Below are positions 1 through 56,029 of a stretch of DNA of 56,029 nt, piece by piece. The position numbers were made by a program, and so were the translations under genes. The DNA is from Fidelibacterota bacterium (GTDB lineage Bacteria; Fidelibacterota; UBA8477). Under the pieces are notes generated by a model that searched no databases, was not told the origin of the DNA, and saw nothing but the letters and a program-made list of their open reading frames with translations. The stretch spans positions 1 to 56,029 of the forward strand of contig JAIPJR010000003.1 in assembly GCA_021734045.1 (NCBI GenBank), given 5' to 3'. How positions within the stretch are numbered: position 1 is the first letter of the stretch; each line of letters begins with the position of its first letter.

Positions 1-392
1 GGCAGACGATGCAAAACCACTGCTATGGCCAGTGCCTCTCCGGCACCATGTTCCACCGACATTTCTGATAATGCCATTCCGTCTAACAGGGTATGCACCA
101 AAATACCCACCAGAACCACCAGAATCACACCCACGTGGGCTTTATGCTCCATTTCATGGAAACGATGTTCGATAAAACTGGGGAGTAACGCACCGATACC
201 CAACATGACCAACGCACCCCAGCGAATGGAAAGAATCGCTTCAGGCAACAGATGTAGCATCGCCAGTCCGGTGATCGAGACCAAAACGAACCCATCCAAT
301 ACCTGGTTAACGGGACGATTGTTTCGCAAAGTCTGCGCTACCAGCGGTCCCAAAACGAGCGCGCCAATTGCTATGGAAAGGAGGATGGGCAT
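1..392 (-). CDS. ZIP-like metal transporter (3' end runs off the window)
   Basis: Not in the ORF track. Manual translation from ATG 392, which overlaps the lgt stop (TGATG), gives MPILLSIAIGALVLGP...HLLPEA...HEMEHKAH...VHTLLDG...AVVLHRL. It is hydrophobic with ZIP-like HxxxDG and HxxP motifs. Confidence 0.65.
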   Translation of the reverse strand, partial: MPILLSIAIGALVLGPLVAQTLRNNRPVNQVLDGFVLVSITGLAMLHLLPEAILSIRWGALVMLGIGALLPSFIEHRFHEMEHKAHVGVILVVLVGILVHTLLDGMALSEMSVEHGAGEALAIAVVLHRL

Positions 393-1255
393 CAGGCAGT
401 CTTTTTAACGGATGCGGTTTTATGCGACTGATAACTCAAATACCAGTAAACGCCGGCACCAAGCATCATGAGGAAACAGAGAATCTGCCCCATACTGAAG
501 CTGAGGAAAATAAAACCAAGATGGGCATCCGGCTGGCGGACATACTCAATGAAAAACCGGAAAAAACCATACCCGAAAATGTACAGTCCGCCCAAAAATC
601 CCGGATAGGGCGATTTTTTTCGAACCAGCCAGAGAATCAGAAACAGGACAATGCCCTCAAAAAATGCCTCATACAGTTGCGATGGATGCCGTAATTGGTT
701 GCCGGGCGCGTGGGGAAAAGACATCCCGATTGGGGCTTCTGTTATCCGGCCATACAACTCACCATTGATAAAATTTCCGATACGCCCGAAGAAATATCCC
801 AAGGGAATCGCGGGGACAAAAAGCTCGGCCAAATTCCAAAAACTCACCCGATTCTTGCGGGCGAAGAGCCACCAGCCAACAATCACCCCCAATACGCCGC
901 CATGGTACGACATTCCTGAAATACCAACAAACGTCCACTCTCCATTGATTCGGGCGAAGGGTGAAATAATGCGCAACGGATTGTGAAGGAATTCTGGAAA
1001 ATCATAGAAGAGCACATACCCTATCCGGCCGCCGATCATAACGCCCAGGATGGCGTACATGAGGGCGTCTCCCAGAAACTCTTTCCGGTAGGACATTTTT
1101 TCGTCCTTGATGCGATATTTCACTAAAAAATAAACCACGGTGAACGCCACCGCGTACATGGTGCCATACCAGCGAATGGGGAAATTTCCAATGGTAAAAA
1201 TAGTGGGGTCCATGTGGCTGGGAAGCTGCTGCCACCAATTCCAAAATCCGCTCAA
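392..1255 (-). CDS. lgt: Prolipoprotein diacylglyceryl transferase
   Basis: Motifs IRWYG, GGRIGYVLFY, GMSYHGG, GRIGNFINGELYGR and HPSQLYE. TTG start at 1255 is preferred over 1312 because it follows AAGGA. Confidence 0.95.
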   Translation of the reverse strand: MSGFWNWWQQLPSHMDPTIFTIGNFPIRWYGTMYAVAFTVVYFLVKYRIKDEKMSYRKEFLGDALMYAILGVMIGGRIGYVLFYDFPEFLHNPLRIISPFARINGEWTFVGISGMSYHGGVLGVIVGWWLFARKNRVSFWNLAELFVPAIPLGYFFGRIGNFINGELYGRITEAPIGMSFPHAPGNQLRHPSQLYEAFFEGIVLFLILWLVRKKSPYPGFLGGLYIFGYGFFRFFIEYVRQPDAHLGFIFLSFSMGQILCFLMMLGAGVYWYLSYQSHKTASVKKTA

Positions 1256-1327
1256 AACACGATTCCTTTCAGCAAAATCATTGGCGCAAAAATACACCCA
1301 GCCCCTACTCAACCAAGTGTAAAAATA

Positions 1328-2131
1328 TCAAGGCCCGATAGTGAAAGATGGCTTGCCACCAGGCAGCGGCCAGCTAAACGAAATGACGGGTGGGCCATGT
1401 ACAGGCTTCGTCAATGGGATACCTTCAAGTGTACCAGATGCCACCTGCCCGGGAGCCAGTGACCGTGCAATAGTCGTACTGAGAATCGCCGCCGTAACCA
1501 CATCCCCAAGCCAATGCCGCTCCTCCTGAATCCGCTCAATCCCGGTCAACACCGCCAGCAGGTATGCCGCACTGCCCCAACCATTGCCGTAGAGCTGGCG
1601 GGTCATTTCTGCCGTGGTAAATGCCAGCGTGGTATGTCCGGAAGGAAAGGAATAATCATCACGACCATCTGGCCGCGTACGCCCCACCAGATACTTCAAA
1701 CTCCCCGCTAAGGCCAGCGTCGTACCATACCCGGTGAGAACATACTCCAGTTGTTGGTATTCTCGTGGATCATCAGGCGAAGCGTGCAGGGCGCGGAAAA
1801 CGCTCACGCCTGTAAGCAGGGTAACGCCGTACATTCGCCCCCATGCTTCACTGAATCGCATCACAGATGGAGGAAGCAGCCCTGCCTCCCGAATTTGCGG
1901 TGTGGTCGTGCCATCGGTTTTCCATAACACCGGCTGAGCCAGCAACAGGCTGCTCAACATGATTTGGCTAGACCGGTCAGTCACCCAGAAGTCTGCGCTC
2001 TCTATCACATAATCCGGATAGTGCTGCCACCAGCTTTCCCAATTTTGATAGGGATTATCACCAGCCTGAACCGGGAGAGAAAGAAGAGCTATCAAAAGGG
2101 CTAAAAGCCACATTGACATCGGACCCTTCAT
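1328..2131 (-). CDS. PAP2 family phosphatase
   Basis: KYLVGRTRP, SFPSGH and RIQEERHWLGDV motifs; N-terminal signal-like segment. Confidence 0.85.
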   Translation of the reverse strand: MKGPMSMWLLALLIALLSLPVQAGDNPYQNWESWWQHYPDYVIESADFWVTDRSSQIMLSSLLLAQPVLWKTDGTTTPQIREAGLLPPSVMRFSEAWGRMYGVTLLTGVSVFRALHASPDDPREYQQLEYVLTGYGTTLALAGSLKYLVGRTRPDGRDDYSFPSGHTTLAFTTAEMTRQLYGNGWGSAAYLLAVLTGIERIQEERHWLGDVVTAAILSTTIARSLAPGQVASGTLEGIPLTKPVHGPPVISFSWPLPGGKPSFTIGP

Positions 2132-2673
2132 GCGGGATCCAGTTTAAGAAATTGTCGTCTTACCAGCTTGTAGCCCATGAGAAATATCATGGTTGCTACC
2201 AATGCCCATTTCACCAGCGCCCAGCTGCTTGCTAACTGGAGAACAGCACCATCAATGATCGGGTAAATCCGCAGCGTCTGCCAATGGAGGAAATTTTCAC
2301 CGTAGTCGAACAGAATTGTCCACAGCGGTAATAAAACGATGAGGTTTCGCCAGCGACTTGTTGAAGAGAAAAGCCGGATGAGGGTCGCCTCGAATGCCAG
2401 ACCATATACCAACGGATAGACGCAGTCCCAAATGAGTCCCTGCCGCGCCAGTGCACGCCCATTTTCTCCCCAGACTTCCAAAATCTGCCGACCCTTTTCC
2501 GCGGTAAACGCAAATTGTAGATCCAAAACCCCCATTCCCCCGCCAACATCCTGCAGTTGCCCATCCAACCGGCTCATCCACAGGAAAAAAGCCACAAACA
2601 ATAACCAAATTACCAACAGTTTTTGATTAGAAGATATGGGTTCGATGAGATGAAGCAGAAGACGGCCTAACAC
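2128..2673 (-). CDS. Hypothetical membrane protein
   Basis: About 4 hydrophobic helices; DCVYPLVYG and FDYGEN segments; tightly coupled to its neighbours. Confidence 0.6.
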   Translation of the reverse strand: MLGRLLLHLIEPISSNQKLLVIWLLFVAFFLWMSRLDGQLQDVGGGMGVLDLQFAFTAEKGRQILEVWGENGRALARQGLIWDCVYPLVYGLAFEATLIRLFSSTSRWRNLIVLLPLWTILFDYGENFLHWQTLRIYPIIDGAVLQLASSWALVKWALVATMIFLMGYKLVRRQFLKLDPA

Positions 2674-2682
2674 TGCTGGTTG

Positions 2683-3468
2683 CTACTCTCCACGCCATTT
2701 TGGTGGGCGCTTGGACAGAAATGCCTGCAACGCCTCTTTCCGATCTTCCGTCGCGATGAGTGGTGCGTAGGCGTCCGATTCAAAATCCAGCGCATCCGGT
2801 AGTGTCATTTGAGCGCCATCCCGGATCGCGATTTTAGCCTGCCGCAGCGCCAGGGGAGCATTGCGCTGTAATTGTGTAATCAACTGTGCGAATGCCTGTT
2901 CAAACTCTGTAACCGGATAAACAAATTGCAGCACACCATCCCGCAGGGCTTCCTCGGCGGTGAATTTTTTCGCGGTGAAAATCCACTTTTTCGCAACTGC
3001 AATACTTGTCCGCCGGCTGAGTCGCTGCGTGCCGCCGGCGCCAGGGATGATTCCCAATGCAACTTCCGGGAAGCCCAACTTTGCGGTCTCATCGGCCACC
3101 AGAATATCACCCGTGAGCGCTAATTCCAGCCCGCCCCCTAAAGCTGTACCCCGCAGTGCTACGATTATCGGCTGCGGTAGAGCCGCCCAGGCAGTACACA
3201 TTTGCTGGATGTCCTTCACCACCGTCGCGATCTCTTCATCGGGAATCGCGGCACGCTCCTTCAGGTCCGCACCGGCACAAAAGGTTTTTCCCGTATGCGC
3301 CAGCGTTATCAGCCAAATGTCGTTTTGTACCGCAAGCCAGTGTGCTAATTCATGTAATTCCGCCACCATCGCCTGATTCAATGCATTCACCGGTGGACGA
3401 TTCAGCTCAACCGTCAGGGTATGGTCACGTAGCGTGAGATTGACATTTTCAAATCCTGGTAACTTCAT
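2683..3468 (-). CDS. Enoyl-CoA hydratase/isomerase (methylglutaconyl-CoA hydratase-like)
   Basis: FCAGADLKER, ALGGGLELAL, PEVALGIIPGAGGTQRL. Confidence 0.9.
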   Translation of the reverse strand: MKLPGFENVNLTLRDHTLTVELNRPPVNALNQAMVAELHELAHWLAVQNDIWLITLAHTGKTFCAGADLKERAAIPDEEIATVVKDIQQMCTAWAALPQPIIVALRGTALGGGLELALTGDILVADETAKLGFPEVALGIIPGAGGTQRLSRRTSIAVAKKWIFTAKKFTAEEALRDGVLQFVYPVTEFEQAFAQLITQLQRNAPLALRQAKIAIRDGAQMTLPDALDFESDAYAPLIATEDRKEALQAFLSKRPPKWRGE

Positions 3469-3474
3469 GGTTAT

Positions 3475-3822
3475 CTAAATACCCACATCATCAGCCGGAA
3501 AGTCATCCGGCACATCCAATGTCATTAACAACATGGCTTGACCATGGGTCTTGCCCTGGGCATCGTTTTGAAGACTTTCACTGCCACCACCACCCAGCGA
3601 GTCACCCAGAATAAAATTCAAGGCCCTCAGGTTGGGCAATTCGTAACGTGTTACTTCCCCTTTCACAATACTCTGTAGATGGGTTTTTACCCGTTCCGGT
3701 GTCAGTAATTCGCAGCCCAGATCATAACCAGCCCGGGTGTAGAACACCACACCGGCGTTGGAATTGGATCCCTTGTCACCGGAGCGCGCGTGTGCAATCT
3801 GGTAGAGTTTGATGGTTTTCAC
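3475..3822 (-). CDS. AtuA-related small protein (stand-alone AtuA C-terminal-like domain)
   Basis: AHARSGDKG...RYELPNLRALNF...LGGGG...DAQGK signature. Confidence 0.85.
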   Translation of the reverse strand: MKTIKLYQIAHARSGDKGSNSNAGVVFYTRAGYDLGCELLTPERVKTHLQSIVKGEVTRYELPNLRALNFILGDSLGGGGSESLQNDAQGKTHGQAMLLMTLDVPDDFPADDVGI

Positions 3823-3834
3823 AGACTCACCTCC

Positions 3835-5187
3835 TTAGACGACGGTGACGCGGGTTTGAATCAGTTCCTTGGGAATAAGCGCCGGCCAGTACGCGATAAT
3901 TTCCTGGGCTTTAGGACGACCACCAGCAAAACCGGTGATTCCCGGTGGACCATTGGTAATGACCGGAGCAATCTCTTTCCCAAACCGGTTCACTGTGTTC
4001 TTATCTTCATCCCGCACACTGAGTCGCAACACCACTTCATTTATCTGCTTCGGCACCGGATTAATGTCGCCATGACAGGATGAAATACCCAGGTACTCGG
4101 TGCGTGTATCCTGAAATGTATAGCCAGTCCGTTTGAGCCGCTCCCAGACAATTTCAGCCACTTTCTGAGCTTTCTCATAGGCTCGAGGTCCGGAAATGGT
4201 GAGTTGGCCGGAAGCCTTATAACCGGCAAAATAACTCATGGAGACTTTGTAGAATGGTGTCGCCGGACCGCCCTTCACCGTATCGATTCGCACACGATCA
4301 TTGCCCTCATCCTTCAGGTTAAAGGTCGTGAAATCCACCACCACATCAGGCGAGATGTAGTTTTTTGGATCGCCCATCTCGTACAATATCTGCTCGGAGA
4401 CACCCATAAGGTTCACCACACCGCCGGTCCCTTCATGCTTTGTTATGACGAACTCACCATCTGGTTGGATTTCGATAATGGGATAGCCAATACCCGCATA
4501 ATCCGGTACTTCCCACCAGCGGGAATAATTCCCCCCGGTACACTGGGCACCACACTCGGTGATATGGCCTGCTAATGTACCCAGCGCCAACTTGTCCACA
4601 TCATCCGGCTGCCAGCCAAATTCATGAATCATGGGCCCCAGCGCCAATGCCGGATCGGTGACACGCCCGGCCAGAACGATCTGGGCGCCCCGACTTAGAG
4701 CTTCGGCCAGTGGGAATGCACCAATATAGACATTAGCCGATTTTACCCGGTCCCGGATCTCGCTGAAGGGTGCCCCGGTGTCCATATTTTCAAATGTCGC
4801 CCCCTGATCCACCAATTCATCAATCCGGGAGAGAATATCGTCGCCCTCCACGATGCCGATTTTCAGATCATTCACGCCGTGTTTACGGGCAACGGCCTGG
4901 AGAGCTTCCGCCGCTGCCGGGGCATTCACACCACCGGCATTGGCGATGACCTTGATGTTTTTTTTCATCAATGTGGGTAAAATCCGGTCGATGAGTTCCA
5001 CAAAATCCCGGGCGTACCCAGCCTGTGGATTTTTTTCCTTCTGGCGCTGCATAATAGACATGGTGACTTCCGCCAGATAATCCAAGGTGAGATAATCCAG
5101 CGGCCCATCCTCCACCAGCCGTACCGGTGCGTCGATGGAATCGCCCCAAAATCCTTGTCCATTGCCAATTCGTACTAATTGCTTCAT
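3835..5187 (-). CDS. AtuA family protein (DUF1446)
   Basis: RIGNGQGFWGD, DYLAEVTM, GRVTD, GHITECGAQCTGGN, EQILYE. Confidence 0.9.
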   Translation of the reverse strand: MKQLVRIGNGQGFWGDSIDAPVRLVEDGPLDYLTLDYLAEVTMSIMQRQKEKNPQAGYARDFVELIDRILPTLMKKNIKVIANAGGVNAPAAAEALQAVARKHGVNDLKIGIVEGDDILSRIDELVDQGATFENMDTGAPFSEIRDRVKSANVYIGAFPLAEALSRGAQIVLAGRVTDPALALGPMIHEFGWQPDDVDKLALGTLAGHITECGAQCTGGNYSRWWEVPDYAGIGYPIIEIQPDGEFVITKHEGTGGVVNLMGVSEQILYEMGDPKNYISPDVVVDFTTFNLKDEGNDRVRIDTVKGGPATPFYKVSMSYFAGYKASGQLTISGPRAYEKAQKVAEIVWERLKRTGYTFQDTRTEYLGISSCHGDINPVPKQINEVVLRLSVRDEDKNTVNRFGKEIAPVITNGPPGITGFAGGRPKAQEIIAYWPALIPKELIQTRVTVV

Positions 5188-5207
5188 AAGTCCTTTATTT
5201 TGTTTGA

Positions 5208-5424
5208 AACCACAGATTACACAGATTACTCAGATAAAGCGTAACCACGAATTACTCGAATTACATAAAATTAAATTTCACCCCTTTCAGAGTGCCCTTT
5301 GAGGAAAGTCAACCAGAAAAACTTCGGATTATAATTTTGAATTACTGACCTCATTTCAGATCCGCCTACTCCGCGCTATCCGCGGCCGCATGGATTTTCT
5401 GTACTCATCTGCGATTATCTGTGG
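5208..5424. repeat. Nested imperfect inverted repeats built from ~9-bp tandem units
   Basis: AACCACAGATTACACAGATTACTCAGAT (5208-5235) pairs with TTCTGTACTCATCTGCGATTATCTGTGG (5397-5424). The inner pair is CCACGAATTACTCGAATTAC and ATCCGCCTACTCCGCGCTATCCGCGG. Confidence 0.6.
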
Positions 5425-5431
5425 CAAATAA

Positions 5432-7075
5432 TCAAACCTGCAGTACCCCGAAATTCGGCGCCGGTAGTTGGGGTTGATTGGCGCAGATCTCTAACGACCG
5501 GATCAGGACATCGCGGGTTGTATCCGGATCAATGATTTCATCAATCCACAGCCGGGCGGCAGCATATCGGGGATCCGATTGTTTGTCATAAATCGCTTTA
5601 ATTTCGTCCACAATCTTCTGCCGTTTTTCCGGGGTTACATCTTTCTCACGGGCTAAGCGAATATCCGCCAGGACATTGGCTGCCTGGGCACCTCCCATGA
5701 CAGCAATCTTCGCTGTGGGCCAGGCATACAGAAATCGTGGCGCGTAGGCGCGACCGCTCATGGCATAATTGCCAGCCCCGTAACTCCCGCCAATCACCAA
5801 GGAAATTTTTGGTACAACCGAGTTGGAAACGGCTTGAACCATTTTAGCGCCGTCCTTAGCGATTCCGGCCCATTCAGCTTCCCGTCCCACCATAAATCCA
5901 TTCACATCATGGATGAAGAGCAGTGGAATCCGGTCCTGATTACAGTTCATGATAAACCGGGCGGCTTTGTCGGCCGAGTCATTGTAAATCACACCCCCCA
6001 TCTGCATTTCGCCGGTCTCAGTTTTCACGATGACTTTTTGGTTGGCAACGATGCCCACCTTAAACCCGCCGATTCTTCCGTGACCACACACCAGTGTCTT
6101 ACCGTAAGTGGCTTTGTACTCGTCAAACTCCGATTCATCCAAAATCCGGGCGAGAAGCTCCCGCACATCGTACTGACCACCATTTTCAGGAAAGCTGCTA
6201 AGCAACTCCGGGGGTTTGAACTGTGGTGGGCGTGACTCTACCCGATTGAACGGTGAGGGTTGGGGTTGGGGTAGATTATCCACCAGTTTCCGGATGCGTT
6301 CCAGTGCGGCTTTGTCATTGGGTTCGTGATAGTCGGCGGTACCCGAAATGGCATTGTGGGTAGTAGCGCCGCCCAAAGTCTCCAGATCTACCTCCTGCCC
6401 TATCGCCGCTTTCACCAGTGCGGGACCGGCCAGAAACATACTGGCTCCTTCCACCATGACGTACTTATCACACATGACCGGCAAATAAGCGCCACCGGCC
6501 ACGCACGGCCCCATCACCGCGGCAATTTGGGGAATCCCCAGCGCCGACAGACGGGCATTGTTGTAAAAAATGCGTCCGAAATGACCTTCATCTGGGAATA
6601 CCTGGTCCTGCATGGGTAGAAAGACTCCGGCCGAATCCACCAGGTATACAATGGGCAGATGATTCTCCAATGCAATCTGTTGAGCCCGCAAAGTCTTCTT
6701 CAGCGTTACTTCGAAGTAAGCACCCGCTTTAACGGTGGCGTCATTAGCCACAATTACCACATCCCGGGCATGGATTTGCCCAATGCCGATAATTACACCG
6801 GCCGCAGGCGGGGACCCATACTCCTCATACATTCCCCAGGCAGCAAACAAGCCCAGCTCCAGAAAGTTCGTATCCTTATCAATGAGCTTGGCGATGCGCT
6901 CCCGGGCCGTGAGACGGTTTTTTTCATGCTGGCGGTTAATGGCTTTCTCACCACCGCCTTTTCTAAGCGCCTGTCGCTCTTTTTCTATGGTCTCAATGCG
7001 TGCCACCATGAACTGGTGCTGTTTCGCCACCTTTTGCGGTGACCATTTCTCCACTGCTGTACCAATTCGCGTCAT
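5432..7075 (-). CDS. Acyl-CoA carboxylase carboxyltransferase subunit (methylcrotonyl-CoA carboxylase beta-like)
   Basis: ANDATVKAG, VDSAGVFLP, CVAGGAY, GFMVG, GSYGAGNYAM, YAAARLWIDEII. Confidence 0.92.
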   Translation of the reverse strand: MTRIGTAVEKWSPQKVAKQHQFMVARIETIEKERQALRKGGGEKAINRQHEKNRLTARERIAKLIDKDTNFLELGLFAAWGMYEEYGSPPAAGVIIGIGQIHARDVVIVANDATVKAGAYFEVTLKKTLRAQQIALENHLPIVYLVDSAGVFLPMQDQVFPDEGHFGRIFYNNARLSALGIPQIAAVMGPCVAGGAYLPVMCDKYVMVEGASMFLAGPALVKAAIGQEVDLETLGGATTHNAISGTADYHEPNDKAALERIRKLVDNLPQPQPSPFNRVESRPPQFKPPELLSSFPENGGQYDVRELLARILDESEFDEYKATYGKTLVCGHGRIGGFKVGIVANQKVIVKTETGEMQMGGVIYNDSADKAARFIMNCNQDRIPLLFIHDVNGFMVGREAEWAGIAKDGAKMVQAVSNSVVPKISLVIGGSYGAGNYAMSGRAYAPRFLYAWPTAKIAVMGGAQAANVLADIRLAREKDVTPEKRQKIVDEIKAIYDKQSDPRYAAARLWIDEIIDPDTTRDVLIRSLEICANQPQLPAPNFGVLQV

Positions 7076-7129
7076 AATCAATCTATCATTCTGTCAACTG
7101 AGTTTCTGTTCCAGATAATTTGACCTTTT

Positions 7130-8425
7130 TTAATACAAATACCCCAAACCAATGTACAAACCACTGTTCCCATCCGCCTCATCTGCGGCAAAGCCCATAT
7201 CCACCGCCACGATGAAGTTTTCGTTCAATGCGATGCGCAATCCACCGCCAAATGACTTGTGGAGAACATCGTCTCCGGATGGATATGCGGCTATATTGGT
7301 GGCATTCTCTGGTGCCGGCTGGTTTTCCAACACCTGACCCGCATCCATAAAACCGTTCAGTGCCAGGTACAGGTTCTGGTTGAATACCACGGTGCGGAAA
7401 AACTTCCAGCGAAATTCAAAATTCCCAAAAGCGATGGATTTACCTACGATGCGGTTTTTCAAAATACCCCGTAACGATTTGGAGCCACCCAATCCTTCTT
7501 CGGTCTTATAGCTTCCCTGGTAATAGGGCAGCATGTAAAAGGGCTGACGACCGCTTACCACACTCTGATATCCGAGACGATAAGCAAAGGACAGATTTTC
7601 AGGGATTAATGTGAAGTACTGACGATGCGTCAGGGTGAGCGTTGTGTAGCTGAAATCACTACCAAAAGCCTCTGGAACCAATGTAAACAGCGCCTCACTC
7701 CAGATTCCGGACATGGGATTGGGTTCATTGTCACGCGTATCATAAACCAGTCCCAGTTTGAGATAATTGGTGAGGCCGCCGGTGGCCTCATCGGAACTGA
7801 TCCAGCCGTTGTTCACATACTGGGCGTACAATCCATCTACCACCTGTAACTGGTCCGCTGCATCCTTACCCTCGTTGAGTGTTGCCACATCAACCGTATC
7901 TACTGCGGTGGAAATGAAACCGAACCCACCAATCCAGCGCAGGTTCTCATTCAGAAATTTCCGTTGAAAATCGGCAGTGAATTTCACCGTATTGCGCATG
8001 TGACGATAAAATGCCCTGGAAATGTAGTGGAGCGTGTCCGTGTCATCTTCGAACTCGGAAAAGTAGGGCGCTGCGGCACCATTTAATCCATAAAATGGTA
8101 ATGCCTGCTCCGTCAGATAGCTCAGTTCACTGGTAATCCGGATATCCTTGGGCAGCAGATATTTTGAATCGAAAAACAGCTTGTTCACACCACTTCCCTT
8201 CGTCGTACGGGACCATTCGGTGTAAAGGGAATAGCGATAATCGGGATACATGGAGCCGTCGCCGTAATTGTAGGTGTTCACAATAATGCCGTAGGTGAAT
8301 CCTGTATCTGAATTGTACGCGATGGCCGGGACACCACCAAAATTAAACCCGGTCTTGGCGACGCCCTGTCCCAAGAGTTGGCCTGCCAATACCAGCAGCA
8401 CCAGGAAACCTGTCCTGTTTTTCAT
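7130..8425 (-). CDS. Omp85/BamA-superfamily outer-membrane barrel without POTRA domains
   Basis: Signal peptide; YDTRDNE, GLGGSKSLRG, FMDAG and SFGGGLR motifs; C-terminal aromatic strand YIGLGYLY. Confidence 0.8.
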   Translation of the reverse strand: MKNRTGFLVLLVLAGQLLGQGVAKTGFNFGGVPAIAYNSDTGFTYGIIVNTYNYGDGSMYPDYRYSLYTEWSRTTKGSGVNKLFFDSKYLLPKDIRITSELSYLTEQALPFYGLNGAAAPYFSEFEDDTDTLHYISRAFYRHMRNTVKFTADFQRKFLNENLRWIGGFGFISTAVDTVDVATLNEGKDAADQLQVVDGLYAQYVNNGWISSDEATGGLTNYLKLGLVYDTRDNEPNPMSGIWSEALFTLVPEAFGSDFSYTTLTLTHRQYFTLIPENLSFAYRLGYQSVVSGRQPFYMLPYYQGSYKTEEGLGGSKSLRGILKNRIVGKSIAFGNFEFRWKFFRTVVFNQNLYLALNGFMDAGQVLENQPAPENATNIAAYPSGDDVLHKSFGGGLRIALNENFIVAVDMGFAADEADGNSGLYIGLGYLY

Positions 8426-8526
8426 CGTCCCTCCTGATTAGCAAAGATGGTCACTATTTTAGTTTATTCACAGCAGGTGTACAAGCTTCCTGCGACAGAT
8501 TTTAATACTGTTCAGTATGTAGGAAA

Positions 8527-9216
8527 TTATTCCTGTGCGGGAATGGGAATATCCAACAGGGGATACTGTCGCCAGCCCTGGAAATCGAAGTGCCACCATT
8601 CAGTGCGCAACCCGGTGAAGCCATGTTTTTCCATCACCACCTTTAATAGCGCCCGATTCGCAACTTGCTGAGCTGGTAAATCCATGTAGCTGGCATGCGC
8701 TTTTTCCGTAAAGTCATCGTAATCCGTGGGCATTTCCAAGGGATTACCACTGGAATCGGCCAGGGCCAAATCAATAGCGCAACCCCGATTATGTCGCGAG
8801 CCATTGGCGGGATTGGCTACATAGCGATTATCGGGAAAAACCGTCCACATTTTCTTTTGCACGGAGAGCGGACGATAGCCATCGAAAACCAGCAATTGCA
8901 ATCCCAGAGCCTTTAGTTCGTTTTGAACCACAACCAGTGACTCGGCGGCTTCCCGCACCAAATAGGGCGAATCGGATTCGTACAAGACCTGTCCGGTAAA
9001 ATTATTGGCCGTGGCATAGCGGATATCGGTCAACAGGTCAGAGATGAGTGTGCGCAGTTCAATAACCTGAGGGCTGGATTTTTCTGAGTGAGCTGGTTTG
9101 AGATCAGGTGGCGCTGTGTCCAATTGGGCTGGTACCGGGGAACAAGCCCAGAGTGTGGAGAAACTGGCAACGAGCAGAAAGCCGTACCAGAAAAGCGTTC
9201 GAAATTTGTAATTCAT
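8527..9216 (-). CDS. D-alanyl-D-alanine dipeptidase (M15, VanX/DdpX-like), probable lipoprotein
   Basis: DIRYATANNF, FDGYRP, SRHNRGCAIDL, EWWHF; lipobox-like LWAC. Confidence 0.9.
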   Translation of the reverse strand: MNYKFRTLFWYGFLLVASFSTLWACSPVPAQLDTAPPDLKPAHSEKSSPQVIELRTLISDLLTDIRYATANNFTGQVLYESDSPYLVREAAESLVVVQNELKALGLQLLVFDGYRPLSVQKKMWTVFPDNRYVANPANGSRHNRGCAIDLALADSSGNPLEMPTDYDDFTEKAHASYMDLPAQQVANRALLKVVMEKHGFTGLRTEWWHFDFQGWRQYPLLDIPIPAQE

Positions 9217-9338
9217 GACCTGCCCCTATCACGATTCTTCATTGGCCGGGTTTCCATGGATGCGGCTAATCTAAGACCGCGATTGAATCAGACGAACCAT
9301 ATTTTGGTTTGGTGAATCTGCCGGATTAATATTCTAGC

Positions 9339-10100
9339 ATGAAGTGGATGCGACGAATTTTCATATTAATCGGGGTATTAACGCTTATCCATCAGTACAT
9401 CTGGTATCAGCGCACACCCAAAATCCCTGCTGAACTGATAGCACCTGAGAAAATGACCGTCTGGGCGAATTCGGGTGGCTTACCATTGACAGATACAACC
9501 CTTCTGGCCTCCATTGAAACGCTGAAAAAGCAGTATGGCGCTCGGCATATTCAATTAAATGTCTTCTATCAGGAGGATAAATGGTACGCATCGAGAGCAC
9601 CAAAAATTACCCTGAATGAAGTAATTTCCACTTTTCCTTTTCTCAATTACTGGCTCGCGCTTGCTGCTGATGACACCATCGGGGTGAAAGCACTGGCAGG
9701 TTTGATCCGGTCTCGGGAGCTGGAGCGGCAGATCGTGTTTTCAAGCAACAATGTAGCGATTCTGCACTATTTGCAGAATGTGCTACCCCGGATTCCCCAG
9801 ATTATACCTCCTGAAGAATTAGAGCGTTTCATGACCTACAGAAAATGGCTGTTGCTACCCTTTTTCCATACAGCTTATGATGTCGCGTTAGTACCGCTGG
9901 ATACGACGCTTGAACAGGGGTACCTCAAACCCAAATTCATCCGTGCGCTGGGACATCTGGGGATTCCGGTGTGGGTGGACAGTGTTGAAAACCTGAGTCA
10001 GGTTTTGTGGTTGGCTGACCGGAAAGTGAAATCTGTTCGGATGGATCGGGTTGATTTGGCCTTGCTACCGAGAGCAACGCTTCAGCCATCATTGGAATAA
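9339..10100 (+). CDS. Membrane-anchored GDPD-like (glycerophosphodiester phosphodiesterase fold) protein, catalytically degenerate
   Basis: N-terminal TM segment; GDPD-like pattern (IVFSS, GIPVWV, VKSVRMDR). The usual AHRG motif reads ANSG. Confidence 0.5.
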   Translation: MKWMRRIFILIGVLTLIHQYIWYQRTPKIPAELIAPEKMTVWANSGGLPLTDTTLLASIETLKKQYGARHIQLNVFYQEDKWYASRAPKITLNEVISTFPFLNYWLALAADDTIGVKALAGLIRSRELERQIVFSSNNVAILHYLQNVLPRIPQIIPPEELERFMTYRKWLLLPFFHTAYDVALVPLDTTLEQGYLKPKFIRALGHLGIPVWVDSVENLSQVLWLADRKVKSVRMDRVDLALLPRATLQPSLE

Positions 10101-10217
10101 AATCAAAGTCTGAATCAATTCAATTGAGTTGCGATAATTAGTCGGGGACGATGCAACGCCTGATTGACCGTCGCCACTAACCGTGCTCATCCGTGCTGAA
10201 AATTTGGTACGAGCCAT

Positions 10218-10249
10218 AAAAAAACCGCCCCGGTAAAGGGGCGGTTTTT
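10218..10249. terminator. Bidirectional intrinsic terminator
   Basis: AAAAAAACCGCCCC-GGTAAA-GGGGCGGTTTTT lies between two convergent genes. Confidence 0.9.
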
Positions 10250-10314
10250 GTGATCGTCTCGATTGAATCGTAAATCGTTAAATAGCCTGCGATTTACGCA
10301 AAATCGATATTGCT

Positions 10315-11373
10315 TTATTCGTTATTCAGAGCAGTAATTGTGCTGCTCAAAATGTAACGAACATACGCGGGATTATGTACACCCAGACTGCGATCTTCGG
10401 TCAGCGCCTTGTAGTTCAAGACGGCGCCGGCGACCACAGCACTATAGGTGCCGGGAACCGAACTGTCACTACCCGGGGCAGTGGCACCGGTAGCATCCAG
10501 CAGGGTTTTCAGTGAATCCAGTTGTCCCTGAATTTCAGCATCCAGATCATCCATCTTGGTTTCTGCTTCATCAGCCGTATGACAATCCACACAACCGGCT
10601 GTGTTCAGGACCAATGAACCGTGATAATCATAACCCATTTTCATGGTATGACCACCGGCCTGGACACCGTAGGGTTCTGCCATATGACAGGTAACACAAG
10701 CGTCCTCGATAAGTCCGGCATGCGTAAAAGCACCATTGCCTGAATAACCAGATCCGGCATCAAACAAACCTTCACCAGCAAACACGTTGGCTTGTGGTCC
10801 ATGATGCAGGCCATATCGGGAACTGGTGATGGCAATATCAGCACCACCGGCAACCGGCCATGGATCAACCGTACGACCCTGGTGACAGCTGGCACATACA
10901 CTAGCCTTACCAAAATCATAGGTTTCAGACACATTCATCAGCTCAATCGCACCACTCACGGTAAGTGCGTAGTCGTCATCTGTATAACTGTCATGAATAT
11001 TATGACAGGTATAGCAGTTCGGTGGTGCAGGATTGCTGATCATTGCGCCATCGGCTGTGGCATCGTACGATCCGTCCAGATTACCCAAGAAACCCTGACT
11101 GGTGTGGCAAACCGCACAGTCACCGGAATTTCTTTCGAAATTTCCCCCGGTTGCGTGTGTGGAAGCCGCCCACTGGATTTCACGGGCAAACATGGCCTGG
11201 CTGTTGTCATGACATTCGGTACAGGTGGCATTGGCGTCAACGCCATCTGTGCCATCCTGCCCATCTGCTCCCGGAGGTCCGGCCGGACCTTCACAGGAGA
11301 CAGCAAACATCATCAACAAAGCCAGTGAAAAGACGAGCAACACGCTTTTCTTGACATTGTCCCTTAATACCAT
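10315..11373 (-). CDS. Hexaheme cytochrome c lipoprotein with collagen-like linker
   Basis: Lipobox FAVSC, then GPAGPPGADGQDGTDG. Six CxxCH motifs: CTECH, CAVCH, CYTCH, CASCH, CVTCH, CVDCH. SD GAGGAG. Confidence 0.9.
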   Translation of the reverse strand: MVLRDNVKKSVLLVFSLALLMMFAVSCEGPAGPPGADGQDGTDGVDANATCTECHDNSQAMFAREIQWAASTHATGGNFERNSGDCAVCHTSQGFLGNLDGSYDATADGAMISNPAPPNCYTCHNIHDSYTDDDYALTVSGAIELMNVSETYDFGKASVCASCHQGRTVDPWPVAGGADIAITSSRYGLHHGPQANVFAGEGLFDAGSGYSGNGAFTHAGLIEDACVTCHMAEPYGVQAGGHTMKMGYDYHGSLVLNTAGCVDCHTADEAETKMDDLDAEIQGQLDSLKTLLDATGATAPGSDSSVPGTYSAVVAGAVLNYKALTEDRSLGVHNPAYVRYILSSTITALNNE

Positions 11374-11637
11374 TTTGACTCTCCTCTGTTCTTTGAAGGT
11401 TTATGCTTCAATACTTTTCGTCTCGTGATTCCCCTCGGCATGATTCTTTTTCAGAAAGTTAATAACTTTCACACCGGATAGCTCCGTTTTTTCTCAAAGA
11501 TCATGCGCGAAAGATCACTTCGTATCTTAAGATGGCACTCTCCCCGCCATCCAAAGACAGCGGAAGTCAGAAATGCGTCGCAGAATTTTCCCATAAACCC
11601 TCTATATAGAATTTCATTCTGCATGGTCGGATTAACG

Positions 11638-11653
11638 GCAACATTAATGCCAA
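11638..11653 (-). promoter_or_regulatory. Candidate sigma54 (-24/-12) promoter for the cytochrome gene
   Basis: The minus strand reads TTGGCATTAATGTTGC, with the exact GG-N10-GC spacing of the RpoN consensus. Confidence 0.55.
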
Positions 11654-12069
11654 CAGCTATTACAATTCACATCAATTTCCAGACACAGCTATTCAATCGC
11701 AGCTAATTCCATTATTAATTCATGCCTGACACACACTTTCCTGCCAATCGCGAATCCATAGTAAAACTAAGTAGTTACTGCGCCACATTTTCCATGTGAA
11801 TCCCCCCAGAAAAGCAGGCTGGAATTTAGATTTCCATCATTTTGTCAAGGAGCACCGGCGTCCACCTACCGGGATTGGAATTACCCCATTTCTCACTTTT
11901 CACAATTCCATCCTACAAGATTTAGGAATGGAATTTTTCCAATGTCCCGGGATTTCAATTGATCAAAAGTTAGCTATCCCGGACAGGGACAACAATCGAT
12001 AATTCCGACCGTTATTATCGGGTTCCTATTAGGTACGACAAAGGATACCTGTGGATATTTTTCAGCGGT

Positions 12070-13719
12070 TTATTTCAGTTGATATATCTTGCTGGTGTAG
12101 TCGTCCAACATCCGCCTGGCAGTGAAATTCACGCCGGTTTTAATCGCTTCCCGCATAATCTGCAGCCAAGCGGGACGATCATCGTAAAATGTGGGGATGA
12201 CCTGTTCTGCCAACACTCGGTAAAGCGCATTAGCATCTGAGCGGTCACTGGGGACAGCCGGTTCACCAAAAGCCCAGCCGTTTTCGCCATCGCGACACCC
12301 TTCGTTCCACCAGCCGTCCAAAACGGAGAGACTGGGTACGCCATTCAGTGCGGCTTTCATACCACTGGTACCACTGGCTTCGTTGGGACGTAATGGCGTA
12401 TTCAGCCACACATCCACCCCGGCAGTGATGAGTCGTCCCAGCCACATGTTGTAATTCTCCAGGAAAACCACATTGACCCGACCATTGAGATCGCGGATAT
12501 GCCGGTACAGCTCCTGAATCACATCCTTGCCATGCTCGTCACGGGGGTGGGCTTTGCCGGAAAAGACAAACTGCACCCGACCCTCACAGATTTCGCTTAA
12601 CCGCTCCAAATCGTAAAAGAGCAAATTTGCCCGTTTATAAGTTGCCGCCCGGCGCGCAAACCCAATGGTGAGCAGGTTTGGTGAAAGACCTTTTTGGGTC
12701 ATGGCATTGGAATAATCCAACAGGTTAATTTTATTCTCCAGGTGGGCATCCCAGAGCGCATCATCTGGCACCTCGTTAATTTTCAATAATTCTACTGGTT
12801 CCTGCACCCAGCCGGGCATTTGTTTGTCAAATAAGTGCTGTGTCTCTCGGGCGGTCCAACTTAAATGGTGCACGCCATTGGTAACATCGCTGACCGCGTA
12901 TTGCGGGTACATCTTCCGGGCAACCTCGCCATGAAGCTGAGAAACCGCATTCACCGAACGACTCAGGTTTAAAGCCAGATGGGTCATGGATAACTTGCCA
13001 TGATTATCTGCTAACTCCCGGATGTTCTCCGGTGCGTATTCACCCAAAGCCGGCAATGCACTTTCGTAGGAAAATTCATCATGGCCGGCAGGAACCGGTG
13101 TATGGGTTGTAAAAACACACTGCTGCTGAACCTGCTTCACATTACCACCGGCAGATTTTAGCAGATCCAGCGTAAGAAATGCCGTGTGACCTTCGTTCAT
13201 ATGGTAAACCTGAATGGACTTCTGGTACCCCATCGCCCGAAGTGCCGCCATCCCACCCAGTCCCATAGCCATTTCCTGGTACAATCGGTGTTGATTATCT
13301 CCGGCATACAGACGGTAGCACAGCCGGCGATATTCCGGTGCATTTTCCGGCACATCCGAATCCAGAAATAAAATCGGAACCCGGTAACCACCGGCGCCCT
13401 CTACCCAGTATTGCCAAACAGCCAGATGAATGGTGTGGCTGTTGATGTGAAAAGAGACTTTTATATCCAATTTTTCTAGTAACCAGGAGGGATTGAAGGG
13501 CGGGTATTCTTCGGTCTGCTTCCCTACAGCATCCACATGTTGATTCATATAGCCTTCACGATAAAGCAGCGTGACGCCTACCAACGGTAATCCCGCATCA
13601 GCGGCTGCTTTCACATGATCGCCGGCCAGCACTCCCAAACCACCCGAATAGGACGGTATGCTGGGGGAAACACCAATCTCTGCACTAAAATAGCCCACGC
13701 GGGGTTCAAATTTAATCAC
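12070..13719 (-). CDS. glgP: Alpha-glucan (glycogen/maltodextrin) phosphorylase, compact form
   Basis: YSGGLGVLAGD, HMNEGH, FTTHTPVPAGHD, GFARRAATYKR and the PLP-lysine motif EASGTSGMK. GTG 13719 follows AAGGAG. Confidence 0.93.
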   Translation of the reverse strand: MIKFEPRVGYFSAEIGVSPSIPSYSGGLGVLAGDHVKAAADAGLPLVGVTLLYREGYMNQHVDAVGKQTEEYPPFNPSWLLEKLDIKVSFHINSHTIHLAVWQYWVEGAGGYRVPILFLDSDVPENAPEYRRLCYRLYAGDNQHRLYQEMAMGLGGMAALRAMGYQKSIQVYHMNEGHTAFLTLDLLKSAGGNVKQVQQQCVFTTHTPVPAGHDEFSYESALPALGEYAPENIRELADNHGKLSMTHLALNLSRSVNAVSQLHGEVARKMYPQYAVSDVTNGVHHLSWTARETQHLFDKQMPGWVQEPVELLKINEVPDDALWDAHLENKINLLDYSNAMTQKGLSPNLLTIGFARRAATYKRANLLFYDLERLSEICEGRVQFVFSGKAHPRDEHGKDVIQELYRHIRDLNGRVNVVFLENYNMWLGRLITAGVDVWLNTPLRPNEASGTSGMKAALNGVPSLSVLDGWWNEGCRDGENGWAFGEPAVPSDRSDANALYRVLAEQVIPTFYDDRPAWLQIMREAIKTGVNFTARRMLDDYTSKIYQLK

Positions 13720-13789
13720 GCTCAACGACTCCTTTTTATCCAAAGGCCAAACAACGGTTTTTGTTTCACATCCTGACACCTGAAATCTG

Positions 13790-15883
13790 TTACGAATTCA
13801 GAGGTGTCTCCACAGTGAGTGAAAATGAAATTTTCTGCGACTTCCCGGGTGCCAAATCAAAATGCCACAGGGGCAATACACCGGACGCCTGATACACACG
13901 CTCAAAACCCGCTTCCGACATGGAAACAGTCTCAACTGGCGCTCGCCACAGCCGCACCGGATCTAAAAATTCCAGCGCAATCGCGAAATTATCCCACTCG
14001 CTGGCTACACGAACTTCACGAACGCCTTCATTTTCAGCTTTGGTGTTTAGCGTACACCGGGTATCGGCATCACCATTGAGCTCATAATACCTATCCGGAC
14101 TATTACCGCCCAGTAGTCCAAAATTGAACTCATTTCCGTAAAATCCACGGATGGCATGTTCCGAAGTGTTTTTAATGGCAATTTCGAAGCGGAGTCCCTG
14201 GTCCGACATGGTCACCGTTTTCTGCAAGGTCACCGGCAACTTCCAGATAAACCCTGTAGCTGTAAGCCGGATGCCGTCTTTAATGCGATCTACGTGGAAG
14301 CGGGTATTGAGGAAACTGCCACCTTCCACCGTCTCTGACCGGAAATAGCGTTCCAACGATTCATCCTCACCAAAAAAATGGTCAATCCAACTCATGCGCG
14401 GGTATTTATCGATAAACAGGGCATCCTGGAGGTTTTCCTCCTTTGCCAGAACCAGATCATGAATGGAGCCACCAGCGTTTGCAGCAGTGGTAGCTTGCGA
14501 CAATTTGTGGTGATAACTCTCGGAATACCGCGTAAGGGTATTCAATACATTGAAATGGACCGGTACCACATCCAGCTCCTGGATCGCGGCACCATTCTCA
14601 CGGATGAAAACCTGCAACATTGTATTACGAAGTTGATATTCCGGCAGACCATCCTTATCAATATCCACGATTCGCATGGGTTCGTGGGATACTTTATTCA
14701 GGGCTTGTTCCGCTTTCAACAAATGCTCAAAAATTGCGTGACGCAGGTGTGGCAGGTACAATCCACCAAATACACCATGCCAGAATCCGCAATTGCATTC
14801 TGCCCGGTAGAGATCGTCCTTCACTTCGGACGGCAGTGGTCCCACCATTGACGTTTCCAGGTTGGTAATGCGATCCGACAGATCCTGGACACGTTTCTGC
14901 ATCCAGTTGGATTCGGTGTATTTTGAGAGGAAATTCCGCCAAATCCCACCCTTCACGAATGGCCGAGCGAATTCCTCCTCACCGGCATTATGTAGCTGGT
15001 GGACAAACTTTTCCAAATCCTGCCCCAGACTGGTGGGCAGCGTCCACTGGGACATCTCAAAATAGGAAGCCGTTGGTAAATAAATCAATCCCCGGGGCTG
15101 ATGGGTGGTGTAATACGATTTAAAGGTCGTGGTGTGGAGCCAGTCCTGGTTTTCAGTCAGCAGCGTGAAAAAGCGTTGCAGCCATTTCTCTTCATACACG
15201 GTTGTGTAAGTGCCTGGCCAAATGCCGAATTTTTCACCATCATCGGCCATCACCACCACATGTTGACCATCTTCAGTGGCCTTCTCCCGTAAAATATCAA
15301 TGGTTTTCTGGGGGTCATCGAAGGGCATGGCGTAGCGTAATTGCTGAGAAATGGGAAAAACACCCAGCGTCTGCCCCTCATCTTCGGTATTGAAATAACC
15401 GGTAAGCGCTTCCGGGCGTAGGCCGGCCGACAGAAAATGATAGTCGTCCAGAACAATGTAATCCAATCCGGACTGGGCGATGGGTGATACCAGATGGGGC
15501 TCCCAAACACGCTCCGTTAACCAGCTACCCCGGGCGTCATAATTAAACCGCTTTTTTAAATAGCGATTCATTTTACGCAACTGTCCCAGCTTGTCCCGAT
15601 TGGGAATCATGGTGAGAATCGGCTCATAAAAACCAGCAGACAGCAATTCCACAGATCCACGCCTCACCAATGTATCCAGCAGTTCTAAAACCTCTGGCCG
15701 GTTTCCCTCCAGCCATTCAATCAGCGATCCACTGAAATGGAAACTCATCTGGAGCGTGGGGAACTGTTCCAGCGTCTCAAGAAATGGCTGGTACGCCCGG
15801 TCGCAGGCGTCGTGCATGACCGCATCAAAATTGCCTACGGGCTGGTGATTATGAATACCAAAAATAAATTGAATAGATTTCAC
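13790..15883 (-). CDS. GH57 alpha-amylase/4-alpha-glucanotransferase
   Basis: HNHQPVGN, WLTERVWEP, DDGEKFG, AECNCGFWHGVFGGLYLPHLR; C-terminal SEAGFERVYQ. Confidence 0.92.
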   Translation of the reverse strand: MKSIQFIFGIHNHQPVGNFDAVMHDACDRAYQPFLETLEQFPTLQMSFHFSGSLIEWLEGNRPEVLELLDTLVRRGSVELLSAGFYEPILTMIPNRDKLGQLRKMNRYLKKRFNYDARGSWLTERVWEPHLVSPIAQSGLDYIVLDDYHFLSAGLRPEALTGYFNTEDEGQTLGVFPISQQLRYAMPFDDPQKTIDILREKATEDGQHVVVMADDGEKFGIWPGTYTTVYEEKWLQRFFTLLTENQDWLHTTTFKSYYTTHQPRGLIYLPTASYFEMSQWTLPTSLGQDLEKFVHQLHNAGEEEFARPFVKGGIWRNFLSKYTESNWMQKRVQDLSDRITNLETSMVGPLPSEVKDDLYRAECNCGFWHGVFGGLYLPHLRHAIFEHLLKAEQALNKVSHEPMRIVDIDKDGLPEYQLRNTMLQVFIRENGAAIQELDVVPVHFNVLNTLTRYSESYHHKLSQATTAANAGGSIHDLVLAKEENLQDALFIDKYPRMSWIDHFFGEDESLERYFRSETVEGGSFLNTRFHVDRIKDGIRLTATGFIWKLPVTLQKTVTMSDQGLRFEIAIKNTSEHAIRGFYGNEFNFGLLGGNSPDRYYELNGDADTRCTLNTKAENEGVREVRVASEWDNFAIALEFLDPVRLWRAPVETVSMSEAGFERVYQASGVLPLWHFDLAPGKSQKISFSLTVETPLNS

Positions 15884-15939
15884 AAATTTTCTTTCTACAA
15901 CACATCATCTTTAATGATGGCGTTTAATTGAACAGCGGT

Positions 15940-17364
15940 TCAGGTAACCGGATCGACGACCTGGATTTTTAACATATTGGTGGTGCCTGACTGCCCGATG
16001 GGAATCCCGGCTGACAGGACGAATCGGTCGCCAGCTGCTACTGCTTGCAGCGCAGTTAATTTCTCCGTCGCCAGAGCCAGCATCTCATCCGTATTTGCAT
16101 AAGGCTGCACCACGATAGGCTGGACACCCCAGGTCAGTTTTAACTGGCGGGCCACCGGTAGAAACGGTGTCAGTGAATAAATCGTGGCAAAGGGTCGGTA
16201 TTTGGAAACGGCCCGGGCTGTGGCACCCGAATGGGTCATGGTGACAATCACCCGGATATCCAACAGATTGGCAATATTTCCGGATGCGTGGGCAATGGCA
16301 TCCGACTCTGTGTGTTGGGGAATGACCACGGCCATGCGAGGATCCACTTTGGGGTCAATTTCAACTTCGGAAATAATTCGATCCATCTGCTGAACAGTCT
16401 CCACCGGGAATTTGCCAATCGCTGTTTCGCCCGTCAGGAGCAGCGCATCCGTGCCATCGTAAACCGCATTGGCCACGTCGGTTACTTCCGCACGGGTTGG
16501 ATAGGGATTTTCCTGCATGGTAGAGAGCAGCTGAGTCGCGATAACCACGGTTTTCCCCGCCATATTGGCCGTGCGAATAATTCGTTTCTGAATGGCCGGT
16601 AATTGTTCCAGTGGAACTTCTACCCCCAGATCACCACGAGCCACCATCACCCCATCGAATGCCTGAACAATTTCATCCAGGGCGTCCAGCGCTTCCGGTT
16701 TCTCGATCTTGGCCAGTATGGGAATATATTTCTGGTGCTGGTTCATGATGCGTTGCAGGGGCTCAATGTCATCCGCATGACGAACGAAGGAAAGCGCGAC
16801 CCAGTCCACATTTTTTTCCAGTGCGAACTCAAAATCGGCCACATCTTTGGCTGTAATAGCCGGGACGTCTAAATCAATGTTGATGAAATTAACACCTTTA
16901 CGGGGTTTCAAGAATCCGCCCCGCTTCACCCTGACCTCCAACAACTCGTTGGAAATAGAGGCAATCACGTCCAGTAAAATCCGGCCATCGTCCGCGGAAA
17001 TGCGAGCACCCTCTTTCACGCCCCGAAACTTGAATTCACCGGTGAGCGGAATCCCTTCCGTTGGCGCGACTGCACCTGCACACCCCAATAAAACGGCAGC
17101 ACCATCGGTCAACTCCCAGCCATCCGCAAAATCCACCGTACGGATTTTCGGCCCGGCCAAGTCTACCAGAATCGCCGGTCCTACCCCCTCATTTTGAGAC
17201 TCCCAATCTCGGATCCGCTTCAAAATATTATCATAATAGGTGTGATTTTGCTGCGACATGTTAAATCGCACCGCATCCAGACCGGTTGCCAGTAAATCGT
17301 TGAGGCCTGCTTCGCTATCCGAAGCAGGCCCCACTGTTGCAACGATTTTGGTTTTCCGCACCAT
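15940..17364 (-). CDS. pyk: Pyruvate kinase
   Basis: TKIVATVGP, DLAGPKIR, AKIEK, VMVARGDLGVE, PTRAEVTDVANAVYDG. Confidence 0.93.
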   Translation of the reverse strand: MVRKTKIVATVGPASDSEAGLNDLLATGLDAVRFNMSQQNHTYYDNILKRIRDWESQNEGVGPAILVDLAGPKIRTVDFADGWELTDGAAVLLGCAGAVAPTEGIPLTGEFKFRGVKEGARISADDGRILLDVIASISNELLEVRVKRGGFLKPRKGVNFINIDLDVPAITAKDVADFEFALEKNVDWVALSFVRHADDIEPLQRIMNQHQKYIPILAKIEKPEALDALDEIVQAFDGVMVARGDLGVEVPLEQLPAIQKRIIRTANMAGKTVVIATQLLSTMQENPYPTRAEVTDVANAVYDGTDALLLTGETAIGKFPVETVQQMDRIISEVEIDPKVDPRMAVVIPQHTESDAIAHASGNIANLLDIRVIVTMTHSGATARAVSKYRPFATIYSLTPFLPVARQLKLTWGVQPIVVQPYANTDEMLALATEKLTALQAVAAGDRFVLSAGIPIGQSGTTNMLKIQVVDPVT

Positions 17365-17392
17365 TTTATTGAATCACCTGATTGGGTATCCC

Positions 17393-18388
17393 TCAGGCAA
17401 TTTTTAACAACAGATCGAGTACACGGTTGGAGTACCCGGTTTCGTTATCATACCAACCAGAGATTTTCAGGAAATTCCCGTCCACCACATTGGTGAGTCC
17501 GCTGTCAAAAATAACGCTATGGCGATTGCCAACAATGTCAATGGATACCAACGGATCGGTGGTGTACTCCATGATGCCCTTCAGGTAGGTTTCTGAGGCT
17601 TTTTTCATGGCGGCATTCACCGCTTCAACCGTGACATCCTGTTTCAGTTGTAATGCCAGCTCGGTAATAGAACCATCCGGTACGGGCACCCGGTGGGCAA
17701 CACCATCCAGCTTGCCCTTCATTTGGGGAATGATTTTCCCAATGGCTTTGGCGGCTCCGGTTGAGGTGGGGATGACAGAGTACGCTGCCGCACGAGCTCG
17801 CCGGGGATCCGAATGCGGGTAATCCAGCAGACGCTGGTCCAGGGTGTAGGCATGAATGGTCAGCAGGAATCCATGCTCAATCCCAAAATTATCCTCGATA
17901 ACCTTCACCATGGGAGCGGCACAATTTGTGGTGCAACTGGCATTGGAAACCAGTTTGTGCTCCGGCCGAAGGACCTCGTCATTGACACCCAGCACAATCG
18001 AAGCGTCCAGCTCATCTTTGGCCGGGACGGTGAGAATGACTTTTTTCGCACCCGCTTGTAAATGCTTTTCAATCTGCTCCCGTTTCCGGAATGCGCCGGT
18101 GGATTCAATCACCACATCAACGCCCAGGTCTTTCCAGGGCAATGCGGCTGGATCCCGTTCCGAGAAAACTTGAATTTTTTTACCCCCAATTGAAATGAAA
18201 CCGTCTGCATAGCTCACCTCTCCCGGAAAAGCGCCATGCACCGAATCATATTTCAACACCGGTGTTATGGTGGCGGGATCAGCCAGTTCGTTGATGGCTA
18301 CAAATTCAATATCATCTTTGCGCAGAAGTGCTTCACGGAGGACTGTGCGCCCGATTCTTCCGAATCCGTTAATCGCGACTTTTGTCAT
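17393..18388 (-). CDS. gap: Type I glyceraldehyde-3-phosphate dehydrogenase
   Basis: INGFGRIGR, SNASCTTNC, HAYT-DQ, PTSTGAAKA, WYDNE. Confidence 0.96.
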   Translation of the reverse strand: MTKVAINGFGRIGRTVLREALLRKDDIEFVAINELADPATITPVLKYDSVHGAFPGEVSYADGFISIGGKKIQVFSERDPAALPWKDLGVDVVIESTGAFRKREQIEKHLQAGAKKVILTVPAKDELDASIVLGVNDEVLRPEHKLVSNASCTTNCAAPMVKVIEDNFGIEHGFLLTIHAYTLDQRLLDYPHSDPRRARAAAYSVIPTSTGAAKAIGKIIPQMKGKLDGVAHRVPVPDGSITELALQLKQDVTVEAVNAAMKKASETYLKGIMEYTTDPLVSIDIVGNRHSVIFDSGLTNVVDGNFLKISGWYDNETGYSNRVLDLLLKIA

Positions 18389-18410
18389 AAAAACCTCCTC
18401 TTAATCAAAT

Positions 18411-18432
18411 AGTCACTCGTTTATGAGTTACT
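18411..18432. promoter_or_regulatory. Candidate TrmB operator at the gap promoter
   Basis: Imperfect palindrome AGTCACTC-N6-GAGTTACT immediately downstream of the gap -10 box. It matches the site upstream of trmB. Confidence 0.7.
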
Positions 18433-18434
18433 GA

Positions 18435-18463
18435 AAGATAGTGTGTACATTTTCACCAGTCAA
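18435..18463 (-). promoter_or_regulatory. sigma70-type promoter of gap
   Basis: The minus strand reads TTGACT-N17-TATCTT. Confidence 0.7.
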
Positions 18464-18518
18464 GCAGATTGTAAAATGTCCTTACTATCTTAAGCATTTT
18501 CGTCCACAATGGCGAATA

Positions 18519-19358
18519 TCATGCCGAAGCAATTCCGGGAGGGAAGGTGGGTTTATGCTGCTCATCGAAGAGATCATCCAGGCTCTCAATGTCGCCTTCA
18601 AGCATATCAGCTACGATATCGCCCAGATAAACCTTAAAGCGCTGCGCTAACAGCGTCAGGTCCAGAATGATGTAATTCAATGCGATGGAAACGATTGCAT
18701 AATTTTTGGTCCAGGCCACTTTCAGACCGGGTTTGTCATCAGAGCCCCCCAGAAGCGCGGTCTCTTTATCCACCACCATGAGAATTTTTTTACTCCAAAT
18801 TCTGACCAGCTTGGTGGTTTTCAGGTTGTAGGAAAAAACCATTCCCACATCCTGGGGAATTTCCGTAAAAGAAAAGATTAAAATCTTTACCCCGCGTGCT
18901 TCCGCCTCCCGCAAATCCTCCACAAGATGATCGTATTCCGGCCGCCAGATGGAGAGATAAATGGTTTCCCGTGCCGCCTGAATCATGGATTTGGCACGCT
19001 GCAGCATATTGTCGTAGCCAACGATATTCCACAAATCCCCCACTTCCATGGTGGTATGGATAGATTTCAGAGAATTCTTCAATTCATCAATGTCACTGGT
19101 AAAGCGCTGCTCCAGCAATTCAAACAAATGATCGGGTGGTAGTGGAATGTAGCGCGTGGGATTGGTATCGGTTACACTTACCAGACCCATGGTTTCCAGC
19201 CGTTTCAGAATTTCGTAAATGGCGGAGCGTGGAACCCCTGACTTACCGCTGATTTCATACCCTGTAGCCGGATTGGCGCGTAACAATGTCAGGTACGCTT
19301 TGCTCTCGTTCGCGGTGAATCCCAGGCTCTTCAGTGTGGCAATAATTTTACTATCCAT
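18519..19358 (-). CDS. TrmB family transcriptional regulator
   Basis: LGFTANESKAYLTLL...ATGYEISGKSGVPRSAIYEILKRL winged HTH plus a C-terminal effector domain. ATG 19358 follows GAGG. Confidence 0.9.
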   Translation of the reverse strand: MDSKIIATLKSLGFTANESKAYLTLLRANPATGYEISGKSGVPRSAIYEILKRLETMGLVSVTDTNPTRYIPLPPDHLFELLEQRFTSDIDELKNSLKSIHTTMEVGDLWNIVGYDNMLQRAKSMIQAARETIYLSIWRPEYDHLVEDLREAEARGVKILIFSFTEIPQDVGMVFSYNLKTTKLVRIWSKKILMVVDKETALLGGSDDKPGLKVAWTKNYAIVSIALNYIILDLTLLAQRFKVYLGDIVADMLEGDIESLDDLFDEQHKPTFPPGIASA

Positions 19359-19372
19359 TGGTGCCTCGCATA

Positions 19373-19394
19373 CGTTACTCACTAATTAGTCACG
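19373..19394. promoter_or_regulatory. Candidate TrmB autoregulatory operator
   Basis: CGTTACTC-N6-TAGTCACG lies just downstream of the trmB -10 box. Confidence 0.7.
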
Positions 19395-19398
19395 CTTC

Positions 19399-19427
19399 AA
19401 TATAACGGACGAATCACGTCCCTTCAA
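19399..19427 (-). promoter_or_regulatory. sigma70-type promoter of trmB
   Basis: The minus strand reads TTGAAG-N17-TATATT. Confidence 0.7.
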
Positions 19428-19522
19428 GCCGATATTAGCCTGTTGCCTGCACGCTGCAAACGGGATATGTCTGCATGAGGATGGAAAATATTCATTGCAT
19501 CTATTTAGCGGGTTAGGTTAAA

Positions 19523-20158
19523 TTGGAAACGATGGACACGGAAATCGTTTTCAGCGATACGAGACGGCGGGTGCTGCAGTACTTTGAAACACAAATCCAC
19601 CGCACCGGTCTGGGCGCCTTCACGGTGGACCAAATGTCCCGGGAGCTGAAAATCTCCAAACGAACCATTTATCAGGAATTCCCCAACAAAGCAGCCATCG
19701 TAAGTGCCTTTGTGGACACAGTCAAAGGGCGGTTGGATGAGCATTTCCACGCTATTGATGCACTGGACCTGCGTCCCGCCCAACGGCTCATTCTGGCCTT
19801 CAAAGGTGTTTTAGATATCCTCACCCCTTTTTTGAACCAAACCATCTCTGATCTGAAACAACTCTATCCAGATATTTGGCATGGCCTTGTTCAATTCAGA
19901 ATGGAAAAGTTTAACCACCTGTTCAACCTACTCCATCAAGCCCAGGGTGATGGCGACCTGAACCCCAACCTGAATCTGGATCGTCTGGCCTACCTCTTGC
20001 CCCGGGTCATGGATGAACTGTTCCAACCGGAAATCGTCTTTCATCCCGATCATGCATCCCGCGACATGGTGAAAGAGGTGTTCTTAATTCTGTTCCAGGG
20101 TATTTTCGCCGGTAAAATACGTGATTCCTTCCTCCAACTTTTTAATGAAAATGAGTAG
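19523..20158 (+). CDS. TetR/AcrR family regulator (start may be ATG 19532)
   Basis: FTVDQMSRELKISKRTIYQEFPNK HTH motif. Confidence 0.9.
   Translation: METMDTEIVFSDTRRRVLQYFETQIHRTGLGAFTVDQMSRELKISKRTIYQEFPNKAAIVSAFVDTVKGRLDEHFHAIDALDLRPAQRLILAFKGVLDILTPFLNQTISDLKQLYPDIWHGLVQFRMEKFNHLFNLLHQAQGDGDLNPNLNLDRLAYLLPRVMDELFQPEIVFHPDHASRDMVKEVFLILFQGIFAGKIRDSFLQLFNENE
19524..19553. promoter_or_regulatory. Candidate TetR operator overlapping the tetR start
   Basis: TGGAAACGAT-N10-ATCGTTTTCA, a 9/10 inverted match. Confidence 0.45.
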
Positions 20159-20161
20159 TAC

Positions 20162-22441
20162 ATGAAGCGATTGGTTGAATTCATCACCCGTCACCCCAAA
20201 TCGGTCATTGCCTTTACCCTACTTTTTATCGGCGTCATGGCGGCTCCGCTGGGACGCCTGACAATTGACCCGGATATGCTGTCACTCATCGACCAGAATG
20301 ATCCGGACCTGGTTCGTATGGACGAGATTGATGAGATTTTCGGCGGTCAGGACATCGCCATTATCTCCGTTGCAGCGGAGAATGCATTCCACCCCAGAAT
20401 TTTGCAGATCGTAGACAGCCTGACGCAGGCAATCGAGGGAATGGATTATGTGGATCGGGTTACCAGCATCACCAACGTGGAGATTATCCGCGGTGCCAAT
20501 GATTTCATGTCGGTTGATCCCTTCCTGGAAGTTATTCCCAGTTCGCAAGAGGAACAGGATAGCCTGGGTCACTTGGCGGCGCAGGAAAAACTCATCCAGG
20601 ACATTCTGATTTCAGACGACCAGACCCATACTGCTATTCTCGTTTTTCTTAGTGAAGGCGGCTATGATGAGGTCCTGTATCGTCAGTTCAAATCATTCAC
20701 GGATCGCTATCAATCGGAGGATGTTATCATAGAGCTGGGTGGCATGCCCATTATCCGCTACCATATCTCTGCGGATATTGAGCATGATGTGGTCACCTTC
20801 ATTCCTCTGGGTATGTCACTCATGGTTATTCTGTTATTCTTCAGTTTCCGTTCGTGGCGAGGTGTGCTGCTACCCATGGGTGTGGTGGCCATGTCCATCG
20901 CTGCCACATTGGGCTTGATGGCCTGGCTGGATATTTCACTGAAAATTGTTACCAACCTCGTTCCGGTAATGCTTATCGCCATTGCCAATGCCTATGGTAT
21001 TCACATTCTGGCACGCTACTACGAAGATGTACGCGAGCTGGGAGCAGGCGCTCCCATTCATGATATCATCTATCGGGGTATTAAACACATTTCAACGCCC
21101 ATCTTACTGGCGGGTGTTACTACCATAGCGGGCTTTTTATCCCTGCTCTCTCATGTCCTGCCCGCTTCACGGGAAGTGGGTATCCTGAGTGCATTCGGAA
21201 TTGCTTTATCATTCATTTTATCCATCACATTTATTCCGGCAGTGTTGACACTATTGCGTCGGCCAAGTGCTACGGAGAACATTCACAATGACGAAAGTCG
21301 GTATATTTCCCGGGTGCTCAGCCACCTAGGTGATGCGGTTTACCACCACCAGAAGCTTACCCTGACCATATTCATTGGACTCACCATCATCGCCGCCTTT
21401 GGGATTCCCCAGATTGTGGTGGACAGCAATCCTCTGAATTATTACGAGAAAGGTTCGGAAATCCACCGCATCAGCACCGTGATTAATGAAAATTATGGTG
21501 GTTCCTCCAGTATGTCAGTGGTTGTGGAAGGGGATATCCGTGAACCGGTGGTATTAAAACAGATTGAAGCGATTCAAAGTTACCTGGACACGCTGCCGGA
21601 CATCGGATATACCATGTCCATAGTGGACTTCATCAAAGAGATGAATGCTGCTATGCACAACAACGATCCCCGCTATTACCGCATTCCAGAATCCCGGGAC
21701 CTGGTCGCCCAGTACTTACTCCTCTACTCTTTTGAAAGCAGTGAAGGCACGCTGGATACCTATGTGGATTATGAGTATTACCAGGCCCAGGTGGTTATTC
21801 GCATATCCACCTTTGATGTGGATCGGATGGTGGTGATTGAGAACAAGCTGAATCAATTCCTGGACGAGAATATCCGGGTGGACAATCAGCCCAAGGCGGA
21901 AGGTTACGCTGTTCTTATCGCCCATCTGATTCCCATGATGGTAAATGGTCAAATCCGTAGCCTTTTTGTTTCGCTCTTTTTTGTAGCGGTCATCGTTGGT
22001 CTTTTTTTCCGCTCAGGAATGGCCGCATTATTCTCGGTTCTGCCCTTAACCACCGGCGTGGTGAGTGTATTTGGTCTCATGGGATATTTTGATGTCTATC
22101 TCAATGCCGGAACCTCCATGCTCAGCTCCATTGTCGTGGGCGTGGGTATTGACTACACGATTCACTTTTTGTACCGGTTTCGTCTGGAGATCCGCCAGGG
22201 CGCCAGTGATCTGGATGCCTTGCACACCACGTTGAAGACGACCGGCCAGGGAATTTTGTTTAACGCGCTTGCGGTAATGGTTGGCTTTTCCGTCAACATG
22301 CTATCTAATTTCTTGCCCATTTACTTTTTCGGGTGGCTCATCCTGGTTTCCATTTTGGTGTGTACCATTGGTGCCATGACACTGTTGCCCGGATTAATCA
22401 TGCAAATCAGGCCAAAGTTTGTCTATGGAGAGAGGCGTTAA
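20162..22441 (+). CDS. MMPL/RND family transporter, copy 1
   Basis: Two 1+5 TM repeats; IANAYGIH, TTIAGFLSL, GVGIDYTIH. Confidence 0.9.
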   Translation: MKRLVEFITRHPKSVIAFTLLFIGVMAAPLGRLTIDPDMLSLIDQNDPDLVRMDEIDEIFGGQDIAIISVAAENAFHPRILQIVDSLTQAIEGMDYVDRVTSITNVEIIRGANDFMSVDPFLEVIPSSQEEQDSLGHLAAQEKLIQDILISDDQTHTAILVFLSEGGYDEVLYRQFKSFTDRYQSEDVIIELGGMPIIRYHISADIEHDVVTFIPLGMSLMVILLFFSFRSWRGVLLPMGVVAMSIAATLGLMAWLDISLKIVTNLVPVMLIAIANAYGIHILARYYEDVRELGAGAPIHDIIYRGIKHISTPILLAGVTTIAGFLSLLSHVLPASREVGILSAFGIALSFILSITFIPAVLTLLRRPSATENIHNDESRYISRVLSHLGDAVYHHQKLTLTIFIGLTIIAAFGIPQIVVDSNPLNYYEKGSEIHRISTVINENYGGSSSMSVVVEGDIREPVVLKQIEAIQSYLDTLPDIGYTMSIVDFIKEMNAAMHNNDPRYYRIPESRDLVAQYLLLYSFESSEGTLDTYVDYEYYQAQVVIRISTFDVDRMVVIENKLNQFLDENIRVDNQPKAEGYAVLIAHLIPMMVNGQIRSLFVSLFFVAVIVGLFFRSGMAALFSVLPLTTGVVSVFGLMGYFDVYLNAGTSMLSSIVVGVGIDYTIHFLYRFRLEIRQGASDLDALHTTLKTTGQGILFNALAVMVGFSVNMLSNFLPIYFFGWLILVSILVCTIGAMTLLPGLIMQIRPKFVYGERR

Positions 22442-22523
22442 ATTGAGACAGCCCATTCATTCAAACACAATTCACACCAGAGAAGTCTCTGGCAAATGGA
22501 AACACAAAACCCCGGGAGGTTTT

Positions 22524-23300
22524 ATGCGACACAGTCGGTATTGGATTCTGTTCCCCCTGGTCACCAGTATTGTGCTGGCTGAAACAGGCTTGGAAATCAT
22601 GGAGAAATTGGACGCTCAACCGGCGCCGGAGAATATGAACGCGGTGGTGACCATGACACTGGAAAACAAGCGGGGACAGCAACGTATCCGTACCATTCAG
22701 CGTTACCAGAAAGAATACACCGATGGTGAATTTGAAAACAAGTCCCTGATTTTCTTTCTGGAACCGGCGGACGAGCGGGGCACAGGTTTTTTACAATGGA
22801 ATTACCGCGAAGCGGGCAAGGATGATGATCAATGGCTTTACCTGCCCGCTCTGGGACGGGAGAAGCGCATTGCCGCTGCGGAGAAGAATTCCGAGTTCAT
22901 GGGGACCGATTTCACCTATGAGGATATGGGTGACCGGGACATTAGCAAATACACCTACAAGCTACTGGGCGAGGAGACCCTCGCCGGGGAAGCCTGCTGG
23001 AAAATCGAAGGACAGGCTAAGGACAAATCCCGGACCTATCAGCGGATGCTATCCTGGATCTCCAAGGAAAAAATACAGCCTCTCCGGGTTGATTTTTTCG
23101 ACAAGCGTGATGACCAGATCAAGGTGCTGGAAATGAGTGATTATGAACAGATTAACGGTTTTTGGATTGCCAAAACCATGCACATGCAAAACTTGAAAAA
23201 GAAGCATCAGACAACGCTGGCAATTCAGGAGATTGACCTGAAAAAAGTGCTGAATGATGACCTTTTCACCATTCGCATGCTAAAACGGGGGGTGCGATGA
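22524..23300 (+). CDS. Outer-membrane lipoprotein-sorting (LolA-like) periplasmic protein
   Basis: Signal peptide; FLEPADERGTGFL, DDQWLYLPAL, FMGTDFTYEDM. ATG 22524 follows GGAGG. Confidence 0.85.
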   Translation: MRHSRYWILFPLVTSIVLAETGLEIMEKLDAQPAPENMNAVVTMTLENKRGQQRIRTIQRYQKEYTDGEFENKSLIFFLEPADERGTGFLQWNYREAGKDDDQWLYLPALGREKRIAAAEKNSEFMGTDFTYEDMGDRDISKYTYKLLGEETLAGEACWKIEGQAKDKSRTYQRMLSWISKEKIQPLRVDFFDKRDDQIKVLEMSDYEQINGFWIAKTMHMQNLKKKHQTTLAIQEIDLKKVLNDDLFTIRMLKRGVR

Positions 23301-24637
23301 GTCGTTCTGTATCACGCCTGTTTGGGCTAATATTGTTGTTTGGCGTGACCATCCTTCACGCGGACATTCGACTGGGCGGGTACCTGCGTCCCTACACCGC
23401 CGTTAATTTGAATTCACCCAATAACTATATGATTATGGAAGAGAAGGCGCGTTTGAAGACCACGCTGAGTGGATTCGATGCCCGGGGCGTCTTTGTTCTT
23501 GATGCCCGGCATGATCATCTTACCGGCCGGTCGAATTGGGATTTTAATGAGGCGTATGTGGATCTGTTTTTCGATAAAGCTGATGTGCGTATCGGCAAGC
23601 AGCAGGTGGTTTGGGGGAAGGCTGACGGTATTCCCATTAATGACATTGTTTGCCCCTGGGACTTGCAGGACTTCATTCTGCAGGATTTTGATGACATCCG
23701 GATTGGCCTGAACATGATAAAAACCAATGTCTATCTGCCGATTGTCAACCTGGAAGCTTTGTGGATTCCACAATTCCAACCCATGCAATTGGCCCAAACC
23801 GGACCCTGGGTATTTCAACTACCTACCACGGCCACAATGCCGGTTTACATGGGTTTGGATACCACCACCATGCCCCCGCAGCCTATCGTGGGAATGCAAA
23901 CCTTTAAGATGGGTTACGCCTACGGTGAATATCCGGGTAATAATCTGGGTAATAGTGAATTTGGATTCCGGTTGTATGGATTTAATTGGGGTTTCGACTG
24001 GGCGCTGAACTATTTGAATGGCTGGGATGACACACCAGCACTTGAGCAACAGAAATTGGTTACCACCGACAGTCTTCTCAATCTGCAGACCTATTATCGC
24101 ACGCAAATGCTGGGGCTGAATTTTTCCCGTCCCGTCTTATCGGGCGTCCTCAGGGCTGAAGGCGGTTATTACTTGGGAAAGCGATTTAATCAAGTCTCCG
24201 AGCGCACACCATCGCTCACCAATCCAATGGTTCTGGAATTAGTCCCGATTGAGAAACCCTATCTCCAATACATGGTGGGTTGGGATCAGAACTGGAGAAC
24301 CTGGTTGAATCTCAGCGGTCAGTACATTGAACAGCGGATTCTGGATTACGAAGAAACGCTTCAAAATGAGGAAGTAAACCGCATGATTTCGCTGCTGTTG
24401 CGGGGTAGTTTTATGAATGAGACGCTTTCCTACCAGGTTCTGGCGTTGGCAAATCTGGCGTATGAGGATGCGCTGGTGCGCTCCATGGTGACCTATGATT
24501 TTGCCGATGGGCTTCGTCTGATTTTGGGGCTGGACGTCTTAAAATCAGGAAAAACCAGTACCAGCTTCCGCCAGTTTGATTTCGGCCGGTTTGACCAAAA
24601 CGATAATGTCTATCTGAAGGCGCAATATTCTTTTTAG
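23297..24637 (+). CDS. DUF1302-like outer-membrane beta-barrel protein
   Basis: Signal peptide; EAYVD, RIGKQQVVWGKADG; C-terminal YLKAQYSF. Confidence 0.75.
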   Translation: MSRSVSRLFGLILLFGVTILHADIRLGGYLRPYTAVNLNSPNNYMIMEEKARLKTTLSGFDARGVFVLDARHDHLTGRSNWDFNEAYVDLFFDKADVRIGKQQVVWGKADGIPINDIVCPWDLQDFILQDFDDIRIGLNMIKTNVYLPIVNLEALWIPQFQPMQLAQTGPWVFQLPTTATMPVYMGLDTTTMPPQPIVGMQTFKMGYAYGEYPGNNLGNSEFGFRLYGFNWGFDWALNYLNGWDDTPALEQQKLVTTDSLLNLQTYYRTQMLGLNFSRPVLSGVLRAEGGYYLGKRFNQVSERTPSLTNPMVLELVPIEKPYLQYMVGWDQNWRTWLNLSGQYIEQRILDYEETLQNEEVNRMISLLLRGSFMNETLSYQVLALANLAYEDALVRSMVTYDFADGLRLILGLDVLKSGKTSTSFRQFDFGRFDQNDNVYLKAQYSF

Positions 24638-24763
24638 CCGGTATTTCCGGCTGCTCACAGGCGCCTGTCCACACAGACCAGGCGTTTTCATACGGAGAGA
24701 ATGGATTTTTCAGGGGGTTGTCTGCAATAACCGGGGAATGAACCCAGCTTGGAGAGGTTTGAT

Positions 24764-27049
24764 ATGAAAATGCTACGTACTATTCTGGCCTATCCCCGCA
24801 CCGCAATTGCTTTCGCGCTATTTATCACGGTGGTTTTCCTGCGTCAGATTCCTGGTCTCCAGGTGGATACCAATGTGAAAAACATGCTGCCCAAAGATAT
24901 GCCAATCATTCAGGCTCTGGATGAATTGGAGGAGATCTTCGGCGGATCAGAAATCGTGGTGATAGCTGTTTCGGCAGACAATCTGTGGGAGCCCGGCACA
25001 CTTCGGGAACTCTCGGCCGTGGGTGACTCACTGGCAGAATTACCCGCCATGGACAGGGTTATGTCCATTTTTTCCGCATTCAATCTGGAAAGCTCACCGG
25101 AAGGTTTTTCCGTCGAAGATTTGATTCCTGAAATGCCGCAGACACCGGCGGATGTGGAAGCCGTTAAAATGCGTATCCGGGAAAATGACCTGGCTTATGG
25201 TACCCTGGTGGCGGAGGATTTTCAATCGTTGGCATTTATTGGTCTTCTCCAGCCTTCCTATGACATTGATGATAATCAGCTCCGGAACGATGTGGAACAC
25301 CTGGTTGAAAAAGCCCGGTCGGCAGGATACGAGGTTTACGCCTCCGGCCTTCCAATGACCCGGTCCTACATCGCCCTCCATATGGGAACGGATATGCGCC
25401 GGTTCCTGCCCTACGGCATCATTATCATGATTCTGCTGTTGGCAATTAGCTTCCGCAGCTGGATGGGCGTGTTTCTGCCCCTGATGATTGTGATTATGAG
25501 CATCATTTGGACCTTCGGGTTCATGGCCATTTTTGGCATCAAATTCACCTTCGTCGCCATGCTGATCCCGGTCATGCTCATTGCCATTGCCAATGACTAC
25601 GGGATTCACATCATCGCCCGGTATTTCGAGTCGATTCGAACCGACCCCCAAATCCCGAAACACGAGCGGATTATGGCTGTAATGCGGAGTCTGGGAATGC
25701 CTATTTTTCTGGCGGGAATTACCACCATCATAGGTTTTCTCAGTCTGCTGAGCCACGTGTTGGTGGACGCCCGAAAAGTGGCGGTGATGGCTTCCTTTGG
25801 CATTTTCGTGGCATTCATCCTGAGTCTGGGTGTGATTCCCGCCGCCATGTTATTACTGCGTATTCCCCGTGTGGTGGAAAACGGGAATCAGGACCGGCGC
25901 TTCGATGGGTTTCTGCGTGGCTGGATTAACTTTTTCACCGCCAACCCTAAACAGGTGTTGGCAGGTACGGTTGTCATTCTCATCATAATAGGGCTGGGCA
26001 TTCCCAAAATCGTTGTGGATACAGACCCCAATCATTATTACAAAGTAAACGATCCGGTTCGGGTGAATAATGAGAAGATAGGCGATTTGTTTGGCGGTTC
26101 CACCCAGTTGTCGGTAATGGTGGAGGGTGACATCAAATCGCCCGAAATTCTGAATGAGATGATGACACTCAGCGCGTTCATTGAGCGTCATCCCTCGGTT
26201 TCCAACGTCATGTCCATTGCCGATATGATTACCCGCATGAACGAGGCGTTTCATGGCGGCGATTCCACCTACCGAGTGATTCCGGATAACCGGAATCTGG
26301 TTGCCCAATACTTGTTACTCTATTCCATCAGCGGTGACGCTTCCGAACTAGACCGGTATGTGGACTATGATTACGAGAAAGCCCAAATCATCGTGCGGAT
26401 TGACCGGGTGAGTACCACGGAGATAAACGACCTGATAAACGACATCGAAGCTTATGTGGATGAGCACCATGATCGCTCGGTATTCACGGCAGTTACCGGG
26501 TTCGCCACCATTATGGGAATCCTCATTCATCTGTTGGTGATAGGACAGACCTGGTCATTAGGCATTTCACTCTGCATGGTTTTCATCATCACAGCGATCA
26601 TTTTCCGCTCCATCAAAGGTGGTCTGGTGGCATCAGTTCCACTATCCATGGCCATGGTGCTGGTCTTTGGATTGATGGGGTATGCGAAAATTGAGCTGAA
26701 TGCCGCGACAGCCATGCTCAGCAGTATTATGGTGGGCGTGGGGGTTGATTACACCATCCATTTTCTCTGGCATTTGCGGGAATCTATCCGAGATGGCTTA
26801 GCGTTGGAGGAAGCGATCCAAACAACAATGCTGCATTCCGGTAAAGGGATTATTTACAATGCCATGAGCGTGCTGGTGGGCTTTTCGGTATTACTGCTGT
26901 CCACATTTTTACCCATCACCTTCTTTGGGTTTCTAATCGTGTTTTCCATTGGTATGTGTTTGTTTGGCGCGCTGGCGGTTCTGCCTGCGCTGGTGGTGCT
27001 CACCCGGCCACGATTTTTACTGGAAACCTCACGCAGGAAAGGAGCATAA
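24764..27049 (+). CDS. MMPL/RND family transporter, copy 2
   Basis: Paralog of copy 1; IANDYGIH, TTIIGFLSL, GVGVDYTIH. ATG 24764 follows GGAGAGG. Confidence 0.9.
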   Translation: MKMLRTILAYPRTAIAFALFITVVFLRQIPGLQVDTNVKNMLPKDMPIIQALDELEEIFGGSEIVVIAVSADNLWEPGTLRELSAVGDSLAELPAMDRVMSIFSAFNLESSPEGFSVEDLIPEMPQTPADVEAVKMRIRENDLAYGTLVAEDFQSLAFIGLLQPSYDIDDNQLRNDVEHLVEKARSAGYEVYASGLPMTRSYIALHMGTDMRRFLPYGIIIMILLLAISFRSWMGVFLPLMIVIMSIIWTFGFMAIFGIKFTFVAMLIPVMLIAIANDYGIHIIARYFESIRTDPQIPKHERIMAVMRSLGMPIFLAGITTIIGFLSLLSHVLVDARKVAVMASFGIFVAFILSLGVIPAAMLLLRIPRVVENGNQDRRFDGFLRGWINFFTANPKQVLAGTVVILIIIGLGIPKIVVDTDPNHYYKVNDPVRVNNEKIGDLFGGSTQLSVMVEGDIKSPEILNEMMTLSAFIERHPSVSNVMSIADMITRMNEAFHGGDSTYRVIPDNRNLVAQYLLLYSISGDASELDRYVDYDYEKAQIIVRIDRVSTTEINDLINDIEAYVDEHHDRSVFTAVTGFATIMGILIHLLVIGQTWSLGISLCMVFIITAIIFRSIKGGLVASVPLSMAMVLVFGLMGYAKIELNAATAMLSSIMVGVGVDYTIHFLWHLRESIRDGLALEEAIQTTMLHSGKGIIYNAMSVLVGFSVLLLSTFLPITFFGFLIVFSIGMCLFGALAVLPALVVLTRPRFLLETSRRKGA

Positions 27050-27052
27050 CCC

Positions 27053-27391
27053 ATGGAAGCAGCGAAGCGAGATGTGTTTATTGCGCGACTTGTCATTTTA
27101 GGGATTTTGACCATTCTCTTGCCCTGGATTTGGGATGGCCTGGTGTGGCTGTGGAACTGGTATGTGGGCTATGCTGACAGCGATGCCAATTTCTGGCAGG
27201 ATGTGTGGCAGGGGTTTCTCAACAATTTCAGCGTCATTCTCATCATCTACACCATCATCTGCCTGCAGGTTGCCGGTGTCACAGAATTCAAACTGAAACG
27301 ACATTTCCTGCCGGCATTCATCCTGGCGATTTTTCTCACCCCGCCGGGCATGATGGTCGCATACGGGCACCGAAAAAATTCCGCACCTTAA
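27053..27391 (+). CDS. Small hypothetical membrane protein
   Basis: About 3 TM segments, Trp-rich; starts 3 nt after the MMPL2 stop, SD AAGGAG. Confidence 0.6.
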   Translation: MEAAKRDVFIARLVILGILTILLPWIWDGLVWLWNWYVGYADSDANFWQDVWQGFLNNFSVILIIYTIICLQVAGVTEFKLKRHFLPAFILAIFLTPPGMMVAYGHRKNSAP

Positions 27392-27442
27392 CCTGATGTT
27401 TATCTCAGGAGCATCTGGTACGGTTCCTGCCTATATTTGAGT

Positions 27443-28351
27443 ATGTCCAGATTAGAAAAAAAATTTCGCCGGATCGCTCAAAAACTCACCCACCTGGAGA
27501 TTCAGGCGGGTCTATCCAATGGGTTCGATCTGAGGCTTGATGACCTGTTCGCGGACGGTCGTCCGATCCAAAGCAGCAACCTTTTTCTGGGGAAGTATTC
27601 CCGGGACGGCATCGCGCTCATAATCAAACGCTTTGGCTTTGACAGGCTGTTGAGGCGGCGTGGTTTAGGACATTTGGATATTGTCTGCGACACGTCGGAT
27701 CCTTACCGACATATTTTGCGAATTTATCATAACAAGCAACACACGACGGAAAATCTGGTTTGCGAACTGGTGGCTCATCAGGATGTTTTGCGGGTAAAAA
27801 ACACACTGGAAAGCGCATATCCCTTCGGCGCTATTAAGGTGGTTAACATTGAGTGGATGATCCTGCAGAACCCCACTGCCCAATTCACACCCACCCGTCC
27901 CCCACTGCCGGGTCAGCAATATCCCGGTCTGGGGATTGGAGATGAAGTGTTGGCGCTGCTCATCATCATGGGGCGGCACCTGCAGGTAGACGGCTTACTC
28001 AATGTGCCTCAGTACTACCACACGGCACTCATGTTTTCCAAGCGGTTCAATTTTATTAATCCACAGATGCAAGCAACGGTTCAGACCATTACCCGGGATT
28101 TGTGGAAGCGGCACCGCCTGGCGACGATCGCCTGGGCGATTTATTATGAATGTCTGTACGATGAATTTCGGGGAAAATATTTTGTCTGGGAGCCCGAAGA
28201 ACAGTTGATTCCGGTAACTCCCCTGGTTCGCAAGTATTTTCAATCCACTGAATATATTTCCCGGGTAGAAGCAGCCATGGAAGGAATGAAATTTCGTCTG
28301 GATGAGAAAAAACTTGCGGCCTGTCTGAAAAAATCCGGTCCCAACCTCTAA
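27443..28351 (+). CDS. Conserved hypothetical protein (possible acyltransferase-like domain)
   Basis: IEWMILQNP...PLPGQQYPGLG...NVPQYYHTA. From memory it resembles the C-terminal domain of some bacterial HDAC-like proteins; this is unverified. Confidence 0.55.
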   Translation: MSRLEKKFRRIAQKLTHLEIQAGLSNGFDLRLDDLFADGRPIQSSNLFLGKYSRDGIALIIKRFGFDRLLRRRGLGHLDIVCDTSDPYRHILRIYHNKQHTTENLVCELVAHQDVLRVKNTLESAYPFGAIKVVNIEWMILQNPTAQFTPTRPPLPGQQYPGLGIGDEVLALLIIMGRHLQVDGLLNVPQYYHTALMFSKRFNFINPQMQATVQTITRDLWKRHRLATIAWAIYYECLYDEFRGKYFVWEPEEQLIPVTPLVRKYFQSTEYISRVEAAMEGMKFRLDEKKLAACLKKSGPNL

Positions 28352-28466
28352 AAACGCCTCACACACCCCCACACATTTTTTAATCCAGTCATATGCCGAC
28401 CATTGCTTTGGTCATGGCAAGACGAAGACTACTAAATCCTACTTAGTCTGTGGGTGCGGCTTCCGG

Positions 28467-28661
28467 CTAATCCAGATCAATGACCGAAGAGCGCCAGACC
28501 GTCGTACCCTCGTCCGGTTGGCTCACAATTTCATCCCGGGGTATTGCGTACTGGATAATGAGCAGGGTAAACAATGCCACCAGGGCAATTGTCCATAATA
28601 TGCGGCTGCCGGAGATGGTGTTTCGTTTCGGTTCTCTAAACGATTTCAAGGTTTGAACCAC
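28467..28661 (-). CDS. Small single-TM hypothetical protein
   Basis: 64 aa with one hydrophobic helix; overlaps the end of the TatT-like gene. Confidence 0.45.
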   Translation of the reverse strand: MVQTLKSFREPKRNTISGSRILWTIALVALFTLLIIQYAIPRDEIVSQPDEGTTVWRSSVIDLD

Positions 28662-29527
28662 CCTTCCTGCTTTGCCTGGAGTAACAGGTATTCAGCGCGT
28701 TTTTTCTCGTAAAAATTTTCAGGTCCAACGGGCGAGCGTGAATCCACCGAACTGGTTACCACGCGCGTCAATAATTGATAAAACAGATTCTCGTCTTTTG
28801 TCAGACGGGCATAGTATTCTGCCATCAGCGTGTAGGTCCCCAAATAATCGGGTGCCGCAGCGATAGCATTTTCGAAGTGTTGTCTAGCCTGAACCATGGC
28901 ATTTTCCCCAGCCAGAGGATCGACACACAACATAGCGCCCATGAAACGGTCGTAAGCGCCGTAGTAAAAATTGGCATCCAGGGCATGGATATGGTTTATC
29001 ACCGCTAAAATCCACGGACGTTGACCCCGTTGGACGATTTCACCCTTGGTAGCCGCCCACTTGGCCAGGCACGCTGTTCCCCAGTACAATACCTGATTAT
29101 ACTCTGCTCCCAGAGATTGGACCGCCAGCTTTGGATCACCGGAGGTGGCCAGAACCGACTGGTAGGTTTTTGATTGACTGAGAATCTGGCGGGTCATGGT
29201 GTATCCCTCGGCAAAAAGGTTATCCCGCCGGGTGGAATCCTGCCAGTTGATATAGTCGGCGTTAAAGTAGTAGACGTGTACCAATTTCGCCCAGATGGGG
29301 AGGGCTGTACTGTCCCGAGTGGCAAGATATTCGTAAGCGTAAAGTGCATCCAATGCGTTGTCCGGATCCTGCCGTCCAGCCCACAGACTGTCAGCAAGTT
29401 GTTGGGAAATTTCAATAAGTTGTTTGTTCACCCCCGGCAAGTCTGAGGGACTTGGGGTAGGTTTAATACAGCCATGAAACAGCCAAACGACCCAGAATAT
29501 ACTGATGTAAAATCGCCAGCTTTTCAC
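28646..29527 (-). CDS. TatT-like (TRAP-T component) TPR lipoprotein
   Basis: Lipobox LFHGC; YYGAYDRFMG, ARQHFENAI, AEYYA, PENFYEKKRAEYLL. Confidence 0.7.
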   Translation of the reverse strand: MKSWRFYISIFWVVWLFHGCIKPTPSPSDLPGVNKQLIEISQQLADSLWAGRQDPDNALDALYAYEYLATRDSTALPIWAKLVHVYYFNADYINWQDSTRRDNLFAEGYTMTRQILSQSKTYQSVLATSGDPKLAVQSLGAEYNQVLYWGTACLAKWAATKGEIVQRGQRPWILAVINHIHALDANFYYGAYDRFMGAMLCVDPLAGENAMVQARQHFENAIAAAPDYLGTYTLMAEYYARLTKDENLFYQLLTRVVTSSVDSRSPVGPENFYEKKRAEYLLLQAKQEGWFKP

Positions 29528-29648
29528 CCCGGACCCCGTCTTGATAACTCCTGTGCGCTCCGCTGTGGAGCGGGCGCAAATTTAGAGCCTCAAAATTGCG
29601 CTCTCAAGTGTTAATAAGGGCGTAAGGCAGAAATTTTACAGCGGCGAT

Positions 29649-31952
29649 TTACGAAAGAATTCTATCAACCAACAGCACCAGATCCAGCACATTCACCAGG
29701 CCATCGTCATTCTGGTCGGCCGCCGTGACTTGGGGTGGTGTTAAGGAGTTTTCCTGTAAAATAGCAGCAACCACCAACAATACATCCTGCACATTCAGCA
29801 GGCCATCGGCATTGATATCGCCGGATATCAGCGTCCCGTCGTGCCATCCGTGAACGGCAATGTCATCCACAACAAAACCGTCCCCGCTGACATAATTATC
29901 ACTTCGCAGGACAAATGCTAACCTGAATGAACTGCTGGCTGCAAATGGCGATAAATCCAAAGACTCATCCACCCAGCCAATCTGCTCACCATGGTATCCG
30001 GGTTCCCCCAGCGGCTGGGCAGATTCACCATTTCCCGGGACAGTAAATTCACCCGCCAGGGGTTCCCAAGTGGTGCCATCGTCTGCAGAACCCAGGACCT
30101 GAACAAAATCCCAATTGGCCTCCACATCCCATCTGGCTTTAAAGGTGAGTAGAGGATGAATCGTCTGACTCAGGTCAATGGTGGAATCCAGATACATAAA
30201 TAGTTCGGCACTGTTAGGATAATCACCGGCCGGTGAATCGGTAAATGCATAATCGCCTGAAAATGCATCGCTCGTGACACCCCAACTTTGGCTGGTCCAC
30301 CAAGACATTCCATTTTCCGCGTCGTCAGCGAAAATGGTGTTGGGCGTGCCTACCATCCAGGTAAGTGTATCCCGTCTCACATACTCCCCACTCACGGGAA
30401 TGCTGACCACCAGTATTGCTTGTTCGCCATAACCGGCAGTCACTGCGATTCCGGTATTGGAATTGGCGACCTGAATTGTTGTCATTGGATTGATGCTATC
30501 CACCGTCCAGACGGAATCTGCAAGGGCCAGAGATCCATCCGGTGAGGTGAGAAAAATTTCCTGCGATTCACCGGTACTGGTCTCAAAACCTTTGTTACGA
30601 ACCCACATATTTAGACCGTAGGTACCGCTGGGGTCCAAAAAGCCATCAACCCCGGTGAACGCCAGGGTGTCAAGCACCAGATAATGCCCCGCCACCAACG
30701 CCAGATGGATATTGGCGCTCAGGTTTTCCAGTTCCATAGCCTCAATATTTCCGGCCGGCGGCCAAAACCCGCCATCGGCAAATCCGCCAACTTCCGGCGT
30801 GAAATTGATGATGCCTTCCGAACCATACATCCAGTCAACCGCATCACCATTGGTAAGGTACCCGACTGTTTCGTCACCGGTTCCAAACAAATAGCCGTTC
30901 TCGGCCGTTAAATCCGCTCCCAAAGCCATGTAAATGGAATAGTCCGGCTCCTCAGGGACAGCCCCTACCGCATAGCCAAACGGCATAATCAGTAAATCCG
31001 AATAGGTATGGTAATTAAAGACAGTGGTAAAATCATGCGCCAGGGTGAAATCACGTAACGCCTGGGTTTCCGGTTCTGAAAATGCGGCCGTCCCACGGTA
31101 AGTTTCAGAACAGGCATTTGGGCTGGAACCAGTATCATCGAAGCCCCATAAGTAGCCGAAATTCCGGTTTAAATCAACACCAGGGGTGCTGGCACAGCCC
31201 GGCTGGAGATTTTTGCGGTGCATACCTCCGCCATCAGGATAATGGGTCTCGTTATACACATAACCATCCGGATTCACAATGGGGACGAACCATAACTCAC
31301 GGTTATCTACCAAATATTTGTATTCCGGATTGGTTGCATAGCCGTCTACCAATTGAAAAACGTAGTACAATACCGTCATCATGGCGGCGGGCTCCCTGGC
31401 GTGGATGAGGGCGTTATAGAAAACCTCCGGCTCATCCTCGTCCACATCCACATTATCCGATAGTTTGAATGCCCAGATATCGCGCCCTTGTACCGATTGA
31501 CCGATGCTGATTTTTTCACTTACCAGGTCGGGGTGAGCAGCGTGGAGTGAGTCTAACAGCCACCCCACTTCCGCATAGGTGTAATACCCGCCCATGCTGC
31601 CATATCCAAATTCCCGACTGGGTGATTCAATCAACAAGCGCGCTTCATTATCAGCGGCCATATCCGGCTCCATTACATCCAACCGAAAGCCGGCGTTACG
31701 AATGGCCGTGACGGCAGACGCTGTGGCCACACCTTCAACAAAAGTTTGCTGCTTTACCCGTGCGCCCTCCTGTTCGAATCCCAGCCGCACAATCTCACCC
31801 AATTCCTGCTGGGAGGTAATCCAAACCCGAACCCACTGATAGCGCATTTCCGCCGCAGAGAGACGGGCAAATCCAACGATTACCAGGACCACGACAAGCA
31901 GGGGTCGGTAAAATTTCAGGAGGGAAGATTTAGTATTAAGCCGGTTTAGCAT
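29649..31952 (-). CDS. Secreted M14 zinc carboxypeptidase with beta-sandwich domains and a C-terminal dockerin
   Basis: HAREP, NPDG, GVDLNRNF, HTY, FTPE. C-terminal duplicated GDINADGLLNVQD and DQNDDGLVNVLD. Confidence 0.92.
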   Translation of the reverse strand: MLNRLNTKSSLLKFYRPLLVVVLVIVGFARLSAAEMRYQWVRVWITSQQELGEIVRLGFEQEGARVKQQTFVEGVATASAVTAIRNAGFRLDVMEPDMAADNEARLLIESPSREFGYGSMGGYYTYAEVGWLLDSLHAAHPDLVSEKISIGQSVQGRDIWAFKLSDNVDVDEDEPEVFYNALIHAREPAAMMTVLYYVFQLVDGYATNPEYKYLVDNRELWFVPIVNPDGYVYNETHYPDGGGMHRKNLQPGCASTPGVDLNRNFGYLWGFDDTGSSPNACSETYRGTAAFSEPETQALRDFTLAHDFTTVFNYHTYSDLLIMPFGYAVGAVPEEPDYSIYMALGADLTAENGYLFGTGDETVGYLTNGDAVDWMYGSEGIINFTPEVGGFADGGFWPPAGNIEAMELENLSANIHLALVAGHYLVLDTLAFTGVDGFLDPSGTYGLNMWVRNKGFETSTGESQEIFLTSPDGSLALADSVWTVDSINPMTTIQVANSNTGIAVTAGYGEQAILVVSIPVSGEYVRRDTLTWMVGTPNTIFADDAENGMSWWTSQSWGVTSDAFSGDYAFTDSPAGDYPNSAELFMYLDSTIDLSQTIHPLLTFKARWDVEANWDFVQVLGSADDGTTWEPLAGEFTVPGNGESAQPLGEPGYHGEQIGWVDESLDLSPFAASSSFRLAFVLRSDNYVSGDGFVVDDIAVHGWHDGTLISGDINADGLLNVQDVLLVVAAILQENSLTPPQVTAADQNDDGLVNVLDLVLLVDRILS

Positions 31953-31985
31953 GGAGGGATTTCCTTTTAGTGAGCGTATGAACCT

Positions 31986-34916
31986 TTAAAATGCATAGTT
32001 GAAACTAAATGACCAATCCCCCGGAACCCAGTTGACATTTTCATCACGCCAATCGTACAAGCCAAGGGGCACATCAATGCGTAGATGAACCGGGGCCAGA
32101 CTGGCAGTGAGCCAATTGGTACGGATCCATTGATAGCGCAGCAAGAGGCTGACGCCCCCATCTCCCAGCGTGTTCCAGGTTCCCGGTTGCTGGAGCGCAA
32201 ATTGTCCCACATCAGCAAAGATGGCCGTGGTGATGTCAACGGGAAGCGGCATATGATTCAACCGGCGTTCCGCCTGTAGATTGAATGCCCACATAAAAGG
32301 TGCGTAAACAGGCGCTGCCGACCAGCCTCTTAGGTTTCCGCCACCAGGCACGCGATAGTGTTTAGCCATTTCCGACAGGTCACTGGTCAGGCCAAGATAG
32401 CGGTTCGCGTCCGAATTAAACTGATGAATTCGCGCGGCGCCACTGGTGGCCGGCAGCTGTTCAACGGGAGCATCCCCGTCTGTTGCGAAACCGGTGAACC
32501 GGGACCGGAGCGTCATGAACGACCAGTTTTTAGTCCGGGTCATACTAAATTCCAATTGACTGAAGGATACACGCCGATTACACAGTGCCGCAGGACCAAA
32601 AGCTGTTTGCGCGTAGAAATTGGCATTGCGGAGCGTCAAATCATACCGGGTTAGAAATTGCGTGTACTGACCAGCCACTGGCAACATGGTATTTACACGA
32701 TCAATATAGACATAATTTACAGCCAGCTTCAGCGCGTGGATGGGCTCTTTCCACAAAACAGCTGACCAGCGTTGTTTGAATGAAAGCTCAGCCTGAGTGA
32801 TACCTTCCAGGAAAGACGCCTCCAGAAGTCCGGTCAATTCCCCACCGCTAAAATTGAATTTCCCCGGCCAGTGTAGGCGCCAGTCTACCGGTTCATCACT
32901 GGCTGAGAGCCATAGCTGTGCGTCAAATTTTCGCATCAATCCCCGGTAATTGCCTCGGAAATCCAGTCCCAGTTTTGTGCCACTGGCATCGGTGTACCCT
33001 ACCAAGGGGGCATACTCCACTGTGTAGGCATCTGGCCGGTAGTTAGCCCAGCCGTGGAGCCGGTAGCGCAGATCCAGTTTGCTGCGGGCATCATTATTCA
33101 GACGGTTCGCGTCCATGAAAATGTCATCAGGATCGATCACCACATTCACCGGTTTGAAGGGCGAGCGAATCGTTACAACGCCATCGGATCGATATCGAAA
33201 CCGGTCCAGTGTACCGGTCTCACGCTGATTGCGCTTCCCAATGACTGCTACATCCACCGGCATGTAATAGGGTCCCACCCGCTTCACCCGTACCGTGGTT
33301 TCGAATCCACCCGCAGCGAGTGGTTTGACTTTGTATCCGTCCAGTGCGTAATCAACGTAGCCGGGTGTCAGAAGCCATTGCTCAAAAAACCAATCTAAAT
33401 CTTCACCACTGGCATCCTCCATCGCTTTGATAAAGTCGGGTGTGGAGGGATGTTTTAGGGCAAATCTGTCATAATAAAGCCGCATACCCTGCAAGAAGCG
33501 CGCTTCACCCAGATAATCCTTCAGCACCGATAGCATGAGTCCCGCTTTGGTATAAACATTCCGCCGGTAGGATTCGTCGTGAATAAAATCCTGACTGCGT
33601 TTCAGAATCGGTTCATTACGAGGCGAGAGCATGTAAGTAAGCGCAAGAAATCGGTCTTCCTCCAGTCGGGAGAGCCACGGTAGGCGTTGGTACTCAAAAT
33701 CGGTGGCTGTATTATTCCAAAAGCGGTCTTCACGGTTGGGATAACGGGTCTCCTGATACCAGCGGGTCTGAAAAGTGGTAAAGCCTTCATCCAGCCAGGC
33801 TTCGTTCATTTCGTCGTTCCCCAAAATACCATAGAACCAGTTATGGCCGATTTCGTGAACCACCAATCCCTCGCTGCTGTAACCATCCATAATCAGCATG
33901 GGATATTCCATGCCGCCACCACCTCTGGATTTCACGATAGTCATTTGTGGATAGGGATAGGGACCAAACCGCGTGCTGAGCCACGCCAGCGCTCGCTCGC
34001 CATATTTAACCTCTTTGCCGCTCCACTCCGAACCCGCAGTGCGGTCGTACAGCACATGGACATCAAGGCCGTTCCATTCACCATGCTCATAAACCAAATC
34101 AGGCGATGCCACCCATGCAAAATCGTGGACCTGCTCTGCCTGGAATGTCACCGACTTGCGCGCCTTTTCCGGCAGGTTAGTCCGGTAGCTGTGGTAAGTG
34201 GCGGCATTCTGCTGATTCCATTCCACCCAATTCACGGTTGTATCCACCCACACATTTACCCAACCCGGATCGCCGTCAATCACCTCACCGGTGGCGCCCA
34301 CAATATAATCCTCCGGTACATTCAGCGTCACGCGAAAGCTTCCAAATTCACCATAGAACTCACCCCAATCCCCGAAGGGGTCAGCCCGCCAGCCATTTTT
34401 ATCGTAAACCACGAACTTGGGATACCATTGGGTCATGTCGAATTGCTCATCTTCCCAGCCTGACCGGTCAAAGTGCTCGTGAATAAGCGAAGTCCAATCC
34501 AGCCTGAAAGTCAACCGCTGTCCCGGTTGCAGCGGCTGGTTCAGAACAATACGCAAAAGCGTGTCATCAAATATGGTATGCTCCAACTGCGTATTGGCGG
34601 CGTCGGTCAAATCGATGGCATTTTCGATGCGGATTCCGGTCCAGGGCTTATCCGGGTCCGGCCGGCCCCATCCCGTCTCACGCGCCTGCTCATCCAGAAT
34701 ACTCCCCGGATTGAATGCGTTGGGAAAAAGGTGCATGAGCAGAAAACTGAGGGTATCAGGCGAATGATTCGAATAGGTCAATGTGGAGCTGGCGGTGAGG
34801 CGTTTCGCTTCCGTGTCCAGGTGGACATCCATGTCATATGCCACCTCCTGCTGCCAATACCCAAACAAATTTGTTACCAACAGCGTCCCCGCTAAAAATA
34901 AAATCCACTTTCCCAT
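31986..34916 (-). CDS. M1 family aminopeptidase with C-terminal Omp85-like barrel
   Basis: GGMEYP, HEIGH-x18-E (WLDEG), VYTK. C-terminal GGGNLRG, FADVG, RIDVP and FSFNYAF. Confidence 0.85.
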   Translation of the reverse strand: MGKWILFLAGTLLVTNLFGYWQQEVAYDMDVHLDTEAKRLTASSTLTYSNHSPDTLSFLLMHLFPNAFNPGSILDEQARETGWGRPDPDKPWTGIRIENAIDLTDAANTQLEHTIFDDTLLRIVLNQPLQPGQRLTFRLDWTSLIHEHFDRSGWEDEQFDMTQWYPKFVVYDKNGWRADPFGDWGEFYGEFGSFRVTLNVPEDYIVGATGEVIDGDPGWVNVWVDTTVNWVEWNQQNAATYHSYRTNLPEKARKSVTFQAEQVHDFAWVASPDLVYEHGEWNGLDVHVLYDRTAGSEWSGKEVKYGERALAWLSTRFGPYPYPQMTIVKSRGGGGMEYPMLIMDGYSSEGLVVHEIGHNWFYGILGNDEMNEAWLDEGFTTFQTRWYQETRYPNREDRFWNNTATDFEYQRLPWLSRLEEDRFLALTYMLSPRNEPILKRSQDFIHDESYRRNVYTKAGLMLSVLKDYLGEARFLQGMRLYYDRFALKHPSTPDFIKAMEDASGEDLDWFFEQWLLTPGYVDYALDGYKVKPLAAGGFETTVRVKRVGPYYMPVDVAVIGKRNQRETGTLDRFRYRSDGVVTIRSPFKPVNVVIDPDDIFMDANRLNNDARSKLDLRYRLHGWANYRPDAYTVEYAPLVGYTDASGTKLGLDFRGNYRGLMRKFDAQLWLSASDEPVDWRLHWPGKFNFSGGELTGLLEASFLEGITQAELSFKQRWSAVLWKEPIHALKLAVNYVYIDRVNTMLPVAGQYTQFLTRYDLTLRNANFYAQTAFGPAALCNRRVSFSQLEFSMTRTKNWSFMTLRSRFTGFATDGDAPVEQLPATSGAARIHQFNSDANRYLGLTSDLSEMAKHYRVPGGGNLRGWSAAPVYAPFMWAFNLQAERRLNHMPLPVDITTAIFADVGQFALQQPGTWNTLGDGGVSLLLRYQWIRTNWLTASLAPVHLRIDVPLGLYDWRDENVNWVPGDWSFSFNYAF

Positions 34917-35092
34917 ATCACCTATCCCCCTCTAAAAACTTTAGTCTCCTTAATAACCTTCCGCCCGGGGCGCAAAAAACCATTTCTCCCGTCTGATTCT
35001 GGATTGGTAAAATGTAAACGAAATGGCGATGGATACAAAGCGAGGCCACACCTCATCACGACACACAATGGTGGTGAAAAAAACCCGATACT

Positions 35093-36904
35093 TTATTGCG
35101 CTTCAGCTTGCTGTAAGCGATTCAGAAATTCATCTGCTTTTTCAAATCCGGTCAGGCGTAGCGCGGTCAATTCTTTTCCCGCGGAGGAAATGAATATATA
35201 GGTAGGAACTCCCTTCACGGCATATCGGCGCTGCAGCGTCTGTTCATACGCACCCTTTGCCGTGGTGAGATCAATTTTAATGAGCTGGAATGCGTTGGCC
35301 CGTTCGATTACGCGGGGATCCGCAAAAGTAAAATTATCCATCTCCCGGCAGGGAATACACCAGTCTGCATAAAAGTCCAGCAGAATCGGTTTATCTGTCT
35401 CCAAGGCAGCATCAAAAGCTTCCATTGTGGTCGGTTTTTGCCAATCCACCTCAGCCGTAGCCTGAACCGTTTTCCCGGGCATCAGCAGCCAGGTAGAAAG
35501 CACTATCGCCCCAATACCAATGACATTTTTCAGGGTCATGAAAATCGGCGCATCACGGCCATTTTTATCCAAAACGATCAGATAAAAACCGGACAGAAAA
35601 ATAAACCCGCCGAATAGCCAATTACCCGCCGTGCCCAATAATGGTAGGATGAAATAAATAGCCATGCCAATGAGGATCAGACCAAAAATGACCCGGACAC
35701 CCACCATCCAGGCACCGGAACGGGGCAGGTTATGAATGCGGCTGGAAAACATTGCTAAAAACAGATAGGGCAAGCCCAATCCTAAAGCCAAAACAAAGAA
35801 CATCCAGAATCCCAACACGACACTCTGCAATTGGGCCACATAAGTGAGCAGCCCAATGACGAACGGACCCACACAGGGGGCCGCCACGATCCCCAGTGTC
35901 AGCCCCATAAACAGCGCGCCAAATATGCCCGAACGGCTGCGCCCGGCCGCCAGCATTAATCCGGAGGGTAAACGGAATTCATAGACACCAAACATGGACA
36001 AGGATAGCGCCACCAGCAATAGCGCAATTCCCACCAGGACAATGGGATTGGTGAGGAGTGAGCCGAACAGGGCACCGGTACTGGCTGCAATCACGCCCAG
36101 AATGGAGTAGGTAATGGCAATGCCCAGCACATAGGCCAGGGCTGCCTGGAAAGTCTTGCCTCGCGAGGTATCCCGTCCTCCGAAAAAACTTACCGTGATG
36201 GGAATTAACGGATAGACACACGGTGTCAGATTGAGCGCCAGTCCACCCAGAAAAATTAATAGAAAGGTTAAAAAGAGCCCCTTATCATCCACCAAGCCGG
36301 CAATATTATCAGCGTCCAGTGTTTCCGGTTCCGCATTCGCACCAGCCTCCTCTCCCATGGGCACAGATTCGGTAAAAACTTCCGGATGCTGCTGCGTGAT
36401 CTCACTTCCCAGCGGAACGACCGTCAGGCTGATTTGAAAGGGAATTTCCACCGGGATCAGACAGGTCTTGTCATCACACGGCTGGTAACTCACACCCCCT
36501 TTTAGCTTTACCGATGTTAGCGCCGGATCGGTGGCAGTGAGTGTGTTAAACAGGGTAATCCGGCCACCATAAACGGCTGCCGGCTCATCAATTCCCGCCA
36601 CTGCCAGCATCTCCGGTTCCGGAAATTGCCAGCCCGACAGCGTAACGCCCTCCACTGGCTCCATACTGACTTCTGTGGGTATGGTGAACGCCTCTTCATC
36701 TCCCGGGGCGTAAATATGCCAACCTGGCAGGATATCCAAGACCAGTGCGATACGAACCGATTGCTGCAGGACAACTTCTGACTGGTGGGTGTAGGGTTTT
36801 ACCGAGACCACCTCATCGGCAGAAAGGTTCTGGGCAATGAGTGTTCCGGGTGCCACGCTAAGCAGCAGTGCGAAAACGAGGAGATGAGGAGGTAATCGTT
36901 TCAT
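35093..36904 (-). CDS. dsbD: Thiol:disulfide interchange protein DsbD
   Basis: N-domain CDDKTC; TM domain LTPCVYP and AAPCVGP; thioredoxin WCIPC. Confidence 0.92.
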   Translation of the reverse strand: MKRLPPHLLVFALLLSVAPGTLIAQNLSADEVVSVKPYTHQSEVVLQQSVRIALVLDILPGWHIYAPGDEEAFTIPTEVSMEPVEGVTLSGWQFPEPEMLAVAGIDEPAAVYGGRITLFNTLTATDPALTSVKLKGGVSYQPCDDKTCLIPVEIPFQISLTVVPLGSEITQQHPEVFTESVPMGEEAGANAEPETLDADNIAGLVDDKGLFLTFLLIFLGGLALNLTPCVYPLIPITVSFFGGRDTSRGKTFQAALAYVLGIAITYSILGVIAASTGALFGSLLTNPIVLVGIALLLVALSLSMFGVYEFRLPSGLMLAAGRSRSGIFGALFMGLTLGIVAAPCVGPFVIGLLTYVAQLQSVVLGFWMFFVLALGLGLPYLFLAMFSSRIHNLPRSGAWMVGVRVIFGLILIGMAIYFILPLLGTAGNWLFGGFIFLSGFYLIVLDKNGRDAPIFMTLKNVIGIGAIVLSTWLLMPGKTVQATAEVDWQKPTTMEAFDAALETDKPILLDFYADWCIPCREMDNFTFADPRVIERANAFQLIKIDLTTAKGAYEQTLQRRYAVKGVPTYIFISSAGKELTALRLTGFEKADEFLNRLQQAEAQ

Positions 36905-36992
36905 GAATCTATCCTTGACTGGGAATTGAACAAATTTGACGCATCGTGGATTTGAGACAGGGAGAATGCGATGGGTTACATTTTAAGCGGTG

Positions 36993-37907
36993 TCAGCGAG
37001 CAAATCGTCTGAGCCGGCTCAGCCAGGGATGCCGGTAGCGCCAGAGTGCCTGATGAATCTCTTCCAAATGGGTTTCTGCAGCCGTTCGACCAGCCTGTAC
37101 AAACTCTTCGGTGCGATCAAATTCCGACCAGTGAATCCCAATGAAAGGTGGCATGATAACCACATCTGATTCCCGATTCAATAACATCCGGTAGTGATAG
37201 GATTTAATGCCTTCCGCCTGCGACATAATAGCCATGGCGTTATCAATAGGTGCGTCGGCGTTGATGGACTGTCCCACATCTACTGCTACCACCACATCGG
37301 CACCCATCTTCCGGGCCAGTCGGACAGGAACCTGCTGGGTGACTCCGCCATCCACCAGTGTTCGCCCGTTAACCTGAACCGGTGGAACAAATCCCGGAAT
37401 CGCCGAACTGGCCAGAATTGCGGTCACCAAATCACCACTGGTGAAATACACATCCTCTCCGCTTTTAAGATCAGTCGCCACAACGCCCAGGCTCACGCCA
37501 TCCCGTACCCAACGATCCTCGGTGATTAAAAACTCTGTCACCTGCCGGAGTTTATCCAGGCGAATTAAACCCGGCCGGGATTGGGCCAGGTTAATGACAA
37601 TGCGATCCTGAACAAACCGGGCAACCTGATGCCAGAATGACCCGCCCTGACGATCCTGCACATGGATTCTCCCAACGCCCAGGTTCTGGTATAAATCGCT
37701 GTGAAAAAGCGCTAGTAAATCTTCAATAATGCCCTGCACATCACCATGTTTGATGTACAAGCCTCCCACCACCGACCCAAAACTGGAACCGGCGATAATG
37801 TCCGGACGTATGCCCGCTTCAGCCAGTACCTGCAGGACCCCGATATGGGCAAACCCCCGGGCACCACCGCCCCCCAGTGCCAATCCAAGTACCGGTTTAG
37901 CTGGCAT
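36993..37907 (-). CDS. Patatin-like phospholipase
   Basis: GGGGARG, GSSFG, DGG. Confidence 0.92.
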   Translation of the reverse strand: MPAKPVLGLALGGGGARGFAHIGVLQVLAEAGIRPDIIAGSSFGSVVGGLYIKHGDVQGIIEDLLALFHSDLYQNLGVGRIHVQDRQGGSFWHQVARFVQDRIVINLAQSRPGLIRLDKLRQVTEFLITEDRWVRDGVSLGVVATDLKSGEDVYFTSGDLVTAILASSAIPGFVPPVQVNGRTLVDGGVTQQVPVRLARKMGADVVVAVDVGQSINADAPIDNAMAIMSQAEGIKSYHYRMLLNRESDVVIMPPFIGIHWSEFDRTEEFVQAGRTAAETHLEEIHQALWRYRHPWLSRLRRFAR

Positions 37908-38556
37908 CGGACTTCATTTTGTAGAATTCAGCTTTGTCCATGAGCGTGGTGTTGGTGATAAAAATGGACTCAATGGGATTGTCGCGTCGATCGGTGGGCA
38001 CCTGCGCCATCAAATCAACATTGTTCATCCCCTCCACCACGGTTCCGAAAACAGTATAATTCCCGTCCAATTGAGTCAGCGGTGCCAGGCAGAAATAGAA
38101 TTGGCTGCCGCTGGATGCTTTGGCCGGATTGTTGTCCCGGGCCGCACCCACACTGCCACGCAAATGGGGTTGACCTATCTCAGCGGGAATACGATCCCCA
38201 ACGCCGCCCATACCGTCATCTTCACGGGAATCATTCAGCGTGTTTGGATCACCCCCCTGTACCACAAAATTGGGGATGATGCGATGAAAATAGGTTCCTT
38301 TCAACACCCCACTCCGCATGAGATTCTTGAAATTTTCCGCATGCAAGGGCGCTGCCTCTTCAAACAGGTCAATGACCACGCGGCCGTAGCTGGTTTCTAA
38401 AATTGCCAGGGTATCACCCATATTACTCACATCCATTTCTTTAGCTGATGGTTGACTCGCCGATGAATCTGCACCGTCTTCCGATGTCTTTTTACCACAA
38501 CTCATCAGTAGCATACCTGCCAGCAGTAGTACACCGAATTGATTCATTCGTCGCAT
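37897..38556 (-). CDS. Cyclophilin-type peptidyl-prolyl isomerase, lipoprotein
   Basis: Lipobox LMSC; FHRIIPNFVVQGGDP, SGSQFY, LDGNYTVFG. Confidence 0.93.
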   Translation of the reverse strand: MRRMNQFGVLLLAGMLLMSCGKKTSEDGADSSASQPSAKEMDVSNMGDTLAILETSYGRVVIDLFEEAAPLHAENFKNLMRSGVLKGTYFHRIIPNFVVQGGDPNTLNDSREDDGMGGVGDRIPAEIGQPHLRGSVGAARDNNPAKASSGSQFYFCLAPLTQLDGNYTVFGTVVEGMNNVDLMAQVPTDRRDNPIESIFITNTTLMDKAEFYKMKSDAS

Positions 38557-38564
38557 AATAACTC

Positions 38565-39350
38565 CTATTCCACTTCAATAATTGGGGATGGCTCGTACTG
38601 ACTGGCAATCTCCAGCTCCAGGGGCACATCCTGTCTGTTCTCTACCGTAGCCCGGGCTTTCTCGGGCAGATTGTTCTTTTCGCTTAAATGTCCCAGCATC
38701 ACCCGGCGTAACCGACCTAGTGTTGCCAATAATCGGATAAATTCACTGGAATGGTCATTGCTCAGGTGCCCGTAATTTCCATGCACACGCGCTTTGAGGA
38801 ATGCCGGATACGGTCCGTTCCACAACATATCATGGTCATAATTGGCTTCCATAAGCAGGAATGACACATCCTTTAACGCTAGAAAATTATCCTCGGTTAC
38901 AGCACCCAGATCGGTCATGTAGCCCAGTGAAACCTTCTCGTTTTGCACCACGAAACCGGTGGAAGACTGGGAGTCATGCAGGGTCGGGACACACTGCACC
39001 TGTAGCGAGCCCACTTGAAATCGGTCGCCTGCGTTAAAAAAATGGACCCTGGGTTCAAAATGTCGCGGCTCCGGAAAGGCTTGCGGCAATGCCCGGTAAC
39101 TGATTGGGTTAATGAAGAATTGCAGCTTCTGTTGCCGCTCGAAGAGACGCTTACAGCCGTTCACATGATCACCATGCTCATGGGTAATGAGGACCGCTTC
39201 CACATCATCGATATCCAATGCCAAAAGCGCCATCCGTTTCCGGATCTGGGCTGCCGATAATCCTGCATCAATGAGAATCATATTGCTCTCATTAAACACG
39301 ATGCTGGCATTGCCCTTACTTCCGCTTCCCAGATTCACAAACTTTAGCAT
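38565..39350 (-). CDS. MBL-fold metallohydrolase (YycJ/WalJ-like)
   Basis: LGSGSKGN, THEHGDH, TDLG, EANYD, GHLSN, HLSEKNN. Confidence 0.9.
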   Translation of the reverse strand: MLKFVNLGSGSKGNASIVFNESNMILIDAGLSAAQIRKRMALLALDIDDVEAVLITHEHGDHVNGCKRLFERQQKLQFFINPISYRALPQAFPEPRHFEPRVHFFNAGDRFQVGSLQVQCVPTLHDSQSSTGFVVQNEKVSLGYMTDLGAVTEDNFLALKDVSFLLMEANYDHDMLWNGPYPAFLKARVHGNYGHLSNDHSSEFIRLLATLGRLRRVMLGHLSEKNNLPEKARATVENRQDVPLELEIASQYEPSPIIEVE

Positions 39351-39494
39351 AATACCTGTCAATTTGTCCGGTAGTTCTTTTGTCTGCTGATAGCGATTTT
39401 TTCCTCGCTACAGGTCTGAAAAATAGTCTGCCGCTCGTGGAATCCAACGGGATATTCGCCCAGCCGTTAATCCCGTTGCGAAAGCCGTGGCCGC

Positions 39495-40088
39495 ATGGTA
39501 AAATTGGACGCTATGGTCAGCATCCCTCCCGGCAATATCACCGAATTTCCCTACGAATCCAAAACCCGGCTCATTGCTGCCACGCTCAACTACGCCATTG
39601 AACTGGTGGAGAAGTTATCCGCCAAAGACGCGGATCGGATTATCGCCATCTCGGAAGGATTGGTGGAAAGTTACGGTACTGAAACGAAATTCACGAAAAA
39701 TACCGTCCGCAAATACTTCGCTTACCCGGACACATTGCCCTTCATCGGGTTGCTCCACGACAAAATCATCGGATTCATCATCGGGGTTCCGCTGGAACAT
39801 TTTTCGGATGAGCCCTGGGCGCGGGTGGATACTTGTCTGGGTGAACACAATACCGTTTACACCTACGCCTTTGTGATGGATCGTAAGTATCGCAGCAGCG
39901 GGTACGGCAAATCGCTGAAACGGGTCTATTTGAATTGGCTGAGAAAACGGGGATTCAGTTATGTCTCCGGCCATGTCCAGGAAGGTGTGGCCCAACGCTG
40001 GTCCCGTTCAACCATGGTCTTGGAACGCTTCCCCGACTGGCATAATACGGGCAAAGTATTTGAATATTATCGCCGTCCCCTGGCGTAA
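39495..40088 (+). CDS. GNAT-like N-acetyltransferase
   Basis: YTYAFVMDRKYRSSGYGKSL resembles the GNAT acetyl-CoA-binding motif A. Confidence 0.6.
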   Translation: MVKLDAMVSIPPGNITEFPYESKTRLIAATLNYAIELVEKLSAKDADRIIAISEGLVESYGTETKFTKNTVRKYFAYPDTLPFIGLLHDKIIGFIIGVPLEHFSDEPWARVDTCLGEHNTVYTYAFVMDRKYRSSGYGKSLKRVYLNWLRKRGFSYVSGHVQEGVAQRWSRSTMVLERFPDWHNTGKVFEYYRRPLA

Positions 40089-40222
40089 TACAATGTCGTT
40101 GAAATAGATACGAATATTCATTATCAATGTTTTCATCATCAGCCCCAAATGATGTTTCAGACCGATTCAGGCCTGCTTTTTGCCACGCATGGAATGACTG
40201 CTAAAGCTACTATTCAGGAGAA

Positions 40223-41128
40223 ATGACCGTGTTAAACCGATTGATCGTGAGTACCATGCCCCTGATGCCCCGCTGGTTTATTAAACTCTTTTCCCGGCGC
40301 TACATTGCCGGTGAAGCGGTGGAAGATGCCATGAATCTCTGCACCCGATTGAAAGCGGAGGAGTTTGAAACCACACTGGATATTCTGGGAGAATCCATCT
40401 CAACCGTCGAAGAGGCCAATGCATCGCGTGAGGCGTACATTGAGTTGATTCGACGAGTGTCCCAACAATCCTTCTCAAAAAACATCAGTCTAAAACCCAC
40501 CGCGTTGGGATTGAATCTGGATTTTGAGCTGGCGAAAGAAAATATCACTGCCGTCATCCGGTTTGCTCATGAGAACGATTTTTTTGTGCGCATTGACATG
40601 GAGGATTCGCCCTACACAAGTCAGACATTAGATATTTATCGTAGCTTACGTGCAGAATTTCCACGTATCGGCACGGTCATACAGGCTTACCTGCATCGTA
40701 GTGAAGCAGATGTGACATCGATCGCAGCTGAGGGGGGTAACCTGCGAATTTGTAAAGGAATCTACCGCGAATCCCCCACCATCGCCTTTCAGGACAAGGA
40801 GGCGATTCGGGAAAATTACCTGCAATTGGTAAAAACCATGCTGTCCGCCCGGGCGTATGTGGGCATCGCCACCCACGATATCTATCTCATCGATACCCTT
40901 GAAGCCTATATCCGGGATAAGGGCATACCGGCAGAAAACTATGAGTTTCAAGCACTGCTGGGCGTTCCCATTGAGCATCGCCTGGAAGCACTCCGCGACG
41001 CTGGCCATACAATGCGGATTTATGTTCCCTTCGGCGAACAATGGTATGCCTACAGCTCGCGCAGGCTGAAAGAAAATCCGGATGTGGCCGGGTATGTTCT
41101 GAAGAACCTGTTCAAATTCGGGAAATAA
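40223..41128 (+). CDS. Monofunctional proline dehydrogenase
   Basis: RYIAGE, DILGE, ISLKPTALG, RIDMED, LRICKGIY, ATHD, YVPFG, RRLKENP. Confidence 0.93.
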   Translation: MTVLNRLIVSTMPLMPRWFIKLFSRRYIAGEAVEDAMNLCTRLKAEEFETTLDILGESISTVEEANASREAYIELIRRVSQQSFSKNISLKPTALGLNLDFELAKENITAVIRFAHENDFFVRIDMEDSPYTSQTLDIYRSLRAEFPRIGTVIQAYLHRSEADVTSIAAEGGNLRICKGIYRESPTIAFQDKEAIRENYLQLVKTMLSARAYVGIATHDIYLIDTLEAYIRDKGIPAENYEFQALLGVPIEHRLEALRDAGHTMRIYVPFGEQWYAYSSRRLKENPDVAGYVLKNLFKFGK

Positions 41129-41202
41129 CCTGCCCCTGCGGTTTTACCCGATTAATACATCCAAACCATCTGTGTTCATCATAATCGTACAGGAGTATTA
41201 TC

Positions 41203-41604
41203 ATGCATGATTTGATAAATTTACTGAAAAACGCCAAAACTATCGTCGTGGTGGGAGCCTCTCCCAACCCGGATCGGCCGAGTCACTACATTTCCAAATA
41301 CCTCATGAACCAAGGCTATACGGTGATTCCTGTGAATCCGGGGCACGATAAACTCTTTGGGCAAACCTGTTACCCCCGTGTCCGGGACATCCCTGAATCC
41401 CACACCATTGACATTGTGGATATCTTCCGCCGCTCTGACCAGGTCATTCCCATTGTGGAGGATGCCATCGAAAGGGGAGCCGGTTTTATCTGGATGCAGG
41501 ATGGTGTCATTAATCCGGAAGCCAAAAAACAGGCCGAAGCAGCCGGTATTCCGGTAGAGATGAACAATTGCATCTACCGGGTACATATGCGTTCCGGATT
41601 ATAG
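41203..41604 (+). CDS. CoA-binding protein (YccU-like)
   Basis: VVGASPNPDRPS, VIPVNP, DIVDIFR, WMQDG. Confidence 0.9.
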   Translation: MHDLINLLKNAKTIVVVGASPNPDRPSHYISKYLMNQGYTVIPVNPGHDKLFGQTCYPRVRDIPESHTIDIVDIFRRSDQVIPIVEDAIERGAGFIWMQDGVINPEAKKQAEAAGIPVEMNNCIYRVHMRSGL

Positions 41605-41670
41605 CCTGTCTAAATTTTTCAATCGATTTAGGCTAAGGAAAACTGGATTCTTTCCTGGAAAAATCGCCGT

Positions 41671-42537
41671 CTACAGTGCGCTGCGCCGCCCCCAGTGGAA
41701 TTTCTCACGTAGCTTATCGTAAAAGGTGAGCCCCGGCAGCGTGACCAATTTGATGCGATAGGAACTGGTGCGGATCCGCAAGCTGTCACGGGCATTCAGC
41801 GGCTGCCACACCTTGCCATCGATATAAATCCGCCCCTTTTGCTCCGGCTTCACCAACTTAATCTCGATCCGGGCGTCCGCTGGTAAGACAATGGGACGCA
41901 CCGACAGCGTGTGGGGCGCAATCGGCGTGATGATAATGGCTTCCAGGCCAGGATCCAGGATGGGGCCCCCTGTAGCCAGATTGTAAGCCGTTGAACCGGT
42001 CGGGGTGGCCAGAATTAAACCGTCTGCTGAGTAGGTATTCAGGTAACGCCCGTTCACATGGACCTGCATGGCCAGCATATTGAAATATTCGCCGCGCTCG
42101 ATGACCACATCATTCAAGCCCCAGAAGGTCACATCCTTCCCATCTGCATTCATCTGCCGGCAATTCAGGACCATGCGCTCTTCCACCGTATAATGACCAG
42201 CCAGAACCTCCGCCAAATTGCTGCGCCAATCCCGTTCCAGTCCGGTCAGGAACCCCAGACTCCCTAAATTCACGCCCAATATGGGAATGGGGCGTTTCAT
42301 GACCGACTGGGCTGCCGAGAGCAGGGTACCGTCACCACCAATGGAGAGAATCATGTCGATGTTATCCGGTACGGTGTGTTCGGGAATATGCTCGATATCA
42401 TTTTCCAGTTGAATCGCCGCAGCAAAGGAATCCAGAATATTCACCGAATGATCGCTATCTTTGAGTTGTTCGATAAGATCAATAACGCTATCCCGGATTT
42501 CGGGATTGACTTGGAAACCCCAGAGTAAAATGTTCAT
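41671..42537 (-). CDS. nadK: NAD kinase
   Basis: GGDGT, GVNLGSLGFL, ADGLILATPTGSTAY. Confidence 0.95.
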   Translation of the reverse strand: MNILLWGFQVNPEIRDSVIDLIEQLKDSDHSVNILDSFAAAIQLENDIEHIPEHTVPDNIDMILSIGGDGTLLSAAQSVMKRPIPILGVNLGSLGFLTGLERDWRSNLAEVLAGHYTVEERMVLNCRQMNADGKDVTFWGLNDVVIERGEYFNMLAMQVHVNGRYLNTYSADGLILATPTGSTAYNLATGGPILDPGLEAIIITPIAPHTLSVRPIVLPADARIEIKLVKPEQKGRIYIDGKVWQPLNARDSLRIRTSSYRIKLVTLPGLTFYDKLREKFHWGRRSAL

Positions 42538-42574
42538 CGTACCGGATTCCTGTGGTTAAAAACCGGTGGTTTGG

Positions 42575-42844
42575 TTACTTGTCATCTGTCTCATCCCGGT
42601 CGGGTAACGGCTCGGTTGTCCAATCTCCGTTATTTTTCTGCACCAGAAGATTCACCGTTTTCTCCGCCTCATCCAACCGGTTTCGGCAGGCGGTGACCAG
42701 GGTCATGGCCGCCTGATACTGGGAAATCGCCTCATCAAGGGGCAATTCTTCATTTTCCAGACGCACCACCGCTGCTTCAAGTTGCTCCAGTAACTGTTCA
42801 AACGACTCGGATTTGTGTTGATCAGGCTTTTTGTTCGGTGTCAT
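42575..42844 (-). CDS. xseB: Exodeoxyribonuclease VII small subunit
   Basis: SFEQLLEQLE...LPLDEAISQY...L; adjacent to xseA. Confidence 0.9.
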   Translation of the reverse strand: MTPNKKPDQHKSESFEQLLEQLEAAVVRLENEELPLDEAISQYQAAMTLVTACRNRLDEAEKTVNLLVQKNNGDWTTEPLPDRDETDDK

Positions 42845-44048
42845 GAATGGTTTCTACCTTTGCATCAAATGTACCATGTTGGAGGGTAACATGCACGGTT
42901 TGCTTGGGTTTGATTTGCTCGGTTGATCGAATAATTTGACGGTCGTCACGCTGCACAATGGCGTACCCACGCCCTAATACCTCCATGGGATTCAGCAGAC
43001 CTAATTTTTCGGTGAGATGATCCAACCGCTGTCCAACGCTTTCTACCCGGCGCTGAAGGGCACGCTGCAATCCATCGTTGATCTGATCCAGATATTGTTG
43101 TCGTGATTGAATTAATATTTGGGGCCGTCGTAAGGCATAGCTGCGCGTCAGACCCTCTACCCGGCTGCGCACATGTGTTAACCGTTTTTGCAGAATCCGG
43201 GGCAGGACCCGCGATTTTTCCAGGTGGGCTTGACGAATGACAGACTGATCCGGTACCACCAGCTCCGCTGCGGCCGAGGGTGTGGGTGCCCGCTCATCGG
43301 CTACCAAATCACTGATGGTCGTATCAATCTCATGTCCCACCGCCGAAATCATCGGTATGCGTGAATCAAAGATTGCCCGGGCGACGACCTCTTCATTGAA
43401 AGGCCATAAGTCTTCAATAGACCCACCGCCCCGTCCCACAATCAGGACATCACACGCTTTTTCCTGGTTAAAATGTCTGATACCGGCAGCAATCGTCTCT
43501 CCGGCACCTGTTCCTTGAACCTTGGCATTATACAGCAGGATTTCAGCCAGGGGAAAACGACGGGTGATGACCTGAATCATATCCCGTATAGCGGCACCAG
43601 TTGCAGAGGTGATGACGCCTATCCGTGTAGGAAACCGGGGCAGTGGTTTTTTATAAATTGCATCGAAAAGCCCTTCGGCTGCCAGCTTCTGTTTCAACAC
43701 CTCAAAAGCCTGATACAGGTCACCGGTACCCGCTGGCTGTAATTGCTCTACAACCAATTGATACTGTCCACGAGGTGGATAGACGGAGATGTTACCCAAT
43801 GCCAATACTTGAATGCCGTTCGCGGGCCGGAACATGAGACGGCGGTTCTGTCCTCGGAACATGACGGCACTTAGCTGGGCACCACTGTCCTTAATGGAGA
43901 AGTACATATGACCAGAAGTGTGATGGACAAAATTAGACACTTCACCGGACACCCATACCCGGGTGAAGGCGGTTTCCAAATGTGCCTTAATGTTTTGTGT
44001 GAGTTCTGTTACAGAAAATATTGCAGGTGCGTCGGGTGAAGTTGGCAT
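42822..44048 (-). CDS. xseA: Exodeoxyribonuclease VII large subunit
   Basis: GEVSN, SGHMYF, GRGGGSIEDL, SAVGHEID, RAPTPSAAAE. ATG 44048 preferred. Confidence 0.95.
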   Translation of the reverse strand: MPTSPDAPAIFSVTELTQNIKAHLETAFTRVWVSGEVSNFVHHTSGHMYFSIKDSGAQLSAVMFRGQNRRLMFRPANGIQVLALGNISVYPPRGQYQLVVEQLQPAGTGDLYQAFEVLKQKLAAEGLFDAIYKKPLPRFPTRIGVITSATGAAIRDMIQVITRRFPLAEILLYNAKVQGTGAGETIAAGIRHFNQEKACDVLIVGRGGGSIEDLWPFNEEVVARAIFDSRIPMISAVGHEIDTTISDLVADERAPTPSAAAELVVPDQSVIRQAHLEKSRVLPRILQKRLTHVRSRVEGLTRSYALRRPQILIQSRQQYLDQINDGLQRALQRRVESVGQRLDHLTEKLGLLNPMEVLGRGYAIVQRDDRQIIRSTEQIKPKQTVHVTLQHGTFDAKVETIHDTEQKA

Positions 44049-44116
44049 AGTACCCTGATCGCAAAAATAGCGTATGGCGGTATAACCCGCCATTCGCCCA
44101 GGCTAATTGTCAAAAT

Positions 44117-44212
44117 TTAACGAATTTTTTTCTTCTGCCGGTTAGAACGCAGTCTTTTTTTCCGTTTATGTGTCGCGATTTTGCGACGCTTCCGCTTTTT
44201 ACCACAAGGCAT
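44117..44212 (-). CDS. 30S ribosomal protein bS22 (AURKAIP1/COX24/mS38-like), 31 aa
   Basis: Manual translation MPCGKKRKRRKIATHKRKKRLRSNRQKKKIR*. SD GAGGAG; upstream promoter TTGACC-N16-TATATT. Confidence 0.88.
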   Translation of the reverse strand: MPCGKKRKRRKIATHKRKKRLRSNRQKKKIR

Positions 44213-44280
44213 TCAATCAATCTCCTCTTTCAATAAATGCGCGGCGAATATAGGCTGGTGACCCACGTGGTCAAAGGTTT

Positions 44281-44583
44281 TTATATGCGGCGGGATTTGG
44301 GCTGTTGCGCCTGGTTCACCAGATCACGCAACTGACGGGAAGGTTTAAATACGGGAACCATTCGGGCAGGTAGTTGAACGGCTTCACCGGTACCGGGATT
44401 TCGCGCTTGTTTGGGCGCTCGCTCCTTGACGCTGAAGCTGCCGAATTTTCTGAATTCCACCCGCTCACCCTGAATTAATGCATCGGACAGCGTGGCTAAA
44501 AATGCATCCAGCACGGCCTCGGTTTCAACCTTGGTCAGGCCGGTCCCGGCGGCAATAATATCCACCATATCTGCCTTGGTCAT
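44281..44583 (-). CDS. HU/IHF family DNA-binding protein
   Basis: MTKAD..., FGSF, ARNPGTGE, PVFKPS. Confidence 0.93.
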   Translation of the reverse strand: MTKADMVDIIAAGTGLTKVETEAVLDAFLATLSDALIQGERVEFRKFGSFSVKERAPKQARNPGTGEAVQLPARMVPVFKPSRQLRDLVNQAQQPKSRRI

Positions 44584-44600
44584 GGTTTCCTCCCTAATCC

Positions 44601-45491
44601 TTAAGGCATTCGATATTGTACGACAGTTGATGTCCAGCGTGACCAATCCGGGATTGCACTACTCATATCATCCAGGATAAGTCTGAGCAGAGATCGCCGT
44701 TCGCGTGGCGGGTACACCAGTGGTGTATCATGAGCCAATCCACCCATCTCACAGGCAATGATTTTAGCATCGTGAAACGTCCCCAGTGCATCAACCAACC
44801 CCTCGTCCAATGCCTGGCGACCAGAAAATACCCTCCCATCCGCCAGTGCATCCACAACCGGTTCAGTCAGGTCACGCTCCCGGGCAACAATCTCCTTAAA
44901 CTGGCTGAATACATCACCGATCACGCCTTCATAGTAATCCACATCCTGCTTTGTCATTTGGCGATAAGGCGATCCCGAATCCTTATAGGGTCCGGTTTTC
45001 ACCACATTCATCCGCACACCCAGATCGTCCATGAGCTCGGAGAAATCGGGAAAATTCATGATGACACCGATACTCCCGGTGACGGAGGTGGGATTAGCGA
45101 TGATGGTGTCACCACCCAGGGCAGCCATGTAGCCACCGGATGCCGCCAAACTCCCCATACTCACAACAATGGGCTTTTCAGTGTGCTCCCCCGCCAGTTT
45201 GAGTGCACGATAAATCTCGTACGAGGGGGTTACCGCTCCGCCTGGTGAGTCAATATCAATCAGGATAGCCCCGATCCGCCGATTCTCCACAAAGTCATCC
45301 AACTGCTCAATCCAGGATTGGGATTCCACAATCATACCCTTCAACGGCAAGACCCCCACATTCACAGCTGCGGGATATGTTTCGCCAGACTGACGACTAA
45401 ACCAGATTACCAGAATCACCACGACGACCAGAATGAAAATCCAGCCGCCATACCGGCGCGAACTGTGGCGGGGAGCTGACTCAGCCATCAC
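44601..45491 (-). CDS. sppA: Signal peptide peptidase SppA (S49)
   Basis: IDSPGG, AASGGY, TGSIGV, GPYKD, DGRVFSG. Confidence 0.92.
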   Translation of the reverse strand: MMAESAPRHSSRRYGGWIFILVVVVILVIWFSRQSGETYPAAVNVGVLPLKGMIVESQSWIEQLDDFVENRRIGAILIDIDSPGGAVTPSYEIYRALKLAGEHTEKPIVVSMGSLAASGGYMAALGGDTIIANPTSVTGSIGVIMNFPDFSELMDDLGVRMNVVKTGPYKDSGSPYRQMTKQDVDYYEGVIGDVFSQFKEIVARERDLTEPVVDALADGRVFSGRQALDEGLVDALGTFHDAKIIACEMGGLAHDTPLVYPPRERRSLLRLILDDMSSAIPDWSRWTSTVVQYRMP

Positions 45492-47148
45492 TCTTTTTTT
45501 GGTAAATCGTTAAGCGTTGACCTGGGTAGATGTACTCACCGTAACTCAGTCCATTCCAGCGGCGGATGCTACTGGCACGGGTATGATATCGCTCGGCAAT
45601 ATGTCCCAGTGTATCACCCCGTTTCACCACATAGACCAGCTTATCGTAGGTGGAGGTGGGCAGGTTCTGTTTTGAACGGGATTTAGCGGCATAGTTGGTA
45701 GTCCCCGGTAAAGGAATTGTCAATTTTTGACCCACCGAGAGACGGTTCCTATTCCGCAAATTATTGGCGCGGGTGAGGCTGGTGACGGATACCCCATATT
45801 TTCTGGCAATGAGCCACAAGGATTCGCCCCGCCGTACATAATGAACCTGAAAGGCTTCCTTGTCAGAGGTGGGCAGTTGATTGATGACCGCTTCCACCTT
45901 TTCGGCATAACCATTGGGCACTTTCAGAAAATACTGCATGTCCGGTGGTGTAACCCCCTGCCGAAGTTCGGCATTCAGGGTGCTCAAAGTACTGTAATCA
46001 ACCCAGGCAGCCTGGGCGATGCGGTCCAAATCAATACTCCGGTTCACTTCCACCTCTTCCCACTCCGTCATGACCTTATCCGGGAGTGTGAAGCCGTACT
46101 GCTCCGGACTACGAATGATGATGGCTGCCGCAATTACCGTGGGTACATAAGAACGGGTCTCTTTGGGCAGTGTGCGCAGGCGCCAGAAGTCACGGTGTCC
46201 CTCAAGGCGAATTGCCCGATGTACACGACCTTCACCACAGTTATAAGCCGCCATAGCCAGGTACCAGTTATCAAATTCGTTGTAGAGCTTTTTTAAAAAT
46301 TTAGCTGCGGCTTCCGTGGATTTCACAATGTCACGACGTTCATCAACCCACCAGGTCCGCTCCAGACCATACAATTTCCCCGTGGAACTGATAAATTGCC
46401 AAGGACCCACCGCCTGAGCCCAGGACCGGGCATTCACATTTAAACCCGATTCAATCAGCGCCAGATAAACCAACTCCTCCGGTACACCCTGCTCAATTAA
46501 AATGGGTCGGATCACTGCAGCGTATTTGGCATAGCGATCCATCCAGACCTGGAACTCGCTGTGACGCGTGGTCTGTAAAAATTTTATAATGCTCCGCACC
46601 CTATTATTCATCACCAGCGGGATATGACCATCCCGATCATCCAGGACCACGAAATCATCATCATTTCCCTGCACCGATTGCATGATCTCCAACTGAATCA
46701 TCTGCTCCCGAAAGGTCAGATTCGCCAGCATATTCTTCCGTTCCTGGTCCAGATAGGGGAGAAAATCGGTGCGCACCAGCTCAGCCAGTGATGTGAAATA
46801 AGCCCGTTGATCATGCCCAAGCGAATCCAGTTCCTCAATGGCAGCCAGGTTCGCCAGCATCAATTCAAATTCAAATTGGACCGCCCCCGTATCCCCTTCC
46901 AGCGCTAGCAAACGGCCTTCTGTGTAGTGCAGCTTCACTTCCTGCATCAGATAATCAAACAGGAAATCACTCTCCACCGGCATGGTTTCCGGACTGGCCT
47001 CTTCACCCCGGGCCAGTTGGGTCAGAGGCGTTTCCCTGAAGTCAGAAGCCCACAGTGTACTGGTTCCGGTGAAAAACAACAAACATATCATCAAGCGTAT
47101 CATGTACATTTTCCGCATAGTTTTAGGAATATTAGACGATTCTTTCAC
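45481..47148 (-). CDS. MltD-like lytic transglycosylase with two LysM domains (exact start uncertain)
   Basis: LIESG, GPWQF, AAYNCG, ETRSYVP; two YVRRGE/YVVKRGD LysM repeats. Confidence 0.9.
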   Translation of the reverse strand: MKESSNIPKTMRKMYMIRLMICLLFFTGTSTLWASDFRETPLTQLARGEEASPETMPVESDFLFDYLMQEVKLHYTEGRLLALEGDTGAVQFEFELMLANLAAIEELDSLGHDQRAYFTSLAELVRTDFLPYLDQERKNMLANLTFREQMIQLEIMQSVQGNDDDFVVLDDRDGHIPLVMNNRVRSIIKFLQTTRHSEFQVWMDRYAKYAAVIRPILIEQGVPEELVYLALIESGLNVNARSWAQAVGPWQFISSTGKLYGLERTWWVDERRDIVKSTEAAAKFLKKLYNEFDNWYLAMAAYNCGEGRVHRAIRLEGHRDFWRLRTLPKETRSYVPTVIAAAIIIRSPEQYGFTLPDKVMTEWEEVEVNRSIDLDRIAQAAWVDYSTLSTLNAELRQGVTPPDMQYFLKVPNGYAEKVEAVINQLPTSDKEAFQVHYVRRGESLWLIARKYGVSVTSLTRANNLRNRNRLSVGQKLTIPLPGTTNYAAKSRSKQNLPTSTYDKLVYVVKRGDTLGHIAERYHTRASSIRRWNGLSYGEYIYPGQRLTIYQKKSDG

Positions 47149-48202
47149 AATTTACAAGAGAAGAATTCTCTAACCGCTTATCATACAGGGTATTGGATAA
47201 GTTCTCACTCACGGACAACCTGGTGAGCGGGCAGATGTGACACTGCTGTGCCTGACACCCATTAAGCCACCAAAACAACAATCCCTGTTGCTCAAGGGCT
47301 GTATCAATACGATACCAACCGGTGAAACGCTTTACGGTCTTCTCCAGCCCATAATGCCGTGCCGGTGGAATTTCCTGCCATATTTTCAACCCCGTAATGA
47401 TATCCGAATATGTGGCGGAGACAACCCAATTGATTGTCCATTCTCGTAACAACGTCAGGGGAATTTGCCAATCTCTGAAGTATGGCCGCCACCACGTTTC
47501 CCATGCCCGCCAACCGCCGCTTAGCAGCTCCGGAGGATCCACTTCCGGCAAGCATTTGACCACCCGGTCAATCTGATCTCGCTGGCGTGAAGGACGGTTC
47601 CGACTCTGGTAACTCCCGCGCCAATCAATACCGGTGGGATTTCCGGATAATTGAAGCTGCTGGACAATATACCACCACAACTTCTCCCGGGATGGCCCGA
47701 AAGCCAGGCAGTCCAACAATCCCAAATGAACCACCGGCCAATCAACGCTGGCAAAGCGCCGCCACTTCCTGACCTTCTCCCGCTTATAACGGTACCGGTC
47801 TGCCGCAGCTAAATACAACTCCCGCGCCGTGAGACCACGCCTTGCCCGACACCATCCGACTGTACCCGGATTCGTCACCACCAGCGTGGGCAGATCCGGT
47901 CCCCCGCCCGCCCGGTTCACCACATGCAGAATGACCTCCCCATAAGCCGCGTCAGTATCATGACCATGGGCATACCAATCCCGGGTGCCCCTATGCATCT
48001 CAACCGGACCAGATAATATCCGTCCATCCAGGGCAATCACCGCGTCCCGGATATCCGGCCCCGGACCATCATTTCGCTGCCCGGGCGCAATGACGATTAA
48101 TTGTTCACCACCCAGCGTTTTCAAGCCCGTTTGATCCGGCGCAATCTGAAACCACCAGTTGATCAGCTGGTTTTCCCTGGAATTCTGCACACGAAAAGTC
48201 AT
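47132..48202 (-). CDS. DUF2851 family protein
   Basis: PGQRNDGPGPD, GPVEMH, WYAHGHDTD...ILHVV; C-terminal CQAQQCHICP. Confidence 0.75.
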   Translation of the reverse strand: MTFRVQNSRENQLINWWFQIAPDQTGLKTLGGEQLIVIAPGQRNDGPGPDIRDAVIALDGRILSGPVEMHRGTRDWYAHGHDTDAAYGEVILHVVNRAGGGPDLPTLVVTNPGTVGWCRARRGLTARELYLAAADRYRYKREKVRKWRRFASVDWPVVHLGLLDCLAFGPSREKLWWYIVQQLQLSGNPTGIDWRGSYQSRNRPSRQRDQIDRVVKCLPEVDPPELLSGGWRAWETWWRPYFRDWQIPLTLLREWTINWVVSATYSDIITGLKIWQEIPPARHYGLEKTVKRFTGWYRIDTALEQQGLLFWWLNGCQAQQCHICPLTRLSVSENLSNTLYDKRLENSSLVNCERIV

Positions 48203-48927
48203 GATGCGCCTGCTTTTTCACCAGCCGATCTCAGGTGCTCCAAAAACTGCCGGTGTACCCGGCTCAGTAAAGAATCCCGGTCCTCGTAAGTCAATTCCTG
48301 GGTCGGTACAGGGGGCAGAATTGTCACCTCTACCACACCCGGTTTGATGCTATGGCGATATTTGGGCTTCAATTCATAGGCTCCCGATAACACAACCGGG
48401 ACGATAGGTTTCCCGGTCTGAATGGCCAGGATAAAACCACCCTTCTTGAATGTTTTCAGCTGCCCGTCCAATGAACGTGTTCCCTCCGGAAAAATACACA
48501 CCGAACTGCGTTGCTTTTTGAACTGCTCTGCCACCTGTGCCATGGCATCCAAAGCTTTCCGATGGTTTTTCCGGTCGATGAAATAATGCTTCACCATCCA
48601 CATGGCCCATCCAAACAAGGGAATGTACATCAACTCCCGCTTGGCGATCATGCGGAGTTGAAACGGCATGTAATAAAACATAAGCGGGATATCGAATGCT
48701 GAGGTGTGATTGCTGACAAAGATGTACTGCTCCCCCTGATCCAGCTGCTCCAGTCCGTGGACATTCGCCCCTACCCCCGCGGTTTTTAATATGACCCAGC
48801 TCCAAAATCGGGCAATCCAGCCCCCCACATTACCGGTCCGGTCAAACAAACCTGATACTATGGCCAGAATGGCACACACGACGGTTACAATAACCACCAC
48901 AATCATGAGATAGGCATAACTAAGCAT
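48199..48927 (-). CDS. plsC: 1-acyl-sn-glycerol-3-phosphate acyltransferase
   Basis: NHTSAFD, FIDR, FPEGTRS, FKKG. Confidence 0.9.
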   Translation of the reverse strand: MLSYAYLMIVVVIVTVVCAILAIVSGLFDRTGNVGGWIARFWSWVILKTAGVGANVHGLEQLDQGEQYIFVSNHTSAFDIPLMFYYMPFQLRMIAKRELMYIPLFGWAMWMVKHYFIDRKNHRKALDAMAQVAEQFKKQRSSVCIFPEGTRSLDGQLKTFKKGGFILAIQTGKPIVPVVLSGAYELKPKYRHSIKPGVVEVTILPPVPTQELTYEDRDSLLSRVHRQFLEHLRSAGEKAGAS

Positions 48928-48978
48928 GGTAAGGGATACTCCGGTGTCGGTCTATCTGTTATTTCTAAGATTCAACGA

Positions 48979-49545
48979 TTATTCATGGGTTTGATGGGCA
49001 GGGAAGCCCGCGGTTACAAGCCATTGTACCATAGCAAGACGCTCTAAGCGCTCCATGCGCTGCACTGCCTCCTGAAAGGTCTGGCCAATGGTCAATGCAC
49101 CATGCTGTTGCAGGAGACAGGCCGACCCCGTCGCCCCCAAATCATCAATCACTGCCTTTGCCAATGCCCCGCTACCCGGTGCGGCAAAAGCTGCCACAGC
49201 AATCTTTCCAAAATCCGCCGTCTCGGTTAAAAGGGTTCCATCCAATGCTTCACCCCGCACGGCAAAGCTGGTGGCGTAGGGCGGATGACAATGCACGATG
49301 GCACCCACTTGTGGTAACTGGTGAAAAATGACCTGGTGCATACGCCATTCCGAAGAGACACCAGTGGTGGGTGCGCCCACCACTGGCATCCAACGCCAGT
49401 CATCTACTGTCAAATTTTCAAATTCACTTCGGGTCCGGGTGATGTAAAAACCACTGCCTGTGCGTATGCTGGCATTGCCATCGCTCGCCACCACCAAACC
49501 ATGCGCAGCCAATCGGTGACAAAGTTCTGTGGCCTGATCAAGCAT
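48979..49545 (-). CDS. Class II aldolase/adducin family protein
   Basis: DGNASIR, SSEWRMH, HCHPPYA, QQHG. ATG 49545 overlaps the end of serS. Confidence 0.85.
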   Translation of the reverse strand: MLDQATELCHRLAAHGLVVASDGNASIRTGSGFYITRTRSEFENLTVDDWRWMPVVGAPTTGVSSEWRMHQVIFHQLPQVGAIVHCHPPYATSFAVRGEALDGTLLTETADFGKIAVAAFAAPGSGALAKAVIDDLGATGSACLLQQHGALTIGQTFQEAVQRMERLERLAMVQWLVTAGFPAHQTHE

Positions 49546-50821
49546 CGTCAGCAGAAATGGTTTCAGCGCCAAAGTATGGCACCAGCGCCTCCGGAACGTG
49601 AATACTGCCATCGGGTTGCTGGTAATGCTCCAGAATAGCCACCAATAGCCGCGCCGTCGCCACGCCACTGCCGTTTAGCGTGTGGAGGTATTGGGGTTTT
49701 CCGCCTGTACGGGGTTTATAGCGGATATTCCCCCGCCGCGCCTGGAAATCTTCAAAATTTGAGCAGGACGAAACCTCCAGCCAGCGTTGCTCACCCGGCG
49801 CCCACAATTCCAGATCATAGCATTTGGCGGCAGCGAAAGACAAATCACCTGTCACCAGTTCCAATATCCGGTAGGGCAGGTTCAGCGCTTCAAGCACCTC
49901 CTCCGCATCCCGCCGTAACGTTTCCAATTCATCATAACTGGTTTCAGGTAAAACAAATTTTACCATCTCTACCTTGTTAAACTGGTGCACCCGCAGAAAA
50001 CCGTGGGTCTCTTTCCCGTAAGAACCCGCCTCCCGTCTAAAACACGCCGAATAGGCTGTGTACCGCAACGGCAGTGCTTTTTCCGGAATAATCTCATCTT
50101 GATGAATATTGGTCACCGGTACCTCGGCGGTAGGGATCAGAAACAGATCATCAACTTGTGCCAGATACATATCCTCTTCCATTTTAGGCAACTGACCTGT
50201 CGCCGTAAGCGATGTGCGGTTTACCAGGAATGGTGGAAAAACCTCCTTGTAGCCATGTTTTTGAGTATGCATATCCAGCATAAAATTAATCAGTGCTCGT
50301 TCCAATCTCGCGCCGGCACCTGTGTACAGCGGAAATCCGGTCCCGGTGATTTTGGTGCCCCGGGCAAAATCAAACAACCCTAAAGCTTCACCCAGCTCCA
50401 GGTGATTCTTTAGGGGAAAATCCACTGACTCACGGGGTTCACCCCAGGTTTTCACTACCGGGTTTTCACTAGGATCCTGTCCCACGGGCACTGAAGTGTG
50501 CGCCGGATTGGGTACCATGAGCAGGTTTTCTTCAAATTCCGCTTCCAACGTCTTCAGCTGACCGTCCAGTGATTTGATTTGCTCAATCAGGTCACCGGTT
50601 TGAGCAATCAGTTCATCGACATTCTCGCCCTGCCGTTTCCGCTCACCCACCGCTTTGGAAATTTCATTGCGCTGCTGCTTCAGAGCATCCACGCGATTAA
50701 TGATCTCCCGCCGCTCCTCATCCAGCCGCACCAGCGCGTCCACATCCACCGTGACGCCTTTGTCTGCCATCGCCTGTCGTAACGCATCCGGTTTCTCCCG
50801 GAGCCATTTTGCATCAATCAT
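49538..50821 (-). CDS. serS: Serine--tRNA ligase
   Basis: TGQLPK, LIPTAEVP, FRREAG, RVHQFNKVE, EVSSCSN, TLNGSG. Confidence 0.97.
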   Translation of the reverse strand: MIDAKWLREKPDALRQAMADKGVTVDVDALVRLDEERREIINRVDALKQQRNEISKAVGERKRQGENVDELIAQTGDLIEQIKSLDGQLKTLEAEFEENLLMVPNPAHTSVPVGQDPSENPVVKTWGEPRESVDFPLKNHLELGEALGLFDFARGTKITGTGFPLYTGAGARLERALINFMLDMHTQKHGYKEVFPPFLVNRTSLTATGQLPKMEEDMYLAQVDDLFLIPTAEVPVTNIHQDEIIPEKALPLRYTAYSACFRREAGSYGKETHGFLRVHQFNKVEMVKFVLPETSYDELETLRRDAEEVLEALNLPYRILELVTGDLSFAAAKCYDLELWAPGEQRWLEVSSCSNFEDFQARRGNIRYKPRTGGKPQYLHTLNGSGVATARLLVAILEHYQQPDGSIHVPEALVPYFGAETISADDA

Positions 50822-50824
50822 ACG

Positions 50825-51934
50825 TCAATCCTGTTCAAAAAATCTGTGAATCGCCTCCACCACCATTTTCACCTGCTCCCGGGTCACATAGGGATGCATG
50901 GGTAGGGATAATACCGTATTAGCAGCTTTTTCGCTGTTGGGACACCGATCATCCCATTGGGAATCCCGAAATGCGGGCTGCAGATACAAGGGTGTGGGAT
51001 AATGGACCGCCGAGGGAATTCCCTGCTCAGAAAGGTACGCTTGCAACGCATCCCGTCGCTCAACCCGGATCGTGTATTGCTGGTAAATGTGGGTGCGATC
51101 TTCACCGCAAACCGGTCCAGTCACCCAGGTGGGATCCAATAGCTCCTGATACCACCCCGCTACCTGTTGTCGCCGCCGGTTCCAGCGATCCAAGTGGGGT
51201 AACTTTACCTTTAAAATGGCTGCCTGCAATGTGTCGATACGGGAATTCACCCCCACCAATTCATGCCAATAACGCTTGTCACTGCCGTGAGCCCGGATTT
51301 TGGCCATGCGATCGGCCAGATCACCATCATGTGTGAAGACACCACCCGCGTCCCCAAACGCACCCAGGTTTTTTGCCGGGAAGAAGCTGGTACAACCAAT
51401 GGCACCCAATCCACAGACCTTTTCATCCCGGTAATAAGCACCTAATGCCTGAGCGCCATCCTCAACCACCGGGATACCGTACTGGTGGCCGATTCGAAGT
51501 AGCTCATCCATATCAGCCGGTAGACCATACAAATGTACCGGAATTATGGCCTTGGTACGCGGCGTGATAAGCCCCTCTACCTGATCAACGCGCAAGTTGT
51601 AGGTCGTCAGGTCAATGTCCGTGTAAACCGGTTCCGCACCCAGAAGCGCGATGACCTCCACTGTGGCGGCAAATGTGAAAGGGCTGGTAATAATTTCATC
51701 ACCCGGTCCTACACCCAGGGCCATGAGTGCCAGTTGCAGTGCATCGGTACCGGACGCGCATCCAAACGCAAAAGGAACCCGAGCATAAGCCGCCAGATCT
51801 TGTTCGAATTCTTCTACCTGCGGACCCATGATAAATTGCTGACTCTCCACAACCTCCCGAATCGCCGCATCGATTTCGGTTTGCAGTTCACGATATTGTG
51901 CATTCAAATCAACCAGAGGCATTTTCAAATTCAT
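50825..51934 (-). CDS. DegT/DnrJ/EryC1/StrS aminotransferase (WbpE-like)
   Basis: SGTDAL, PVHLYG, EDGAQ, SFFPAKNLG, NSRIDTLQA. Confidence 0.92.
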   Translation of the reverse strand: MNLKMPLVDLNAQYRELQTEIDAAIREVVESQQFIMGPQVEEFEQDLAAYARVPFAFGCASGTDALQLALMALGVGPGDEIITSPFTFAATVEVIALLGAEPVYTDIDLTTYNLRVDQVEGLITPRTKAIIPVHLYGLPADMDELLRIGHQYGIPVVEDGAQALGAYYRDEKVCGLGAIGCTSFFPAKNLGAFGDAGGVFTHDGDLADRMAKIRAHGSDKRYWHELVGVNSRIDTLQAAILKVKLPHLDRWNRRRQQVAGWYQELLDPTWVTGPVCGEDRTHIYQQYTIRVERRDALQAYLSEQGIPSAVHYPTPLYLQPAFRDSQWDDRCPNSEKAANTVLSLPMHPYVTREQVKMVVEAIHRFFEQD

Positions 51935-51979
51935 AAGGATTATCTTTTTTTTCGTTAATGGTCATTGAATGAGGGAGCT

Positions 51980-52010
51980 TCGTTCTCGTACCCGTACTCG
52001 TACTCGTACT
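51980..52010. repeat. Hexamer tandem repeat (TCGTAC)x5, imperfect
   Basis: TCGTTC TCGTAC CCGTAC TCGTAC TCGTAC in the intergenic region. Confidence 0.7.
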
Positions 52011-52039
52011 AGACAACTTTCTTCTTTCCTCTTTCTCTA

Positions 52040-53443
52040 TTAATGACTACCCTTTCCGGTAAGCATCACGTAAATCGTATAAATAATGATTTTCAAATCC
52101 AACCGCAGCGACATGTTTTCAATATAAAACAGATCAAATTTCAATTTCTGCCGTACATCTTCCAGGGATTCATCGTACCCCCATTTCACCTGCGCCCAGC
52201 CGGTAATCCCCGGTTTGACCCGATGTCGCCGCGTGTAGAGAGGTAATTGCCGCTGAATCTGTTCTACAAAATAGGGACGCTCCGGTCGCGGCCCCACCAG
52301 GGACATTTCACCCTTTAAAACATTGATAAACTGGGGAAATTCGTCCAACCGGAGAAAGCGCAACACCTTCCCAACCCGGGTCACCCGCGGATCATCCTTC
52401 TGTGCCCACACCGGTCCTGTTTCCGATTCTGCATCTTCCACCATGGAACGAAATTTAATCACATGAAAAGGCCTTCCCCGACGCCCTACCCGCTCCTGGG
52501 TATAAAAAACCGGTCCCCTGGATTCCAGCTTGATACTTACCGCCACAATGAAAAAGAGTGGGGATAATATCACCAGTGCCAGCCCACTGAACAGAATATC
52601 CAGTACCCGTTTTGCCACCCGCTCCCAATAGGGCATGATCTCGGGCATGATCTCCACCAACGGGAGACCATAAAGCTGTTGGGTTCGGGCAGTCCCGGAA
52701 ATTGCCTCCGACAAATCAGGACTGATTTTCAGCGAGACCTTTTCGTCACTGATGCGAGTGATAATGTCAAGCACCCGGCTGTGATGGTCTTTGTCCAATG
52801 CCAAAATCACATCTTCAATCTGCAGGGAACGTATTAATCCCGGCAGGTCATCCAGACCACCCAAAACTTTGATTCCGTGCCGCTCCTGTCCTTTATTCTT
52901 TTCCGGATACAGCGTCACAAATCCCAGTACATCATTCCCGGCCGCCGGATGCGCCAACAGATTATCCAGCAATTCCCAGCCCCGCCGATTCCAGCCCACA
53001 ATCAGGCTCGCAGCCCGACCGATCCCTTTGGCCAGCAGCCGCCGGTGAGCGGTCCGGATAATCAGGCGCCCCAGAGAGACAAAAAACATGAGAAAGAACC
53101 AGTAAAATAGGAGAATTGCTTTCCCGAAGGTCACCGGGTTGGCCAGGTCAATGGTGATGAAATAAAGCACCAAAATGCCCAGGAAAGTATATTTCGCCAC
53201 ATTCAGGACTTCATCAGACCGGGACACCACCCGTCGATTCACATAAAATTGATTAAACGCGAAAATCACCATCCAGTACAAACTCATGAAGAGTGCTGGC
53301 AACGGGACATCCTGCCAGAGTAGCTCCACTTCATTCTGATATGCACCCGATTTGAACCGGATGATGAAAACCAGTATAAACGCCAGATTAATGGCGAGAA
53401 AATCAGACAAAATTAAAAGGATTCGTTCCAACCAGCGCGGCAA
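52040..53443 (-). CDS. Polyprenyl-phosphate glycosylphosphotransferase (priming sugar transferase)
   Basis: N-terminal TM segments; KRVLDI, KFRSM, DPRVT, LDEFPQ, SLVGPRPE, PGITGWAQV. Confidence 0.93.
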   Translation of the reverse strand: MPRWLERILLILSDFLAINLAFILVFIIRFKSGAYQNEVELLWQDVPLPALFMSLYWMVIFAFNQFYVNRRVVSRSDEVLNVAKYTFLGILVLYFITIDLANPVTFGKAILLFYWFFLMFFVSLGRLIIRTAHRRLLAKGIGRAASLIVGWNRRGWELLDNLLAHPAAGNDVLGFVTLYPEKNKGQERHGIKVLGGLDDLPGLIRSLQIEDVILALDKDHHSRVLDIITRISDEKVSLKISPDLSEAISGTARTQQLYGLPLVEIMPEIMPYWERVAKRVLDILFSGLALVILSPLFFIVAVSIKLESRGPVFYTQERVGRRGRPFHVIKFRSMVEDAESETGPVWAQKDDPRVTRVGKVLRFLRLDEFPQFINVLKGEMSLVGPRPERPYFVEQIQRQLPLYTRRHRVKPGITGWAQVKWGYDESLEDVRQKLKFDLFYIENMSLRLDLKIIIYTIYVMLTGKGSH

Positions 53444-53446
53444 AAC

Positions 53447-54040
53447 TTATTCTCCCACCGGTTCCACCACATCGCCCTGCTTGCGGTATTCACCGCATTC
53501 GGAATGTCCACACGAGCCCGTTCCGTTGGTGGTGAATGTGAGTCGATGCCCCCGCTTGCACACCCAGCCTACGATTTTCCCCGGCACGCCCACCACCATA
53601 GCAAAATCGGGCACATCCCGGGTCACCACCGCGCCTGCAGCAATTAGGGCGTAGCGGCCAACGGTATTGCCGCACACAAGGGTGGCATTGGCGCCGATAG
53701 AGGCTGATTTCTTCACCAGCGTTTTGTGGTAAAAGCGCGAACCACGCTGGGGAAACTCGCTCCGTGGATTGAGCACATTGGTAAACACCATGGAGGGTCC
53801 ACAGAACACATAATCCTCCAGCTCAACACCCTCGTACACCGAGACATTGTTCTGAATTTTCACGTGGCTCCCAATGCGCACATTATTCCCAATATTCACA
53901 TTCTGACCCACACTCACATTCTCACCCAGCTGAGCGCCAGATTGAACATGGGAAAAATGCCAGATTTTGGTACCCGCGCCGATGGATACTCCATCGTCCA
54001 CATAACTGGAAGGATGAACATAAAAGGATTGCGACGTCAT
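53447..54040 (-). CDS. Hexapeptide N-acetyltransferase (WbpD-like)
   Basis: TKIWHFSH, GQNV, KIQNNVSVY, FCGPSMVFTN. Confidence 0.9.
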   Translation of the reverse strand: MTSQSFYVHPSSYVDDGVSIGAGTKIWHFSHVQSGAQLGENVSVGQNVNIGNNVRIGSHVKIQNNVSVYEGVELEDYVFCGPSMVFTNVLNPRSEFPQRGSRFYHKTLVKKSASIGANATLVCGNTVGRYALIAAGAVVTRDVPDFAMVVGVPGKIVGWVCKRGHRLTFTTNGTGSCGHSECGEYRKQGDVVEPVGE

Positions 54041-54072
54041 GATTCTGACCTGGTGTTAAAGAGTTTTAATGC

Positions 54073-55101
54073 TCAGGAAAAATTTAATGGCAAACTCACC
54101 CGTTTACCAGTCTGGGCGGATTTGTAAATGGCCAAAATAAGCTCCAGAGACTTGCGTCCGGAGCGCCCATCGGTAAAAGCTTCTGATTCGCCCTTCAAAC
54201 TGGCCACCACATTTTTGTAATAGCCCAGATGGCCGAAGCCGTACACGTTGGGCGGCGAATAGTTGGCTTCCTCCACGAGACGGTCATCGTCGTCATAATC
54301 CTGAAATTCCCATTTCTCAATCTTATTTACGGCTACTCCGCCGATTTTGGCCGTGCCCTTTTCACCCAGAATGGTAATGGAGCCTTCAAAATTTTTCGGA
54401 AATGTGAGCATGGTGACACTCATTGATCCGATCACACCATTGCGGAATTTGATAATGGCTGTTCCCGTATCCTCTGCTTCAATTTTCCGCGCCAATGTAC
54501 CGGTTACCGCCATTACATACTCGGGATTTCCCACCAGCCAGGTGAGTGCGTCAACATAATGGCTGGCCTGATTCATATAGGCACCGCCATCAAACTCCCA
54601 GGTACCCCGCCATTTGGCCTGGTCGTAGTACTCCTGGGGTCGCGCCCAAAACACATTGGACTGGACCATGTAAATTTGTCCGAAGCGTCCTTTGTTAATG
54701 GCATTTTTCAGCAATTGCATGGTGGTGTTCAGGCGATTTTGTTTTACGACAAACAACTCCACTTTATGCTCGTCACAGGCCTGGATCAGTGCGTCGGCAT
54801 CCTTGAGGGTAATGCCCATGGGCTTCTCGGTAATGACATGACAACCCGCCTGAGCCGCCATTATGCCGTGCTGGGGATGCATGCCGCTGGGCGTACAGAT
54901 GGAAACGATATCCAGGTTTTCTTTGGCTAGCATTTTGGCCAGATCGGTGTACCACGCGGCACTATTCTCTTCCGCAGCGGACTGAGACCGCGCTTTCACC
55001 ACATCACATACCGCAGCTAACTCCAAATCATCCGGAAACTGCTTAATGGCATCAAAATGATTCTTCGAAATTCGACCACATCCCACCAAACCAATCCGCA
55101 T
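54073..55101 (-). CDS. Gfo/Idh/MocA oxidoreductase (WbpB/WlbA-like UDP-GlcNAcA 3-dehydrogenase)
   Basis: GCGRIS, TPSGMH, EKPM, VKQNR, WRGTWEFDGG, NQASHYVD, YGFGH. ATG 55101 follows AAGGAG. Confidence 0.9.
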   Translation of the reverse strand: MRIGLVGCGRISKNHFDAIKQFPDDLELAAVCDVVKARSQSAAEENSAAWYTDLAKMLAKENLDIVSICTPSGMHPQHGIMAAQAGCHVITEKPMGITLKDADALIQACDEHKVELFVVKQNRLNTTMQLLKNAINKGRFGQIYMVQSNVFWARPQEYYDQAKWRGTWEFDGGAYMNQASHYVDALTWLVGNPEYVMAVTGTLARKIEAEDTGTAIIKFRNGVIGSMSVTMLTFPKNFEGSITILGEKGTAKIGGVAVNKIEKWEFQDYDDDDRLVEEANYSPPNVYGFGHLGYYKNVVASLKGESEAFTDGRSGRKSLELILAIYKSAQTGKRVSLPLNFS

Positions 55102-55232
55102 ATTTACAGGCTCCTTTTCATCAAATTCGGCCAAATATAGGGGCTGAGCCTTGGTTTCAAAGAGGGATAAATATCTGGTTAAAGGACAATTCCGGGGGCG
55201 CCGAACAGCGTCATCCATATTATATTCGCGTG

Positions 55233-56029
55233 ATGATTTTCCACCGATTCGCACGATTCATCCTTTCCGGTCTGATCCTGTCCGGTGTTCTCTGCGCCCA
55301 GTCCGGACCCGTGGATCGAGACCATCCGGTTTATCCCTTCCTGCGACGCCAGGCTGCCCTGGACAACCTGCCCCAGAACTGGTTAGCCACACAGCCGGTA
55401 TCATGGCAGCAAGTGAACGACCTTTTGAATCAAGTGGGCCAATCCAGGCAAATACTTTCCCGACTGGATCAGCGATTACTTGACCGGTTCAGCGCTGAGT
55501 TTTCAAAACCAAATCGCCCCACACCACTCACGGCGCCCTGGCAACTCCATACCTGGCGGGATGCCGGACGGGGACTCTTAACGAACAAACCGGATGCATC
55601 TCCCTATCCCCATGGACTTACCTACCGGGATTCTTCTACCGCCATCTGGGCTGATTGGCGGGAGGGTCTGCGGATTCAGAATAACGGATCACACGCCCGG
55701 GGATATTACACGGATCAACTGGTTTTTCGCGGCTACCTGAACGACCATTTTTCGTTCTATTGGGACTTCATTCAGTACCGGCTCTCCAACGTGTCCAATT
55801 ACCCCGACCTGCCACCAGAATACAAGCAGGGACATATTATTGATCAGGAAGAACTGGACTGGTATGTGTGGAATTTGGGTCAGGCCGGGCTGTATACTTC
55901 CTACCCAAACTGGTCCCTCACCCTGGCGCAGGAGCCGGTTTACTGGGGATATTCGCCCAATTTAACACCTATCTTAAACACACGGGTGTATCCCTACACA
56001 CACATCCGTTTTTCAGTGGATTATAAGGT
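55233..56029 (+). CDS. Wzi-like (capsule assembly) outer-membrane protein (3' end runs off the window)
   Basis: Not in the ORF track. Manual translation is open to the window end: signal peptide MIFHRFARFILSGLILSGVLCA, then HPVYPFLRR...LAQEPVYWGYSP...ILN...YP. Confidence 0.55.
   Translation, partial: MIFHRFARFILSGLILSGVLCAQSGPVDRDHPVYPFLRRQAALDNLPQNWLATQPVSWQQVNDLLNQVGQSRQILSRLDQRLLDRFSAEFSKPNRPTPLTAPWQLHTWRDAGRGLLTNKPDASPYPHGLTYRDSSTAIWADWREGLRIQNNGSHARGYYTDQLVFRGYLNDHFSFYWDFIQYRLSNVSNYPDLPPEYKQGHIIDQEELDWYVWNLGQAGLYTSYPNWSLTLAQEPVYWGYSPNLTPILNTRVYPYTHIRFSVDYK

Follow-up and report, generated by a model that had tools for sequence, protein, structure and literature searches.

TrmB proteins are known from textbooks as sugar regulators of archaea, and a trmB gene standing directly before glycolytic and glucan-degrading genes in a bacterium raises the question of what this protein controls and through which DNA site. 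The bacterium belongs to the Marinimicrobia (Fidelibacterota), which are abundant in the ocean and lakes and almost entirely uncultured. According to a passage of one paper (PMC9426492), the TrmB share of transcription factors is approximately 12% in archaea and only 0.5% in bacteria. The best overall explanation, to which we assign a probability of roughly 0.75, is that a 22-bp palindrome found twice at this locus is the operator of TrmB (18519–19358), acting as a ligand-released repressor of a carbohydrate regulon. The sequences, gene identities, site conservation and placement, and predicted fold discussed below were computed directly. The features of the window, i.e., the whole 56,029-nucleotide stretch of DNA that was analyzed, are as follows.

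11973–11993, minus strand: terminator-like hairpin 3′ of the phosphorylase gene (weak consensus match)
12070–13779, minus strand: small alpha-glucan phosphorylase, 569 aa (TIGR02094, 557.8 bits; cut-off 191.7)
13790–15883, minus strand: GH57 4-alpha-glucanotransferase (three Pfam domains; match to structure entry 1k1w)
15940–17364, minus strand: pyk, pyruvate kinase (TIGR01064, 464 bits; cut-off 306)
17393–18388, minus strand: gap, type I glyceraldehyde-3-phosphate dehydrogenase (TIGR01534, 426 bits; cut-off 367)
18411–18432, no strand assigned: predicted gap-operon operator, minus-strand sequence AGTAACTCATAAACGAGTGACT, 2 nt after the −10 hexamer and over the expected start site
18435–18463, minus strand: gap-operon promoter-like element TTGACT-17 nt-TATCTT (consensus match and conservation)
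18519–19358, minus strand: trmB, 279 aa (PF01978, 77 bits over residues 9–75; cut-off 25.6)
19373–19394, no strand assigned: predicted trmB operator, minus-strand sequence CGTGACTAATTAGTGAGTAACG, 4 nt after the −10 hexamer and 15 nt before the ATG
19399–19427, minus strand: trmB promoter-like element TTGAAG-17 nt-TATATT (consensus match and conservation)

The sequence-only reading had described trmB followed by co-oriented gap, pyk, a GH57 glucanotransferase and a compact glucan phosphorylase, and profile matches bore out all five identities, the genes all lying on the minus strand. The GH57 protein contains the GH57 catalytic domain together with the AmyA middle and C-terminal domains and aligned over residues 1–667 of 697 with the 4-alpha-glucanotransferase of Thermococcus litoralis (1k1w, E 7e-147), which places it in the T. 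litoralis type. The phosphorylase exceeded the TIGR02094 cut-off and scored 456 bits with the Thermococcales equivalog, below the cut-off of 1500. Judged from its sequence, the hairpin at 11973–11993 is the probable end of the gap-pyk-GH57-phosphorylase operon. The open reading frame list starts trmB at a GTG at 19382; a start at the ATG at 19358, which is preceded by GAGG at a distance of 7 nt, agrees with the N-termini of 30 TrmB orthologues (L012 initiates on TTG).

The palindrome GTYACTC-N6-KAGTYAC was present twice, as had been claimed, in 22-base copies at 18411–18432 and 19373–19394; the exact pattern gave 2 matches in the window (18412–18431 and 19374–19393) and 0 in 100 shuffles, and a looser GTNACT-N8-AGTNAC occurred at these two places only in the whole 2,536,204-base genome. 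The claim that each copy lies 2–4 nt past a TTGAnn-N17-TATnTT promoter was also reproduced, with spacings of 2 nt at gap and 4 nt at trmB. A promoter scan alone was without statistical power, since 11 elements were found and 10.9 were expected from shuffles, and the sigma-70 consensus may not be that of this phylum. What lends the hexamers weight is solely their retention in relatives whose spacers differ. Both hexamers of the trmB promoter are retained in four same-family loci with a variable spacer, and TATATT directly precedes the trmB site in 28 of 29 same-order loci, L005 having CTATATTGG and L008 an upstream sequence too short to evaluate. For gap, TTGACn and TATnTT are kept in four same-family loci, again with variable spacers, and the operator is retained in L002–L004, L005 and L019.

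The earlier proposal depended on the motif being conserved before the trmB and gap orthologues; this held and extended far beyond the order. Within the order, TrmB was found in 29 of 29 relatives, the operator is conserved upstream of trmB throughout, and the suggested test of trmB-gap synteny was positive in all 28 loci having a downstream flank. Across the phylum, the consensus AGTAACTC-N6-GAGTTACT adjoins trmB in relatives with a TrmB identity of only 35–45%. Eighty trmB loci (590,230 bases) contained 36 occurrences of ACTC-N6-GAGT, whereas approximately nine would be expected by chance over all these bases by our own arithmetic, and 32 of the 36 fall near trmB, no more than 250 nt before or 150 nt past the gene, and have arms that extend to AGTAAC/GTTACT. 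A motif of at least 12 bits stands beside trmB in 44 of the 80 loci, including those whose TrmB has a protein identity as low as 35%; when tabulated with linkage to alpha-glucan genes or gap, 38 loci had both, 30 neither, 6 the linkage only and 6 the motif only. Conservation counts in this analysis overstate independence, since a good part of the relatives are closely akin. A gap-gap-trmB operon of another family is also preceded by the site. A TrmB subgroup of approximately 27 loci with the layout symporter-trmB-amylase gave no motif site, and outside the order the strict motif was detected in 2 of 10 TrmB-positive and 0 of 10 TrmB-negative genomes. This co-occurrence is weak though consistent, because a pattern of 12 positions is seldom met in any case and one TrmB subgroup lacks the motif. 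The motif-free TrmB-positive genomes and this subgroup indicate that motif and protein do not always travel together.

The suggested scan of the genome and its relatives was made using a position weight matrix built from the 32 trmB-adjacent sites instead of the two palindromes; of these 32, none came from the window's genome and three from same-order relatives. The gap site ranked first genome-wide (27.6 bits) and the trmB site fifth (19.1 bits). Matches of at least 22 bits numbered 4 against 0.07 in shuffles, those of at least 18 bits 6 against 0.63 in the 2.5-Mb genome, and those of at least 14 bits 8 against 2.4, so that single-genome matches below approximately 16 bits are not significant alone; the shuffles were made within 1-kb blocks, which keeps local base composition and not dinucleotides. 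Functionally coherent sites were obtained. One strong site overlaps the −10 hexamer of the class II fructose-bisphosphate aldolase gene fba, another precedes ppdK (pyruvate-phosphate dikinase), and two stand before a TonB-dependent receptor gene heading a locus that encodes a CBM20 starch-binding protein and secreted GH13 amylases and adjoins glgA. Among evaluable related loci, the site is conserved in 27 of 28 for fba, 24 of 27 for ppdK and 17 of 20 for the receptor, the arms staying the same and the spacers differing. All three strict-motif matches away from trmB in two distant genomes precede carbohydrate genes, namely a CBM53 amylase gene, a pfk-fba operon and a gene for a CBM20/48/53 starch-binding protein. 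Three weaker sites are probable chance matches: C85:14906 (16.8 bits) inside a sulfatase-like open reading frame, C17:4549 (15.4 bits) at the end of cydB, and C75:5958 (12.9 bits) before a uracil-DNA glycosylase gene. The proposed coupling of glycogen mobilization to lower glycolysis looks too narrow, for the predicted regulon adds fba, ppdK and starch uptake. Because an outer-membrane starch-uptake locus is among its predicted members, this regulon appears to concern external alpha-glucan as well as glycogen.

The TrmB protein consists of a winged helix, a coiled-coil helix and a PLD-like effector subdomain (model pLDDT 88), and it is the only TrmB-family protein above the cut-off in a PF01978 search of the genome. 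Y48 aligns with a tyrosine of 3qph and is invariant in 45 TrmB sequences; passages of a review describe a conserved recognition-helix tyrosine, Tyr49/50 of TrmBL1/TrmB. PF11495 matched with 38.3 bits (cut-off 22.2) over profile positions 2–98 of 233 only. The first effector subdomain is present, as model strands and helices span residues 109–240 and match NucT and PLD folds, whereas the second, a seven-stranded barrel, is absent, since past the helix at 220–240 the model contains only two short helices (246–265). Foldseek matches included both TrmBL2 and TrmB, TrmBL2 being the best (E 1.5e-13) and 2f5t aligning over 132 columns only. The NCBIfam equivalogs all scored below their cut-offs, i.e., TrmBL1 with 92 of 650 bits (the best match, over residues 2–169), TrmB with 64 of 600, haloarchaeal TrmB with 46 of 500, and TrmBL2 with 21 of 530. 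In T. litoralis TrmB, the second subdomain holds six of the seven sugar contacts according to review passages. The description of this regulator as sugar-sensing is hence not supported as it was worded, the model and Foldseek both lacking that subdomain in the 279-residue protein, and with a shortened effector domain, ligand control is at most putative. Residues W110, W138, W188 and Y177 are invariant among the 45 sequences, and W216 is found in at least 90%; this conservation suggests a surface for a ligand or partner.

In the mechanism that we propose, two TrmB subunits would pair via the coiled-coil helix, and the two winged helices of this dimer would sit on the ACTC and GAGT cores, which are invariant, are placed 10 bp apart center to center and would therefore face the same side of the DNA. 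As the operator covers part of the −10 hexamer of sigma-70-type promoters or comes immediately after it, bound TrmB should block RNA polymerase. Within the window, its predicted targets would be the gap-pyk-GH57-phosphorylase operon and, as a negative feedback, trmB itself; elsewhere they would be the class II aldolase, pyruvate-phosphate dikinase and the outer-membrane starch-uptake locus. We infer that TrmB binds DNA, that it represses its targets instead of activating them, and that there is a ligand, whose nature is equally presumptive; the release signal would most simply be an alpha-glucan-derived sugar or a glycolytic intermediate, which would free the promoters of TrmB and turn on uptake, phosphorolysis and glycolysis together. 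As for the earlier term autoregulated repressor, the placement of the operator at a conserved −10 hexamer fits autorepression, with binding, the direction of control and the transcription starts all presumptive. The sequencing runs listed were four DNA-type runs from lake water and none of RNA.

The layout with a repressor gene directly upstream of gap, as for trmB here, is known from the cggR operon of Bacillus subtilis. CggR, of the SorC family, is likewise a glycolytic repressor whose operator binding is relieved by a metabolite, as described in the abstract of PMC2943609; unlike TrmB, it belongs to an unrelated protein family and acts as a tetramer on tandem direct repeats, as compared with the proposed dimer on a palindrome. 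TrmBL1/Tgr of Pyrococcus furiosus and Thermococcus kodakarensis is likewise a TrmB-family protein with a palindromic site, whose position relative to the promoter sets the direction of control (passages of PMC4706686 and PMC4158304). Its regulon comprises the same kinds of genes, i.e., GH57 glucanotransferase, alpha-glucan phosphorylase, starch-binding protein, amylases and glycolytic genes (passages of PMC4706686). The two systems differ in the motif, TATCAC-N5-GTGATA for TrmBL1, and in the promoters, TATA/BRE in the archaea and sigma-70-type in the present bacterial host. TrmBL1 differs further in having the second effector subdomain, and passages of PMC4706686 describe no TGM found at the P. 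furiosus trmBL1 promoter, in contrast with the predicted autoregulation site at trmB here. Archaeal TrmB sites are given as TACT-N3-AGTA and TACT-N7-8-GAGTA in passages of a review (PMC4158304), and the resemblance of the ACT/AGT half-site cores to them was counted in favor of TrmB as the binder. The claimed likeness to the haloarchaeal motif is real at the core ACT-N7-GAGT, as judged from the quoted consensus. In the source passages, haloarchaeal TrmB (Halobacterium salinarum VNG1451C, Haloarcula hispanica) is likewise a global central-carbon regulator that controls gap-type genes; unlike the protein proposed here, it is mainly a glucose-released activator of gluconeogenesis with the full two-subdomain effector domain. 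TrmBL2 (PDB 5box and 5bpd), the best Foldseek match, is of a similar length class (approximately 260–280 aa) and is an archaeal chromatin protein by its PDB entry title, as opposed to the few, highly specific sites found here.

It is unlikely that TrmB binds these sites without being a ligand-released repressor, either as an activator or dual regulator or as a ligand-free, TrmBL2-like DNA organizer that would govern expression by its abundance alone. The missing sugar-binding subdomain and the TrmBL2 chains as best fold matches speak for this reading, but the sites are too few and sequence-specific to be chromatin-like, with six matches of at least 18 bits in 2.5 Mb, and the strong conservation of the effector subdomain, including its invariant tryptophans and tyrosine, argues against a ligand-free protein. 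Archaeal TrmB proteins activate or repress by site position (review passages), and the ppdK site, 167–216 nt before the ATG in the family of the window's genome and followed by a conserved TGGCAY-N5-TTGT box, counts for this reading as well, its relation to a promoter being less evident; at gap, trmB, fba and the receptor, however, the site overlaps or directly follows a conserved −10 hexamer, the classic position of a repressor.

That the palindrome serves another factor, for example the DUF2582 protein or an unrecognized regulator, with trmB merely a target, is quite improbable. A 22.5-bit site does stand just upstream of a DUF2582 winged-helix gene (G000:C111:1835), no regulator gene apart from this one and trmB having a strong site, and the assignment of the motif to TrmB draws on sequence comparison. 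The DUF2582 protein was nevertheless rejected as the binder on its distribution, since no more than 9 of 61 genomes gave a match to it, and among them none of the 26 of a sister family that keeps the sites. The persistence of the motif beside trmB down to 35% identity, half-site cores matching archaeal TrmB operators as quoted, and the single TrmB-family protein also weigh against another factor, as do the absent candidates: CggR/SorC (PF04198), HexR/RpiR (PF01418) and LacI/Cra (PF00356) domains were not found in the 92%-complete genome, whereas control genomes gave matches. This agrees with the suggestion that TrmB stands in place of CggR, HexR or Cra. We give very little credence to RNA hairpins in 5′ leaders, or to chance or repeat elements. 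Any palindrome can fold, and, provided that the predicted starts hold, transcription would carry both window copies into a 5′ leader; the arms, however, are conserved in sequence and show no compensatory changes, in contrast to the freely varying 6-nt spacer, the left arm at fba coincides with the −10 hexamer, and further sites stand before promoters or between divergent genes. An Rfam search of 11500–20200 with E up to 1 matched no family, and six strong copies per genome do not constitute a dispersed repeat.

With TrmB as a repressor on this operator, the Marinimicrobia bacterium appears to switch starch uptake, glycogen breakdown and glycolysis together via a shortened "archaeal" TrmB. The searchable literature (subscription journals and supplements lay outside the search) yielded neither a description of a regulon under a bacterial two-domain TrmB nor work on TrmB in Marinimicrobia or Caldithrix, and no characterized bacterial protein of this two-domain kind. 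The analysis supplies a concrete candidate operator and a coherent predicted regulon for starch uptake, glucan phosphorolysis and glycolysis. If true, carbohydrate-gene expression in Marinimicrobia metatranscriptomes would become readable through one regulator, and a compact orthogonal repressor-operator pair would be at hand that should work on sigma-70-type promoters; the question is also posed by what means a TrmB lacking the sugar barrel can sense a signal at all. Across the phylum, trmB, a glucanotransferase (GH57 or GH77) and a phosphorylase look like the older partnership, with gap and pyk as later additions, and close homologues occur in Calditrichota. A wider and doubtful extension is that barrel-less TrmB controls carbohydrate genes throughout the phylum, the signal being sensed in a new way via the conserved Trp-rich PLD-like subdomain or a partner protein; regulator, ACT...AGT preference and GH57/phosphorylase targets would have been transferred together, as a unit, between archaea and bacteria, followed by stepwise growth to gap, pyk, fba, pfk and ppdK. 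Among the literature matches listed, one described Marinimicrobia isolate was present.

Five co-oriented genes, all on the minus strand, occupy positions 12070–19427. They are listed below together with the predicted promoters and operators of gap and trmB.

12070–13779, minus strand: alpha-glucan phosphorylase, 569 aa (TIGR02094, 558 bits against a cut-off of 192)
13790–15883, minus strand: GH57 enzyme, matching 1k1w (the Thermococcus litoralis 4-alpha-glucanotransferase structure) over residues 1–667 of 697, E 7e-147
15940–17364, minus strand: pyk
17393–18388, minus strand: gap
18519–19358, minus strand: trmB, 279 aa (Pfam TrmB winged helix, 77 bits; effector-domain model matched over the first 98 of 233 positions)
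gap, predicted promoter and operator, coding strand: TTGACT-17-TATCTT-TC-AGTAACTCATAAACGAGTGACT, then the gap ATG 22 nt on
trmB, predicted promoter and operator, coding strand: TTGAAG-17-TATATT-GAAG-CGTGACTAATTAGTGAGTAACG, then the trmB ATG 14 nt on

The ORF listing starts trmB at GTG 19382. The ATG at 19358 is the preferred start, because GAGG lies 7 nt upstream of it and it agrees with the N-termini of 30 orthologues, among which that of locus L012 of a relative begins with TTG. Downstream of the operon lies a multi-haem cytochrome gene with MtrC/c7-like domains (10315–11373), and the upstream flank (19523–22441) carries a divergent TetR regulator and an MMPL/sterol-sensing-domain transporter.

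The palindrome GTYACTC-N6-KAGTYAC, noticed twice in the sequence-only reading, was recovered as exact matches at 18412–18431 and 19374–19393, with none in 100 shuffles; the looser form GTNACT-N8-AGTNAC matched the whole 2.54 Mb assembly only twice, at these same sites. Their reported position directly 3' of promoter-like pairs was also borne out, the hexamers being 17 nt apart and the −10 being followed by TC (gap) or GAAG (trmB). A promoter scan, which is uninformative alone, gave 11 matches against 10.9 expected; in four same-family genomes, both hexamers of these pairs are conserved, with divergent 17–18-nt spacers. A GC-rich hairpin, GGACG-N5-CGTCC (19407–19421), fills the −35/−10 spacer of the trmB promoter. 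The closest relative retains it with altered stem letters, and it is probably incidental because the next two relatives lack it.

A search for TrmB orthologues was positive in all 29 same-order relatives and in 12 of 31 genomes from elsewhere in the phylum; homologues at 44–51% identity include Calditrichota proteins, such as that of Caldithrix abyssi. The proposed trmB–gap synteny held in all 28 same-order loci with a downstream flank; many of the relatives are close kin, so such counts are not independent observations. The decisive result of the sequence comparison near trmB is a survey of 80 loci across the phylum (590 kb), in which 32 of the 36 occurrences of ACTC-N6-GAGT lay close to trmB, no further than 250 nt on its upstream side or 150 nt on its downstream side. 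The expected conservation of the motif upstream of orthologous trmB genes was thereby observed as an extended consensus, AGTAACTC-N6-GAGTTACT, even where the neighbouring TrmB is merely 35–45% identical to that of the window. A position matrix was derived from these 32 sites, none of which belongs to the window's genome and three to same-order relatives. By sequence, motif and gene linkage go together in the 80 loci (both in 38, neither in 30, linkage alone in 6, motif alone in 6), the motif calls being partly circular because the matrix was derived from those loci, and the linkage calls not. The genes that follow trmB in distant loci form one of two sets: GH57 with phosphorylase, or a GH77 4-alpha-glucanotransferase with a phosphorylase and a sodium-solute symporter. 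These arrangements indicate that the old partnership of TrmB is with glucan phosphorolysis; gap lies between trmB and the glucan genes only in the window's order, joined there by pyk in the window's own family.

In the genome scan proposed earlier, the gap operator came top with 27.6 bits, and the trmB operator was in fifth place with 19.1 bits. Six matches scored at least 18 bits against 0.63 in shuffled sequence, and four at least 22 bits against 0.07. Two strong sites precede a TonB-dependent receptor gene (1000 aa), which heads a locus encoding a 1377-aa unknown protein, a PorV-like protein, a type-IX-secreted CBM20 starch-binding protein and a secreted GH13 amylase, with a second GH13 enzyme and glgA on its other side. 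The 1377-aa ORF, directly 3' of the receptor gene in this starch-uptake locus (contig 9 of the window's genome, G000:C9:11867-16000; L178:5868-10001), gave no match in a Pfam search and is a candidate for a surface glycan-binding protein of an undescribed kind. At the class II fructose-bisphosphate aldolase gene (fba), the left arm of a strong site coincides with the −10 box. Another strong site (22.5 bits, G000:C111:1835-1856) lies just 5' of an 86-aa DUF2582 winged-helix gene (L112:1861-2121), whose product is possibly a regulator of a second tier, itself controlled by TrmB. The pyruvate-phosphate dikinase gene (ppdK) has a site 216 nt upstream at 14.0 bits, a score that by itself lacks significance. 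The predicted fba, ppdK and receptor sites gain support from their conservation in relatives: 27 of 28 evaluable loci have the fba site (at least 12 bits in 25), 24 of 27 the ppdK site (three lacking upstream sequence excluded) and 17 of 20 the receptor site (two excluded), with invariant arms and variable spacers and flanks. Directly after the ppdK site, a TGGCAY-N5-TTGT box (G000:C15 ~6106-6125; L116:2607-2626) is common to three same-genus ppdK loci (L116, L149 and L150); we take it to resemble a sigma-54 −24/−12 promoter. All of this evidence is computational, and as a prediction the TrmB regulon is well supported.

The predicted operator begins 2–10 nt after the conserved −10 box at gap, trmB and the receptor gene, and overlaps it at fba. 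TrmB bound there would occlude RNA polymerase, as expected of a repressor, and its site at its own promoter would imply negative autoregulation. This position agrees with the autoregulated repressor proposed earlier; at some promoters, ppdK especially, TrmB may instead activate or act ligand-free. The invariant ACTC and GAGT cores lie 10 bp apart, centre to centre, a spacing that suits a dimer on one DNA face.

Binding of the motif by a protein other than TrmB is unlikely. Apart from trmB, the DUF2582 gene is the sole regulator gene preceded by a strong site, but it was found in 9 of 61 genomes, none of them among the 26 of the sister family, which still carry sites. It is likewise unlikely that the palindrome is an RNA element, as its arms are conserved in sequence without compensatory change and Rfam gave no matching family for 11500–20200 at E up to 1.

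The AlphaFold model of TrmB (mean pLDDT 88) comprises a winged helix (1–72), a long helix matching the TrmB coiled coil (75–98) and a PLD-like alpha/beta subdomain (109–240), followed by two short helices. Foldseek matched it to TrmBL2 (E 1.5e-13) and to P. furiosus TrmB 3qph (E 4e-12). The second effector subdomain, a seven-stranded barrel, is absent from this model; in T. litoralis TrmB the barrel supplies six of the seven sugar contacts, according to a review. The suggested archaeal-style sugar sensing therefore loses its support, and the signal may be a differently bound sugar, an intermediate of glycolysis or a partner protein, or there may be none. Conservation of the effector subdomain is high and includes several near-invariant tryptophans, a hint rather than evidence of a ligand or partner surface.

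In Bacillus, the repressor gene cggR adjoins gap. The layout here is similar, with a regulator gene beside gap, but the protein is unrelated. The idea that TrmB stands in place of CggR, HexR or Cra is supported in that domain searches of the 92%-complete genome gave no match to SorC, RpiR or LacI. All NCBIfam equivalog scores of the window's TrmB are far under their cut-offs, so by this measure it is not orthologous to any characterised subfamily. The noted likeness to the haloarchaeal TrmB motif TACT-N7-8-GAGTA holds for a common ACT-N7-GAGT core. Functionally closest is TrmBL1/Tgr of Thermococcales, whose ChIP-seq regulon (PMC4706686) contains a GH57 glucanotransferase, alpha-glucan phosphorylase, starch-binding protein, amylases and glycolytic genes; the regulon predicted here unites the same gene kinds. 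Haloarchaeal TrmB is a near counterpart as well. TrmB regulators are already stated to occur in bacteria (PMC4158304, PMC9426492), and public annotation already calls these bacterial homologues TrmB. Our search, which lay outside most subscription journals and supplements, found no literature on a bacterial two-domain TrmB regulon or operator, or on TrmB in Marinimicrobia or Calditrichota.

Beyond the order, all three strict-motif matches away from trmB in two genomes sit before carbohydrate genes (a CBM53 amylase, a pfk-fba operon and a starch-binding protein), and one family has a site upstream of a gap-gap-trmB operon. A second TrmB subgroup, 37–45% identical (L059-L069, L072-L077 and L086-L106, e.g. 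L062:2102-7382), lies between a sodium-solute symporter and a secreted GH13 amylase, still an alpha-glucan setting. The extended motif was not found in the flanking sequence scanned, and this subgroup presumably uses a different operator.

In the sister family of the same order (L005-L028 and L033-L052), trmB is followed by two tandem gap paralogues, which are ~40% and 50–57% identical to the window's single gap; most of these loci lack pyk. The trmB promoter retains TATATT with CGTAACTAAGAACTGAGACACG 4–5 nt on. The motif proposed upstream of gap is retained in two genera (L005 and L019), whereas in most members the 66–84-nt trmB–gap spacer lacks an operator and holds a small hairpin alone, which suggests that gap is co-transcribed from the trmB promoter. 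This hairpin (L033-L051, e.g. L033:4835-4913) stands immediately before the ribosome-binding site, and in 5 of its 12 predicted pairs both bases have changed with pairing preserved; a role in processing or attenuation within a trmB–gap transcript is possible.
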